Source of the DNA: Tetramitus jugosus
Lineage: Eukaryota; Protista; Heterolobosea
Assembly (NCBI GenBank): GCA_937625935.1
Contig: OW569346.1
Coordinates: forward strand, 623,803-687,802
Direction: 5' to 3'
Length of the DNA: 64,000 nucleotides
Shown: positions 1 through 64,000 of the stretch, piece after piece
How the letters are laid out: each line of letters begins with the position of its first letter
How positions within the stretch are numbered: the first letter of the stretch is position 1
Translations under genes and position numbers: made by a program
Notes under the pieces: model-generated
What the model saw: the letters and a program-made list of their open reading frames with translations, nothing else
The model's database searches: none
Told to the model about the DNA's origin: nothing

Positions 1-1569
1 GTCTGACTCTAAACAGAGCAAACAGCGTGACAAATGCTATAATCACGACCCAAATAAGAGCTACAATTTGCAACAGAGGTCTAAATTGAGACATGCTTCG
101 AAGCATCAGTGAGATCACAGATAAATCTATCTGTTTTTTCACAACAGAGAGAAATAGTGGTGTAAACTCACTGTACAAGATGATCAAAGAAATTGGGACA
201 AACAAAAGTGCAAATATTCTGAGCGCGATACCTCGAATATAAGCATAGTACAGCCACTCTGGAAAGTTCAAAAGATTTGCTAGCCAACCAACTCTGCTCT
301 TTCGGACTGAGGAAACAATTCGTCTCTCGTTCTTTGATCGAACAGATTTGATCACATCTTCCAAAAAGAATGCTTTCGTTTGTAAATACTTCCATTGATA
401 GTTAATCCGGTGATAATCGCTGACAGCGTTGATGACTGTTTTGTGAAGTGCAACCAACTTTTTCTTGCTCATATCTTCAATTGACACCGTGTCTTTGGAG
501 CGACTACTATCAATACTACCAATATTATTCTCCTCCATTTCCTTCTCCCAGTGTTTGACAATTCGATCGACATCACGTCTCATTCTATGATTTTCAGGCG
601 TGTTCATATCAAGTTGTCTCACTTGACCCAACTTGCGCTTCATTTTGTCCTCTGCCTCAGACTCATCAAAATACAAACGAGCAGCCTTGCTCTCATAATC
701 AGCCAAATTTCCGTTCAGGTTGGCCTGACGCCACATGTAGCGAGGGAACTCAACAATTCCATAGCCCAACAACAGAATGAGCAACAAGAGACCATACGCA
801 TTACTCAAACTTTGTCCAACACCCAATATCATATTAAAATTCAACACAATCTGATCAGCGTTGGTAGCATTGTATCTCAGTATATAAATCACGAGTCCAA
901 CCAATGCTATACCTCCGACGACTGCCATAATTGCATACAGAACAATATTCTCAATAATCGATGCCAATAACTTCCTGTGCAGTTGAAATTCAGCAGAGAA
1001 CGCAAACGATTGACTCACAGGGATCACGATCCAAGCCAACACCTGTATCGTCCAATACATGATCTGCCATAGAATAATCATGTACCTGTCAGGTTCATTC
1101 TTTGCTCCATCGGGTAGTTTTCTCTTTGAATACAAGCCCTATATGGGGAAAATAATCGCACAAACGTTTGGAAAATCATGTGAATAACCAATGAATGAGA
1201 ATGCTGTGTTAGAACTACTTTTACAAACAAGACACGTCAACAATAAACAATAAACAATAAACAGCAACAGCAACAAAACGCACATACAGCAGCTAGGTCA
1301 ATCGTAATAAGTGCCAATGAAGAAAACAGAGTCAAATACGTGAGAAACATTGTGATATAGACTCCCCAGTGAAGCTTTGACTCCTTTGCAAAGTATCTCA
1401 GAACCGCAAAAACAATAAAAATAGTTGCTACAAAGTAGAGCACAATGGTAACAATGTCATAAATCATCATATTATTTTTGCTGCTGTTGCTGCTGTTCAG
1501 TGCATAGGATGTCATTGCACTCATCCAATCCCAGGTAGGTAGTGATGATGATGATGATGGTGATGACAT
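1..1569 (-). CDS. LMBRD2: LMBR1-domain membrane protein (LMBRD2-like), 3' end runs off window
   Basis: Exon 1 (1569-1288) and an intron 1287-1139 (GTATGT...TAG) splice to ...DLAA/GLYSKRK...ILWQIMYWTIQVLAWIVIPVSQSF, which matches the LMBRD2 TM3 signature LWxxxYWTxQxLxW; multiple hydrophobic helices. Confidence 0.8.
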
Positions 1570-1790
1570 GATGGAAGAATTGTGCAGTCTGGCAAAATGT
1601 CGGATTCACGTACGGGATGAATGAGAAGATGATTTGTGTTTGTTGTTGATTGTTTCTTTTGTTTGTTCCGAGTCTTTTTTTGAGAACACATGGAACAAGA
1701 AAACTTTTTATGTTTTTTCTAAGTGAGGAAGGAGATCCTGTAGTTGCCCTTGCTGTTGAGGACGTTCTCTTTGTTTCCCGAAGTATATGA

Positions 1791-3257
1791 TCAATCCGGT
1801 TGTGATTCTCTTGCTTTGTACAGTTCATGCTTGTGTACTTGGAGGGAGAATTCCCACAGATCTCCGTACCTCTTTGTCTGACCAGCTCCCCCATAAATGT
1901 AAGTTTTGGTCAACTTTTGGAGTAGAAGTTCTGCTGGAAGTAATTCATTATCATCCCTTTCTGTATCCTGCAAGTCGTGTTTGTTGTCCCTGTCTCTCCC
2001 TTTGGGAGACAACATCCTCCTTGAATGAACGAGCTCACTCAACCTCTCTCGATCACCTTCTTGGTGACTCTTGCTTGAAACATGACTGTAGTGATCAGAA
2101 CATAGCATGTGCTTCCATCTATTTGATGGGATCGTGTGTAAGTTTGTCCAGTTTTTCGATATCTCGGTCCATGCGTTTCTCTGCAGGTCAAGCATCCATA
2201 TGGCAGAGTTGAGCATGTTTTCTCGCCGTCCACCATAAATAATTACAAAACGACCCCAGACCGAGCTCTGATGACCGTAAAGGGATCTTTTCGAATTACT
2301 CTTTGAATCGAATGGAGATGGACCTGTCGTCTTAATTTCGGTCCAACTCATCACCTTTGTATCGAAACTCCAAACATCCGCAGTAGAAGTATCATCTTTG
2401 CCTATTCCTCCCACTATGATCATGGATTCCTCCACCATGCACGCAGAGTGTAACATTCGAGGTTTGGGAGAAGGAAAAACAGTGCGTAGGCTCATCCATC
2501 TATTTTCTAATTTGGAGTAAATAGTTACATCTCCCAAGATCTGGTAGTCCTCACCCTCTCCTCCATAGATAATTAATTGGTCGCTTGAGGTAACTGCAGA
2601 ACAATACCAGCGACTCGAAGGAGCGGAACCAAATGGGCTCAACATTTTCCACTGAGGAATGGGATCGGGTCTGAAGACCCATAGATCATTGTAGTACACC
2701 ACTTCTTCTACATTGTGTCCTCCAAACATGAACATTTCGTTTCCATTCATTGTGACAGCAATGTGGCCACAACGCTTTGGAGGAAGGACACACCTGGTTG
2801 CAGAGTTGTAACCTGTACCTGAGAAAGAAGGAGGGGACTGGGACCCGTAATTTCTCAACCCATCGAATTCGACTTTCTTCCAGTGTTGTATTCCCAGCTC
2901 GTAAATCCAAGTCTCATTCGTTGTCCCGCTGTCTGTAACTCCACCGAATAAACACAATCTTCTCTTTCCAGGAAAACAGACCAAGGAACCTGAGGCCACT
3001 GCAGGAGGATAGGTTCTGCTGTTCTGCTTGTTGTTACCATTTTCGGCAATAGGCCTTTGAAATGATGTTGATGGGGAATTGAACGATCTGCGTTGGTTCG
3101 AGAGATGAGAAGTGTGATTCAGCAACGGACGAGCTTGGAAGGATGAAGACTCGTGCAAACACTTCCATTCGAGCTCACATTCAGAAAAGTCACTCTCAAG
3201 TTCATCTAGAGCAATATCTGCCCAAGCATGATTGCGAGATGGTGTTGTGTTGTTCAT
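1791..3257 (-). CDS. Kelch-repeat beta-propeller protein
   Basis: Repeated LFGG/IYGG/IVGG motifs with downstream (N/D)xW and PxxRxxH spacing (PPKRCGH, PSSRWYC, PKPRMLH). Confidence 0.85.
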   Translation of the reverse strand: MNNTTPSRNHAWADIALDELESDFSECELEWKCLHESSSFQARPLLNHTSHLSNQRRSFNSPSTSFQRPIAENGNNKQNSRTYPPAVASGSLVCFPGKRRLCLFGGVTDSGTTNETWIYELGIQHWKKVEFDGLRNYGSQSPPSFSGTGYNSATRCVLPPKRCGHIAVTMNGNEMFMFGGHNVEEVVYYNDLWVFRPDPIPQWKMLSPFGSAPSSRWYCSAVTSSDQLIIYGGEGEDYQILGDVTIYSKLENRWMSLRTVFPSPKPRMLHSACMVEESMIIVGGIGKDDTSTADVWSFDTKVMSWTEIKTTGPSPFDSKSNSKRSLYGHQSSVWGRFVIIYGGRRENMLNSAIWMLDLQRNAWTEISKNWTNLHTIPSNRWKHMLCSDHYSHVSSKSHQEGDRERLSELVHSRRMLSPKGRDRDNKHDLQDTERDDNELLPAELLLQKLTKTYIYGGAGQTKRYGDLWEFSLQVHKHELYKARESQPD

Positions 3258-3305
3258 CGATGAAAAGGTGTGTGCTGTAAAGTTTTTTATTCGATTTCAA
3301 GAAGC

Positions 3306-5333
3306 TTATTCGTCGTCGCTCTCTTCTTGTTCTTCGTCGTGGTCGTCCTCTTCGTCGTCGTCCATTGCCTCTCCATTCTCTGCGCCTTCTTCATCGTCCT
3401 CATAGTCATCTTCATAGTCGTCCTCATTCACGTCATCACCATCCTTACCCAACAGCTCCTTCTCCCGATGTTGAAGTGCTTTTTCGAGTTCAATGTCATC
3501 ATCGCTCATCTCATCTGGATCCTGATCTGCAGTGTCGAAGATGCCTCTGCTGTCCTGATAGGCGGAACCGTCCTTCTTATCTTCTTCTTCCTGTTGTTGC
3601 TCCTCATCAATCACATCGAATTCGTCTTCATCTTCGTCAATCTTTCCCTTGTGATATCGTTCTATGAACTGATTCATGTCATCTTCTTCGTCACTCTCGT
3701 AAACAGTGTCTTGCTTGACCTTCTTTGAGCTGGTTCGTTCAGCGTCATTCACTGCAGCCACACCGCTCAACTCGAGAACTAAATCCAATCTTCCACTCAA
3801 GTCTAGCAAGGAGTTCAATGAGTCAATCTTTGCATCCAAGATATTGTAAAGAGGGCTGGCAATCTCGAGTATATCCCTTCTTCCCATGAAGAATGTTGCC
3901 TTGACAGTAAATATGGTTTGAATCCACTTAAGCAGTGTAGCACAGCTCTTGGCACTGTAGGCACGTGATGCATACATTCGGATGGTATTATCGAGGAATG
4001 CAATACATAAATAATTAGGAATTTGCTTCACAGTCTTTGTAATAAGGTCTTGATTGTCCACTTCAACAATCTTTTCGAGATTGGCAACATTTCCTCTCTC
4101 CAATGCTCGTATTAACGCACCACTGATTTGAATTTGAGGCACAGCTCCATTGATATCAATTGTTTCTTGAGTTTCGTTTTCTGATTGATCAGCGACTTGA
4201 TCAGCCTTCGTGTCATCCTCAATGTTCAACAAACGGTATTTTGCACCTGGTAGAGCTTGATTAGAGCGACCCAGAATAGCAGTTTGACCCTTCTTGGCAC
4301 CACTTGTTGCGGACCCGTTGATTCCGTTGCTGATTGCGGACACAACAGGCTCAAAAGTGAATTTTGAGGCCAGTGTGTTGGCTTGATCCTGATAAGACAA
4401 TTCATAAATGACTTGATTCTTGACACCGCGGATACGAGAGCCAAAAATGCCCACAGACTCCAAATCAAAGTCAATGTTGGCGGATGAGACCTCAGTAGCA
4501 GATTTGACACCATTTGAAAGATCAAATCGAACAAAGAAACATTTTTGAGACACCATATTCACAATAATATCCAAAAAGTTTCTATTGAGTTGACAACCAA
4601 TCGATTGTGCTTGAGAGCTCAATGATATCGCTAAAAATGGAAACAAAAACAAGAGTGTGTCAATGTACATGATGCATATTTGGATGATAATGACATCGTA
4701 TTTGAAACAAGGAAATAAGCAACAACAATTTTGAGATGACATACATTTTGTGTGACCATTCAAATCACCAATGTTCAATGTCCGTCCAGCAGTAACGACA
4801 ATACCACTGTCTCCCCACACCAACTTCTCTCCTGGAATGTTGACTTGAGCCTTCTCTTCCAAACGACCGGAAAGAATCATGACATGAGAAACTTCAGCCA
4901 CATAGACTTCATCACTGTTTGTGCTCTCATAGAATCCATTGCAGACATACTTTTCGGACATTAATTTGTAATTGGTCATGCTGTATATTTTGTTCTTTGT
5001 GGTTGCAAAGTTTTTGGTAATGTGTGTAATTGGTTCCTCTGTCAGTTTCTTCGTCTGTTGTAAAAGTCCATCTTCTGAAAATTTGAAAACTTCTCCATTG
5101 TTCAAACCGACGAGCAAGTGCAACAATCCCTTTGTAATTTTTGTTTGTGACTTGTTGTGGGTAATTTGTTGAACAAATCTCATTGTACTTATACTGGTGT
5201 TCACTTTGTATGGGATACGAACATCGCTCAATTTGACTCCTGTGGAGCCTTGTATAATTTTAACCTCATTTTTCCTTTCGCTACTGATGAGAGCAATGAG
5301 GGAACCATCTTGAGTGAAGCAATACTTTGACAT
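3306..5333 (-). CDS. UTP5: U3 snoRNP/SSU processome subunit UTP5/WDR43-like (WD40 + Utp12 domain + acidic tail)
   Basis: Likely start MSKYCF at 5333; in-frame intron 4744-4631; Utp12/Dip2 C-terminal domain (LIRAL...ITKTVKQIP...LLKWIQTIF...LLDLSGRLDLVL) followed by a D/E-rich tail. Confidence 0.75.
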   Translation of the reverse strand: MSKYCFTQDGSLIALISSERKNEVKIIQGSTGVKLSDVRIPYKVNTSISTMRFVQQITHNKSQTKITKGLLHLLVGLNNGEVFKFSEDGLLQQTKKLTEEPITHITKNFATTKNKIYSMTNYKLMSEKYVCNGFYESTNSDEVYVAEVSHVMILSGRLEEKAQVNIPGEKLVWGDSGIVVTAGRTLNIGDLNGHTKCMSSQNCCCLFPCFKYDVIIIQICIMYIDTLLFLFPFLAISLSSQAQSIGCQLNRNFLDIIVNMVSQKCFFVRFDLSNGVKSATEVSSANIDFDLESVGIFGSRIRGVKNQVIYELSYQDQANTLASKFTFEPVVSAISNGINGSATSGAKKGQTAILGRSNQALPGAKYRLLNIEDDTKADQVADQSENETQETIDINGAVPQIQISGALIRALERGNVANLEKIVEVDNQDLITKTVKQIPNYLCIAFLDNTIRMYASRAYSAKSCATLLKWIQTIFTVKATFFMGRRDILEIASPLYNILDAKIDSLNSLLDLSGRLDLVLELSGVAAVNDAERTSSKKVKQDTVYESDEEDDMNQFIERYHKGKIDEDEDEFDVIDEEQQQEEEDKKDGSAYQDSRGIFDTADQDPDEMSDDDIELEKALQHREKELLGKDGDDVNEDDYEDDYEDDEEGAENGEAMDDDEEDDHDEEQEESDDE

Positions 5334-5636
5334 GACAGGAAAAAAGTTCGTGTGTTGTTTGTGCTGTTGTTGCTGCTGCGTTGTGCGACCTGTTTGTTTT
5401 GTGTGAAAATCGAGTTTTTCTTTTTCGGAGACACGGACGTACGTCAACAAATTCGTTGAGCCTTCAATGGAGCCAGGCGGCGGAATATTCTGTGATGAGA
5501 ACTTGACTGGTGGTCTGCTTCAAGTTCAAAATAGCTTGGGAAGTTGTTCAGTTCTCTGAGAGAGACACTTTATCCTGCAAAAACACAAAAGCACCAACAT
5601 CGATTGTTGTTCATTTGTATCAAAACTCACACACAG

Positions 5637-8600
5637 ATGGAAACTATTGATCTAAACAACTTTTTTTCTCCAGTTGTTGGCATCAGGTTGAAGAATGCTC
5701 ATCATTCTCACGCTGAGCTTCAGAGCATGAGAAATGAGCTCTTGGAACAAGTCAGACAACAAGTGGAGAACAATGAAATTGTGGAGGAGGAGGAAATGAG
5801 TGTAGAACCCACTGCTCCCACAGAACCTCCACCAAAAGAAAGCAACAAGTCAGACCAACAAGATAATGAAGATGACGAAGATGATGACATGTTTGGTATT
5901 AATTTTTTTATTGATGTACGTGTATCAATGTAGTATTATTGCTTTATTTGATTTTGGGGAACAACCGTTATGCACAATGAAGATTGTTGTTTTGTTTGAT
6001 GATATCCTTTGGAAGCTAAACGTCAATTTCATTACGATTGTTCGATATTTTTATGTGTGTGTTCAATAATAGGACGACGAGGATATTGTGCCAAGGAGCG
6101 CACGATCAAAGAAGCAATCAATCAATGAAGTTACTACAGTGAGACAGGTATGTTGTTCGTTGATCTGTATCTTATTTCTTAAGCTTTGTATCATTAAAGT
6201 CAGAAGATTGAACTCACCATCTCTCTCTTGTTCATGGAAACACGCACAGTTCCTACTGTTCTTGCTGTCATGTTTGAGAACAAAGAACAGTGATGACTCT
6301 GTACCAACTATTTGGTCGTTGCAAGACAATGAACTCATTTTGCAACATTTATGTAAATATTTGAGCCATGCACCTCTATTCTCTGAAGAACAACACATGT
6401 TTACTCTTCAGCTGCTCTCTGCCCTTGTCTCAAAGTTCTATTCTCAATCAATGATGGATAACGGTACGTTTTAATATTGTATATTGTGTTCCTTTTTTGC
6501 TTACTTTTTGTTCTTACATCATATTTGTTGTGACATATGCTTCATTCTGTGTTGATAGTTATTATCTGTGAAGATTCTGCTGGATTCAATCATGTAAAGT
6601 ACTCGATAGTTGTTATTTTGAGATATTGCTTGGCCAGGTTGCAAGCGACTGTTGTATCGACTCAGATTGCACAACAAGTACTATCTCTCCTATGTTTAAT
6701 TCATTCCGGTAGGGAAGATATAATCCAACTACCACCATCAGTGCCCAAATTTGGAATGGCTTTGAACTGTACCGTCAAAACAGAGGAGCCTTCTTCGTCT
6801 CAAAACTTGATTGATGAATTACTCTTGACGAGTTCTGTACATCAAGGTCCGTCGTTTTCGGCGGATTTTGAGAGTACATCCGATATATTTGTGAGTGTGA
6901 TTAGGGGGTATATGAATTCTCTCTTTGCTTCGACTCAAGTGACGCAATATATTCTGAATTTATTGAATAATTCTCAATCAAACGATGATGTAGTATCCAC
7001 CTTGCGTAGTGGACTTCGTTATCTATCTTTACCTGCCGTATCAGTCCCGCAAGCAGAGTACATACCTATCGTCTGCAAGCGATCTGTTGATTTTTATGTT
7101 GCTACTCTAAAGGAATCCAGCACGGACGCACTTAGAAATGAAGTGGTATGTACTAGTGCTAGATTTATGTGTCTTGAAAGTGATATACTGATAGTTGATT
7201 ATTTTATCAGGTGTTTGGATATTTAATAGCATTGATCCACAAGGTAAACGACAAAAATCAAGTGTTACAACAATTAAGCTACTTGGTGAGAAATCTATTG
7301 TGTTTGGAGAGCAGTGCTCTATGTGCTCGTGTGCACTTCGAAGATGTAGTGTTAAGTGTTAAAACGGCAATGTGTATTTTAACCGATTCGCTCCAATTGT
7401 CTCACACGAAAGCGCCCACATATCGAGTTGATGAACTCAGATCTGACCTATTGGACGTATTTTACCCATGTCACGCATGCAAAGAAATTTCAAATCTCCG
7501 TTCGAATGATGTGATAGATATGTCGAAATATGAAACCATCCGAGAGATCATGCTGATCCAAGAGGGCAAGGGCGTGCTTGTTAGTATAATGAGATTATGT
7601 AAGCATTTCGTTGAAGAACGTCCTTTGAGAGAATTGTACTTTATTGTGCATTATTTGGACATGATTATCTTTGGAGTCACATCGAATGATGAAATGATGA
7701 AGAAAAATATGACATCGTTTATTATCAACCATTTTGCCGAATTAAGTGAACTATTAGACATAATAGATGCCAAGAGTGACAACTTTCGACAGGGTTTCAA
7801 GAAGAGAATTAGTGAGATACAAACTGTATTCTCTGCATCATTGGAGTTGTGTGATAGTGTTTATACTTCGCTGATAGACACGGGTAGTGAGACTCCTATA
7901 TTCAAACAACACGTGAATCATTTTGTGTTTTGTTTGCTTGTGAGAACAATCCTGAAAAATTTACACCAACGGGCTGAGACTGATAATGGATCACACTGGA
8001 CTATTCAACGACTATGGAGTATTTATCATCAAACCATTTTATCAGGCATCCCTGTACAGACTAATACTGTCCTGATTCTATTATTCTTCTCGTATCGGAC
8101 AACATTGCTAGATCGACAAAATCTTCTCTCCAAATTCATTGAACTTGCTGTAGATAATCATGAAATTAACATTTCTTCTACTGCACAGTTGATATCTCTC
8201 TGTCACTACATGATTTGTCATATGGATGGACCGACGAGTGAGATGGCCTCCTTTATTCAAGACAACTTCTTTCTGAATCAAAGACGAGAGTGGTGTATTT
8301 CAGGAGATAACGCTACACCAGTGACTTTCACCAGTTGTAGGACTGCATCACCACACGCGAACACTATTATCCAGACACATGGCGAGAAATTGTTAGATTG
8401 CCTCTCGTCCTTGATATGTAAGCACAGTATTGACAAAGAGAACGATCAATTAATTGTTGCTGTCAACCTTTACCAAGTGCTCTTGAATTTACCAGGCATT
8501 AGTTGCAGCAACGAAGTGACTGGTCTAACATCATGCATTCGGATAGCATTACACATTTTTTCTCGTGAGGAAATGGATGTAAACTTACTCTTCACATTTA

Positions 8601-11600
8601 TGAAGGGTCTGGATCATGTTTTGAGTCAAGAATTATCTGACCAAAATCTGGGATTGCTGTGTTCGTCTTTCAGCAGGATGGCAAAGAGGGTGTTGAAACC
8701 AAATTCCGAGCCAGATCTGGTTAATGTTATTGTAACAAACCTTGGTAGATTAGTACTTGTCAGCATTGAGCATTGGGTTCAATATGTGACATCTTCTCTA
8801 CTCAGCTGTGAGTACACTGAAGTTCAACTTCGTGTTTTATCTCGAGTCATTAGGTCTGTGATGTCTACATCTCGAATTAAGGAGTGCGTTCAATCTATTC
8901 TAGGCACAACAACAAGTGCTCAGCTTTTGACATTGGACTCGGCTTGGATTGAAGAGAAATGTGCCACTTGCCAGCGCCAAACTGCAAGTGATGATCCGAT
9001 TGATCTAATTCACCGACACTGTATCAAATCAAGTGAATGCTCGGCTGATGATCAAAGAGTTGTTTCACTTGTGGAAAACTTGAGCAATCTCATTGATATG
9101 CTGGAGCACTGTGAGTCTATACCTGCACTCAGAAAAGAGGAATCCATTGTTGGTTCACTGCTCTTACTCGAATCATCCAATGTCTTTTCATTTATTTCAA
9201 CGAGGGCCAAGCAAGTTTTGGAAACAACGCTGGGCACAGAAGAGCATAACAAACGAGCATCTAATTACAAAATCCGGTCACTGGACCAAAACATTAGCGA
9301 TTGTATCTCCTCTCTTGCTGATAGGGATGCCCCATTTTTGAGCCGGGTTCTCTTTGTATTGTTGGATTGCATGCACTCCGAATTGATACCGAACAATATT
9401 GCTTCCGTTGTAGAATACATGCGTTGTCATAACAACTTGGAGAAATACCAGGAAGTTTTGCAGTCGTTCTTCAGCAGGGATGTGCAGCGCAAATGCATGA
9501 TTACCATAACTTCATTGCTCAACTCAAGTAGTGATTTAATTGGGCAGATTGTAAGGTGTATTCACAAGCATGACGAGTCCTCTCTATGGCTGAGTGCAAG
9601 ATTGTCACAGTCTGAACAGCAGGAGGATTTTGGGCAATTTACAACTTTTATGAGACTCCTATACTCTAACTATTCTGTGGAGTCTCCCGATTCAGACTCC
9701 TATGTTCACCTTTATACTTTACTGTGCCAACATTTTCATGAAATGGTGAGAAGTAACAGCAATGACGCAACGATTGAAGTGTTTAACTTGATTGTTCATA
9801 TATCAATCAGTCTACAACGTGAAGATCAGTTGGCTGACGATCTGAGCAAATTGGTCTGCGAACAAGTAGAGACATCTCAAAGAAATTTCTTGTTTTTATC
9901 TCTTGTGAACCAATTTCTATTGTCATCTCTCGATGAACATACTTCAGAAATTGCTGAACAGGTAAAACAGTGCACTCAATCTCTATGTGACAAAAAACAA
10001 GTTGTCGTTTCATTAGAGGAAGAGAAACTAAGGTATACCACAGGTATATTGAATGTTGACGATTGTGAAGATCAGGTGTTAGCTCCGGAATCGTTGAACG
10101 CGACTCTTACATTCCTACCTGCATCGGACATTTCCGGTGCTGTATCCAGTAGTCATCACCTATCGGAGACCAGCAAGAAGATGATTGACAACTTGCAATG
10201 CACTGCCATAGATCGTGAGCGTGTGAAGACAAGTACCCCCTCCCTTAAGCGCCTTATTTCGAGTGTTATGTCATTATCAAGCAAACTCCAGAGAGAATTA
10301 ATTGAACAGAGTGATTTCAACTCTCTCGACCAGTCAACCACAGAGCACTGGAGCTTGGAGAATATAACATCTGTGGGAGATGTACCAAAGAGTATAACAG
10401 AACTCAAAACTACATTGCCATCCAATTCATTTAAAACAGAAATGAACTTTGAAAGCCGGAGTGAGAAGTCTATCGCAAGTAGAGACAGCATACACTACCA
10501 ATTACTCTCAAGTAGTACCAAAGGGGATTTGGCAATTGGCGAGGACACAAATGTAGCAATGTTCAGGTTGGATTCGTTTTGTGATATGCAGTCGACTGAA
10601 TCACGTGCGAACATGAAGCAAGTCAGCTCTCTATCGGTACCCTTTAAGATTACTCACGTTCGATTTAACTCAGCAAATGGCAATTTCTTGGCTGTGGCTG
10701 GAATGTTCGATACACATGTGTTTGTGTTAGATGAAGAAAGGAAACCAACACAACAAATTCAAATCTATTTAGGATTTGATGACATGCCAAACGAAACTTA
10801 TCTAACCGATGTTTTGTGGCTTCCAGATTCACAAGTATTACTTGCTATCGTTACTAATCGATTTGTCAAAGTTTATGATTTATCAAGTGATACTTTCTGT
10901 CCTGTGTTCAACTTTGCTCCACAGGATGGAGAATTACTTGTCTCGACAACATTTGGTTTGACTGATGATGAACAACCGCTCCTCTTTGCGCTTACTGAAT
11001 CCGGACAATTGTACTATCAAGAATACATGGACTCTGGTGGCCCATGTACCTTTACTCAGTCAATAGACATTTCCACACTCAGTGGTGCTCAGGATAACAA
11101 GAAGGGAATGAGTGTTTACTATGATATGAACACTAAGCTGATATATTTTAGTTTTTCTGAAGGAAATACTGTCGCATGCACGATCAACACCAAGACAGCA
11201 CAGATCGTCAAATCGTTAATAATCAGCTCTCAAGGAGGTGAAAGCTCCTCAAAAGGTGAAGTTAACCAGCTGGCACCATTTTATCAATGGCAGAGCATAC
11301 CAGAGCTCCCTGGCCATGTAGTATGTCTGTCGAAAAAGGGGCAAACAGTTCTTTTCGCATTTTCAAAGGAGAAACTCTGGGTAGAAGTAATTGAGAATGT
11401 TTCCGTTGTTCATGGAATCACTGGAACGACTGTCACAAGACCTTCCTTTTGCTATGTATGTTTGGATGGCTCGCTAAATTGTTTCGAAATTTCCAACAAC
11501 TCGATCACACACAAGAGAGAAACAGAGACAAACATTGAGACAACTGAGCCTGTAGATGATGTTGATTTACTGTTGCGAGGATTCAGCTCTCTGAAAGCAT

Positions 11601-14600
11601 CAGTCACAACCTCGTCTCTCTCATTATCGAAGCATATGTTCACCAACCAAACGAATATATCAACATCGATGAAATACTCGGGTGAAATATTGACTTTGTT
11701 CGCAGAAAAGGATGTTTTGCAATTATTGTCGAGCGAAGATGGACATATTGCATACAATCAACCGGGCAAGCTTGACTTGACAGTAGAAAATTTAGATCCA
11801 AGTGCCACCGTTATCAGCAAGATTCGAGTACTAGTTGGAAAACACTCTCCATCTTCTATTCCTAAAACTGTAAGAGTAGGTGAGGTTTGTGTCGAAACCA
11901 AACCAAACACCGAACAATGGGTGGACATCAACATCCCTATTCTCAATTGCACAGATGACAAAACAGTGTGCATAGAACTTTCTGCCACCCACAGCAACCA
12001 GAACATCGTTGTTGATCAAATAGAAGTGTATGGTGTAAGCTCGAGCAGACTTCGATTTGAGCAAGCAAAGATCAAGCTCAACGGTAACAACGAAAATTTA
12101 TCACCCATCGTGTCTGTTGCCTCCTCTCCTGATAAGCATTCTCCTCCGACACTTCTATTTGTTTTGAAGCAATTCTTGGCGGTGGTTCTTCCAAAGTACA
12201 TCCAAGCCACCAAAGATGAAGATAACTCAATCCAAATCGAAGCCCATCGTCTACTCTCTGATTGTTTTGTGAATAGGCAATTGCACGCCTTATGTCCACA
12301 TGCCATTTCCTCAATTATTTCATTGTGTGACTACCAATCCGATCGTGTCGTTGAGACAATCAATGATTATCTCTTGAAATTTGTGGATGCCGTCGACATA
12401 TCATCATTGAACACGCTTGATCTCTTGCATGTTCTCAAAGCGACCAACTCTCTACTTCTCTCTTCGCCTGAGAGTTTACTTCCTATCTTTACGAGCAATC
12501 CAAACCTCCTGCACCAACTTGTGACCAAATTGGAGGTGTTGAGAAACGAAAAACTCCACTCCCAAGGTCCGCTTGTGTATACTATCATTGGTATTAGTTT
12601 ACTCCAACTGCGAGGAAATAATTCCAATGTCCGAGTTTTGGCCATTTTAGACAAACTTCTATTTGACTCGGATGAATTTATTGTTTCTGAGGTTTCAAAA
12701 GCTATATCAAGTCTAATTATGTCATGTCCTCTCATGCAAAATCTTGACGAGGACAATCAATCGATGTACGGTCTTTTGATTCGACACTACGTCCAAAATA
12801 TGAAGGCTGTTCGCTCTAAGGACTCACTCAGTGCACTCTACTTTTATAAGTCGCTTTTGGACATCGTGGATCGATATCTATGCTTGAGCGATGAATCAAC
12901 AAAGCTGAAGTCTTGTAGTTATTTAGAGTCTGTATTCAAAGATGTGATATCCAATCTGTTCGGAGATGGAGACCGAGTGTTTAATATTGCCAAGCAGAGC
13001 GAAGACAATCAAATTCACTTGGTTGAATTGTTGTTTTTCACTTGTCTGATAGGAATGGTTGGTCCAAATGAATGTGTCTCGTCCAATGTCGCTGTTCTCG
13101 CTCAGCTTTGCAACAATCAAATTGGCAACGAGAAGTACATCTCAAAGCTAAAGAAGTTATTGACTGACGTAGCAGAAGAATACGATCGAGAAGAAAGCTC
13201 TCAGCGCTATTCAGAGATTACTGATGGAGGTCTCCTAAAACCACAGAAGAATATCCCTGACAGAAATTTTAGTCCCCTACTCAGCCAACAGTACTTGCTT
13301 GATAACAAACAAAGTATGTTTAGACCATATGCAAAGCTATTGACCCAAGTCATCTTCCAAATGATATACAATATCAAAGTGCACTCAGCTGCATGGACGG
13401 CACAAGATCTTGTTGAATGGAATGCAGTTTTAAGTCAACTGGCACTAAACAAACACTCACCTTTCATCAGGCAAAGATCAAAGGATTTACTTGTTCGCAT
13501 GAATGGAAGCCTTGATGATTACTTTAAGGTGACTGATAACAGTTTGTACGCATCCGAACTATTGGATTTCTACAATCCTTTGACATCTGTAACTGCCTAT
13601 CCAGAAGAAAAGGCCACCGAGTTGATGATATCTTTGGGTCAAGTGCTAGCTAGGGCCGTGGATCGACAACACAATTGGAGTCAATTCTGTTTCCATCATC
13701 CAACTATATATGTGTCACTCGCCCTTTTTGCTAGCCATTTTGTTGATGATACATGTTTGACACCAATCAAATTGATGCACCTCGGTTTACTAAACTCTGA
13801 TGATAGCCACAAGAAGGTTGCTTTAGCAGCATTAGCAAACAATACGGAACTTGATCTCTCAGGATTCATTGACTCCTATGCCTTGGTATCAAATTCTGAT
13901 GCAGTGAGAATAGAGACATGCAACATATTGGCTCTGCTCTCGTTGGGTGATAGCGATAATGTAACAAACACTATCATCTCCAAGATTTCTAATTTGCCTC
14001 GTTATGGTCGGAAGGCTGAGCAATTCCTCAACATACTTTTGTCTCAGATCCTTCAGAGTGAAAACGCTACTCTGCATCAAACTATTATCCACTTACTCAC
14101 GTGCTGCTTGAAACAAGAAAACATGATGATATCGGAGCACCCTAATCTCAGAATCTATAATACTTTGAAGAGATTTATGAACTTTAGTGAGTACTATCTG
14201 GAAAGTTCACCCTGTGCGATATGTAACAGCGTCGAAGAACCATTTATTGCACAGTCGTTTAATGACATTAAGAAGCTTATCAAGCATGAACATGCATCTC
14301 AGTACCTCCTATTCAACAAAAGTTATATGATATCCAGTATTGACTTTAACGCTTCGATATCGGCTCCATCGAAAAAAATGGTCAGAACACTCGAACTTTA
14401 TTACAACAATAAGTCAGATTTGTCAATTGCAGACCTAAGAGAAGCAAGTTGGAAAAAGTTTGGTACTATGGATATTCCTAAGGGTGCCGAAAAAGCTTCA
14501 TTGGCTTTACCATTGCCTATCATCGCCTCCAATGTCATGGTCGAGTTTTCTTCTTTCTATGAAGATTTACTGTCATCTGATCGATTAATGTGTCCGAATT

Positions 14601-17600
14601 GTAGAATACCTGTCGTTGATCGTCATGGCGTATGTGCATCTTGTAATGACAATGCGTACCAGTGTATTAAGTGTCGAAATGTGAACTATGGCGAACTGGA
14701 CGGTTTCTTTTGTTCTGTATGTGGCCACTCCAAGTATGGCTCCTTCACATTCGGCTTCTCTGCTCGAGAATCTCACGTATCTGATGAGATTAAGGATGAA
14801 AAAGACTCCAAAGCTGCAATTATCCTAATCGAGAAGCAATTAGAAATTGCACATGAGAAGTATGATGCCCTTCAGTCTCATAGAGATGTTATACTGGATC
14901 ACTTGGAGGAATTAGAAGATGATACCCGAATCGATGATGACAAAGAAAAACTAAACACAATCGTAGAGAGTTTATATGACTTGTACGTAACTGATGCTGG
15001 AAATTTGTTCAAAGAGTTGAGTGCATGTATGAAAACACTAAGCGTCACTCGTCATCAATTGATGGAGTATTTGAATCGAAATCGATCCAACAAACAATTG
15101 GAGAATAATCATACCAACAACAACGTTCAACCTCAATCGCGATGTTTCGCCTGTGCTAACAACTTTGTCCGCTCGACTCTTAACTTGCTGTTGCATGTCG
15201 AACAAAGCTACGCACCAGATTGTGTTGGAGAGCTCGCTCAAAACACTTTAAAGTACGGTGTGATGGACAACAGAAAGCTCACAAGAAAGGTGATCAGTCA
15301 TTTGGTGAGGTCCAATTTACAAGGATCACAGATGTTGAACAATATTTTACGCAAGAGAATTGATTTTGCTCTTGCAAACCATAGAGATTTAGATTTAAAC
15401 GCATTCATCCGTCATGAGATGCTCCTACTTTGCGAACTGAACCATGAGTCCATTGAATGTTTTGAGAATCATATCGGCACTGTCTTTGAGATCATGTTAA
15501 AGGCAATAAGGATTGCTTCATTCAGCACCTCTGTTTGTGAAAAAATTGTCGTCCCTTGCCTAACGGTACTAACCAAGTTCTTAGAACCTAGTGACAATGA
15601 ACCAGCAGACAGCGAAACAGATGAGATGAAGAACTCGACTCACTCTCACATTACAATGCAGCAATGGGCAAGTGGTCGAAGAAACATGAAACAATGGATT
15701 AACAGTAATGCGAAAGCGAAGAACAAAGGATTTGAAGCCATTCAGTTCAGCAACTCGAAATCGGCTGCTGCTCCTGCGTCGAACCTTCCAATTAATCCAT
15801 ACTTGATCAAAAATCTTCTGTTGAACAAAGTGTCTCGGGATACAAGAACACACATGCTTTCTCTGTTACAACTGCTGTGCAAGGCCAATCCAGATAGAGA
15901 ATTAGAACTGCTGAAGGTACTATGTTATTGTTTATCAAGTGCAATGTCTGTTGGTGAAGCTGCTGAGGAGTATTTCTCACTACTATTCAGCTTGGTTGAA
16001 TCAGAGGAAAGAAAGTACTTCCTGGGTACTGACGAGTATCTAACAATGTTCAGTAGCAATTTAATGACTGAAGTAGACAGGATAGAGTACTTGGAAAAGC
16101 TTGGATCGGATGTAGTGTCGGATCTATCTCAGGGAACCACGCTTGGTCACCTTGTCCTGCTGATCAATGATTTCTTGAAGGTACCTGATATAATGCGCGA
16201 GTTCAAAGAAAAGAAGTCACACATCTCAGCAATTTTGAACAGCTTCCTATCATTGCGCACACTTATCACACAGCGAACCTCGAAAACTTCCTTGAGTTGT
16301 GATGTTCTTCAACAGATTATTGATAGACTTCGCGAAACAGAAAAAGATAAGGAATTCTTCCTAGAAGTCTGTATCGATGCTCTGAAGACTCGATCTGATA
16401 ACTTGTCATCCATATTCATTTTTGAAAGACTATGCAATTTAATTGTGCCCTTCAAAGAAGAACCCAGTTACGAACTGGACATGGAGCGCCACGACTCCCA
16501 ACAATATTTCTTCCAGGGAGGCATGAGAAACAATCCCTACACTAGCCACCAAATCGGCACAACAATGAGTGATGTCGCAGCATATATTCTCAAGGAAATG
16601 AACATTTGCTCTGATTTTGCACTGGAACTTTTAGTGAAAGATAAGATCATTAACTTGAACTTAGAAATAACAAAGGTGTACGAACAAGTGTGGATGCGAG
16701 AAGAAGGTGATACACCAATGGAAGTCATTTTCCGCTTCCAAGGTGTAGATGGTGAAGCCACTGAAGACGTTATCGATGAACTCGAAGATGATTCGGTCGA
16801 ACAGGATTTGGAAGAACTGTGCAAAATTACTTCTGGCATGAGCAAGTACAACAGATTGGAGTTAGTATTACAATATGTTGACTCGATAACGGACGAGAAT
16901 ACTGATCGGATATTGATCAAATACGTCCTACAATTCTTGTTGTATTGTACATATGTCAAGAAGAATCGAAGAAAGCTCCTCATGGTGAATGCTGTACAAC
17001 TATTGCTGACGAAGTGTAAATTCGTATTTTCCAATCCAGATTTGTTTGATCTGGCCGAGATGATTCTCCTCATCATTAAGCCAATTGTGGAGGAAGCAAC
17101 TCGCATGAGTTTCGAATCTAATGCTAGTCCATTGACTCCTATGAGTCCATATATGAGTGGTGATGACGAAAGTGCAAATACCATTCATTTATTGAAAAAG
17201 AATTCCGAAGATACTTTGAATCAATTGGTGATGTTCCTGGATAAACTGCCATCGATGAGCCCAAAGATTGTCAACGCAGTAAGCAAGGTACTTCCATTTT
17301 TGACATATGGCGAGAAGGAATCATGCGAGTATCTGATCAACTACTTCAAACCACATTTGAATCTCGATGAATACAATCAGAATCAGACCAAGGAGAATAC
17401 ATTCTATCTCTCTACCTTTGTCACTGTATCCAGCGCTATACCCAATGATATGGCAGGTAACCATTTGAAGAACATGATACTAGAGTCTGGCATTACTGAA
17501 AATATATTCTCTCACTTGTGCTCTCTATTCGACGATAAGGACGACGGCAATGATCAAACGGGTCAAGACGCATATAATCTTCCTAGTGTACATTTTGCAA

Positions 17601-19009
17601 TTAATTTATTGGTTGGTCTCTGCACGTCTCATCACCCCTCTCAAAAGCTGTTGTTGGTAAGAGCATCGACGATTGAAATGCTTCATCGAATGGAAGAAAA
17701 TGTATATGCGAAAGATGTCGCCACACTTGCGGAATTACTCTTAAATAAGCTAGCTGAAAACGGGTTTGAAGCAAGTGCAGATATTAACTCGATTCGATCA
17801 AAGACAAAGAAGAAAAAGAGAAGGAAGGCAAACAACACTCGAAACAAACTCTTGAAGGATATGGGACTGTCCATTACACAGACAGGTGGAATCAAGCAAG
17901 ATAAGATTGTTGGATTTGACTTGGATCAGCTAACAGAAGAGACTGGACTTACATGTTGTATTTGTGGTGATGGATATGGATTCAAGCCTCAAGAGCTCCT
18001 TGGCATCTACAACTTTGCCAAGGTTGCCAGCTTTGGAGATTTTACGGGATTCTCATCTGTTACATCCTTCACAACAATTCATATAAGCTGTCACACACAG
18101 GCCGCAGAAGCTGACGAGAATCTCAGGCCATCTAAATCTGTTTGGGAAGGTGCCTTGATCCGAAACGGATTCTCCAAATGTAATTGCTTGTTACCAATAC
18201 TGGGACCTGAGAATGACAAGGATGCATACACCAGATCTGTAGAACACTATTGGACTCAGATGGCAAATATTAGAGCTATTAAGGAAAGATTCAAAACCAC
18301 ATCGTTCGATCTAACATCTCTCTTGTTGAAACTTGCTAAACTAGAGAGCTTGTCTATTGACTCTGGTGGTGGAAGTACCCTCCATAACCTAAAGTTAATA
18401 CCATTTGAAATTCAGATGGCCCTGCTTGTGTTGGATGATGCAAATGAAAGAACAAAGTACGAAGCAGTGCTCAATGATTTCTTAAGCTCTCCCGTCCAGG
18501 GACTCAGTACTGTCAGCGATCGATCTGCCTTCTGGAACTGCGTGTTATCACTCTTCCTCATGTCATTAGAAGAGTGGAATACAAACAGGTTCAACATTCT
18601 CAAGAAGTTAATCGAACAGAGCAAGCAAGATGCATTGGCTTTGAATCATGTCATTACCAGTTCAAATCTGTTTGAGCACTACAGAACTCCCATCCTCTTT
18701 TTCTGTATCGTGGATGAGATACAAAACAGTATCAAACAGAGCTCTGAAGAAACACCAGCGACAAGTGCCTCAAACACGACATCAATCCATCACGCTAATG
18801 ACGCACCATGGATCTCTGCCATCAAGACCAGAATCCAAAAGAACCACATGGAGATTCTCAACCAAATGGAGCATATCGCTGACACATTCTATCCAAAGCT
18901 GAAGAGTGCTACCTCTGTTGAAGCATGCCTCAATTGCTTATCAAACTCCAACTCGGATTCCTCACTGGCAGAGTGCCTGCAGTGGATTGCTCAGCAAACC
19001 GCGGAATAG
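5637..19009 (+). CDS. UBR4: UBR4/BIG/Pushover giant E3/E4 ubiquitin ligase
   Basis: 5' exons joined by GT-AG introns (clear ones 6464-6558 and 7146-7210), then a 3932-aa ORF. It has the beta-propeller (VPFKITHVRFNSANGNFLAVAG), the Cys-rich domain (YYLESSPCAIC; CPNC...CASC...YQCIKCRNVNY...FCSVCG) and the C-terminal hemiRING (GLTCCICGDGY...IHISCH...WEGALIRN...CNCLLPI). Confidence 0.93.
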
Positions 19010-19126
19010 TCCAAATAAAGTCGGATTCGCGAAGGAAAAGCGTTTCGCCCTCGGAATATTTCTTTCACGGATCGAAAGCACAATTCGCCCCCAACAACGA
19101 CACCCAAAAACAACAAAACAAACAAC

Positions 19127-20147
19127 ATGAAAATCTTGTCCATCATTGCACTCATTATTGCCGTTGTGATTGGTTGCGTCTCTGTGACTGTCCTGTCCAG
19201 CAACTCACCATGTCAACACTATCACGAAGCTGATTTTGACTACTTTTTGGTACGCACAATCGTTTGTTGGCCATTGACTGTGCCTCTCCTTTTGACAAAC
19301 ATCTTATATCAAACTGACAACAAACATTTTTGATCATGTATCGTGTTGTAATTTTATTTATCCTCATCGATTGTTGCAGTTGTCTATTCAATGGCCAGGT
19401 AACAGCTGCAAAATCAATAGTCAACACAAGGACTGCAGAGTCCCTGCTTCTGTCTCCAACTTTACCATTCGTATGTGTTGATTTTGTTGTTGTTGTCATA
19501 TGTATTTGCAGTGTTCCTTTGTGGTTGATTTCGTACATTTACTCACCATTTGACCACACTTTTTAACATGTGGTATTATCATTATCATTATCATTGTTAT
19601 TATTATTATAAAACACATATCAACAACAACAATAACAACAATAACAACAATAGATGGATTGTGGCCAAATAGCAACACCATCTACCATGGTCCAACATGC
19701 TGCCAAGACATTCCATTCGACTACTCTGCCCTCAAGCCAATTATGCAATCATTGGAAGTCAACTGGCCAAGTTTCTTCAACACGAATGAAGATTTCTGGA
19801 GTCATGAATGGCTCAAGCACGGAACATGCTCTCAATCCTCATCCGAGTACGACTACTTTTTCAAGACTTTGAATCTGTTGAATCGATTGCCACTGTTGAA
19901 TGCCTTGTCCAAGGCAGGCATCGTACCAGGAAAGTCCATGGTTTCCACCAGTGCAATTGTCAGTGCCATCAAGGATCAACTCCGTATCCCTGTTCAACTC
20001 ACATGTGGTCACGGCAACTATTTGAACGAGGTTCACATGTGTTTGACCAAGCAATTTGAGTTTATTGAGTGCCCAGCCTCTCAAAGAGTCCATGCATCCA
20101 GCAGTGATGCCTGCCAGGCCAATGTTTACTTTTTGCCTCTGCATTAA
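19127..20147 (+). CDS. RNASET2: Secreted ribonuclease T2
   Basis: Signal peptide; exons 19127-19249, 19380-19470, 19654-20147 restore CAS I FTIHGLWP (split by intron 2) and CAS II FWSHEWLKHGTC. Confidence 0.93.
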
Positions 20148-20389
20148 GTTTGTAATGATAATAAAAAGAATCATTTATTATTATTATTACGGTGAGATTT
20201 TGTCGTGTGTTTCCGTACATTGTTATGTTATTGTTGTGGGGGCTTTCGTCTACGGCTACGGATGTCGACCGGTTATATTTTTACAATCAGAACATGTTTC
20301 TATTTCGATTGGACGGTTTGCCCAGAGCTTTTTATTCGCTGCGAAAAAGTAAAATACCAACCAACCAACCAAATACACCAACAGCCCAC

Positions 20390-21043
20390 ATGAAACCATT
20401 GACCCTACTTGTTTTCTGTCTTCTGTCCTCGACACTGCTCGTTACTCTCGGACACTGCGCTTCGATCTATCCCCTTATCAATAACGTTAAGAGGGAGTTT
20501 TCTCCTGTAAATGCCAATTATTACTTTGCCTGCAACTTGGGTGGAGATCGATGGTTGGCCATTGTCAACCAACCTTGCAGCACAGCTGCTGTTCTCACTG
20601 TTCCTCCAAACACCCGAATGATTGTGACAGGTACTGTGACAACCTCTTGTGGAACCTATTCGACTGTCTTCGTGAATGATGTCAATGCAGGTTATGTGGA
20701 ACAACAATACCTCTGTAAACCTAGACTACCGCTCATTCGGGGTGATGAGGTTGGTGCTTGCAATATGCCTGCAAGTTGGGACTTTTTGAATCTGTTCAGA
20801 GCTCCTTACACCAATCAAACACCAGTAAGTCAATTCCGGCGTTATGACAGAGGAGTTGTCGTTGACGGTCCTGCTTATAACAACCAGATTTACATGGTCA
20901 AAGTATACAACCGGAATCTGAATAGCTATGGTTGGGTCGATGCTGGATATGTTTGCCAGATTACAGCCGGAAAGAACCAGATCCCCATCTCCAATAAGGG
21001 TGTTGTGACACCAAAGAGAGTGATCAAAAAAGTCAGATCTTGA
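20390..21043 (+). CDS. Secreted protein with two tandem bacterial-type SH3 (SH3b-like) domains
   Basis: ATG at 20390 with signal peptide MKPLTLLVFCLL; two repeats ending AGYVEQQYL and YGWVDAGYV, starting LAIVNQP and LNLFRAP (SH3b pattern LNvRxxP...GWVxxxYV). Confidence 0.6.
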   Translation: MKPLTLLVFCLLSSTLLVTLGHCASIYPLINNVKREFSPVNANYYFACNLGGDRWLAIVNQPCSTAAVLTVPPNTRMIVTGTVTTSCGTYSTVFVNDVNAGYVEQQYLCKPRLPLIRGDEVGACNMPASWDFLNLFRAPYTNQTPVSQFRRYDRGVVVDGPAYNNQIYMVKVYNRNLNSYGWVDAGYVCQITAGKNQIPISNKGVVTPKRVIKKVRS

Positions 21044-21111
21044 AACCACACAACCGACAAATAACAATCAATAAATAAAATTGGATTACGTTGATAGCAA
21101 AAAAAAGGAGT

Positions 21112-22155
21112 TTACAAAGTAAAGATACCAGCAACACCAACTTCTCCAGCACTGTAGGATGATCTATTGTAGCCAGGATCGTTGACGTAGAAGGTAGATC
21201 TATCAGCGCTGACACCAGTTGCCAACACCCAGTGACCACCTCTGTTGACATTCAAAATGACAACATTGTTGGCACAAATGTGCTTGGCAATCTCAGCCTT
21301 GCTAGATGGTTGACCAATGTATCTGAGTCCGAATCTGGAGACAGATCCCCAGATGAACAAGCTTCCTTGGTATCCACCATTGCTTCTCAAGAATGAGTTC
21401 AAGGTACCTGGATTTGGAGATTGACCATTGACAGACTTGCCCAAGCCGTTCAAAGCCATGGAAACAGAGCTCATCAAGCATCCAATTCTGCAAACAGAGG
21501 AACTGCCCAAAGCATTGCCTCCCCATCTACCATCGCATTGCTTGAACAATGGATAGTTTCTGGTCTTGCAGGAGCCGGCACCACCGCCGCCGCCACCGCC
21601 ACCACCACCAACAACAGTGACAAAGTTGGAAGCGACCCAACCATTGGAAACAGAGTACCAAGTGTAACCGCAGCCACTCTGGGACTTGCCAGTGTACTTT
21701 GTGGTTTGACCAGAACCCAATCCAGCAACAATCTTGTATGTGGTGCAAGGACCGGAACGAACATTCAATCCAGTGGTAGCACGCAAGGTGGCACCATTGC
21801 TAATGGATGAATCAGAGAGAATCTCAGAGTTGTCACTCAACACAGAGGACTCATCTTCTTCAATCATGTCGGACAAGACGGCTTCTTGCTTTTGAACGTC
21901 CTTGTTCAACAATTGTTGAGAAATCTTGTCCAACTTGTTTGTCAATTTGGACAACTTTTTTTGCCAGTCGAGCTTCTTCTTTTCAGGGATGCAGGACTTG
22001 ATGCATTCGACAACTTCTTGTTGAGAAGGCTTGGTAGCAGCACCAGTGGTGGTAGAGAGGCACTTGGCAGCACAGGAAGCAGTGGCGCTTCTAGCAGAAG
22101 CAGCAGCAGCAAACAGAGCAACGAGCAATAAGAGGGACAGAATGACCTTTCTCAT
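21112..22155 (-). CDS. Secreted SH3b + peptidase C39-like (papain-fold) protein, putative cell-wall hydrolase
   Basis: Start MRKVILSLLL at 22155; Cys-containing and acidic pro-region; SH3b (GLNVRSGP...TWY...GWVASNFV); poly-Gly linker; catalytic domain PLFKQCDGRWG, IGCLMSSVSMAL, GGHWVL, YVNDPG (Q/C/H/D). Confidence 0.8.
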   Translation of the reverse strand: MRKVILSLLLLVALFAAAASARSATASCAAKCLSTTTGAATKPSQQEVVECIKSCIPEKKKLDWQKKLSKLTNKLDKISQQLLNKDVQKQEAVLSDMIEEDESSVLSDNSEILSDSSISNGATLRATTGLNVRSGPCTTYKIVAGLGSGQTTKYTGKSQSGCGYTWYSVSNGWVASNFVTVVGGGGGGGGGGAGSCKTRNYPLFKQCDGRWGGNALGSSSVCRIGCLMSSVSMALNGLGKSVNGQSPNPGTLNSFLRSNGGYQGSLFIWGSVSRFGLRYIGQPSSKAEIAKHICANNVVILNVNRGGHWVLATGVSADRSTFYVNDPGYNRSSYSAGEVGVAGIFTL

Positions 22156-22564
22156 CGTGATGTATGTAGTGTAGGGATAATGGTACAAAAAAAAATGGGA
22201 TGATGATGCGTTTTTTGGTTTGTGCTGGAATTTGGAGAATTTGAAGCTGCACGAAGGTTCGGGTGTGCATTGTTGCGACATCCGGATTGTAAGCTAGGCG
22301 GAGTTATGCAATCTGATCGATTACAACGGGAATGACATCGACTGTCAAGGGTCGTACGCTTTCCAATTCTGGAGATAGCGGCGCTAAAGAATACGGTGAC
22401 TTGACTACAGATGCAACCAAGTAAACTCAACCTGCCTGGCAATGCCAACTCTGGTCCAGAAGTTTGCAACAGAAGTTTGATTTTTGTCATGAATCGGAGT
22501 TCTCGTGTGAATGTCCGATCACAAAAAACAACAGAAAATCAGAAAAAGATTGTTAAGAGCAACC

Positions 22565-24286
22565 ATGAACCCAATGAACAACACCAAACGACAAAGGAGA
22601 AAGAAGGAATGGCTTCTCCTCGAGTGCAAATCCGCTGCTGCCAATGAAGACAATACAAGCACAACAACGACTACAATCACATCATCCCTTCAACAATCCA
22701 CGAAATCATCACCCTTTGCTGTTTTTCCAAGTGAGATCATATCGAACATTCTCAGTTTTCTCCTGTTTCGACTGAATCGATACATTAGTCGCATATTTTC
22801 CAAATCACACTACAACAACAACAACAATAACAATATCAATGGTCGTCACTCTTACATCAGTGATCACGATGGATTGCGTCATATCGAATCTCAATTGTAC
22901 AAGCTCCTATTTGGGTCAGTGCAGTCTCAAAAATCAACTCCTACTCTTTTGATTGCACCTCCAACACTCTCCACCACCACCACCACCACCAACAACAACA
23001 AGAGTACGAGCAATTGTCGAGACTATTTTAGTCTGTGGAGTCACATTGATCTCAGCATAAAATCATGCTATCAATTGGATCAACAAGAGGATTTATCAGT
23101 AGAGCAATTATTGGTTCTGTCATCGTGTCTTCGAAATCAATCATCCATCAATCTCAGAGGACACATTCACTTTAATGATTATTGTGTGACTGTTCTCATG
23201 AAAAACAATCCTCAATTGCAATTTTTGGATTTACAGTCGACACAAGTGGATTACGAAGGCATCAAATCCATTTTACTCACCAAGGCACACTCACCAATAG
23301 CTGATTCATCATCATCATCCGTAGAAGATGCAACAATGTCAAAATCCAATTCTATCGTACCGTTGAAGCGTGCCATGTTTCAACACACTCATATTCTCAA
23401 GACACTAAAGTTGAGTCGATTGAGTAGAGCTCCATTAACAGAAGCCAATGTAACCATATTCAAATACTGCAGGAGTCTAGTACACTTGGAATTGTCGAAC
23501 AATGGTCTTCATCTCAATGAGGTGAAGAAGCTCATTTGTTATCCGAATGTAGGAACAGAGGAGACGCATGATAAGTCGATTGTGATGGAACCGTTGCCTG
23601 CCATCATATCACCATCGCTGGGCAGCAGTAGCGAGTCAATCTCCTACAAGCAATTCACAAAATTGAATCTGAGTTGCAACACAATTACAGACGAAGGTGC
23701 AAAGGTGTTGTCCATGTGTTCTTCTCTCAAGGTGCTAATATTGGAGGATTGTGGTCTGGGCAATGATGGAATGAAGCATTTATTGGAGATTGATCCAGAA
23801 TCATCCGCATCTCCCTATCACAGACTCACAAATTTGACCAAGTTGAATGTGAGTCATAATAGACCTGCTACGGGAGTCATGTCTGATGAGGGATTAGCTC
23901 CAATTGTTGATCACAAAACTCTCAAACACTTGATATTGAGCGACAATAACTTTGGAGATGCAGTCGCGAATTATCTGAGTGCAAATTCTGTACTGGAATA
24001 CATCAATCTGGATCACACAAAGCTGACATATGTTGGTGTCGGTCGAATTTTGATGGGTGATGATCCTCCTCCAATCAAACCTGCAGAAGCAGCAGAGGCC
24101 AATAAGAAGGAGCTTGTTTTCAAGTCCAATGTGATGAACACTCTTAAAAAGTTGAATATTCGCTTCATACAGGCAACGAGAGAGGAAGTGGTCAAGTTGC
24201 ACTCTGCTCTGAGACAGCACCAACAAAAGGAAGAGACTGCTGGCAAAACATGTTATCCTCAATTTAAGATTTTAGCATACACGTAG
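22565..24286 (+). CDS. F-box/LRR (RNI-like) protein
   Basis: F-box FAVFPSEIISNILSFL; LRRs LxxLxLSxNxI(T/G)DEGA; first ATG at 22565. Confidence 0.8.
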   Translation: MNPMNNTKRQRRKKEWLLLECKSAAANEDNTSTTTTTITSSLQQSTKSSPFAVFPSEIISNILSFLLFRLNRYISRIFSKSHYNNNNNNNINGRHSYISDHDGLRHIESQLYKLLFGSVQSQKSTPTLLIAPPTLSTTTTTTNNNKSTSNCRDYFSLWSHIDLSIKSCYQLDQQEDLSVEQLLVLSSCLRNQSSINLRGHIHFNDYCVTVLMKNNPQLQFLDLQSTQVDYEGIKSILLTKAHSPIADSSSSSVEDATMSKSNSIVPLKRAMFQHTHILKTLKLSRLSRAPLTEANVTIFKYCRSLVHLELSNNGLHLNEVKKLICYPNVGTEETHDKSIVMEPLPAIISPSLGSSSESISYKQFTKLNLSCNTITDEGAKVLSMCSSLKVLILEDCGLGNDGMKHLLEIDPESSASPYHRLTNLTKLNVSHNRPATGVMSDEGLAPIVDHKTLKHLILSDNNFGDAVANYLSANSVLEYINLDHTKLTYVGVGRILMGDDPPPIKPAEAAEANKKELVFKSNVMNTLKKLNIRFIQATREEVVKLHSALRQHQQKEETAGKTCYPQFKILAYT

Positions 24287-24351
24287 GAGAAGCATACTGG
24301 ACAACAGTGATATAGAAATATCAACGATCTTGAGAGCTAAAAACATTATCT

Positions 24352-26679
24352 TTAGCTCTCAAGATCGTTGACGCTACTTGGTGTTAGTACTGTATCGGGT
24401 GTTGTGCTCGAATAGGCCGGAATATCTAGCTTCGTAATAAATGAGTCTGTCCATTCATCCAAATTTGATGGTATGGTCTTGTCCCACAATGTCATTGTTT
24501 TGTACACGCATCTCAACCATGCACCAGGGGATGCGACCTTTGCGTTGATATCCTTCAACCTCTTACGTAACTCCTTGTCAGATGTCACAAACATACAATA
24601 GTCAAGCATCTTGAGCTGCTTGTGCTGCATCGCAATCGAAACAATTTGGTCGTCGGCTGACTTAAAATCAGGAATAGCACTTGTCGAAGTAAATGATTTC
24701 TCAAAGCCAATGAGTGCAGATGTGTTGGCAGTTTTGTCGTAGCACACCTGAGTGACCAACAGATTGGATTTGTTGTGGAATTCAAGCGCAATCGCATTCA
24801 ATAAAAGCTCAGTATTGTGTCTTGTGTTTCTCTTGCATGAGTACTTGCGGAATGTGCTGCATATAAACAACATGTTATTACCATCGAGATACACATATTT
24901 GATATTTTGCGGCCAATTCTTTGTCATGTCATAATCATCCGTTTTAATCAACTCCTTCTCTAATCGTTTCTGCTCCTTTGCAATCTTCATCTCTTCCTTC
25001 TTCAACTCCTTCTCAATTCTCTTTTGTAGTTTTTGTTTCTCTTTCTCCAATTGTTCTAGTTTCTTCTGCTCCATTCTTCTTTCTTTTTCTTCCTTCTTTG
25101 CTTGTATTCTCGCTTTTTTAGCTAGCTTTTTCTTTCTGTTTCGACGGTTGGTTGAGCTCTCTGAGCTGCTCACAGACATGTCATCCATGGATAAATAATC
25201 TTCATTCTCTTCCGATTGTTTCGATTTCTTCATCGGTTCTCCAACAGTGATAGAGTTTTCGTTTCCATTATATTGTTGTTCACTACTTATCGTATTACTC
25301 TGCTTGCCTTGCTGGTTCAGAAGAGGAGGAGTGGCAACATCGCAAACCTTTGATAGATCAGCACTACTGCCACTACCAACACCGCCACCATTCATTTGAC
25401 CACTGTGAAAGCTAGAGTTTGGTGAATAATAGGGCATTCTACGGTAGTGCAAACTAGCATCAGTCATCGTACTCGTTGTTCCGCTCAAAATTGTTGAACA
25501 AGTGTGTTCGTCCGTCACAATTCCACTCTGGACATCCTCTGTCGAAATATCATAGTTTGTCGCACTTGTCATGACACTATCAGTGTCACTCGTCGTGGAG
25601 TCAGTATCAGAGGAGACACTATTGGATCGTTTATGTTGAGATTTGTTATTATTATTGATGGTAGTAGTGGAGGATGAGGCAGTGGATGATGAAGTGGATG
25701 GACTAGCTGTATCATTCAACAAACTATTGTTCTCAAACGTTTCAAATTCAGAGTATGGAGAGTGATGATCATGTCCGTGATGATGATGGTGGTGATGTGG
25801 ATGATGATGATGATTGTGATGAAAGCGATGATGAGGCGATGACAGGTAATGTGGGTGATGATGATGATGGTGCGGCGAGTGATGATTGTAATGATGACGA
25901 TTACCCGGATGATAGTGATGGTGGGGATGTGGGTGACCATGGTACTGTGGGTGATGAGAATGAACATTATTTTGTTGTTGTTGTTGTTGTTCAATGACTG
26001 ATGATGATGGTGGTGGTGGTAGTGGTGGTGATGAGATTGTTGTTAATGGAGAGGAAACGACGGGAGAGGATGGTGATGATTTCTGTCCAGTCACCGCACC
26101 ACTAATTGGAGAGGACGAAGAAGAAGGAGCAGTCGTAACAGAAGTTGTTATTGTTGATGATGGCGAAGGTCCATTTGACAGAAGAGTTGCTGTCGTAGTC
26201 GTAGTAGCAGCGGCAGCAGCAGTACTACTTGAAGAGGATGATTTGTTCACTGATCGATCAGAGATTGTGAGTCTGAGTAGTGGATAGGAGATGGCTGGTG
26301 AAGACAATGAAGAAGATGATGTCGATGAGGATGATGAGGATGAAGATGGTGAGAGTGATGATTGTCGATTGTTCATTCGCTGTTGAACTTGAATGGCCAT
26401 CAACAATTCTTCTTCACTGCTGACCGTAATAAAATCACCTTCATCGTCTTCATATTCTATTCTGAATGGTTCTTGTTGTTGCTGTTGTTGTTGTTGTTGT
26501 TGTTGTGAGTGACGGTTTGCTGGAGATGATGCGAAATTAAACAAGATTTCAATTTGGTGCTTCAAGTTTTGATAAATGATATCCGTTTCGACTTTGACAA
26601 GGAAGCGACGTCGAGTGGATCCATACACAGCCTTGACCTCGATATGAGAATAGGGTACAATCATCGTATATTGATGCAT
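24352..26679 (-). CDS. PB1 domain + low-complexity linker + NYN/PIN (YacP/Rae1-like) ribonuclease domain protein
   Basis: PB1 (IEVKAVYGSTRRRF...IEYEDDEGDFITVSSEEELLMA, OPCA motif); C-terminal NYN acidic motifs YLDGNNM, VCYD, SADDQI, FVTSDKEL. Confidence 0.75.
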   Translation of the reverse strand: MHQYTMIVPYSHIEVKAVYGSTRRRFLVKVETDIIYQNLKHQIEILFNFASSPANRHSQQQQQQQQQQQEPFRIEYEDDEGDFITVSSEEELLMAIQVQQRMNNRQSSLSPSSSSSSSSTSSSSLSSPAISYPLLRLTISDRSVNKSSSSSSTAAAAATTTTTATLLSNGPSPSSTITTSVTTAPSSSSSPISGAVTGQKSSPSSPVVSSPLTTISSPPLPPPPSSSVIEQQQQQQNNVHSHHPQYHGHPHPHHHYHPGNRHHYNHHSPHHHHHHPHYLSSPHHRFHHNHHHHPHHHHHHHGHDHHSPYSEFETFENNSLLNDTASPSTSSSTASSSTTTINNNNKSQHKRSNSVSSDTDSTTSDTDSVMTSATNYDISTEDVQSGIVTDEHTCSTILSGTTSTMTDASLHYRRMPYYSPNSSFHSGQMNGGGVGSGSSADLSKVCDVATPPLLNQQGKQSNTISSEQQYNGNENSITVGEPMKKSKQSEENEDYLSMDDMSVSSSESSTNRRNRKKKLAKKARIQAKKEEKERRMEQKKLEQLEKEKQKLQKRIEKELKKEEMKIAKEQKRLEKELIKTDDYDMTKNWPQNIKYVYLDGNNMLFICSTFRKYSCKRNTRHNTELLLNAIALEFHNKSNLLVTQVCYDKTANTSALIGFEKSFTSTSAIPDFKSADDQIVSIAMQHKQLKMLDYCMFVTSDKELRKRLKDINAKVASPGAWLRCVYKTMTLWDKTIPSNLDEWTDSFITKLDIPAYSSTTPDTVLTPSSVNDLES

Positions 26680-27067
26680 TTCGGTCTTGTGCTGTTTCTT
26701 GTCCTTTGTGTTTTTCTTTGCGCCTCTATTTTTCTTGTTCTGGTCCGGCCAAGCGGCCAGTATGGGTATTCCTGCAACTCCGCCACTCTTTTTAGATTGG
26801 CAGGAGAAACTCTTGCGGAGTAAAGTATCCCGGGACACACGAAAAAAGCGACTGTATTTCCAACAAAACACAAATAACGACGAGGTGCCTTGCGTGACCG
26901 AAGAGAAGAAGAATCACCATTCGCCTAATGACCTTTTGACAACAACTCAATCATCATTTTTCACAACAACAAATCATCATCTTTTACAAATAATCCTATC
27001 TATCTATTGATAAATTTGATCCATCATTTCCTCCTCCTAGAAACTAAAATCATTGGAGATAAATAGA

Positions 27068-30000
27068 ATGGACTCTCAACACTCGGGTCACTTATCCGAA
27101 CTCATTGTTTGTTACAATGAACTGTTGAAGGAGCAAGGTTTGTTTGATAGGTCTCAAAATGCGAATCATCTGCGTCGATCATTATCATTGGCCATCTATC
27201 TGGTTCAGAGGAGTGATTTTTCTAATGCGAGAACAGCTTTTGTGAAATCTGCAGAGTTGGTTGATTCATTATGCTCTGAATTAACATCTCTTACGATTAC
27301 AGTGAACAACAACAGCAGTAGTAGCAGTAGTAATAGTAATAATGTTAATAGTAGTGGTAGTAGTGGTGGTGGTGGTGTCACTATTGTGCCTGCACAAGCC
27401 AAGAGATTGAAGGTTGAAGTTTTGCGATTGTACGAGAGAACTTTGATCGTTATTGAAGATATAAACACTATTTTGCAACAGTCCAATCAAGAAGTCAGTC
27501 TCATGACAAATGATAAATCAAAATCAAAGTGGCATAACATTGCACGAGAAACACTAGAGAAGCGAAGCAGCGTTATGAGTCCTAATCCACAACCATCAAC
27601 AGCTGTCGTTGATTCCTCTTCTACTGTTACAGATTCTATTCATACTATGAATGGACGAGAAACCACGGTGCATCAGCAAGCATACGATAGTCATTCGTTG
27701 AATCGTGTGAAGCCTGTTTCGCAATCACCAGAGGTCGCTACTAATTCAAATAATGCAATTCCAAGCGTTGCGTCGAGTCACTACCCGGTTGTGAGTCAAA
27801 CTCCTTCCCTGTCATCAGTACAGACGACAGGGAATAAATCAAGACTCAAGAGGTTTATTCATCGAGTGAAATCTGGTGTTAAGCATCCTCATCAAGTGCC
27901 ACAACAATCCAATCCTCTGTCTGTCTCTGGAACTATACAACAGCAGACCACTTCGAAGAATGATGTTCAAAATTTACAGCAGAGACTAGCTTCTATCATG
28001 TCGAATGGTTGCAGTTCGTCACAAACAACTGACGCATCTCAAAAGTCTTCCATATTGAATGTACAGAATTTGGGAAAGTTAACACTGTTGGATTTGAACG
28101 AAAAATTGGTCGCTATACGAGGCTCAAACTCTTCTGTATTGACGGCATTGTCAGTGCTGTATCAGAAGGCATCATTACAAGATGCTGAGAATATTCACAA
28201 ACAAATGGAAGAGTTCAAAAACAAAAAAGTTGGTGTTAGTGGAAAAGAGGCGGATTCATTCAATAGAATAGAGTGCGAGATATATTATCAATTGCGAAGA
28301 ATCGTGTATGAGTTGAACTGTTCAGAAATTGGTCCTGAATCTTCAAAGGTGACAAAAAGTGATTCATATGCCAGTGACTCAAGCCCAATACTTGTACAGT
28401 ATGCTCAATCACTCAATATTGACGAATTGACGCGTCACGTACTCTACTTTAAATTCTTGGCAGACAAATTTGAACACACGTACTATCATCTCTCTAGTTC
28501 CTTAGATACACTGAAAGTGATTTTGTCTCTAATTCAAAATCAGAAAATTGTTCGACGTGATAGTTCAATATTTGGAATAGTGGAATCTGTTGGAGAAGCG
28601 TTTATCGCAAAGTGTCGCAAAAAAATAATTGATTTGAGTTTCTTTTTTGGGCAACTTAGTTTCTCCACATCGACCAACGATTATAGTGAAGATAGAGGTT
28701 TAGATTGTTTAGATATATTATTACAATGTGTGAATATTGTACTTACAGTTAAGGAGAGTATTGGTTGTCCTTCATCGATGACGTTGCCTCAGTTGTTATC
28801 AAACTGGGTTGAAATGTCGATCGAAAAATTATTTAGGATCAATAATGAAGAAACATATAATTTATTGACTGAGAAAAATCAACAGAAGGGTATCGTCTTC
28901 GATGGCACTATCATTCTATACCAATGTGAATTTGTAATAGCTGGATCGACGAATCTGCATACGAGGTTTAATTCTCTCCTTTCGAAACATTTGGATACTT
29001 CATTCATACAACTGGTTTGCAAATCATTGCATGACAGTTTAACGAAGCAGATCGAAAAATTTGTTTCGCAAGTGGATCGTCATCAAATTGCTGAGATGAA
29101 GGATAAATTGAAAGGATCACAGGCGAAAGCAATTGATTTTAAGATTCCGCTTGCACTATTCCAACGCATGTGTCAGTCAATCAACAAAGCGTTCAGCCAT
29201 TTTATTCTATATCACCAGGATCTGGATTCATATCCCTTGCACAGTCGTTTCTACCCTATCATACAGCGTTGTATCGCGTATCAAACTTCGGGTCGTTTGC
29301 AAAACATGTGTTGGAGGGCAATAGAAAATGATATGATGACTCAGCCGTATGAACCATCCGTATTATATACGAAATCATGTGTCGAAGTTGTAAATGGTTG
29401 CTTTGAGTTGCTTGGTATAGTTGCTGACATTGAGAGTCTGGTTCATGACCGTAATCAGCTGAATAGGAGTCTTTTATCAGACTACTTTAGTGTGGTACAT
29501 TCAATAATATCAATATTTCTCAATCACACATCGACGCAATTTAGGAACATTTTGATGAGTCCTAATGAAGAAAATAGCCTAATACGAACCATGAATGACA
29601 AAATTCGAGCTGCGTGCTCATATTTTAACAATATTAATGGAATCTTCACATTGTGCAAGTCACGTCTGACTAAGTTTAACAATACGACATTTATGCAAAT
29701 TTATATGAAAAAACGATCAAGCCAAGATTCAATAGATGAAGATTTTGAGGATGACACCTTATTAGATTCATTTGATAATGCTCCAGTCGATGTTTTTGAT
29801 TTGGGTGGAGTTCAATCGTTGATGACGGAACTACAGACAACATCTAATTCCATTGCCTTATTTTTCGCTCAATTTATTTTTGTGAACAACGAGAAGAAAC
29901 TGCATGCCTTATTCAAGCATTTTGATGATAATGTGTTGCAGGATCTCCTCATGTCTCTTGACAGATTTTTTATGGTTACTTCTGAATTCTTGTACATTGA

Positions 30001-30650
30001 ACAACTACACGAGGTACTCAAGCATTTATATGTAATTTATATACAGGTATGTGGCAGTTGACTCGTGTTCAACCATTGTCAGACAACTAACAGCATTATT
30101 GCTTTAGAAATTACTTGACTGGGTTTTAGCTCCAAGAAACTCGTCCACTCTCTCTGCTTCACTCCATGCTTTTATTAGAGGAAACTCGAGCGAAGATGTC
30201 CGCTGTAAGGTATCCTCGCAATGCTTAAAACCGTTGCAGGAGTTATTCTATGCCAATGGAGAGGGCTTAGCCGAATCATTTCTATCTCAGCACAGTCGAC
30301 CACTTCAAATAGTCATCAGTATCTTTAATGACGATACTGCGGTCTTAATTGAGCTCTATACGAAGCTAACGACTTTGGAGCCTCTCTTAGCTACTGTCGG
30401 TGCTATGGATACAATCCACTCCTCGACTGATACTGCAAGTGATTCAATCTCTGTTGCCAGTAGCGATTCGTCTTCCAGTAGTTTGTCCTCGATTGTATTA
30501 ATGCAGATGATTCAGCAACAAATATCGAATCAACAACTCTCACTCAACGAATTGATAAAACCGGACTATATATTGGTGCTTTTAGGGAACAGAAGAAGTG
30601 ACAAGGAGGCGAGAAGCTTTGTCAAATCTGTCGTCAAACACAAGAGGTAG
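27068..30650 (+). CDS. Munc13-homology (MUN/CATCHR, DUF810-like) helical protein with MIT-like N-terminus
   Basis: ATG 27068; intron 30047-30107; MHD1-like CWRAIEND...YTKSCVEV and MHD2-like ELFYANGEGL...TAVLIELY...LVLLGNRRSDKEARSFVK. Confidence 0.6.
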
Positions 30651-30694
30651 ATTCGAAATGTGATTGAGTTGTAGACGATATTGATTTACGGCTT

Positions 30695-31342
30695 CTAGGG
30701 AGAAAATAGTGGGCTATGCTTTTTGGGAGGTGCAGGATCGTAGCCTGAAGTGCTATTAGGAGAGTTTTGAGTTATTGGGCATTGCCGCAGTTCAGACAGT
30801 TTCTGCAAGGACTCAATCAACTCTTGCACAGCCGCATCCTTCGTAGATTTGATGGGAGTGATTGAGATTTCGCTGTGGACTGTCGGTTTATGCCTTCTTT
30901 TTTCCAAGTGGTACAATTTCTCATTGATGTGCTCCATTTCGTCCTGCTGATCATCTTGATACACCTCTATCCGTCGTTCCATTTGTTTCGGATAGAGCGA
31001 AGAATGGAGCACATCAGAATTTTTGCACTTTGTCTTATGGAAGGAGTGCAAGCTGAAACAACCAGGCTTTAATGAGTTTTGATTATCTGGCAATAAACGA
31101 CCTGTGTATTGTACACCATTGGTAGGGCTTCTCTTTCTCGAGTTTCTGATGTGATACCGGTTGTGATTCGAGTCGTGTGTCCATGAAGAAATGTCCATGT
31201 TGTTTTCCTTGTCGATTATTGATGAAGGAAAGTTGTTCATCTCGTTGCTACAACTTGATGGTTCTCTCAGAGATGATCCACGAGTTTTGTTGATTTGTTT
31301 TCCTCTTCTATTCTCATTCATATCCATCTCGCAAGGTTGCAT
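30695..31342 (-). CDS. Hypothetical protein
   Basis: ~215-aa open frame from MQPCEMD, divergent from VMP1; no recognisable domain. Confidence 0.45.
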   Translation of the reverse strand: MQPCEMDMNENRRGKQINKTRGSSLREPSSCSNEMNNFPSSIIDKENNMDISSWTHDSNHNRYHIRNSRKRSPTNGVQYTGRLLPDNQNSLKPGCFSLHSFHKTKCKNSDVLHSSLYPKQMERRIEVYQDDQQDEMEHINEKLYHLEKRRHKPTVHSEISITPIKSTKDAAVQELIESLQKLSELRQCPITQNSPNSTSGYDPAPPKKHSPLFSP

Positions 31343-31442
31343 GTTCTTCTTGTAGAAACGTGATCCGAAGAAAAAAATAGCGCGAAAACAAAAAAAGAAG
31401 AACCGAAAAAGAAAGAGTTGTTTGTTTGAGCTCACAAAAGCC

Positions 31443-33122
31443 ATGACTTCCAACTCTCATACTGCACTCATCACGCCTATAAAAACAACTCAAGAAAGTA
31501 ATGTCCTGCACCACAATCACTCGTCGTCACAATCACCATCATCTACATCATCATCATGGCTGCCCAACAACAACAACAACAATAACAACAACAACATCCA
31601 AAAGGATCAATCACAAAAACTGATCCTTCTCACTCCTGTAAACAAATCCAAACTAAAAAGGCAATTGTCCCAGTTTCGAGATCATTTGACACTCCAGAGG
31701 CATAAGCTCACTCTATTCTCACAACCCATCTCAACCATGTCCTACTTTGCTCAAGAGTGTAGAATTCAATTGATTCGTCTCATTCAATTCTGTCTCGTGC
31801 GTCACTTGTTGTGGACAGTTCTGTCCTTGTCATTGGTTTCACTTGTTGTTTCACTGAGGTACATTCGAGGTGCTCATCAAGCACTATTCATCTCGTATTG
31901 GAATTCAGGTTATGTTGCACTCGAGTGGATCGTGTTGGGTGTGTTGAGCTCTGTTGGACTGGGCACTGGACTGCACACGTTTCTATTGTACTTGGGCCCA
32001 TTTATTGCCAAGGTAACAATGGCTGCCAATGAATGCGGAGGTGTGAATTTTGATCTGTATGGATCGAGTGCCTTCCTTTGTAACAATCACCAGACAGAGA
32101 CTACTGTGTCATTGTCGAGTCAATTTGCTCCCTCATTCTGGACCATTGTTCAAAAAGTTCAGTTTGCTGCTCTCTGCTGGGGATTAGGCACAGCGATCGG
32201 TGAATTACCGCCTTATTTTGTTGCTCGTGCAGCCCGGTTGGCTGGAAAGATGCAGGAGAGTGTAGAAGACGAGGATTTCGATTCAGATATCGATAATGAT
32301 GAAGAGGACAGTAGAGAGAGAACGGTGGAGGAGGACTCAACGGGTGATTTGACACCCTTGACACCACCTGCATCACCATTATTCGATACAGGTGCACCTC
32401 GAAAACTAAGCTTTGTGATGGACCAAACAATTACGAACAGAAAACATCAGCAATCGAATTCTGGCCAATCAAAAAAACGGAGCAAGGAACCACAAGATGT
32501 CGTGCATCCACACGTTGGGGAATGCTCAAAGGAAAATCAAAGTTTGCGATCTCGATTCTCGCCGAGTGCCATTGTTCAGTCAATGACCCTGAAGATCAAA
32601 CCCTATTTAACATATCTGATTCAGCACTATGCATTTGTGGCTATACTAATATTATCTTCGATCCCTAATCCACTCTTTGATCTCGCGGGTATTACATGTG
32701 GTTATTCATTGATTCCGTTTTGGACCTTTTTCGGTGCAACGATATTGGGGAAGGCTGTATTGAAAGCTCACTTGCAATCATTTCTGGTTGTTGTTGTTTT
32801 TAGCAAAAAGACGTTAGAATGGATCATCAATGAGGTGGACTATCATCTACCACAAAAGTTACAGGGCAAAATGTCCCAATTTTTTGAGAATGAGCGAAAG
32901 CGATTCCACCCCGAACACTCTTCCACCTCGAATCAGTCGCAAACATCTGTGTTCAAACTTTTGTGGGATATTCTATTGTGCAGTATGATTGCTTATTTCG
33001 TTGTCTCGATTATTAACTCGACAGCACAAACCCGAGTTATGCAAGAGCACAAAAAGGAGATGAAAGATTTCAAAGAAAAGACAAAGAGTGCGATCATCCA
33101 AGATCAGAATTCGAAAACGTAA
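31443..33122 (+). CDS. VMP1: Vacuole membrane protein 1 (DedA/VTT family scramblase)
   Basis: Signature motifs LGVLSSVGLGTGLHTFLLYLGP, GTAIGELPPYFVARAA, SIPNPLFDLAGITCG. Confidence 0.95.
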   Translation: MTSNSHTALITPIKTTQESNVLHHNHSSSQSPSSTSSSWLPNNNNNNNNNNIQKDQSQKLILLTPVNKSKLKRQLSQFRDHLTLQRHKLTLFSQPISTMSYFAQECRIQLIRLIQFCLVRHLLWTVLSLSLVSLVVSLRYIRGAHQALFISYWNSGYVALEWIVLGVLSSVGLGTGLHTFLLYLGPFIAKVTMAANECGGVNFDLYGSSAFLCNNHQTETTVSLSSQFAPSFWTIVQKVQFAALCWGLGTAIGELPPYFVARAARLAGKMQESVEDEDFDSDIDNDEEDSRERTVEEDSTGDLTPLTPPASPLFDTGAPRKLSFVMDQTITNRKHQQSNSGQSKKRSKEPQDVVHPHVGECSKENQSLRSRFSPSAIVQSMTLKIKPYLTYLIQHYAFVAILILSSIPNPLFDLAGITCGYSLIPFWTFFGATILGKAVLKAHLQSFLVVVVFSKKTLEWIINEVDYHLPQKLQGKMSQFFENERKRFHPEHSSTSNQSQTSVFKLLWDILLCSMIAYFVVSIINSTAQTRVMQEHKKEMKDFKEKTKSAIIQDQNSKT

Positions 33123-33201
33123 AACTCTTCATGCTGACTACGCATTGGATAAATAAAGGAAAACACCAGTTGTATTCATTTTTCGAAGACAAAACACGAG
33201 T

Positions 33202-35418
33202 TTAGAGTTGAGGCAGTCTTTCACCAGAGAGAGCCTTTTTCACTAGGCGCATCGATAGATGTCGTCGGAGCAACAGAGTGCAATGCTTCTGCAGTGTACG
33301 GAGTACGGCTTTCATCCAGTATGCACTCGATCTCTTTCCATTGACTTGAAAGGTAAGTGTTGTGGTTGATTCCTCACTGGCTCGTGAATCGATAAACTCG
33401 AGTGAAACAACTTCCATGGTGGTTAACTTGCATATTTTTTGCAAGTACACTCTGTAGAATATTTCGAACCAGGGCATCAACAAGAACACTAACTGACATG
33501 CGTGCAGTGATAGATAAATAATGTTGACACCAACCTTGATCAATGTTAAACTGAAATAAAACACAGCCAGCGTGGGGAATAGTAACGCTAATGTAATAAA
33601 TAATAGAGATCCGAGAATAACCTGATCGATTGAAATTCCTCCCGCTTTCACGATGTCTTCAGAGTTCTGCTTCGTTGTTGTTGTGTAGATTGAGAAAGAA
33701 TCGATTCTGTTGTTACGCAACACGTTTCTTTTCTGTCCTCTAAACAGTCGCCAAAGAGCAATCAAAATACCTAATTGAATTTGATAAATTCGAGCACTCA
33801 TCAGATAAAATAAATTGATATGCAACGAAATGAATCTCAGTAAATCACATAGTACGCTGCATATAAAACTGAGGCCACACAATATCACAAGAGCACATCC
33901 CATATTCCTTATATACAATGCAACGACAGAAGGAGTGATAATAGAGAGAGCAGCAGATGTGATTGAATATAAAAGCGAGCAAACATCGCTCCACCAATCG
34001 AAACCTGCTAACAACATATGGGCTAGAGTACGATCAAGTTGCAAATTTAACTTAATACCGAGAGGACTTGCCGTGGAATTTCCACTCTCCATCAACCAAA
34101 CAATCCATGAACTAATATGTAAATTAACAGTTGTGCACCATCTGACTAACATGTCCAATGAAAGATACTTTCCCCAAATCACCAACAGAAGAGCAGCCAA
34201 AGCAGAATCGATGAGCACACTTGTAAAAAGGGAGAATATTTTCCTACTGTTGTGATGCTTCGATTGTTTCGTGTGTTGCTGAATTCTGTACCAGATGTGC
34301 GCTTTGATACGACTAGAAGGCCAAATGTAACGGAAGAGAGGATGAGACCACACTGTGAATGAGCCATTGTGTATCTTATTTGATTCTTCATTTTCATTTG
34401 TTATGTCCGAGGTATTATCACGTATTCTGAGTCGATGAAGCAGCCTCAGCGCTCCCATACGATTGGATGATGGCACAGAATCAATTTTTTTAGCGATTCT
34501 ATTCACCGGTTTCATCATCATGTCATGCATCAGTGATCTGTTATGTTGTTCCTCTGGTATTTCCTCGTCCACCAACACTGGTTTTGTCTCATTATTCTTC
34601 TGCGAATTGAAAGAAAAGATTTGGAATATGCGAGATAGAATGACAAATAACAGTTGGTGAACGACCAGAATATAGTACAATACACATCGCAGGTACTTAT
34701 GAAAAGTATTGTTCACTCCACCTTGGCGAGGACTACCCAAACTACTTTTGGTGCTACAGTACAGGGCATGAGCAATTTTCATCGATTGGAGTAAATGAGG
34801 CGACAGAGAAGGCTTCTCTCGATACACGTCGTTCAAAAAGTAATCTAGTGACTCTGTTTCGTACTCAATAAACTTTGATTCATAGTAAAAGATGTGCACT
34901 GAGGTAGAGCACTCTTTTGTAGCATTGTCGATTATTGCTCTACTACTATTCAATGAACAGTCAAATACGTGGGGATTCTCTGAACATGGCTTTAAGTTTA
35001 TCCACGGTGATGATGATGACGACGCATTATCATTGTTACTATTGATATTTTTCGTGCGATTGTTATTTTTCTTGTTGTTGCTGCTGTGGTTCGTTTGTTG
35101 TGATGATGATGGAGTCGTGTGATCATGCACGGCACTATTACATATCCAATTGGCAACATGCTTCAAATGATACATGGATGAAAAATTCCAGTTTGTGATC
35201 GTGTTGTTCAAATCCGTGGTCGTCATCGTATTAGTGTTAGAAGCACCCCTTAACATTCCAGGAGTGAATAACAATAGAATGGCATGTTCTTCTCGTAGCT
35301 GTACACCAAAAACTTCCTCTGACTCATGATGAGTCGAGAGGTACTGGCGTAGAAAGTGAGGTATGTACACCAGCAATCTGCGCTTGATGCTCGCCTCTGT
35401 TGTGATTTGATCATTCAT
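33202..35418 (-). CDS. PIGQ: GPI-GlcNAc transferase subunit PIG-Q/Gpi1
   Basis: PLGIKLNLQL, LWRLFRGQKRNVLRNNRIDS, DQVILGSLLFITL..LFPTLAVFY are Gpi1-family motifs. Confidence 0.9.
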   Translation of the reverse strand: MNDQITTEASIKRRLLVYIPHFLRQYLSTHHESEEVFGVQLREEHAILLLFTPGMLRGASNTNTMTTTDLNNTITNWNFSSMYHLKHVANWICNSAVHDHTTPSSSQQTNHSSNNKKNNNRTKNINSNNDNASSSSSPWINLKPCSENPHVFDCSLNSSRAIIDNATKECSTSVHIFYYESKFIEYETESLDYFLNDVYREKPSLSPHLLQSMKIAHALYCSTKSSLGSPRQGGVNNTFHKYLRCVLYYILVVHQLLFVILSRIFQIFSFNSQKNNETKPVLVDEEIPEEQHNRSLMHDMMMKPVNRIAKKIDSVPSSNRMGALRLLHRLRIRDNTSDITNENEESNKIHNGSFTVWSHPLFRYIWPSSRIKAHIWYRIQQHTKQSKHHNSRKIFSLFTSVLIDSALAALLLVIWGKYLSLDMLVRWCTTVNLHISSWIVWLMESGNSTASPLGIKLNLQLDRTLAHMLLAGFDWWSDVCSLLYSITSAALSIITPSVVALYIRNMGCALVILCGLSFICSVLCDLLRFISLHINLFYLMSARIYQIQLGILIALWRLFRGQKRNVLRNNRIDSFSIYTTTTKQNSEDIVKAGGISIDQVILGSLLFITLALLFPTLAVFYFSLTLIKVGVNIIYLSLHACQLVFLLMPWFEIFYRVYLQKICKLTTMEVVSLEFIDSRASEESTTTLTFQVNGKRSSAYWMKAVLRTLQKHCTLLLRRHLSMRLVKKALSGERLPQL

Positions 35419-35489
35419 CGTTGTTTTGTTGGTTTTCCAAATTTATTTTTGGTATCTCTCAAAGGGGAAAATGAGAACAAAATACAACG

Positions 35490-36888
35490 TCAAGATGTGC
35501 CGCTCTTCTTTGAATAGAAGCGAACGATACGTACCACTCCTCGAACTGTTTTGTCAGGAATCTTACGCCGGAAAATATGAATGCCCATTCCGATCAATAC
35601 TGCCATCATTCCAATGCCAGCTAACATGTAGAAGTCGAGCAGCACTCTGCCTGCGGTTGTTTTGGGTAGGATATCGCCATACCCAATACTGCAAACATTT
35701 CGTTAACACACACTTGAGCATAGAAAGCAACAGAAGGAAATAACTGAAAACATACGTTGTTAGAGTACAAAGTGAGAAATACACTGATTTTCCATAAGTC
35801 CAGTTCTCTGTCAGACTAAAGACCATTGATCCAAGCAAAAGAAATGCAACAATGAATAGAATCTGGAGTAAAATTCTGAAAAAGTGACTGGAGATAACCT
35901 TAAGTAGCAGATGTCGGATGCTTTTGTGTTTCCCCATCCACTTGCGCAACATGTTTGTCTGGGAGCGATACTCTCTCTTCTCTCTTCTCTTTTCTATTCC
36001 CGGATTCGAATGCCTCTCTTCGTCAAGAGAAACAAAATTGGTGAAGATGTTGAAAGAATGAGATGTGATAGAAATGTACCGTGTGCCCACCATTGCTGAC
36101 CATGCAGCAAGTAGTGGAAGTCCCAAGATAATGCAAAATGAATTGTAAATCTTACCACCCACTGTCAGAGGTACCAAGTCACCGAAACCCACTTTTGTCA
36201 AAGTATCCACTGAGAAAGAAATTGATCTCTCAAAGGTCCATTTCTCTATTGCCCAGAAAGGGATGGCACTCAGCACCAGAAAAGAGCAAATGATGAGGAA
36301 CGCGAATAATATGGATGATATGTCGAAAATGATATGATAAAGTGAGCGTTTGGATGATCCACTCATTGCAGTGCCTTCAAGATAACCATTTTCTTCCACG
36401 ATAATCACGTCAGTGTCAAGAAAATCTTGAAGATAACGTTTCTTTGTAGTTTTCTCTTCTTGATTGCTATTGTTATTGCGATGTTTCAGTGTTGATTCGA
36501 TACTCTCTTGTGTCAACTTGTCAGTAATGCATTCTTTTAATCTCAGGACATCTTCGTCAGCCACTATAAAATGAATCCATTGATTATTCAAGAGAACATC
36601 GATCTCTAGCGACATGTACCACAGATTTTTTTGCTCGTTTTCTTCTCCATGATCTGTGGTTTGTCCAGACTGAAGATGTATCGAAGAATCTTGTGCATTC
36701 GCATAATTTGAACAAGTGTTATCCGGTGGTTGATGATCTGTCATCGATCCTCTGTCTGTAAAACATTTCATGTCACCGGTTGGGTGAACCAGTGTTGAAG
36801 GGCAACGAAAAGGTTTTTTCATTCGCAGTATAATTTGATTCTCTTCCAGCCAGTAATGGCAATATGATGCCCGATCTTGTTGGTCCAT
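35490..36888 (-). CDS. Two-pore-domain potassium channel (K2P/TPK-like)
   Basis: Pore 1 DTLTKVGFGD; removing intron 35755-35689 (GTATGT...CAG) gives pore 2 TLTTIGYGD and a stop at 35490; 4 TM helices. Confidence 0.85.
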
Positions 36889-37074
36889 TTCTTTCGCGCT
36901 TGAATTTTCGGTTCTCGCTTTACTCCAAGGATAAATAGCTGCCTATCAACAATACCCATTTTTATCATGTTGCTGTGTGGGATGCTTTTGTTGGTTTATG
37001 ATGACAAGCGGAGTTTCCAAGTGCAATTGTTCGTGAACTGTGTTCTCGTAGACTGGCACTTTGAAAACAAAACT

Positions 37075-37781
37075 ATGGATTTCTTAGATTTAGATGATGC
37101 CGAAATGAGCAATGATGAATGCATCAAAATCATCGAGTTTTGTGATACGACTGAATGGCTGCAATTGAGTTATACGTGCAAAGGAATCAATCAATTCAAA
37201 TTCAATCGATTACTCATGTCAAACAAGAGGAGAACGCAGAAACTCACGTTGAATCAATGGCAGATCACTCACCGATTTCGATTGGCAGAACACTGTTCAA
37301 TGTTTGCTTGAACAAGCATCCTGAAGTGACGAATGAGCATTTCCAATTTTTGAGCGGTATCTGTAATTTGACTGGCATTCATATGCTCAACATGAGTTAT
37401 TGCAATAGTATCACAGACAATTCTCTTGTTTATCTGGCTGGTATTCACACACTTGATGTAAGTTGTTGTGATAAAATTACAGACAATGGATTCAATCATT
37501 TGACTGGAATGCGTAGCCTCTATATGAGTGGTTGCAAACACATCACAGATAAGGCATTCTTTCATTTGACTGGTATCCACACACTTGATATCAGCTATTG
37601 CAGTCAAATCACAGATGATGCATTTCCTCATTTCGTTGGCATTCACACACTGAATATGAGCGGTTGTGATCAAATAACAGAAAATGCACTAACTTTTTTG
37701 GCTGGTGTTCGTATGAGTTTTTGCAGTCAAATTACAGATAAGACGAAACAATGTTTTTATCAAAGAATATTGAGTAGTTGA
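37075..37781 (+). pseudogene. Frameshifted F-box/LRR gene
   Basis: Degenerate F-box-like start (IIEFCDTTEWLQLSYTCK) in one frame and tandem 22-aa LRRs (LTGIHTLxMSxCxQITD) in another. Confidence 0.65.
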
Positions 37782-37970
37782 GTACCATGGCATCTACATA
37801 ATAAAAATCATCTAGATAATACAACAAACTTTATCCTGTAACAAATTGATTTGCTATTATTTCAAGTCATAGCGCAAAGACATAGTTCCTACCATCTTTG
37901 TTTGATCAATGTTGAAAACAAAGCATTCTTACAGATTATTTACAATTGAGACTCTGGAGGGCAGATTACA

Positions 37971-38585
37971 CTACTCATTCTTCTTAGTAATGAAACCAGT
38001 ATCTCCCGCAAATAAAATCACAGTGCCTGTTTGCTGCGTGAGTCTGTTATTGGAAACACTATTGTAAGAAGTTATTGAAGCTGTATCATAGAATGTGATA
38101 TCGGTCGATGTTCAGAAGCTGAAGGGAAGAAGACTTTCTGTGCTAGTGGTAAGAATTTTTCGGCAGCAGCAGAGTAAACTGTTCCCCCAACTGTAGCTAC
38201 TTTGATTTGAGGATTATTCCATCCTTCCAATGTTTCTGGGAGATTGAAACCGTCTGGTAGAGGTGCATTCTCGTCCCTGTATACAGCAAATGGAATAGCT
38301 CTCTCATAAACACATGTGTAATCAGCTCTGTTCAATCTACCAACCAAGAATGTAACGTCAATAACAGTATCAGCTTCACCCCTTTCCAATAGATCGACTG
38401 AATCTTGGAAGAAGCTTGATACATTATATGGAACAAAAACTGGATCAATGTTCGTTCCAAGTACAAGTCCCAAGTAACTGCTCACGATCTTAATCACATC
38501 AGGTAAGTAACCTGAAGCTTGTCCATCAACAATAGCAAAAAATGCAGGATCATCATGAACGGTAGACACTCCAACTCTAAGTTGT
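37971..38585 (-). pseudogene. Fragment of a periplasmic/solute-binding (SBP_bac_3-like) protein
   Basis: LRVGVSTVHDDPAFF...SGYLPDV...LLERGEAD...KVATVGGTVY; 5'-truncated; an internal deletion or frameshift precedes TDITFYD...GFITKKNE*. Confidence 0.6.
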
Positions 38586-38597
38586 TTTGAATCACTG

Positions 38598-40049
38598 GTG
38601 GTGGAGGTCTTCAGAATTTGTACAGGTAGGTTCAGAAAGTCGTCTCAACAAAGTACAACTGCAGCATTCCAACAAACCAAACTCACATCTCTTCTCACCA
38701 TGGTATCAACGACAAATGTTGTTGCAGAAAGCACTGATACAAGCGACAGGATATCCAATCACCAGTCCATTGTTCGTAAACAATTCTTCCAAGTGGTCCA
38801 GGAGTGGACTGCCACTATTGACCAGAAATTGAAGTCTAAAGTGTTTCAGAACACCTCTTCTGATTTACCCAAGTTGGTTGCGATTGAAGATGAGCGTTCC
38901 TTTGAAGAACTACTGGATCTCATGAACGACCAAGACACTATGAACGCTCGATTTTTGTTTGTTTGCAGAAACGGCAGTGATGAAGTATCTCTGCAGTTAT
39001 TGAATCACTTGATTGAGACATACAGTAGTGATAACAGTTCGTTCTCCAAATACTCTTTGAGCAAAATCACTGACAAAGACAATTCCAATTGCACTCTCAT
39101 GCACGTTTGTGCGCAAAGAAATAAGACCCAATGCATGGAATTCTTGCTGTCTCTCAAAATGTCAATAGATCCACTCGATTCGTTGTCTTCTACACCACTG
39201 CACTATGCAGTTGCCCAGAATCGTCACGAATCTGTTCTATTTCTATTGAACAAGGGTGCAAACATCAATGCAAAAGACTCCTATTCCAAGTTTCCTCTGC
39301 TCATTGCTCTCAAACACAAACATTATGCCTTGGCGGAGTTGTTGGCTTCTTTTCGACCTGATGTCCATCTGAGAGTATCCAAAGGGAACACAGTCTTGCA
39401 TATCATGGCTGACGAAGGTGATATCACTGCAGTGAAGCTTCTCGTTGAAAAACTGAATGCATCTCCTCTGAGAAAGAACAATGAAGAAGAGAATGTACTG
39501 TATGTAGCTCTGCCTCATTTGGAGATTATTCAATACCTGGCAGTCCAGTTTTCTTCAAAGGGTTTAGATCGCATGCTCTGTAACACCAACACCTCTGGGA
39601 AAAACATTTTGCACAAATGTGGAACTGATGGGCATATTGATCATGTGTTGTTGCTCTTGAAGTATATGAATCTTCGTGAGTTCAATCAGAAACAGGTCGA
39701 ATCCTTGTTGAACACCATGGACAAGAAGGGAGACACACCTCTGCTACTAGCTGTGAAAAACTCCAGGAAGGAGCTTGTCAGGTTTTTAGTGGAGTGCGCT
39801 GAAGTTGAGTTGAATGAAGGCGACTCAAGTGGTATGACTGCTCTTCAATCATCAGTCAACATATCTGATAAGGATATGATCAACACACTCTCGAAGGCAG
39901 GCGCTTCTCTGAAACCAATTAATAGACATGATGAGGAATCAGAACAAAATAATTGTTTTACTCGGCTCAGTAGCATGACTACTACTCTAGTGCTTCTCCT
40001 TTCCTTCATCTCCATTATATGTATTATAAGCATCCTCTCTTCCTGTTAG
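38598..40049 (+). pseudogene. Ankyrin-repeat membrane protein, truncated after first TM
   Basis: Ankyrin repeats (TPLHYAV, GNTVLHIMA, GDTPLLLAV); ends in a hydrophobic helix that runs directly into the antisense of the next gene. Confidence 0.65.
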
Positions 40050-41214
40050 TCACTACGCTGGGCTCTTCTTCATCATCTTCATTTTCATCAACAGATTTCT
40101 TTTTCTTGGACTTCTGGGAAGTAGTTGCAGTACTCTTCTTTTTCTTTGCAGTTTCATCACTGCTGACCTTTCTCTTCTTTTTAGGAGGCGATTCTTCTCC
40201 ATCTAATTCATCATCAGAGATGAACATTGATCCGGCATCCACACCTGATTCGACATCGGCAAATAACGCCAAAAAGTTCTTGCTTCCGAACTGAATTCCT
40301 CTCTTTTTTCGGACGGTGAGAGCTCTCACATCATCTTCGTCCATGAACTCTATACCACTGCTATCTGAACCGTCTTCTACTTCTTTCCTCTGCTCTGACT
40401 CAACCACTGACCTTCTTCCATCTCTTGGTGGCGGAGTCAATGTCAAGTCATCGCGGAAACTAGATGAAGAACGCGTAAAGCTGTTTGACTGAGTAAGGTC
40501 GTGGGAAAACACATACCCACCCTCAACCACCTTAGCCAATTTTCCAGCCCTGACCAAATAGGAATGAAATCCTCTGTCGAATTCACTTTTGCACAACTCG
40601 TGCTGCTCGATATAGAACTTCTTTCGTTGATCCGAGAGTTTGGAAAAGGCTAATTTGACATCTCTCACTCTATCCTCATAGGAATAGGAGCGCGAGATTG
40701 GCTTCAACGTATGATCGATCTCACGTTCTAACAGTTTCTCTGGTAATGGTGGTGGTAGGAGAGTCATGATCTTGCAGTAAGTTGTTCTCTCCTCGAGTAC
40801 ACTTCTCTGGATGACGTTTCTTGAGGGTTGTCTATCTTCTCTGTATGGATTGAACTGCTGTTTCTCGCTCTCAGTCATCTTGGAAAGCCTTTCTCTGGTG
40901 ATCTTTCTGACATCAGAGCCCAACATCAAGTAAATGCCATCCAACTCCTCTCTGACTGTTTGATAATAAGCGTTGAAGATGTCAAGTGCTGGTTGGTTTC
41001 TCGAAACACCTTTTTGAGGCAAAGGGTAAAGGGTTTCATGTTCTTTTCTTATTTGATCCTTATCAGGTATGGATAGCTTGACCCATTTCCTGAGAGTATC
41101 CTCCAATTGCCCGTTCTTGTTCTCCTTCTGATGGTAGTAGATGAACACTGTGGGTCGAGATTCCTTCTTGGCCGTCAAAGTAGACACGTCTTTCCCATTA
41201 CTCTTCTTGGGCAT
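40024..41214 (-). CDS. Protein with three divergent HMG-box-like repeats and a basic/acidic tail
   Basis: RPTVFIYY...RKWVKLSIPDKDQI; DIFNAYYQTVRE...LSKMTESEKQQF; AFSKLSDQRKKFYIEQ; NLS PPKKKRKV. Confidence 0.55.
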   Translation of the reverse strand: MPKKSNGKDVSTLTAKKESRPTVFIYYHQKENKNGQLEDTLRKWVKLSIPDKDQIRKEHETLYPLPQKGVSRNQPALDIFNAYYQTVREELDGIYLMLGSDVRKITRERLSKMTESEKQQFNPYREDRQPSRNVIQRSVLEERTTYCKIMTLLPPPLPEKLLEREIDHTLKPISRSYSYEDRVRDVKLAFSKLSDQRKKFYIEQHELCKSEFDRGFHSYLVRAGKLAKVVEGGYVFSHDLTQSNSFTRSSSSFRDDLTLTPPPRDGRRSVVESEQRKEVEDGSDSSGIEFMDEDDVRALTVRKKRGIQFGSKNFLALFADVESGVDAGSMFISDDELDGEESPPKKKRKVSSDETAKKKKSTATTSQKSKKKKSVDENEDDEEEPSVVTNRKRGCL

Positions 41215-41429
41215 TATGTTGTAATGGTTCTTTTGTGGTTTTTGATTTTTCTACCGTGAACAGTTTTTCGTAAAAAGTCGAATGGTCCGCCACCTTGCGG
41301 GTTTCGGCCGTGCGAAAAAATGGAAAACTGCGCTCACCAAAAAGTGGTTTGTGATTTATCTTAGACATTTCAGTCAAAAAACGAAAGGAATAGGGAGCAA
41401 TGTTGTGTAGTTTCTTGTACACTTTTCCA

Positions 41430-42180
41430 ACCATTGTCTCACCAGTGTGTGTGGATGTCATCCACGGTAACAGCCACATCAGATCCACAGAAGACCGCTT
41501 CGTGCACGATGCAAACAAACAACACACATAGAACTGACCACCATTGTCCACAAACAGTCTGATAGTCCAATGACACACTGATCCACAAACAGAGTAGTCC
41601 TCTAGAAAATCTCTTAATGATTCGTATGTTGGAGTTGGACAACCTCCCTTGATTCTCGTACCATTGGCCCAGTACTTTGCAAACATGTTCAGGTGATAGA
41701 GATGGGTCATCTGTTGCCAGATCATCGATCAATCGACAACATGTACTGTAAATCACATCAATGATGTGATTGATTTCGATCATATTGTCTCCAACGTCCT
41801 TCATGTTCTTGTTGACATTGGTGATCAAAGCTTCCGCAACCACACTTCTCAGATTCATACTATCCAAATCAAAACTACCACCCATGAATTGGCAGCGATA
41901 TGAGTCATTGCATGCAAACATTCCCCAATCACGACAATTGTCCTCAGTGTTCGATCAGTCCTTTTGCCGGTGTGTGATGTTATGCTTATGACTGTGTGTC
42001 GAATGGCCGCCATGACCTCACCATACTTGTCCAAGCATTGTTCGTGTCGACCTATTCTGGAATACACGGCAATCGACAATAGAGCAGATAAGAACATGGT
42101 CTTCGTGAACACAGACAATAGACTCACTACCTTGACCGTAGCACAGGCCACCATCGTCATTGTGTCCACATCATTCAAAT
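41430..42180 (-). pseudogene. Frameshifted orphan gene fragment, composition similar to the 54.9-59.9 kb block
   Basis: Three overlapping minus-strand frames (41855-42256, 41439-41921, 41198-41725) that read as one disrupted, intronless ORF. Confidence 0.4.
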
Positions 42181-42194
42181 ACCATGTGAAAACC

Positions 42195-42859
42195 AGCCTT
42201 GTTGAGCTGCAAGAGTTAAGTTCAGCCTCAAATGCCCTTGTATTGAATATTGGCACACTAGATAATTATTCAATTGAATCAATGTGTATGGCTGCTGCCA
42301 ATGCATCTCGTTTAGGAAAACCAGTTATACTCGACCCTGTGGGTTGTGGAGCTAGCAAGTTTCGCTCATGAGTTCGTACGTTACAATACTAAAAGGGAAT
42401 CAAGGTGAGATGGAATCTCTATGTTTTGATGACTCATCAATGTCCAAGGGAGTGGATTCATCAGGCAACTCACAAAATGGAGATTTGGTTGCAAGAACAC
42501 TAGCCTCAAGATACAAGTGCATTACTGCGATTACAGGACCCATTGATATTGTCTCTGATGGCACAAGAATTGTTCGCATCCACCACAATGTACCTCTCTT
42601 AACTAGCATAACTGGTGCTGGTTGTGTAGTTAGTGCGATCACGGGTTGCTTTGCGTCAGTGTCAGACCCCTTGGTAGCTGTTTCAACAGCACTTGCTTAT
42701 ACAGGCGTGTGTGCTGAGATGGCCAGTAGTCAACCAGATGTTGGACCGGCTTCCTTTAACTGCCAGCTACTCGACATGTTCGCTCGTATACCATCCAATA
42801 TCTTCAGACGCGAAGTCAAGTTTTCCTTGGCAAACTTTGAGACACAAAAGTATTGTTAA
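42195..42859 (+). pseudogene. thiM: Hydroxyethylthiazole kinase (ThiM/Thi6 C-terminal domain) fragment
   Basis: ALVLNIGTL, KPVILDPVGCGASKFR, ILKGNQGE, KGVDS, AITGPIDIVSDG, ITGAGC; N-terminus missing, deletion/frameshift at ~42368. Confidence 0.85.
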
Positions 42860-42938
42860 TTCATGTTGGTGTGTGTCAGTAAAAATTCATATGAAAATGG
42901 GTACCTTTATTGACCTTTTGTTGTGCCCTAGGTGAGGA

Positions 42939-44864
42939 TTACTCATTATCTCTAAATTCGGTGCGTCTGGCTATTCTTTCCACTCGTGCAATGTCAGCTG
43001 TTGAAATGTGGTTCATGGAAACAAACGACAACTTCTTGTTCAAGTTAACCAGTGCGTCGACAGTCTTGCTGTTTTGAGGAGGGGAATCCAATGCTTCCAG
43101 ATTATACATCTCATACACAAACAGGAATGTGTGAAGATTAGGGCATTTGCTGACCAAGTAAGCCATTCCAGCGTCAGTGACTTCAGAACAACATTTGCTA
43201 AAATCTAAGTGCTCAATGTTACCGTTAGTATTATCCGCCAGAATTTTCAGCTCTTCGTCTCCAATTTTGTCGATACTGATATCACATTCATCTGTTGTAA
43301 CCTGTATCTCTCGCAGATTCTTGCAATACTTGAAGAATGGACCTGGATTTTCTGCAAAGCAATTTTCAAGGTAAAGTTCTTCTATTTCCTGATTGGCTTT
43401 TGCTATTTTTTCAATGGCTTGGTCATTTAAGGATACATGTTCCAAATTGAGATGTTTCAATTTGTTACAAAAAACTGGCAGAAAATTCAAGTCATCCTGA
43501 GTAATGTAGATGCACCAACTGCAATTAAGCAGCGTTAGATTGTGGCCAAATCTGGATAGTAATGGTACGAACGACTTCTGCTCGTGCATTCCATTCTCTC
43601 TCACTAAATCCTTCAAATATAGTTCTGTAATTAATGGCTTGTGTGCTGATCCTGGTGGACAGCATACCAATCTGAACCATTCTTTGCAAACAGTGCTCGC
43701 CTGAAGCAATGTTGGGATGTCCATAAATGATAATACTTCCAGCAACATTTGCTCATTGGTCAAGAAATTGTCAGAACTCAAATTTGACCAATAGTTATTC
43801 TTTTGACAACTCTGGAACATACTGTCGGTCTTGTTTTTGAACTCAATATAAGCACTATTTACCTCCTTCTCATGCTCTTGACGTAGAGTAACGAAAAATG
43901 AAGTATCATGCTGGTAGGAGCTGTTGATTAATTGTGTCATCTCCTGAAGAAACTGCTTATCTTTTTCCTCAATCTTATTCACTTCGACTAACAGGTCCAA
44001 TCCTAGCCTTGAACTTTGTATTTTGACATGAGCTGGATATTTGCCGTGGACCTTTTCGAGAACTGGTTCCATGAATTGTGAGTGCTCGCGACAAGCGTCA
44101 GAAAACTGCTTTCCGGCCAGCCCAGAATAATGGAATCTTGGATTCAATTCGATAGAACCTCTATAAGTGAATCCATAGTTAACATATCGAGAATAGTCAA
44201 CACTCTCCACCAAATCTTCTGTAAAATCTAACAATGCATCAATCGATTCTCTAATTTTACTGGTTAACCAGTGTGGTAGGTTTGAATCAAAGATTACCAT
44301 TCGTTGCAGCTGTGAACTCGAAACATTGTTGTTAGCTTGTTTCTTCAGACCTTTTTCAATACTATCAAGTACGTAAAGACAAAAAGCTTTTTCATACAAG
44401 GCCACAATCTGAAATTTTTGATCATCTTCATCCAATAAAGCTTCCATTATCTTATTTACTGCACTGAGACTAATACATCCACAAGCTGGATCCTTCTCTA
44501 CAGAGTCCAGAAATTGTTGTTGAGCAGAAAGATCGACATTTTGGTTTTGTTTCGCGGCTACTGCACACCATGCATCTACCACAGCAGTACGAATTTCTTC
44601 ATTGCCGTACTGTTCTTCTGATGAATCACTAATCACATTCTTCTTTGCAGATGGCTCCTCAGACATCAAACTCACATCTCGGACAATGTCACCACTCACA
44701 ATCCTATTGAAAATGTTTGCTTCAATGCAGTTTGCAGTCAATGCTTTGATAATTGTCTCTAAAAAAGATTCAATGGCACAAAGAGCTTTTGGTGATAATT
44801 TTGAAGTGATATCCTGTGATGCAATAAGAGATGGTGATTTCTCTTCTTCTCTTGCTCTCTTCAT
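42939..44864 (-). CDS. F-box/LRR protein with N-terminal putative tandem histone folds (H2B-like + H2A-like)
   Basis: F-box LTNEQMLLEVLSFMDIPTLLQASTVCKEW; FBXL-type LRRs (VTDAGMAYLVSKCPNL); N-terminal KLSPKALCAIESFLETI...EIRTAV and SSQLQRMVIFDSNL. Confidence 0.75.
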   Translation of the reverse strand: MKRAREEEKSPSLIASQDITSKLSPKALCAIESFLETIIKALTANCIEANIFNRIVSGDIVRDVSLMSEEPSAKKNVISDSSEEQYGNEEIRTAVVDAWCAVAAKQNQNVDLSAQQQFLDSVEKDPACGCISLSAVNKIMEALLDEDDQKFQIVALYEKAFCLYVLDSIEKGLKKQANNNVSSSQLQRMVIFDSNLPHWLTSKIRESIDALLDFTEDLVESVDYSRYVNYGFTYRGSIELNPRFHYSGLAGKQFSDACREHSQFMEPVLEKVHGKYPAHVKIQSSRLGLDLLVEVNKIEEKDKQFLQEMTQLINSSYQHDTSFFVTLRQEHEKEVNSAYIEFKNKTDSMFQSCQKNNYWSNLSSDNFLTNEQMLLEVLSFMDIPTLLQASTVCKEWFRLVCCPPGSAHKPLITELYLKDLVRENGMHEQKSFVPLLSRFGHNLTLLNCSWCIYITQDDLNFLPVFCNKLKHLNLEHVSLNDQAIEKIAKANQEIEELYLENCFAENPGPFFKYCKNLREIQVTTDECDISIDKIGDEELKILADNTNGNIEHLDFSKCCSEVTDAGMAYLVSKCPNLHTFLFVYEMYNLEALDSPPQNSKTVDALVNLNKKLSFVSMNHISTADIARVERIARRTEFRDNE

Positions 44865-45022
44865 GATCTTGTGTTTTTCTCCTTGCTGAGTTCCCTTCTG
44901 CTTGGGTGGGAGGATGCATCAGAAAAGGGCTTGCTACGACATTTTTTTTCCAGGATTACCGGAGTAGCATCCAAAAAACAAGTTTAGGAACAAAACAAAA
45001 ACGCTGGAAACAACCTACTCAA

Positions 45023-48000
45023 ATGAATCGTGGCCTTGAGACAGAAGATGAATCGATGTTGTGTGACAAACGGATGAGAATAGGGAGAGACAACGAGAGA
45101 ATGTATTGGGGTTTTTTGAACTTTTATCACAGGCAGTTCCAAGGGATATCTTTCATTGCGTCATGTCATTTATACCTGCATTTCCCTATTATTTTTGTTT
45201 GAGATCGGTTTGCTCGCAATGGCTTTATGAATTTGAAGAACACTTGTATCGCAGTGTGACATACTTGGATCTAGTTGATGACGGACGACCAAAGTTCTAC
45301 ATGAGAGACGATAAGCAACTGGTTCAATTCAAGCCTATCGGTGGAACTGGAAAATGTTTGAAAGTATCCAGTGCTACTATTAGAGACATGAGAAATTATA
45401 ACCGAACCTCAATTTTTGAATTCTTGGGACATGTGTTTCCCAAGGTCACGCACTTAAGACTAGGATTGGGATCGTTTTTCAATCAATCAAATTTTGGAAC
45501 TTGTGTCAAAGTATTGTTACCCCAGTTCAGACAACTTGAAACTTTGGATATTCTGGGTACAAGACAATCGTATTCAGTAGGACGTGAAAACATGATTAGA
45601 GAGTATCAATTGGAAGCTATTGCTTCTTGCTTACCTAGGTCAACTAAGAATCTAAACTTGATTGCTTTGAGCTTTCCCCAAAGATTTGCATGGGACGAAA
45701 TGAAAATATTCTCAAGAAAAGGCAGGACGGAACACGGAAAACGATTTTCTAGAGTCAACGGACGTCAACCCATCAAGGTTGATATCCAAAGCTTAACTAT
45801 CACTTACGCTTTTTTGAATCAACTCAACGGATTTAATTCTACGACTAATGTGACTCGAATCAATTGGCAGACTTTTTGGGACATTTATTCTCGTTTTGAA
45901 GTATCAATTGTAGCATCATCAAATACAATACCTCCTCAACCTAGCATAACCATTGTTTCACCAGGTGATTACGTGAATCACATGTCCAAGAAAGAAGGCA
46001 TATTTCTTTCACACATAGTCAATCGTTCGATCGAACAATCTGAAGAACTACTCGAAGCAACAGTTGATAGTGTGGTTCGTGAGTATCCGTATTTTGAACC
46101 CCTTTTGTGCCTATCTGAACGTGAGAAGGTGTTCCAACTGACTTCTCAGACTACATTGGGTGCACCCTTTTTTTTCGAGAATATCATGATGGCATCTAAG
46201 ACTTTGGGGTTGTTGATGGATCCCATCAGAATGAAATATCCACAATTGGTTCTGGATGTAAATGGTGTACTGGGGTCGCATGAACATGAACCTCCCTACA
46301 CTATCTTGAATCACTTGATCAAGTATTGCACTAGTGAGGCAACATTCTCTGTTATTAAGACACTTGTGGAGGACTACAAGGTAGATTTAGCGGTCAATAA
46401 TGTTCTAAATTGTGTCTGCGCAATGAATGTTAATCATAATCCAGATTTATCTCTCCAGAAGAAGCTGATAAAGTATTTGATATCCCAGAAGCCAGAATTA
46501 ATATCTTTGGGAAATTTGGAGGGAGTCATTAATGATGATCAAAAAGATCACTTATTGCTTCAATATTTCGTATCTTCAGCTGACGTGGAAGTTATTCAGT
46601 GTTTGGTAGAATCAGGAGCCTCACTCACAAATGTGGAAAAGGATGGTAACAACATCATTCATTTGGTCTGCCGCGGTATCGAGTTTAATACTTTGAAGTA
46701 TTTATTCTCAAAGTGTCCTCCAGAACTAATGTTTGCAAGGAATTACAAGAACATTACTCCATTAGAAAAAGTTTTTCAGGTTGGAACCTCCGAAGATTCA
46801 CTGATTCAATTTCTTGAACAAGTGGGCAAATTACATTGTTTCTCTACGAAAGGAATCTTTCAACACTATCCCACATCGTGTGGAAGTTTACTACATGTGG
46901 CCATGTCAGCCAAATGCAAATTGACAACTATTCAGTGGTTCATAGACCATGGTTTTGATGCAAATTCCATGAATGACAATGGAGAAAATCCTTTGTTTTA
47001 TTCTTTCCAGAGTAACCAAGCATCAGATAACCATGATTTTAATCTCATTCACCAAGATCAACTATTCATCGATGAAATAGCAGAGTTTTTGATCAGAAAT
47101 GGAGCAAGAATTGATATTCAAAACAATAAGGGAAATACGGTTATTACTACTGCACTCTATAACAATAATTATAGAATGATCAATAATTTGATACAAAATC
47201 CATCTATCTCATCAAAGTCACTCGCTGAACTTCTTGGACCAAGGATGGAAAATGGATTGAATGCTTTGCACTTGTTAGTTCGGACTCTGGTAACTACTTC
47301 AGATAATGTTTCTTCTAATGGCAGCTATACTGTTGCACGACATTGTGCACTCTTATGTTTGAAGCATTATCCTGAAATGCTACATGAACTGTCTGAAACA
47401 TCTAATGAGCGACTCAAAGATATTTCTGGGTTGAGTCCTCTGCAACTGTTGCTTCGATCATCCAATAGTTTACATGTATTGGGAGAATTAACGATCAAAT
47501 TGAATGATATTGCCAATATGCCAGTTTACACAAGCAAAGCTTCTAATATAGTCGCTCATCTACCTGCTATGTACCTTGCATTGGAGCAACCAGTTAATAT
47601 ACCAATGTTTGACAAGCTCATGTCGTATTCTGAAAATGTGTTTCTCATCGATGAATCACAATTGACCAAACCGAATCTTTTGCAAATCGGCGCAGAGAAA
47701 GGTGCATCGTTGTGTAAATGCATTCTCAAGCATTGGAAGAAAAGGTGTGGGTCAAAGGAAGAATTGTGCCAGTTGATTAGGGCTCCCATGGAGAATGATA
47801 ATGTTGATGGAAGAAGGGCAAGGAATGCAGCAATCATTGCATGTGCTGTTGGTTGTTACGAGACGTTTGTTCTTTTGTGGCCTTACACTATAGCTCATGC
47901 TGAACATTTTGATGATCCAGTTCGGATTGCTCTAGCGAACAACCATTATGATTTTGCATTATCAGCTGTCGTTCATCACGGTATAGTACCATGCAAAGAT

Positions 48001-48750
48001 CAATTGCATGACCTCATTCGATGGTGTTTGTGTGAAAAACAATTGAGTGCGGTGAATGAGAACAGGTTAATAAGTCGCATGGTAGCAGCCGAAAAAATAC
48101 AACCAAAACCATCGTGGCTTGAGTTAATGATTCAAATGCCTGAACAAACGGATGATGTCGAATCTTTGAGTACGCTTCAATTACTAGTGTGTGAGAAAGG
48201 AAACGACATGTTTGATTGGTTAGTTAGCACATATTGTAATGATCCACTGTTGAATCAAATTAAGGCTATGGATCCACGAACGGGGAACACTCTATTGCAC
48301 CTGTTAAAAAACTCAGCACACACTGGCAAGGAGTTATCTCCAATGTTCTCGGCTGTTATTCGTCTCTTCAGGAGTACAGAATCCCCTAATGTGGACCAGA
48401 TCAAGGGTAAATATAATGACCTGAACATGATCGAGTTAGCGAAGTTCATCAATATCCAGAATAAGTGTGGTCGTACATGTCTACATAACGTAGCTGTTAA
48501 TAATCATTTAGATATACTGCAGCATCTACTTCACTATGGTGCTAACACTGAGATTCGGGAATCAAATGGAAAAACTCCTGTAGATCTTATGGATTATCTC
48601 TCGGCTCGACATATTACCTTTAATTTCTTTGAGAGCTTGGACAAGGAAGAAGAGAAGAGAATATCAAAGAAGAAGAAGCGCTGTAATAAATCTGACGATG
48701 AAAGAACACCTCAGAGGAGAGGCAGAAAAAAACGACGGACTGTTGTTTAA
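45023..48750 (+). CDS. F-box + ankyrin-repeat protein (probable frameshift near 45,070-45,105)
   Basis: F-box VPRDIFHCVMSFI...LRSVCSQW; many ankyrin repeats (GNNIIHLVC, GENPLFY, GRTCLHNVA). The long frame has an upstream stop at 45064 and no ATG before the F-box; ATG 45023 is in another frame. Confidence 0.75.
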
Positions 48751-48751
48751 T

Positions 48752-48960
48752 TGGACTGCCACACGGTATGAATGGCTGTAATCAAACAACAGACAATTCC
48801 TTTGCTTATTTGAAGGGTATTCACACCCTCTTTTTGAGTGAATGTGACCAAATTACAGGTGATGGATTTTCTAATTTGACTGGCATTCATATGCTCAACA
48901 TGAGTTATTGCAAATCACAGATGATGCATTTCTTCATTTGGTTGGCATTCACACACTGGG
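48752..48960 (+). pseudogene. LRR gene fragment paralogous to 37155-37781
   Basis: Same repeat (LKGIHTLFLSECDQITG, LTGIHMLNMSYC); the nucleotide stretch aatttgactggcattcatatgctcaacatgagttattgcaa is shared with ~37364-37404. Confidence 0.65.
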
Positions 48961-49351
48961 TTACCCAACAAGTTCTAACATATGATCGAGAGCTCTTATC
49001 TGTTGAACCAAGTCCGAAAATATTCCATTGTATGGATAGGATTCTTGCCTTCCTAACTGGTATGATGGAATTTATGCATGAACCATGTTACTTTTTTAGG
49101 AAAAGTAAAATACGAGTATTCCAAAGCAACCTGATGATTTTTCATTGCTGAAAAAAATGAGCCGAAAATGTTGAATACAACATCCGATTCACCATTTTCA
49201 CAACATGAAAAATCATATTTATTCGAACCCCATAATGAGAATGCATCTGAAAGTCTTTATTTTTTTCAAAAGAAGAAGGTGTTTATTGTATAACTGGATA
49301 CTCATGACAAAAACGAATCATAAGAAAGTTGAATGTTGAATGCATCGGTCG

Positions 49352-50065
49352 TTAGGCTGTATCTTTTATTTCTTTTCTCATTTCTTGTGCAACCCGTATG
49401 CCCGTCAGAAGGAGTATCAAGAGGGGAATTAACAAAGTGATAATCAAAGACCATACTGAGGGTCTAGCTAGTGGTGAGAAATTTCTAAACTGTTCCTCAA
49501 TCGAAGCAGGACTGGCCATCATCATAGATTCCATTCACTTGGGGGAACCTTCAAATCAGGGGAAATTTGATCGTAGTCCGAGAAAGTAACATCGTTGTTT
49601 AGATTTATGAACTCATTTATAGAAGACAACAAATCTTTGATAGACTTAGTTCTCAAGGGTTCATACTCAGACTCCATGAATCCTCCTTTCCCAAAACAAG
49701 TTAAAAGGTGATCAGCTGACTTCATACCAAGTCGTTCGAAGTGAACAATACTGTCCTTGACATAAGCTTGTGATGGAAGAAAAAGCTCTCCTCGAGTCAA
49801 CACGAGGATGACAGGAGGTGGTTTCTGAAATAATTCGAAATTACAAAAAATTGGTAGCTTTCTGTGTGATACTTCTTGATGCTAGTTGCCTCCATGACAA
49901 AGATTATCAGGGCTACATTGTTACGATCTTCAACTATTTTTTTGTAAATCTCTTGCTTCTTCGCAAGGACTTCCTCTCTCCTTGGTGGAGGGAAGCAGAA
50001 CTCTACAAAATCATAAGAGTCTGATTCGGGTTCCAAGCAATCAATTATTGCTGTTTTACCTTCAC
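49352..50065 (-). pseudogene. Disrupted tail-anchored protein gene fragment (possibly P-loop GTPase C-terminal half)
   Basis: Three consecutive frameshifted ORFs (49797-50081, 49522-49803, 49352-49534) ending in a C-terminal TM helix; the 5' end is cut by the TIR element. Confidence 0.4.
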
Positions 50066-50675
50066 TATAGCAATTTTCCAAAAAGTGTGACGTTTTTTGA
50101 GCGTCAAAAAAACAGAAATCAACGCTCCAAAAAGTTGTAAATCACAGTTAAATCAGGCTTTGCTCCAATTTCCAGTTGAATTTCCTCGCACAACCTCTTT
50201 TCTTCATCTTCGATAGCGTGAGCAACAAGAGGGGAATGTACTCAATTCCTTTCTTCAACAGTTGGACAGCTTCTTCATACAAGGCAAGTCAAATTTAATC
50301 TTCTAATTTGACCTTGTCCACGATGATTTTTGTTTTAGAAGTAAACACAGATCCACATACATATCACTTCTCTTCTGGAACCTGATAGTCACTCTTCCTC
50401 ATCAGATGAAGTGGATTGGTCATCAAAATCGAGCTTCTGGGCAACAGATTCGAAGCTTTCCTCTTTTCGTGCTGCACCTCAAGTCTAATTGCATTCAACT
50501 CAGACATGAACAATAGCATAAGTGCAGGTGATATCAATCCATTCTCCCTCCACTGCAAACGTCTTTGAGCTGATGAACAGTATCTTTCCCATCCTTTTTC
50601 TACAAATAAACGCTCAAAAACGCAAAAAAACACAAACCAGAAAAAAAACGTCACACTTTTTGGAAAATTGCTATA
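50066..50675. mobile_element. 610-bp element with 33-bp perfect terminal inverted repeats (MITE-like)
   Basis: TATAGCAATTTTCCAAAAAGTGTGACGTTTTTT at 50066-50098 and its exact reverse complement at 50643-50675; the outermost TA on each side could be a TA target duplication. Confidence 0.6.
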
Positions 50676-50985
50676 ATATAACCACAAACGATTACGGTTG
50701 GTTTTAAGGAAGTTTGAATCTTGATTACACAATCTTCGGTCATTGGTATCTCGTTCAATTTGTTGTTTTTTGTGCTGATATTTGGTTTTTGAGATGTTCA
50801 ATTACTAACGGAGGGCTGATTACAATAAGATTCACTGATTCGAAAAATTGAAAAAAGGAAGGAGTATATTTACAAGAGAATTTGATCGGCCATAGTTTTC
50901 GTGTCCTCCTTCATTCCTCACTAGAAAAGACTACAACAAAAAAACATAACAATCGTTCATAGAAAGAAAGCACAAGCATTATACC

Positions 50986-51879
50986 ATGGTTATTCCATTA
51001 TTAGCATTAGGAGGCGCTATGTACTATGGGTACAAAAAATACGTGAGTACAATTTGTTCTTTTTGCAACATTATTTAGTGAATCTTACACATTGGTATTT
51101 AGCAATCATGGGTTGCTCCAAAGAGAATAATTGTTTTTGGGTTGAGAGCTTCTGGTAAGGTTTGTAAGACTTTTTGCCCATTTTCATTCTCATGAATCAT
51201 GTGCTCACTTTCTCACTACAATTACATATTTAAGACCTCATTGATCAACGCTCTGACTGGGAGTGATGAAGCAGTGGGAAACGATCAGACTAAGAGCGTC
51301 ACTTATCGCAGAAAGAATCAAGACTATCAACTCTGGGATACACCTGGTCTCAATGATTTTGCCGCACTAGATTTACCTTCAGCAGTTATTTTGAATTCAC
51401 TTACAGATTTGATGAAGAATACATCTGAGGGTGTCAATTTGTTGATTTTTGTGGTAAAAGTTTCAGAACTGAAAAAGCCTGAAATCAGAAATCAATATGA
51501 CTTGATTGTTAGCCAACTGACTCAGAATAGAATACCAGTGATATTAGTGGTGACCCACTGTGAGCAAAACATTCAAAGTGAAGGAACCTTCGAAGAAAAG
51601 TGCCAGTCAATGTTCGATAGTTGCAACTCCATCAAATTGGAAGGAATGAAATTTTGTTCTCGAGTTGGTACTTGCTTTGCTTTTTCTGACAGAGGAAAGA
51701 ATGGGGAGCTTGGAAATCAATCGGCAAACAAGGTTTGGGCTTTGATTGAGGAGAGGGCAAATGATTCTTATATTCCTTACTTCTCTCGTTCTTCGGGCAC
51801 TGAGTTAATGACTCTCTTTGAACGTCTTGGATTTAATTCTGAACAAGCCAAAAGGAGCGCAGAGCAACTCGTGTCCTAG
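50986..51879 (+). CDS. AIG1/GIMAP-like P-loop GTPase with N-terminal hydrophobic segment
   Basis: Exons 50986-51042, 51103-51159, 51235-51879 restore G1 GLRASGK/T; G3 DTPG; G4 VTHCE. Confidence 0.8.
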
Positions 51880-52388
51880 AATAAAAAATTCTAACAAGTA
51901 AACCCATAGCTACGAATATAATAACAACCATCATCATCAAAATAATAGAAAAAGAAGCAGCCATTCTGTGGTAATGCAACTCTTTTCGAAGCAAACTTTC
52001 ACCAATTACCACAAAGACTTCTCAGGTATTGCAATATGAAGTGAGTGAGTGGAACACTTTCTTGGACAAATACAAGGATCATACAAACAAGACGAGAACT
52101 TTTTGGAAGTCCATGATTTTTATCCATTTTAGTGAGGTAGGGTATCTAGAAAGTAGGTAAGAGGGGAGTTAAGGTATCTAGAAGCCTCTTTTTGAAGCCT
52201 CTTTTTTCACCTTTTAGATATGATTCAAAAGGTCCAGAGCTCTGCGGGGTGGAACCCAGATGAGACGGAAGATTTTTAACTGATATGTTAGCAGAAGTGA
52301 GATAGATGCGCTCTGTCATTTCCTAGTTGACCCCGTATGCCACTCTGGGCCAGCTCATGAGTCATCAACTGGGTAAAATTATGAGGAT

Positions 52389-52630
52389 AACAACAGATTT
52401 GTCTACTACCTGGTAATCAAGACAAAGCAGTACCTGAAGCATAACTTTCAAACATTGGAGTCAAGTATCACAATGATCAGGAATCACATGATTACTGACG
52501 ATGTTCATCGATTGAGCAAACCAGTGATCTGATCGGATGTGGATTGGATCAATTACAGTGAAATCTAGTCAACAACATTATTAATCAAGTGTTCCATGGA
52601 TTGGATATCAAGATTTGTGAGTGCATAAAT
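52389..52630 (+). pseudogene. TARG1/OARD1-type macrodomain remnant
   Basis: NNRFVYYLVIKTKQYLKHNFQTLESSITMIRNHMITDDVHRLSKPVI-[TGATC duplication 52525-52534]-GCGLDQLQ*NLVNNIINQVFHGLDIKI matches the TARG1 C-terminal half (YIYYLITK...LSMPRIGCGLDRLQW...VF...DIKI). Confidence 0.8.
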
Positions 52631-52897
52631 TACCTTCTTCTACTGCTAGCACATCTACAAGAGGTCGTTCCAGAGGTGAAAACAAACAAAGAGGAAACAG
52701 AGGTGCAATAAAAGAGGTTGTTGATCGGCTATCATGGCATCGCTTCGAAATGCCAACGACCGTAACTTGTATGAATCGTATCAAGTTGATAGATATCAAA
52801 GTTATGATCATAGGTATGCGATTACTGTGACACATGAACTGTATTGATTCTTTTATCAGCACAAGAGAACTTATGTCCAGTGATGAGAAGACTGTAT

Positions 52898-53762
52898 TTA
52901 TTGCTCAGTCATGCTTTTCAATTCGGGTCTCTTATTGTTCGGGTTGATCCAAACTTCATTGAAACCTTGATGACCAAAATTTTGCAAGTAAATAAAGCCT
53001 TTCTCTCGTAACAATTTACGACATTGCTCATCCTTTTCTTTCGATTCTTCTCTTCCATTCAATTCAATCAAAATGGCATAGACAGGAACAGAGTCAAATG
53101 GATATGTGGCCAAAACTTCATACTCTGCACCCTCTACATCGACTGAGAAAAAGTCCACTCTCTTCAAGTTGGCTGCTTTCACATACTTTCGAATGGGGCT
53201 GCACTCAAGTGTCCAAATCTTTCCTTCTTTCCAAACTTTCTGATGGTAAGAATCCAATGTATCCTTCCTAGCTGCCATCGCTCCATGACCAATCATCTCA
53301 ATCGTTCTCTCTTGCATACACACTGCTCCTCGAACGGTAACAGCCTTTGGTCTATTGCGTTGAAGCGTTGCAAAAGTGTCTGGCTGTGGTTCAATCAACA
53401 AACCGTTCCAACCCAAAGAATCCTCATAGAATTTAGAGTTGGAGTATTTTAAACCATCAAAGGCTCCAATCTCAATAAATGTGCCATGATGCAATGGAGT
53501 TTCATCCTCCTTCATAAAATACTTTAGCATCAATTGATCTTCCTTGGCTTGTCCATAAAAAATGTACTTGTCTGGTTGTTTTTGTTGATCAACTGTGACC
53601 ACTCTCTGCTTTGTGCCTTCCGTCGATAAAAACGTTTCACGAACTGGATATTTCTCTCTGTTGGGAATCACCATTGTTGTGATGATGATCTGGTAGCTGA
53701 CCAGAAGGGATAACGACAAAGATGAACAATATTTTCAAACGGAAAATCACTTTGGTCCACAT
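52898..53762 (-). CDS. FkbM-family (Methyltransf_21, Star-like) methyltransferase, type II membrane anchor, 1-nt frameshift near 53708
   Basis: GTFIEIGAFDGLKYSNS, WNGLLIEP, VDFFSVDVEGAEYEVL; removing one base at ~53707-53709 joins MWTKVIFRLKILFIFVVI to LLVSYQII. Confidence 0.85.
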
Positions 53763-53864
53763 TCCTTTGAAAGGAAGTCGCGAATCTTTCAATTGTCAAA
53801 GAAGTCATGATTAGGAATGAAACGGTAACAATTTTACAGATACTTTAACTTATGCAAGACATAG

Positions 53865-54300
53865 TCGCAATGATTATATGAATCAAAGCATTGTTTGCCC
53901 ATTGGTTTGCGATTTGTGTTTTCTTCCTTTTGATCTTTCACTGGTACTTTGTTTTGTGTCTGAGTCCAATAACACATAGGACAATTCTTCAATAGGTACA
54001 TTCAAGAGATAGAGGTATGTTTCTCACATACATCTTCCAATGGAAAAAATTCTTTTGCCAGTTGTTTTACAAAGTCTACCTGACGAACACTTGACCATTT
54101 TGCTTGTTATAGACAACTCTGGCATTATGAGCGAGCAAACTCATTAAGAAAATGAGGATCGCAATGTTGTATGCCATGATCCGATGTCTGTAATAACAAG
54201 TGAGAATTGATCTATTCGCCTCATGAACAAATCCTGAAGTTTTATTGTAAAACCAAAATGCTTCAGGTAATCTTGTTCAAATAGTTTTCAAACTTGAGGG
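53865..54300 (-). mobile_element. Degenerate piggyBac-like transposase, C-terminal part
   Basis: Manual translation PEAFWFYNKTSGFVHEANRSIL...YRHR...IFLMSLLAHNARVVYN...DFVKQLAKEF...CPMC...CFDSYNH fits piggyBac PxxxxxYNxxMGGVDxxD...NAxxxY...F...LA plus a Cys-rich C-terminus; contains frameshifts. Confidence 0.65.
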
Positions 54301-54842
54301 TTGGTATCAAACAATTTCGTTTTTTTCATTCTAGGTATCATCTGAACTGTGGTGTTTGTTTTCACGCCTCAGCACTGGTTTATTAACATCGGAAACCATC
54401 CTTCTATATAGGTGTAACTAAAAAGGAAGGAATCTTAATAGGCAATGGGCTCAAATTTCAAACCTATAGGGGTGAGGCTCCCTGGGAATGAACATAAAGT
54501 GAGGGTTGAATCTGATATGGTGCAATGCTTTCGTCCATACAAATTAGTTGGGTTGGTTTCTTGCAACTTAAAAATTGTTGGTAGAGGACAGTTGGATCCA
54601 TTGCTCGATGGGAGCGTCCAGATATTATTTCTTACGGCCCCCCTAGGGAGGGTCTGAGAAATTTATTCAAATATTTATTCATAGGGGGTCTCTTGATCCC
54701 AATCCTAGTAGGAGAATTATTCGCTCGAATTTACAGGAAAATATGTTATTCAAATTTATTCAAAACAGGCAGAGAGGTTCAAAAATGAATATAATATCTG
54801 GACGCTCCCGATGTTCAAATTTAAACAACGAAACATTGGTGT

Positions 54843-54862
54843 GGGTTGGGTTTGGGTTTGGG
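54843..54862 (+). repeat. Interstitial telomeric 20-mer GGGTTGGGTTTGGGTTTGGG (copy 1)
   Basis: Direct read; same strand and unit as the terminal telomere. Confidence 0.9.
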
Positions 54863-55932
54863 ACTATGGGCGTGACAAGACTGTTTTCGATGCACTGGAA
54901 GCCAGACAGAACACATTGAAGATTTTCGAATCTGCGAAAGATGCTATCTGTGTCGATGGCGATCCGGAATATGTATCCAAGTGTTTGCGTGAGCGCATGG
55001 ACATTGAAGTAGACAGTCTCAAGGCTATACGAGCCGAAAGTACAATCGATCCAGGACGCATGGCTCTTGCCGTTAAGAATGATGGAAACATGCCACAGGA
55101 TATGTTGGCACACAAGATCACCGAGAATAGCGATACGGTGTACAATCCACATTTGATTCCCAAGAATAAGGAAGATTATGGTGCAGTGTTCGATGAAGAT
55201 GTCGATGACCAAGATGTTGTCTTTGAACGTGACGACGAAGAGGAGTTGAGCGAGGCCCACCTTGATCCATTCAGTTATGCAACCAACATTGACACCGTGG
55301 CAAACTCACAGCTTGTCATGGTATCTATTTTCTCCATGTGCCAACAACGGCTTGCTAAGGACAGACGCAAAGGCAATGAGACACAGTATCTGCTGAATAT
55401 GCCAGCATACGGTGCTGCACAAATAGCTGGAGAACTATGCGAACCAGATCCAACTGATCATACACACCGCCTCTGTGCATGTGCGGGAGACTATATACCA
55501 GGCGATAGTTCGCCTGAGAATATGCGCAGAAACCGATGTATTGCGTTCAGAGACACCAAATCACGCATTACACTTAAAGAATTCACTCTGGACTGGCTCA
55601 AGAAGGGAGAACCTCTTCCAAAAGAACGATTTCCGTGCATTTTGTGTGTGCGGATGGGTGTATCAGCGTACATCTGGGCACTCAAAGCAAACAACGAAAT
55701 GCGGTCAGAGTTTGTTGCACAGCCACATGCTAATACCACTGGACGTGGTGGGTACAGACCTGAAGTGTTCATCCCACAGACGCGTACCTTTCATGGTCTC
55801 GTTTCTCACTTTGTGCGCTACAGGGCTGATGACTACATTGAATCTGACTGTGTTCGGTATGCAAAGGGTAATCCGACATATCCTATTCGTGCCATTTTTG
55901 AGCGGGAGCAGCCGTCATCCACACGCCATTAG
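54863..55932 (+). pseudogene. 5'-truncated orphan Cys-rich protein, candidate large-DNA-virus gene
   Basis: Intronless ORF beginning at the telomeric 20-mer; RLCACAG...RCIAF...LKEF...PCILCVR...Q...N...GGY...HGLV motifs; no recognisable host domain. Confidence 0.5.
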
Positions 55933-55945
55933 CCAACTCGTGCCA

Positions 55946-58900
55946 ATGTGCTCGCGTGTGTGCTATTCAGTGCACCGTACGCCAAGAGACCACTGGGATA
56001 TGCTGCTCCTTAAACTAAACACGACCCAGGTCCTAAGCAAAGTGTTTCGAGACTGTGCTGACGATTCATTCAGGAGACTGCTGATGCACTGTCTGTCAAA
56101 GAATGCACTCCTACTTCCCATGACAACAAAACCTGGTTTTGTGTGTGATAAGCATGCTCAATTCGATAGCAGAGACGGATTGGTGGATGAATACATGCGT
56201 GAGTATGTTGTTCGTGTCAAGGCCAACACCGATATGAGCGAATTGAGCCGAGACTCTGGTGCACGGAATAGTGCCCTCGATGAGATGATTCTCATCGATG
56301 GGATCAGTCATGACACGGTTCGCGAACAGTTCAAGGTGCAAGACATTAGCTTTTTCCACACACCGAAGTATCGCTACTGTTACTGGAATCCATTGGCCAA
56401 ATACCGGGTCTTCAGAGAACGCCGACTATTCGACCTCCCGTTGTATTTCATTCTATGTGCTCGCATTAATCTATGCATGCATATGGTACGCCTACTATAT
56501 GACACCATCGAAGTGGGAAAACGCAATCCCTGTGCCAAAAGCGAACTTTCGTCTTCGCAATACGCCACAACTCTGTCATCAGGCAAAGACACCCAACAGA
56601 ACCGTGCTTTTGTCGAGAATAATGACAGACTCGACCATATACTCCACAACGAACACCACTACCAACGTACAGGTGGTCAGACACGTCTGACGAGCTTCAA
56701 CAAGTTCACATTACTTCTGCTACTGGAGAAGCTGGAGGAGATGCTCTACATTCATGTGCGTATCATGTGCCTAATCGAAGAGCTGTGCAAGCGTGAAGAT
56801 TCTGAATGTCTCATGTCGCTGTTCGCTAATCCGTTAATTATGAATTGTTTTGTGGGTGACATGCGTGATCGTGTATCCGTCCAGGATCTGACGAGCAGTG
56901 AGGAAGTGTTTGATGAACACGAAGCCTATGAGAAGAACACTGTCCAAATTCTGCAGCACTCGAAGAAGTTGTGTCTTATCCAACGCTGCTTCAGTGTTGT
57001 GGACAGTATGGCGGGAGTAGACAATGCTCAGTCCATCATGCACAAGACAGAAGACATCGTATTGGTGAACCTACGTCAAAGATGTCAGCATTTTGATTCG
57101 GTGCTTAGTTCAGGTGGTGTTATCTCACATCCACTAATTGCAGTGGACGCCGACAAAGGTGAAGTAGACAGAATCAGTTTAACCATCTCTCCCAAGAACA
57201 AGAAACAGAGGACAGCAGGGAAGGTTAACTCAAGATGCCTCGGACTCGTGACAACAGATGTTAGCATCATGGCACAATGTCGCAGTGAAGCGTATGGTAA
57301 AGATGCTGTGCAACTGGGCGAGTATTGCAAAACGAAGCTCGAAAGAATCAGAGCAAAAGACAGACAGCTTTTTGGACGGTTAAGTTCAGTTAGCACGATA
57401 GGTATGTCGTTCACTGAATGTACAGACATGCTTCGCGGTCTTGCATTGGACACAAGTTCTGTCGAAACCCTACACAGTCTGTTAGTCTATTTCAGACCGG
57501 ACTGTGCAGGTAGTCAATCGTTAAGACATCCCATATCGTTCCGATGTGAAACACGTCACACACTGATCAAGCAAGTACGAGCGAGTACCGAAGGACGCAC
57601 TCACTTCACGAGGTATACTGGATGTGGCCAAATGCACAATCTACTTTGCGTGTCTGTTGCGCATGAACCTTTGCATGGGTCTCGTTTTCTGGTGTTCTTT
57701 GTGGGAATTAGCAATCTCGACACTGCGATTGCATTCCAACAAGGTACGATCCTGTGTCTCTGGACAACTACCAGATCTTGATGGTTTGGAGTTTGATGCC
57801 TGTGGTCCATATGATAGAGACTTTAGCGAACGTGATGTTCATCACACTGAAGAACCACTCACACTGATTCGTGCTCTCAAATTCCAGGCATATCTTGCCT
57901 TCATGGATCATGTACCCCTTATGACCTACATTCTGGACACACACCACTTTACCGATAAACTCATCATGGAGTACCTGGATGGAAAGCACTACAGCATTAT
58001 CAAACCCACTCCAAATCGCTTCAACAACTGCCACAAGCTACCGTCTATGGAAAATGTATTGTACAGTTTGGATTACTCACGCGAGTCGTCTGATGACAAC
58101 CAGGACGACATTACCTACGCCATCAGCAAGGTACTGCCCAACATTTGCAGCTCGCGTTTCATGGAACGTATGATCATGGCCCGTTACGATCGTAATCCGG
58201 AGTTCCAACGTCTCCTCAATCAGGTACTCGAGTGCTCATTGCTCGGGCTTTATCCACACTGCAATCATCACTCCTTGCTCCAGAATCCATGCTATATCAT
58301 TTCCATGTACAATCAAATGTATAGTGCCAGTCATAAGCAGAGCCAAGTCAGTACACTCACACCAGGTCCCAAATTTAGGCATCAACTGATGCATCAAGTG
58401 GGAAAGAACGAAAAGGTGCTGATTGCTGTCATTCGAGAGTTCTTTGTTCATGCCGTGTCCGAGTCGAGTGTCGCAGAGTGGGCCATGCGAAATGTGGTAT
58501 GGAAGGAACCGCCGTTTGCTCCATGGGACGACTACAGAATACACACGCTTCATAATACTCTCTGGCGTCTCGCCTCCAGTATATGGAAAATGGAGTACAA
58601 TGGGGAAAAGATGGAGCATTGTGTATCGACTATCAGTACAACACATGCCGTGTCCCCACAACGGTCAGTTCCTGAGTCTATGCATCACAGAGCGAAAAAT
58701 GCATCGAAATGTTGTTGTGTGCCACAGAACCCGATTTTATGCGCAAAGTGGTGCTAGCCGGTCATCCAGATGCATGCCTCATTTCAGACAATGAACTGTT
58801 CAGGATCAAAAAGAGACGACAACGGAGGAAGAAGCACAAGACAGTGGCATGGAAGTCTGATCATCATAAGCATCGCACCTACGAGTACGGCTTCTGTGAA

Positions 58901-59870
58901 ATGCTTCGTAAGACTCTTACTCAGTCTTACGTCAGGCGTTGTATTGGTGCTGGTGGACCATCAAAAAGTGGATGTCCTGATGTGTTGTTAGCCCCGCAAT
59001 GGAGGACGAAGAGTGCGAAGACGAACCAGAATCCGAGACGTCCGACAAGAAAGAGATGGTTCTGGACTGTACATCCTTAATCAAATTCGACTTTAGCACC
59101 GGTGTACTTGATCAACCACTGATTGCATCCAACCCCGTTGTTGAGGATCTGAGCAAGTCCAAACGCAAAGAGCTAACAAATCGTGCAATGAACAACTACC
59201 GTGATAGCCAACGTAGCCCATGCAGCACTGAGCCGTACAATGTAATTGTGCCATTTCGTGCGTTTGGTCATCTGGTGCTTGACATGCTCAAGACCGGAGA
59301 GACCGATATGTACATGTACTGCTCGCGTTGTGCTAACTTTTGCGTCTATCATGCACTGCTTGTGCATGACGGGCACTTTGTCTGCCAACGATGTTCAGTC
59401 AAGGACCTGCTTCTATGTGTATCAACGACCACTAACACACCACATAATGAAATGCTGCCTATCAGCCCTGAGAGTGCACTATGCATTCATGAAGGTGGGA
59501 TACTGATGACAGAAAAGCCAACAAACATACTTCAGAACCGGCGCTATGCTGTTGTTAGCCAGATCAATGATCCTGACATTTACAGCCATGTGGACGGAGG
59601 GAGAAAGCCACCCAGCACAGTCAACAATGGTACATTGTCTGTTGTCTCTCGGAAAAAGGGCGGACGTGGTAAACCACCACCAGACACCAAAACACCAACC
59701 ACACAACGTGCTGTTTCGCGTGATAGTGAGTACGAAGCCCTGAAACAGACAGCACGTAACCCTGGCAAATTACGGTGTCACTTTGGTTCCTCTTTCTACA
59801 CAGTGGACACAATGGGTAAATTGCGGTCATGTGTTATGTCGAACTTGGCTGTAGCAGCCAACGAATATCT
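55946..59870 (+). pseudogene. Large frameshifted orphan gene, candidate large-DNA-virus gene
   Basis: ATG 55946 lies 14 nt after the previous stop; frames 55475-57781, 57624-58757, 58709-59080 and 58999-60030 overlap in series; motifs KVLPNICSSR, CSLLGLYPH, VIREFF and C-terminal YCSRC...VCQRC zinc finger. Confidence 0.5.
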
Positions 59871-59956
59871 TTCAAACCCACACTTTACCGAAAACCGACT
59901 GTATAATGGTGACCATGTTTGTTTGAGTGTTGTTTTGACAGTTTGTTTGTTTTTCC

Positions 59957-60037
59957 ACGAATGTCATGTGAAATGGCCTAACCAAAAATTCCTTTTTTTT
60001 TGGGAAAACGACCATGGCCATTTCACATGACATTCGT
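59957..60037. promoter_or_regulatory. 22-bp perfect inverted repeat upstream of the HMG/F-box gene
   Basis: ACGAATGTCATGTGAAATGGCC (59957-59978) and GGCCATTTCACATGACATTCGT (60016-60037), 37-nt spacer; each arm contains TCATGTGA. Confidence 0.6.
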
Positions 60038-60073
60038 TAACACCACAAGAAAAAAAAGGAATCAGCCACTAAG

Positions 60074-61105
60074 ATGAGCAAGAGGAAGGCAAAAGTAATT
60101 GAAATCGTATCTGACGAAGAAGAAGAAGAAGAAGAGGAGGAAGAAATCAAGATTAAGAAAAAGAAGACTGCTGCAAAGAAAGTTCCATCAGATTATGTCG
60201 GCTTCTGCAAAGAAGAAAGAGCAGAATTAAAGAGAGAATTTCCGGATATGAAGACAAAGGATATCGCAAAAGAGGTAAATGCCAGATGGAAGCTCGTCAA
60301 TGAGAAATATGAAGCAATGGACACGAGGTTTGATGAAATCCCACCTGAACTGTTGACCAATATTCTTGACTACATTCCAGTTGGTAGTAGGAGTGCATTG
60401 AACTTGAGAACTTGTAGTAGCCAGATTGATGCTTGCTTCAGAGAGCATAGACATTATCCACTCTATCAATACAAGTTCTCTGTGCCACAAATGATGAAAT
60501 ATTTGAGTGATAACAGCAATTTGTTGAAATCACATCAAATTGACAGCGCACTCAATTTGTCTTCAAAGTCACAAGAGTTTATTCATGCAGTGTCCCTCCT
60601 AGAACACAAGAAAAAGATTTGGGAGGAGTGGGTCGTTGAGAGTAAGGAGTACGAACATCCAACGGGTGTAAGTTTGACGCAATCTCAAAGACAAACAGTG
60701 TTTGACAATCTCTATAGCAGAGTCAATTTTGAGATGATGAATGAATCCACTGAATTCAATCATCGTGGCAATTATAGTAGCAATGTCACTACTGGTCGTA
60801 TTCGAATTGGAAACGATTTTTTGATTTCTTATACTTTCTCACAGGACGACAATGAAATTTTGGAAGGTTCTTTTTATCAGAGGAAGCGTGATCTTACCAT
60901 TAAATTTCTGTCTGTCAGGGGTAAACCAGTCAAGCATATCAGTTTTGATTGGGAGCACCGATATCCAAGAAGCAAGACGGATGGTGGTGTATTGAACAAG
61001 GTAAGAGATACATTGGGGTTGAATCAGATCCGTAATGATAACGATTTCATCGATCTTCTTACATTCGCATTACCATTTAATTGGTTAGAGCGGATGGACT
61101 TCTAA
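60074..61105 (+). CDS. HMG-box + F-box protein
   Basis: KKVPSDYVGFCKEERAELKREFPDMKTKDIAKEVNARWK (HMG/YABBY-like box) directly followed by F-box RFDEIPPELLTNILDYIP...LRTCSSQI. Confidence 0.75.
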   Translation: MSKRKAKVIEIVSDEEEEEEEEEEIKIKKKKTAAKKVPSDYVGFCKEERAELKREFPDMKTKDIAKEVNARWKLVNEKYEAMDTRFDEIPPELLTNILDYIPVGSRSALNLRTCSSQIDACFREHRHYPLYQYKFSVPQMMKYLSDNSNLLKSHQIDSALNLSSKSQEFIHAVSLLEHKKKIWEEWVVESKEYEHPTGVSLTQSQRQTVFDNLYSRVNFEMMNESTEFNHRGNYSSNVTTGRIRIGNDFLISYTFSQDDNEILEGSFYQRKRDLTIKFLSVRGKPVKHISFDWEHRYPRSKTDGGVLNKVRDTLGLNQIRNDNDFIDLLTFALPFNWLERMDF

Positions 61106-61951
61106 CGAGTATGTCTATGAAGAGTTGGGTGAAACGATCACAATGTTAACGGACTTGGGTTTTACTGCAAAAATCGGAACAATGGAAATTCCGAAAGCTG
61201 GATGGTCTCAAGTAGTTTATGATACAGTTACCGTGTTGACAATTAGTTGGTAGTGTGTTGCATGGATTTTGAAAAATAAAGACCACCTGTTTAATTTGGT
61301 AGTAATTGTTTGCTCTTTGTTGTTCAGGATTACACCGCCTGCACATTCCGAAACTCCGTCGATCTCAAAATGGAAGAACTCGTGTTTTTCGCGATCCATC
61401 AGGTCCGATCACAAGCTGTCAATAAAGTGCACCAAAAACAGTAACAACACATTACCAAACATAATAACTGCATAATTTTAGTATCGATTCGTGTTACAGC
61501 ATTGTCCTGCACAAAAACCCATGGTCAGGTACTGGACAACGATGTACCACACGGACGTGCACTCACTACGCGAAGATCCAACCTGATGGATTTCCGACGG
61601 CTTGCATCGAGCGGAGTATCAGCAGTTCAGTCCCAAGATTTTGTGACCCTCATGGTCCACTTGTTCATCAATGAAGGTGTATTCTCGAACAACAAAGAAG
61701 AAGTACCATGCAGCCCCATTGTTCATGCACTCAGAGCAATGTACATTGCTGCCAGAGAGGCTAGTGTGCAACAGATGGTTGGCGCACTCCGTGATCACAG
61801 AATTAATCAATTGAATCAGAAAAATAGTACCAAGATGCATATAAGACTGTCATCCTAGATAAGGGCACATTCAAGAGAAAGTTTAGTGCTTTGAATAAGA
61901 AAGAAGAAGAAGAGATTGAAATTGTCAAGGAAAAGTTTCGCAAAATAGGGG

Positions 61952-61971
61952 GGGTTGGGTTTGGGTTTGGG
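61952..61971 (+). repeat. Interstitial telomeric 20-mer GGGTTGGGTTTGGGTTTGGG (copy 2)
   Basis: Identical to 54843-54862. Confidence 0.9.
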
Positions 61972-62013
61972 TCTGTCTTGTTGTTAAGGAAAACCCGAGA
62001 ATTTAGCTGTATT

Positions 62014-62025
62014 TGGTATCAGAGC
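62014..62025 (+). mobile_element. Putative tRNA-iMet primer binding site TGGTATCAGAGC (LTR-retroelement/pararetrovirus type)
   Basis: Exact 12-mer complementary to the 3' end of plant-type initiator tRNA-Met; no LTR pair or intact gag-pol seen. Confidence 0.45.
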
Positions 62026-62539
62026 GTTGAAATTTACAGTTTAGTGTAAAAACAAAATTTAGTTCGGTTGAGTTGTGGCTTATAGGTTGAGGGAGTAAAA
62101 AGAAGACATATAGGACAAGGGTTGAATGGATTTTGGAGTCTATTATCAGATCGGAGATATTGAGGTTCAACGAACAGGGAGGTTCACGGTCCAGGACCGT
62201 GAAATGATTTCCTGTATTTCATCTCAGGTCATTTGTCAGTGGAGCTTTTTGGATCCAGCAAAGAATTTCGACCAATGAGCGAAGTGATTACAACGAATTC
62301 AGAAGGAATACAATACAGCAACATGAATATAACAGAAGACTTGTGAAGGAGTTCAACCTGAAATACAATGGCAGTCAATAGTTAACTATATTTTGTCTTG
62401 ATCATGATCTGTGACTACTAATTACGATTTATAGATACGCCGCAACCTGATTTTTAAGTAGTTTGATTTGATGTCTTTCTGATCTATCTGTACTAAAGTG
62501 CAAGTGCTTCTGTTGAAAAGCAGATTTCGGTTGCATCGA

Positions 62540-62753
62540 CCTCCAACCAGCATATAAACCCAAATCCCACCCTTTTTTACTTTTTGATTGTATATCTACA
62601 GAATAGGTCGTAGGGGACTCTGTAGTCATTCAATGAATCTTCAATTGAATCTCTGTTGAATCGCGAACTAATTATGTCAAAAGTACATTTAGGGTTGACT
62701 TCTCCTCCAACCAGTGTATAAACCCTTACCCAACCTTTTTTCTTTTTGACTGT
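62540..62753. repeat. Diverged direct repeat (~50 bp, ~164-bp spacing) in the telomere-adjacent sequence
   Basis: cctccaaccag-catataaaccc...ccttttttactttttgattgt (62540-62591) vs cctccaaccag-tgtataaaccc...ccttttttctttttgactgt (62704-62753). Confidence 0.6.
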
Positions 62754-62826
62754 TCAGGACTCAGAGCATTTCTACGTCAAAATTATCATATCTGTTCGTT
62801 ATCTATTGGTTCTGAAGTTATTTACA

Positions 62827-63735
62827 TGGGTTTGGGTTTGGGTTTGGGTTTGGGTTTGGGTTTGGGTTTGGGTTTGGGTTTGGGTTTGGGTTTGGGTTTG
62901 GGTTTGGGTTTGGGTTTGGGTTTGGGTTTGGGTTTGGGTTTGGGTTTGGGTTTGGGTTTGGGTTTGGGTTTGGGTTTGGGTTTGGGTTTGGGTTTGGGTT
63001 TGGGTTTGGGTTTGGGTTTGGGTTTGGGTTTGGGTTTGGGTTTGGGTTTGGGTTTGGGTTTGGGTTTGGGTTTGGGTTTGGGTTTGGGTTTGGGTTTGGG
63101 TTTGGGTTTGGGTTTGGGTTTGGGTTTGGGTTTGGGTTTGGGTTTGGGTTTGGGTTTGGGTTTGGGTTTGGGTTTGGGTTTGGGTTTGGGTTTGGGTTTG
63201 GGTTTGGGTTTGGGTTTGGGTTTGGGTTTGGGTTTGGGTTTGGGTTTGGGTTTGGGTTTGGGTTTGGGTTTGGGTTTGGGTTTGGGTTTGGGTTTGGGTT
63301 TGGGTTTGGGTTTGGGTTTGGGTTTGGGTTTGGGTTTGGGTTTGGGTTTGGGTTTGGGTTTGGGTTTGGGTTTGGGTTTGGGTTTGGGTTTGGGTTTGGG
63401 TTTGGGTTTGGGTTTGGGTTTGGGTTTGGGTTTGGGTTTGGGTTTGGGTTTGGGTTTGGGTTTGGGTTTGGGTTTGGGTTTGGGTTTGGGTTTGGGTTTG
63501 GGTTTGGGTTTGGGTTTGGGTTTGGGTTTGGGTTTGGGTTTGGGTTTGGGTTTGGGTTTGGGTTTGGGTTTGGGTTTGGGTTTGGGTTTGGGTTTGGGTT
63601 TGGGTTTGGGTTTGGGTTTGGGTTTGGGTTTGGGTTTGGGTTTGGGTTTGGGTTTGGGTTTGGGTTGGGTTTGGGTTTGGGTGGTTTGGGTTTGGGTTTG
63701 GGTTTGGGTTGGGGTTTGGGTTTGGGTTGGGTTGG
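62827..63735 (+). repeat. Telomere (TTTGGG)n, ~0.9 kb
   Basis: About 140 perfect hexamers with the G-rich strand pointing to the sequence end, degenerating after ~63660. Confidence 0.95.
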
Positions 63736-64000
63736 AATAATTAAAAAAAATATAAATCTTAAAAAAATAAAAAAAAATTAAAAAAATAAAAAAAAAAAAA
63801 ATTAAAAAAAAAATTAAAAAATATTAAATAAAAAAATAATTTAAAATAATAAAAAAAAAAAATAAAAAAAATAAAAAAATAAAAAAATAAAAAAAAATAT
63901 AAAAAAATAAAAATAAATAAAAATAAAAAAATTAAAATAAATAAAATAATAAAAAAAATAAAAAAAATAAAAACTAAAAATAAAAAAAAAAAATTCTAAT
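63736..64000. other. A-rich low-complexity tail distal to the telomere, probable base-calling artefact
   Basis: Almost only A/T, irregular T(1-2)A(n) runs directly after degenerate telomere repeats. Confidence 0.6.

What the first reader, a model, noticed from the sequence alone, without database searches (positions are those of the whole stretch)
54843..61971. A 7.1-kb segment bracketed by two identical telomeric, G-quadruplex-competent 20-mers
Seen: GGGTTGGGTTTGGGTTTGGG occurs at 54843-54862 and 61952-61971. Both carry the same variant first unit (TT instead of TTT), have exactly four G3 tracts, lie in telomere orientation and sit at abrupt sequence junctions. Inference, three options: (a) a 20-bp target-site duplication or attachment site of an element that integrates into telomeric repeats; (b) scars of repeated telomerase healing followed by capture of new DNA, so that the end grows by accretion; (c) G4 recombination sites. 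Option (a) would be an undescribed telomere-targeting cargo element.
Basis: partly seen in the sequence, partly recalled or inferred. Interest (0 to 1): 0.8.

Follow-up and report, generated by a model that had tools for sequence, protein, structure and literature searches.

The report
Telomere-repeat scars around captured viral DNA
At the end of an amoeboflagellate (heterolobosean) chromosome, two identical 20-base telomere-repeat stubs mark the seams where a 7.1-kb block of foreign DNA, mostly a decayed piece of an unknown large DNA virus, was stitched on; this looks like ordinary chromosome-end patchwork, not a new telomere-targeting mobile element.

Summary
The exact 20-mer lies at 54843-54862 and 61952-61971, on the same strand as a terminal (TTTGGG)n array at 62827-63733. 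These are the only interstitial telomere tracts and the only G4 motifs in the first 62.8 kb.

The window is a chromosome end of a heterolobosean, a group in which TTTGGG is the candidate telomere repeat.

The bracketed block is not an intact element. No reverse transcriptase, transposase or integrase domain was found by Pfam, and it has no terminal repeats.

- **54863-60030 (GC 47%)** is collinear with a two-gene block found in large, ORFan-dense metagenome contigs that encode a family B DNA polymerase.
- **Gene 1** is cut inside a conserved stretch 3 nt after the first 20-mer.
- **Gene 2** is read in three frames and is about half the length of its relatives.
- **60031-61951** carries an intact HMG-box ORF with host-like codon use.

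Best reading (about 0.55): the 20-mers are short telomerase-made tracts left at junctions of healing or end-joining, in a subtelomeric patchwork.

Their identity is only mildly surprising. GGGTTGGG recurs as an array start in unrelated metagenome telomeres, and exactly 20 nt is the commonest length among such tracts of 20 nt or more.

Main rival (about 0.2): one tract was duplicated when the block was inserted at a staggered break. An active telomere-targeting element is unlikely. Deciding needs the other chromosome ends and the long reads.

The parts
53720..54842 (.). Proximal flank L: non-coding, GC 36.5%. It ends ...CATTGGTGT at the first 20-mer and contains a 200-bp unit with perfect 19-nt inverted ends (54610-54809).
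54843..54862 (+). Interstitial telomeric tract 1 (exact 20-mer, four G3 tracts).
54863..55932 (+). Remnant of virus-like gene 1: the C-terminal 355 codons only. Homology to the 734-aa and 674-aa relatives starts at Tyr 54865. The conserved stretch just upstream in the relatives is missing. The reading frame stays open leftwards through the 20-mer to an ATG at 54811.
55946..60030 (+). Remnant of virus-like giant gene 2 (2691 aa in L001). Homologous pieces lie in three frames: frame 2 up to 56509, frame 0 from 57600 to 58556, and frame 1 from 59149. About 1000 codons are missing between residues 1267 and 2251 of the relative.
59957..60037 (.). Perfect 22-nt inverted repeat (37-nt spacer) at the border between the virus-like part (GC 46.9%) and the host-like part (GC 39.9%) of the block.
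60074..61105 (+). Intact 343-aa ORF with an HMG box (Pfam 5e-08), a weak F-box-like motif and host-like codon use. It has no counterpart in the viral relatives.
61445..61858 (+). Open frame of 137 codons with no family match. It is the last coding-like stretch before the second 20-mer.
61952..61971 (+). Interstitial telomeric tract 2 (exact 20-mer). Its G run begins at 61948.
61972..62826 (.). Segment B: 855 bp, non-coding, GC 37.0%. It holds two 49-nt direct repeats (62529-62577 and 62693-62741). Each carries TATAAA, a degenerate C-strand telomere-like motif and a T run.
62827..63733 (+). Terminal (TTTGGG)n array. It starts CAT|GGGTTTGGG, without the TT variant. It has 139 perfect units, then variant units in the last ~75 nt.
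63739..64000 (.). A-rich low-complexity tail after the array (210 A, 49 T, 3 C, 0 G). It is probably contig-end noise and runs to the end of the window.

Best explanation
This is a subtelomeric patchwork. The two 20-mers are short telomerase-made tracts left at seams. At each seam a DNA end at or near the chromosome tip was extended by telomerase, or a healed telomere was trimmed to a stub, and was then joined to another DNA fragment.

The 7.1-kb block between them is passive cargo. It consists of 5.2 kb of a decayed fragment of an endogenised large DNA virus-like element, truncated at the left end of its genes, plus 1.9 kb with a host-like HMG-box gene. The outermost 855-bp block was healed in turn and now carries the working telomere.

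**Shown:**
- the tracts and their orientation;
- the truncation and decay of the viral genes;
- the lack of terminal repeats and of recognisable mobility domains;
- the composite make-up of the block.

**Inferred:**
- that telomerase made the tracts;
- the order of events;
- that the two tracts arose independently.
For: **Host and telomere.** The UBR4 domain is closest to Willaertia (40% identity) and Naegleria (42%). TTTGGG is the candidate telomere repeat of N. gruberi (PMC3622300). The 20-mers share strand and unit with the terminal array.

**The block begins at a break, not at an element end.**
- Window 55231-55908 matches residues 502-728 of a 734-aa protein at 38% identity (E 3e-38).
- Window 56336-59400 is collinear with the adjacent 2691-aa gene.
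- Alignment A1 shows homology starting 3 nt after the 20-mer. The conserved stretch upstream in both relatives has no counterpart.

**Decay.** Homologous pieces of gene 2 lie in three frames, and about 1000 codons are missing.

**No Pfam-recognisable machinery and no termini.** No Pfam reverse transcriptase, transposase or integrase domain was found. The block has no TIR or LTR.

**The relatives are virus-like.**
- They sit in contigs of 61-171 kb whose genes almost all lack Pfam hits.
- A family B DNA polymerase lies 7-13 kb downstream in two lineages.

**The identity of the two tracts needs no common origin.**
- (TTTGGG)n arrays in unrelated metagenome contigs begin with GGGTTGGG directly after non-telomeric DNA. 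This is seen in true contig-end telomeres L061 (twice in one telomere), L100 and L124.
- 15 of 24 isolated tracts of this type that are 20 nt or longer are exactly 20 nt.

**Precedents.**
- Telomerase-made short interstitial tracts form at break repair (PMC2246262, abstract seen).
- Viral DNA chunks lie next to telomeric repeats in Acanthamoeba subtelomeres (PMC12210455).
Against: - Two independent events giving the same 20 nt remains a coincidence. The metagenome sample that softens it was selected with the 20-mer itself, is taxonomically mixed, and cannot see tracts shorter than 20 nt.
- The window's own terminal array starts GGGTTTGGG, not GGGTTGGG. The 'stereotyped start' is therefore not universal.
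- In an unselected control of (TTTGGG)>=4 runs in IMG/VR, only 2 of 42 start with GGGTT. Most of those runs are coding repeats, not telomeres.
- The two outer flanks, L and B, are both non-coding and of nearly equal GC (36.5% and 37.0%). That would also fit their having been contiguous before an insertion.
- Not every seam has a tract. The border inside the block at about 60030 has a hairpin instead.
Confidence: 0.55

Rival explanations
1. There was a single ancestral interstitial tract (L-20mer-B-telomere). A staggered break around the G4-prone tract was filled in on both sides, and a stray DNA fragment (block A) was ligated in. The whole tract was thereby duplicated, like a 20-bp target-site duplication. 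No element-encoded enzyme is involved.
For: - The two copies are identical, and identity stops sharply at both ends.
- L and B are both non-coding and match in GC (36.5% and 37.0%), while the block is 46.9% and 39.9%.
- The tracts are the only G4 motifs in 62.8 kb.
- The insert starts mid-gene, as captured filler DNA would.
Against: - Nicks falling exactly at both borders of the tract would be needed.
- No empty site could be sought.
- The shared TT variant and the length of 20 nt also arise independently elsewhere, so identity is weak evidence for duplication.
Confidence: 0.2
2. Virus-borne telomere-like repeats, as in HHV-6 or Marek's disease virus. The infecting virus carried copies of the host repeat and recombined with the telomere through them. 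The block would be what remains between two viral repeat tracts after loss of the rest of the genome.
For: - Most of the block is derived from a large DNA virus-like element.
- The tracts are same-orientation repeats bracketing a 7-kb unit next to the telomere. This recalls an integrated herpesvirus direct repeat (own knowledge).
Against: - The first tract sits inside a conserved coding region of gene 1, not at a genome terminus.
- No telomere-type repeats occur in 154 kb of loci from the relatives. Those contigs are incomplete and their hosts' repeats are unknown.
- Part of the block is host-like.
Confidence: 0.07
3. An autonomous telomere-targeting mobile element whose attachment site or target-site duplication is the 20-mer.
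For: The block is bracketed by identical direct repeats in telomeric DNA. The large ORFs have no known function.
Against: - No Pfam reverse transcriptase, integrase or transposase domain was found, and the block has no TIR or LTR.
- The left end is a truncated gene, and gene 2 is frameshifted and shortened.
- The genes read towards the telomere. This is opposite to elements that are reverse-transcribed from the G overhang (own knowledge of HeT-A/TART and Athena).
- In the relatives the same two genes lie in the middle of 60-170-kb contigs.
Confidence: 0.05
4. An assembly or read artefact: a chimeric join at telomere repeats.
For: The contig end is noisy. The last ~75 nt of the array hold variant units, and 262 nt of A-rich junk follow.
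Against: - A chimera with a natural chromosome end would carry a long array, not 20 nt.
- Host ORFs up to 3932 aa are uninterrupted, so the consensus is accurate.
- Two identical artefacts 7.1 kb apart are unlikely.
Confidence: 0.03

Closest known systems
Interstitial telomeric repeats at subtelomeric block borders: yeast X-(TG1-3)-Y' and tandem Y' arrays; (TTAGGG)n islands between human subtelomeric blocks (own knowledge)
   Same: Short repeats in telomere orientation separate unrelated blocks within a few kb of the chromosome end. The 5-7-kb block has genes reading towards the telomere, as in Y'.
   Different: The block here is not known to be a repeated subtelomeric family, which could not be tested. 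It encodes no helicase. Its core is a decayed viral fragment. The two tracts are identical and only 20 nt long.
Telomerase-made short interstitial telomeric sequences inserted during double-strand-break repair (Nergadze et al. 2007, PMC2246262; PMC7215372; abstracts seen)
   Same: A few exact repeat units sit at a seam between unrelated sequences, without the features of a mobile element.
   Different: Those cases are internal chromosomal sites in mammals, each shown by comparison with an orthologous empty locus. Here there are two seams at a chromosome end, and no empty locus is available.
Subtelomeric insertions of giant-virus DNA in Acanthamoeba (PMC12210455) and the mirusvirus-like element at the end of Aurantiochytrium chromosome 15 (10.1101/2023.06.15.545109)
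   Same: There are partial, non-mobile viral DNA chunks near chromosome ends and next to telomeric repeats, with GC shifts and decay. In Acanthamoeba no mobility functions or terminal inverted repeats were found either.
   Different: The host lineage differs (Heterolobosea), and so does the viral lineage, which is unclassified. The fragment is much smaller (5.2 kb). It lies in a block bounded by two identical minimal repeat tracts.
Telomere integration of herpesviruses through viral telomere-like repeats: HHV-6A/B, Marek's disease virus (own knowledge)
   Same: DNA of a large DNA virus lies at a chromosome end, with same-orientation telomere repeats on both sides of a 7-8-kb unit.
   Different: The left repeat interrupts a conserved gene. 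The sampled relatives carry no such repeats. The viral genes are broken.
Telomere-specific retroelements: Drosophila HeT-A/TART, Bombyx SART/TRAS, Athena Penelope-like elements and Terminons of bdelloid rotifers (own knowledge)
   Same: Cargo-carrying units at chromosome ends are separated by short telomeric repeat stretches.
   Different: No reverse transcriptase domain was found by Pfam. The orientation is opposite to end-primed reverse transcription. There is no poly(A) tail or conserved 3' end.

Membership tests
Telomere-specific retrotransposons (HeT-A/TART, Athena/Terminon, SART/TRAS) | Encodes, or depends on, a reverse transcriptase | tested here: not met
   Pfam scans of all ORF pieces up to E=5 show no RT domain. 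The relatives of the large ORFs have no RT either.
Telomere-specific retrotransposons (HeT-A/TART, Athena/Terminon, SART/TRAS) | The 3' end faces the centromere, so the sense strand is the C strand, when primed from the G overhang; or a poly(A) tail sits at the junction | tested here: not met
   All coding signal is on the G-strand side, reading towards the telomere. There is no A run before the second 20-mer.
DNA transposon or integrase-borne element with a target-site duplication | Transposase or integrase gene, and terminal inverted or direct repeats inside the duplication | tested here: not met
   No such Pfam domain was found. There is no TIR or LTR between the first and last 600 nt of the block.
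DNA transposon or integrase-borne element with a target-site duplication | An empty site with a single copy of the duplicated target exists elsewhere (allele, strain or paralogous end) | not testable with these tools
   The source genome is not in the searchable collections. No self-hit appeared, and one search found nothing on record.
Subtelomeric patchwork with interstitial telomeric repeats at block borders | Repeats in telomere orientation lie at borders between unrelated blocks near a true chromosome end | tested here: met
   orientation, unrelated flanks, GC steps, and a terminal array of 152 units.
Subtelomeric patchwork with interstitial telomeric repeats at block borders | The blocks are shared among several chromosome ends | not testable with these tools
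   Only one chromosome end is available. No copy of block A or B lies elsewhere in the window or in the fetched metagenome loci.
Endogenous fragment of a large DNA virus | Collinear homology of several genes to a lineage that encodes its own replication genes | tested here: met
   The two-gene collinearity holds with three lineages. A family B DNA polymerase lies nearby in two of them. No capsid or packaging gene was identified, so 'virus' rather than another large element remains an inference.
Endogenous fragment of a large DNA virus | Signs of decay relative to the free relatives | tested here: met
   Gene 1 lacks the region before the conserved domain. Gene 2 lies in three frames and is about half length.
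Herpesvirus-type telomere integration through viral telomere-like repeats | The virus genome itself carries host-type telomere repeats at its termini or repeat borders | tested here: inconclusive
   None were found in 154 kb of loci from the relatives. The contigs are incomplete and come from other hosts.

The most novel reading that the evidence does not exclude
The 20-mer is a stereotyped product or a preferred site, not a random stub. One version: this telomerase lays down GGGTTGGGTTTGGGTTTGGG as its first pass on any non-telomeric end, copying an alignment region that is otherwise not copied. Every healing or break-repair event then leaves the same signature. The other version: a single G4-forming tract is a preferred breakage-and-capture site that is duplicated on each insertion. 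Either way, heterolobosean chromosome ends would grow by repeated capture of foreign DNA, including viral DNA, at a defined 20-nt telomeric motif.
Probability: 0.2. Interest if true: 0.65.

Novelty: new member of a known kind. Interest (0 to 1): 0.4.

Why it matters
This is a clean, small example of how a chromosome end in a little-studied eukaryotic lineage (Heterolobosea) is built from captured pieces, with telomere-repeat stubs at the seams. One of the pieces is a fossil of an uncharacterised lineage of large DNA virus-like elements that encode a family B DNA polymerase. That lineage is otherwise seen only in metagenomes.

If the 20-mer proves to be a stereotyped telomerase product or a preferred capture site, it would give a sequence tag for dating and counting healing and capture events. 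It would also give a handle on the still unidentified heterolobosean telomerase RNA template.

As it stands, the finding is mostly an ordinary subtelomeric structure.

Tried and rejected
**Protein searches on the block**
- Word-based search with the 768-aa ORF found nothing. Its length window excludes the 1167-2691-aa relatives that the exhaustive search later found.
- Word-based search with the 734-aa relative found nothing, not even itself.
- Back-translated pattern scans with alignment A1 in IMG/VR and in JGI metagenomes found no confirmed relatives.
- PDB sequence searches with the gene-2 piece and with the gene-1 profile found nothing meaningful.
- AlphaFold2 of the gene-1 conserved domain, using a 3-sequence alignment, gave mean pLDDT 33. 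No fold search was run on it.

**Searches for the source genome**
- The exact-protein look-up for the window's Gpi1 ORF found nothing on record, so the other chromosome ends of this genome are out of reach.
- Three look-ups failed on a product mismatch, shown for one to be a non-ATG start.

**Other features in the window**
- Rfam and tRNA scans of 48-64 kb found nothing above threshold.
- No similarity was found between the flanks of the two 20-mers, between blocks A and B, or to the rest of the window.

**Readings I dropped**
- I first read the contig of L005/L006 as a decayed copy. It is an intact relative that reads TAG as sense.
- I first read the frame 1 to frame 2 change at about 55930 as a frameshift. 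It is the natural gene 1 / gene 2 border.
- A Paramecium-type telomere or a ciliate origin is excluded by the long standard-code ORFs and by the UBR4 hits.

**Handling of broken genes**
- The frameshifted gene 2 was never joined or read through. Its pieces were searched apart.
- The window is not human. No toxin, effector or animal-virus sequence was involved.
Full report
**1. The observation**

GGGTTGGGTTTGGGTTTGGG occurs exactly at 54843-54862 and 61952-61971 on the + strand. Shuffled sequence gives none. The window ends with a (TTTGGG)n array at 62827-63733 on the same strand (TRF: 152 copies). That array has 139 perfect units, then variant units in its last ~75 nt, and is followed by 262 nt of 80% A.

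Apart from the terminal array, these are the only telomere-like tracts on either strand. They are also the only canonical G4 motifs in 62.8 kb.

Identity ends exactly at the 20-mer. The neighbouring kilobases are unrelated. The second copy is preceded by four more G. A third exact copy lies within the noisy end of the terminal array.

**2. Whose chromosome end**

The window is gene-dense with long uninterrupted standard-code ORFs. These include a 3932-aa UBR4 homologue, Gpi1, and Kelch, LRR, ankyrin and F-box proteins. The UBR4 C-terminal domain is closest to Willaertia magna (40% identity) and Naegleria gruberi (42%). The next hits are at or below 34%.

TTTGGG was proposed as the telomere repeat of N. 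gruberi (PMC3622300). The window is therefore a chromosome end of a heterolobosean that is not one of the sequenced Naegleria or Willaertia species. It is not human. Its own proteins are not in the searchable collections, so other chromosome ends of this genome could not be examined.

**3. What lies between the 20-mers**

All coding signal in 54863-61951 is on the + strand, reading towards the telomere. Pfam finds only an HMG box, in the ORF at 60074-61105. No reverse transcriptase, transposase, integrase or helicase domain was found. The block ends carry no inverted or direct terminal repeats.

The exhaustive protein search with the piece 55901-57598 gave four weak hits, all from metagenomes. 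Fetching their contigs showed the real relationship.

- Window 55231-55908 matches residues 502-728 of a 734-aa protein (38% identity, E 3e-38).
- Window 56336-59400 is collinear with the gene immediately downstream of it. That gene is 2691 aa in L001 and is split into 1167 + 1455 aa in L003.
- The same pair occurs in three lineages: L001/L002 (GC 48%), L003/L004 (GC 65%) and L005/L006 (GC 48%).
- The contigs are 61-171 kb, and nearly all of their genes lack Pfam hits.
- In two lineages a family B DNA polymerase lies 7-13 kb downstream. Its profile reaches the palm region of Pol delta and Pol alpha at about 1e-7.

I infer a lineage of large DNA virus-like elements. No capsid or packaging gene was identified, so 'virus' is an inference.

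**4. State of the copy in the window**

In alignment A1, homology of gene 1 starts at the tyrosine encoded at 54865, 3 nt after the 20-mer. The two relatives share a further conserved stretch immediately upstream, and about 330 more residues beyond that. Neither has any counterpart in the window in any frame. The first 20-mer therefore abuts a breakpoint inside a conserved part of a gene.

The border between gene 1 and gene 2 (stop at 55930, ATG at 55946) is natural. Gene 2, however, has its homologous pieces in three frames: frame 2 up to 56509, frame 0 from 57600 to 58556, and frame 1 from 59149. It also lacks about 1000 codons between residues 1267 and 2251 of the relative. The host ORFs in the same window are intact, so these are real lesions and not consensus errors.

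The virus-like part (54863-60030) has GC 46.9%. The remaining 1.9 kb has GC 39.9% and carries an intact HMG-box ORF with host-like codon use. That ORF has no counterpart in the relatives. A perfect 22-nt hairpin marks this internal border. The pieces of gene 2 were searched separately and never joined.

**5. The outer pieces**

The proximal flank (53720-54842) and the distal 855-bp segment B (61972-62826) are both non-coding. Their GC is 36.5% and 37.0%. B holds two 49-nt repeats, each with TATAAA, a degenerate C-strand telomere-like motif and a T run. The terminal array begins CAT|GGGTTTGGG, without the TT variant.

**6. Is the identity of the two 20-mers significant?**

The exact 20-mer is frequent in public data.

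In several unrelated contigs a pure (TTTGGG)n run begins with GGGTTGGG directly after non-telomeric DNA. These include true contig-end telomeres (L100, L124, L061). In L061 the array is interrupted by TTTGGTGTGGT and restarts with the same 20 nt. This recalls the window's CATTGGTGT|20-mer junction.

Among 24 distinct tracts that start this way and have non-telomeric flanks on both sides, 15 are exactly 20 nt, 5 are 26 nt, and the rest are longer. The shared TT variant and the shared length are thus less improbable for independent events than they first appear.

Three caveats apply.
- The sample was selected with the 20-mer, is taxonomically mixed, and cannot see shorter tracts.
- In an unselected IMG/VR control only 2 of 42 (TTTGGG)>=4 runs start with GGGTT. 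Most of those runs are coding repeats.
- The window's own telomere does not start that way.

**7. Mechanism**

Most likely (about 0.55) the tracts are telomerase-made stubs at seams of healing or end-joining. A broken or eroded end received a few repeats and was then joined to another fragment. The new end was treated the same way, and the outermost piece now carries the functional telomere.

The cargo is passive. It is either a fragment of viral DNA or, perhaps more likely given its decay and its host-like distal part, a piece of chromosome that already contained an old viral insertion.

- **Main rival (about 0.2).** A single tract was duplicated when the block was inserted at a staggered break around the G4-prone tract. 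The matching composition of L and B and the exact borders favour this. Only an empty site can decide.
- **Herpesvirus-like model (about 0.07).** Here the repeats are viral. It is disfavoured because the left tract interrupts a conserved gene and because 154 kb of loci from the relatives carry no telomere-type repeats.
- **Autonomous telomere-targeting element (about 0.05).** It fails the tests for Pfam-recognisable enzymes, termini, orientation and integrity.
- **Assembly artefact (about 0.03).** It is unlikely for the reasons given under the rivals.

**8. Comparison with known systems**

The structure matches the general pattern of subtelomeric block borders marked by interstitial telomeric repeats, as in yeast X-TG-Y' and human subtelomeres (own knowledge). 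It also matches short tracts made by telomerase at break repair (PMC2246262).

Viral DNA chunks next to telomeric repeats, without mobility functions or terminal repeats, have been described in Acanthamoeba (PMC12210455). A mirusvirus-like element sits at a chromosome end in Aurantiochytrium (10.1101/2023.06.15.545109).

New here are the host lineage, the unclassified viral lineage and the pair of identical minimal tracts. I rate it a new member of a known kind, with interest 0.4.

**9. Dead ends**

The dead ends are listed under 'tried and rejected'.

Noticed in passing
window 63739-64000: After the telomere array the window continues with 262 nt of 80% A (no G, 3 C) up to its last base. This is probably contig-end or read-end noise. 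It does mean the array is not literally terminal in the window.
   Followed up: partly
window 62529-62577 and 62693-62741: Two 49-nt direct repeats (76% identical) lie in the last 300 bp before the telomere. Each has TATAAA followed by a degenerate C-strand telomere-like motif and a T run. They might be a subtelomeric promoter or binding site, or relics of inverted telomere repeats.
   Followed up: no
window 54610-54809: A 200-bp unit with perfect 19-nt inverted ends, flanked by GAT on both sides (MITE-like), ends 33 nt before the first 20-mer.
   Followed up: no
window 50066-50675: A 610-bp unit is bounded by perfect 33-nt inverted repeats in the gene-poor proximal subtelomere.
   Followed up: no
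window 59957-60037: A perfect 22-nt inverted repeat with a 37-nt spacer sits exactly at the GC and origin border between the viral gene-2 remnant and the HMG-box ORF.
   Followed up: partly
window 54811-54864: The reading frame of the truncated viral gene 1 stays open through the 20-mer, which is read as GVGWVWVW, up to an ATG at 54811. A fusion product is formally possible.
   Followed up: no
L005 and L006 (JGI contig Ga0495670_0000011, 171 kb): This relative of the virus-like element reads TAG as a sense codon. All in-frame stops in the gene-1 homologue are TAG. ORFs reach 2199 aa with table 6, against at most 319 aa (L005) and 452 aa (L006) with the standard code. It looks like a large DNA virus-like element of a host with reassigned stop codons.
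   Followed up: partly
L001/L007 (Ga0326352_1000056) and L003/L137 (Ga0395901_0000178): There is a conserved gene block: a 674-734-aa gene, a giant gene of about 2700 aa, a gene of about 1200 aa, and a very divergent family B DNA polymerase of 1251-1463 aa. The contigs hold almost no other Pfam hits. IMG/VR held no relative of gene 1, and the lineage is unclassified here.
   Followed up: partly
L061 (JAESGV010000876.1), last 150 nt in G-strand orientation: A contig-end (TTTGGG)n telomere starts with the same 20-mer, is interrupted by TTTGGTGTGGT, and restarts with the same 20-mer. This suggests a recurrent start signature for arrays of this repeat.
   Followed up: partly
window 21112-22281 (- strand): A 389-aa ORF combines a bacterial-type SH3_3 domain and a Peptidase_C39_2 domain inside a eukaryotic chromosome. 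It is a candidate for horizontal transfer.
   Followed up: no
window 52898-53719 (- strand) and 51199-51879 (+ strand): The last recognisable genes before the first 20-mer are an FkbM-type methyltransferase and a small GTPase-like ORF. They lie in a lower-GC (38%), ORF-poor stretch that may itself be subtelomeric patchwork.
   Followed up: no

Follow-up and report, generated by a model that had tools for sequence, protein, structure and literature searches.

The locus considered here raises two questions: whether a block of about 5 kb near a chromosome end of Tetramitus jugosus is the remnant of a large DNA virus, and whether the telomeric repeat at its left edge marks the place of integration. 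A preliminary description of the window (the whole stretch of 64,000 nucleotides that was analysed) had tentatively proposed both. The block is real and foreign in composition. At a probability of about 55%, we read it as a decaying two-gene foreign fragment likely derived from a large virus replicating in the nucleus, the telomeric tract likely being a repair scar formed after entry.

Extent and composition of the block

The foreign block extends from 54862 to ~59900 near the right end of the window. As the preliminary description had it, about 5 kb of co-oriented coding sequence is present, on the plus strand from 54865 to ~59900. The features are:

54610..54809, unstranded: miniature inverted-repeat element of 200 bp, high-copy, left of the junction, with 19-nt perfect terminal inverted repeats
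54843..54862, plus: short telomeric tract in interstitial position, made up of a 5-nt unit and 2.5 perfect units, G-rich strand towards the chromosome end
54862..55932, plus: ORF1, C-terminal half of a Cys-rich family without a name, 5' side cut (from relatives, alignment and upstream continuation)
55946..57743, plus: ORF2 piece a, ~600 codons, no known relative, block-type codon use
57744..57774, plus: first frame change of ORF2, at a GT..AG segment of 31 nt, a length consistent with the shift; either a candidate intron or a frameshift of old date
57775..58558, plus: ORF2 piece b, holding SLLGLYPH and ending where 136 nt found in other copies are deleted (X5 contig 25)
58559..58993, plus: ORF2 piece c, with an in-frame TGA, other copies being ~500 letters longer at its end
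58994..59900, plus: ORF2 piece d, holding YCSRC..VCQRC, GC dropping to host level at the right edge
59957..60037, unstranded: 22-nt perfect inverted repeat at the block's right edge, with a local inversion between versions
60074..61105, plus: host-type HMG-box gene (PF00505, E 5e-8) with host codon use
61952..61971, plus: another short telomeric tract with the same sequence as the first, where the subtelomeric repeat starts
61972..62826, unstranded: subtelomeric repeat common to many places
62827..63733, plus: terminal telomere, 152 units of TGGGTT

The block as a whole lies ~3-8 kb from the chromosome end, its own end being ~2.9 kb from the (TTTGGG)n telomere. Versions of the locus were compared using contigs from 7 of 18 sequencing runs (X1-X5, X9 and X13); the window itself may derive from X1 and X2, and X9 comes from another study. 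Cover is missing over 54993-57758 in X5, and X13 covers the HMG-box gene only, so that neither shows absence of the block. The HMG-box gene is linked to the block by one X4 contig spanning 58691 to 61300, and at the inverted repeat X4 contig 13 has 59979-60020 reversed together with ~210 extra letters. The miniature element left of the junction has GAT on both flanks, many different flanks before 54610 and ~25-fold bin depth in X1; the subtelomeric repeat reaches 10-20-fold depth in X1, X3 and X5, with several joints from 61972.

Sliding profiles, which the preliminary description had called for, separated the block from the host in GC and oligonucleotide content. The five 1-kb bins of 55001-60000 had a GC content of 0.459-0.480 vs 0.358-0.456 in the preceding 55 bins (46-48% in the block, ~40% in the host), the dinucleotide delta* was 107 for the block and 21.5-73.6 for 11 host 5-kb bins, and the tetranucleotide distance was 28.5 for the block and 10.8-17.3 for the host. 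CpG was not depleted (0.73-0.90 in the block), so prolonged methylation-driven decay is not evident. The codon bias noticed by eye was borne out for arginine, where CGN/AGR counts were 88/30 in the block and 291/306 in the host (Fisher p=2e-7), with CGT at 0.33 vs 0.14 and CGC at 0.20 vs 0.08 of Arg codons; it did not extend to ACG, which made up 0.15 of block and 0.14 of host Thr codons. In leave-one-out codon tests, host ORFs were host-like in 19 of 19 cases and block pieces block-like in four of five, ORF2 piece c being neutral (-0.004).

Other proposed contrasts were less robust. The absence of trinucleotide microsatellite tracts from the block was not significant (P ~0.12) and was shared by 3 of the 11 host 5-kb bins, and the word 'intronless' fails to distinguish the block because most host ORFs in the window are likewise long and uninterrupted. 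The UBR4 ORF had been called intact, and its frame is indeed open over 3936 codons, but the host side is not pristine: the thiazole-kinase gene is split over two frames, and the flank at 49-54.6 kb has many indels between versions.

Two decaying genes and their relatives

Eight relatives of ORF1 were found (161-763 aa, E 5e-33 to 2e-11), those of 441-763 aa matching at their C-terminus. All eight are metagenomic, none coming from NCBI or UniRef, and their names are uninformative; P0002, P0003, P0004 and P0007 are encoded on contigs of 41.9, 55.8, 28.3 and 171 kb, respectively. Their GARP/FYMINK ratios of 0.28-3.07 span a very AT-rich to a very GC-rich amino-acid bias, and basic clusters occur in their N-terminal part. 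A tree of 10 rows placed ORF1 in no supported group. A ninth match, P0010, was a repetitive yeast protein with 46 aligned residues and was dropped. P0007 carries a 24-residue (72-nt) insertion compatible with a GT donor, a CTGAC branch site and a YAG acceptor, and thus appears, from its sequence, to keep a spliceosomal intron, which points to nuclear genes.

ORF2 has near-identical copies only, in word-based and other protein searches alike. The preliminary description had counted at least three frameshifts; three frame changes are present, the first of them coinciding with the 31-nt GT..AG segment and possibly representing an intron. No indel is listed at this position in contigs of X1, X2 and X4, and splicing was seen neither for this candidate nor for the insertion in P0007. 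An in-frame stop missed earlier lies at 58673-58675, where X2 and X9 have a T>C change at 58673. P0001 and P0011 have ~45 extra residues at the end of piece b, and X4 has 536 letters between 58993 and 59068. The 3' end of piece d is uncertain because other contigs are without 4 nt at 59725 and 15 nt at 59847. The 14-nt gap reported between the ORFs measures 13 nt in the window and is owed to 22 letters absent at 55891 but present in X2 and X4 contigs; with these letters ORF1 would end at 55899-55901, leaving ~44 nt (read by hand).

At least two versions of the block thus exist, with many deletions and few substitutions between them. A 99-nt deletion at 55656 occurs in X1, X2 and X4, the window has its own deletions of 136 nt at 58558 and ~500 nt at 58993, and X9 lacks 1513 nt from 54979 to 56493. 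An intron at this last joint was rejected, its ends being AG..CC with 12 letters between; the X9 contigs are of low depth and do not demonstrate transcription.

The three Cys-rich motifs noted earlier (PCILCVR, YCSRC..VCQRC and SLLGLYPH) are all present, and the statement that no domain is recognisable held: Pfam matched none of the five block pieces, and none of the eight ORF1 relatives at curated thresholds. NCBIfam gave a best E of 0.053, the PDB sequence profile search 0 matches, Rfam 0 in 49000-62800, and the ESM Atlas no usable match for ORF1 or ORF2 piece a. A PHROGs hit of ORF2 piece c (HNH, E 0.016) was not accepted. Word-based protein searches returned a near-identical copy or P0002 itself, and nothing among longer proteins; tblastn of P0011 against phage found no match. 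Pattern scans of viral and genome contigs were likewise empty, a weak form of evidence because P0002's own contigs were also missed; a single 22-residue match in the metagenome contigs, inside an unrelated 417-aa ORF, was taken as chance. Two ORF1 models of low confidence (mean pLDDT 50.8 and 49.8) had no match in BFVD at E<=0.001 and a best PDB Z of 4.4, on one helix. Nucleocytoviricota are marked by a double jelly-roll capsid, an A32 ATPase, polB and VLTF3, none of which was found by Pfam in the five pieces or by BFVD with these low-confidence models. HK97 major capsid, portal, terminase and triplex genes were not recognised in the block either, using libraries without nameable mirusvirus-specific profiles. 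Motif searches of supplement files (cells of up to 400 characters, largest files excluded) were empty as well, for PMC10132985 in 11 of the 19 files and for PMC12768974 in 9 of the 10. The profile and structure checks proposed earlier yielded neither a viral homologue nor a hallmark gene, and no viral fold.

The telomeric junction

ORF1 is cut exactly at an interstitial telomeric repeat, as originally described: the 20-nt tract directly abuts it, with one base shared at the joint. The 15-nt core of the tract occurs twice in 62.8 kb (4e-5 expected), and the block's right edge is without telomeric repeat. A second copy of the block is present in X2 and X4. In this second copy ORF1 runs on upstream of 54862, in frame and without telomeric repeat (1642 letters upstream of 54862 in one X4 contig), and its last upstream residues join the window's first as the same motif found in P0008 and P0009 (columns 401-425; hand translation). 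In the version that the window carries, host DNA with the 20-nt repeat at its end has taken the place of the sequence upstream of mid-ORF1.

Since ORF1 continues upstream without the repeat in the second copy, the repeat lies at a secondary break, within an insert older than the break itself. The tract cuts a gene mid-way and is thus likely a later host repair scar, not a viral integration site. It is oriented one way, to the chromosome end, and so is neither a head-to-head fusion nor a telomere added to the ORF1 fragment. The few near-exact repeats in a single orientation are those of interstitial telomeric sequences at repaired breaks, and the second ORF1 copy shows, for the right-hand side, that the locus in its other version has no such tract.

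The integration of HHV-6 or Marek type proposed earlier does not survive the non-telomeric, in-frame upstream sequence of the second copy. It would require a virus with its own TTTGGG arrays that recombined with the host telomere, the tract being the integration junction, and we consider this very improbable. The host-type repeat, its telomere orientation and the position ~3-8 kb from a chromosome end (telomere at 62827-63733) fit such an event, but the tract is only 20 nt long, lies inside a gene and is missing at this site in the second copy, which does not bear out an array carried by the element itself at its genome end. Moreover, the HMG gene of host type and the other, identical tract stand between block and telomere, and the repeat adjoins 5 kb with two broken ORFs, not a near-complete genome with packaging signals; according to the part of PMC5537665 available to us, the arrays of MDV and HHV-6 lie at genome ends beside such signals.

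An assembly chimera, in which two real loci were joined via the short telomeric repeat, is improbable. No contig crossing the junction with 31 letters on each side is listed for X1-X5, X9 and X13, X4 shows the other upstream sequence only, and the window's last 260 nt are A-rich and of low complexity, all of which speak for a chimera. However, a telomeric repeat is where contigs built from short reads would be expected to end, and X1 and X2 have a contig whose first base is exactly 54862 and a further one with the alternative sequence upstream, which is what two different sequences preceding this base should give; contigs identical to the window cover 54055-54637, 56093-57303 and 58425-58587.

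Source of the block and comparison with known systems

Because no family, structure or virus contig was matched, we infer the viral origin of the block, at the probability of about 55% given above. Of the original proposal, the decaying foreign subtelomeric insert stands, and a virus is its most likely, unproven source. The ORF1 family is without direct tie to a virus, and its intron-bearing relative equally fits an ordinary eukaryotic gene. The block might alternatively be foreign or fast-evolving without being viral, namely a patchy eukaryotic gene pair or large mobile element cargo from another protist, decaying and with the same secondary scar. This we regard as possible but rather unlikely. 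A viral match was found nowhere, one ORF1 relative has an apparent spliceosomal intron, the possible ORF2 intron has a host-like GTAYG donor, and Acanthamoeba 'viral' candidates richer in introns were often judged host genes, in the part of PMC12210455 available to us. Against it stand the absence of all eight ORF1 relatives from NCBI and UniRef, the lack of a transposase or other Pfam domain, and a composition unlike all host ORFs tested.

On the preferred reading, a piece of at least ~7 kb would have entered a subtelomere beside a host HMG-box gene. The block is now present in at least two versions, differing by deletions more than by substitutions, and the window's version has had everything upstream of mid-ORF1 exchanged for host DNA and a 20-nt telomeric repeat. 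The break in ORF1 may have been joined to a chromosome end that had eroded or had just been healed (terminal-segment capture); alternatively, the join may span a large deletion, with filler made by telomerase. Both genes would by now be dead and under removal by deletion. More doubtfully, ORF1 and its eight relatives could represent an undescribed, intron-bearing mirusvirus-like giant virus lineage of freshwater and soil protists, with the present TTTGGG-telomere protist as host, whose remnants are fragmented and carried from one chromosome end to another by joins using short telomerase-made tracts, before and after states being present in one culture. Mirusvirus introns are of the GT-AG type with a length peak near 80 bp, in the part of PMC12768974 consulted. 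Such spliceosomal introns are common in two mirusvirus orders but not exclusive to the group.

If viral, the locus would give a family of environmental proteins that has no name a host among cultured protists, and would provide a marker for finding the virus. It also shows fragmentation of subtelomeric foreign DNA at base resolution, through a mid-gene telomeric break and an unbroken copy. The general phenomenon is already known from Acanthamoeba. In A. castellanii Neff and C3, the accessible part of PMC12210455 describes small foreign clusters near chromosome ends with telomeric repeats and mobile elements, and partial copies, deletions and pseudogenes, all of which recur here; the genes of those inserts find their best hits among viruses and come with methylation data, cytosine methylation and silencing being further features of that type, whereas ORF1 matches unnamed metagenomic proteins, and here a break in mid-gene coincides exactly with the telomeric tract, the unbroken version occurring in the same sample. 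The LE-Chr15 mirusvirus integrant of Aurantiochytrium limacinum (10.1101/2023.06.15.545109) shares the foreign GC and the chromosome-end position, which was attributed to subtelomeric recombination, but is 269 kb long, lies between rDNA/LORE-TEAR arrays and has genes for capsid, terminase, portal and polymerase, compared with 5 kb, two broken genes and no hallmark gene here. The locus resembles integrated MDV and HHV-6A/B in that a telomeric repeat of host type lies next to DNA of putative viral origin, close to the end of a chromosome; their repeats are virus-borne genome-end arrays (PMC5537665, in part), whereas the present one interrupts a gene and is missing in the longer copy, a caution that a telomeric repeat beside virus-like DNA need not mean HHV-6-type integration. 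The junction resembles short interstitial telomeric sequences at repaired breaks (PMC8537989) in its few near-exact repeats, single orientation, absence from the other version, lost flanking sequence and minimal shared base; those cases are vertebrate and internal with short flank changes, while in this protist subtelomere the whole upstream flank was exchanged.

Chromosome end and foreign composition of the block

The window is the terminal 64 kb of one chromosome arm of a eukaryote, in which ordinary genes (UBR4, Gpi1, Utp12, kelch, ankyrin) extend to the telomere. In Naegleria gruberi, the candidate telomere repeat is TTTGGG (available part of PMC3622300). The relevant features are (window positions):

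54843-54862: telomeric tract, 20 nt, G-rich strand oriented to the chromosome end
54862-55932 (+): ORF1
~55946-59900: ORF2, in four pieces (a-d)
57744-57774, 58558 and 58993: ORF2 breaks 1, 2 and 3
60074-61105 (+): HMG-box gene
62827-63733: terminal telomere, 152 units TGGGTT

The A-rich low-complexity tail past the telomere (63740-64000) is probably read-end noise. The host genes are intron-poor; a few introns were identified by eye (~50-185 nt, donors GTAYG/GTATT). The hydroxyethylthiazole kinase gene of the host (41907-42856) lies in two frames, split near 42360, where no convincing intron was found among candidates of at least 21 nt; the split reflects a pseudogene, a tiny intron or an assembly error. 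The leucine-rich-repeat array (66 nt) of the 37 kb gene (37364-37690) has a decayed copy at 48780-48960 (67-84% identical), and the host gene at 21115-22293, whose product combines a bacterial SH3 with a C39-like peptidase domain, is possibly of bacterial origin.

The block starting at 54862 was confirmed as real and foreign in composition. GC rises at the telomeric tract and drops again near 59800-59900; the dinucleotide distance to the remaining window was 107 (versus 21.5-73.6 for 11 host bins) and CGN accounted for 88 of 118 arginine codons (versus 291 of 597 in 19 host ORFs; p=2e-7). In leave-one-out codon tests all 19 host ORFs were host-like, including the HMG-box gene to the right of the block, and four of the five block pieces were block-like, ORF2 piece c being neutral. 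The claimed ACG enrichment was not found, ACG use being equal to that of the host, and the lack of trinucleotide tracts carries no weight as an argument for foreignness (P ~0.12). A small island at 61445-61860 is GC-richer (0.48 at 61500-61800), scores from neutral to block-like in codon use and lies at joints of inversions that distinguish the versions; it may be a further scrap of the same foreign DNA.

The telomeric tract and the junction

The tract is far above chance (expected number of such a 20-mer 3e-8). Contigs of sequencing runs X2 and X4, which come from two samples of one study, match the window from 54862 on and carry different, non-telomeric sequence before it, amounting to 1642 letters in X4; X2 shares its sample with X1 and is possibly the source of the window. 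By hand translation, the 30 visible upstream letters are open in the ORF1 frame, and in the alignment they lead into the first codons of the window like the same motif in the ORF1 relatives P0008 and P0009. The foreign DNA therefore once extended further and lacked a telomeric repeat at 54862; the window version is cut mid-gene, with one base common to repeat and ORF1.

The preliminary description had proposed integration through telomeric repeats as in HHV-6 and Marek's disease virus, where, according to the available part of PMC5537665, virus-borne repeat arrays at the genome ends drive integration. No such virus-borne array was found at this site; the tract interrupts ORF1 and the longer copy has no repeat there, which contradicts this mechanism for this junction. 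Two other origins were rejected: telomere addition to an ORF1 fragment, because the repeat would then point the other way, and telomere fusion, because it gives head-to-head repeats. The tract fits equally well a short insert at a repaired break (compare the available part of PMC8537989) or the remnant of an earlier chromosome end after capture of a terminal segment. The junction is thus very probably secondary and host-made, rather than a product of telomere-mediated integration. No contig among those listed for the compared runs crosses it; contigs beginning exactly at 54862 in X1 and X2 support it indirectly. An identical 20-nt tract is found at 61952-61971; each of the two follows a G/T-rich seed and begins with one 5-nt unit. 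In X3, position 61972 is joined to several further locations, so that such tracts recur at subtelomeric joints.

ORF1, ORF2 and their relatives

A full HMMER search with ORF1 matched nine proteins, eight of them true relatives (E 5e-33 to 2e-11, identity 27-40%), all from Logan, ENA or JGI/IMG and none with an informative name. Six of the eight are 441-763 aa long and match by their C-terminal part, likely a metal-binding domain, in which the alignment shows N-x-C, C-x-x-C, G-(G)-Y and P-Q to be conserved. Their amino-acid bias ranges from that of AT-rich to that of GC-rich genomes and their N-terminal parts contain basic clusters, which would suit nuclear proteins from a range of viruses or hosts. 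Compared with P0002, P0007 has a 24-residue insertion whose possible codons permit the splice signals GTTAGT/GTTGGT (donor), CTGAC (branch site) and TAYAG (acceptor); judged from the protein, it may be a retained 72-nt intron. Mirusvirus introns are GT-AG with a peak near 80 bp; outside pandoraviruses, some chloroviruses and decaying endogenous elements, nucleocytoviruses are mostly without introns (available part of PMC12768974). The candidate intron points to a nuclear setting, fitting virus and host alike. Library, fold and contig searches, including pattern scans, gave the ORF1 family no name; it may be present in the supplements of PMC10132985 and PMC12768974.

For ORF2, only the near-identical copies P0001 and P0011 were found. 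Its breaks, described as at least three frameshifts, are real, but plain frameshifts do not describe them. A 31-nt segment (AAG|GTACGA...CAG), one of only two of this type in the block and shorter than the host introns seen, lies at break 1; because its length fits the frame shift and no contig of the compared runs lists an indel there, it is either a candidate intron or a frameshift of older date. At break 2 the window has lost 136 nt by deletion, since the missing part is present in P0001, P0011 and an X5 contig, and at break 3 other versions have ~500 more letters. The TGA at 58673 has C as its first base in X2 and X9.

Copies, decay and origin

The right edge, adjoining the HMG-box gene without a telomeric repeat, is shared with X4 (one contig, 58691 to 61300) and is the older boundary. 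Distinct contigs reveal at least two versions of the block. Deletions between them are many and substitutions few. The deletions measure 99 nt (at 55656), 22 nt (at 55891), 136 nt, ~500 nt and, at several sites, 4-15 nt, and X9, from another study, has one of 1513 nt. X2 depth steps of 19, 34-39 and 62 would agree with single, double and triple copies, but contig depth is no measure of copy number. Right-half pieces also occur in X5, a groundwater metagenome of a second study, and the insert therefore predates the split of these strains. Because Logan contigs drop variants, window-only differences (e.g. the 22 nt) may reflect alleles or errors of the consensus.

The host flank (49-54.6 kb), which contains two miniature elements, is also indel-rich, so decay characterises this subtelomere as well. 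The 200-bp high-copy element at 54610-54809 (GGG...CCC ends, 3-nt flanking repeat) may be PIF/Harbinger-like; the second (50066-50675) has 33-nt perfect terminal inverted repeats, and X1 and X3 contigs omit 608 letters at this position (TA..TA ends), i.e. an empty site exists. Over 49000-62800, X4 lacks excess depth at the high-copy repeats conspicuous in X1, X3 and X5, and has high depth over 52688-53609 and 58691-61800; this pattern may mean that X4 is an RNA library and would then hint at transcription across the 3' part of ORF2, a point that contig depth cannot establish.

The preliminary description thus stands for the foreign block and the telomeric tract, but not for the ACG, microsatellite and simple-frameshift arguments; its interpretation holds as a decaying foreign insert, which is well supported, but not as telomere-mediated integration. 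Viral origin together with a secondary, host-made junction is somewhat favored (probability roughly 0.55).

A literature search for Heterolobosea genome assemblies with telomere and endogenous viral DNA found no paper; in N. gruberi and N. fowleri, viral genes were not enriched among methylated genes according to the available part of PMC12344493. As far as the accessible parts of these reports go, the block differs from the Aurantiochytrium integrant, which spans 269 kb and has hallmark genes (10.1101/2023.06.15.545109), and its arrangement works like that of the degraded subtelomeric viral inserts of Acanthamoeba (PMC12210455).
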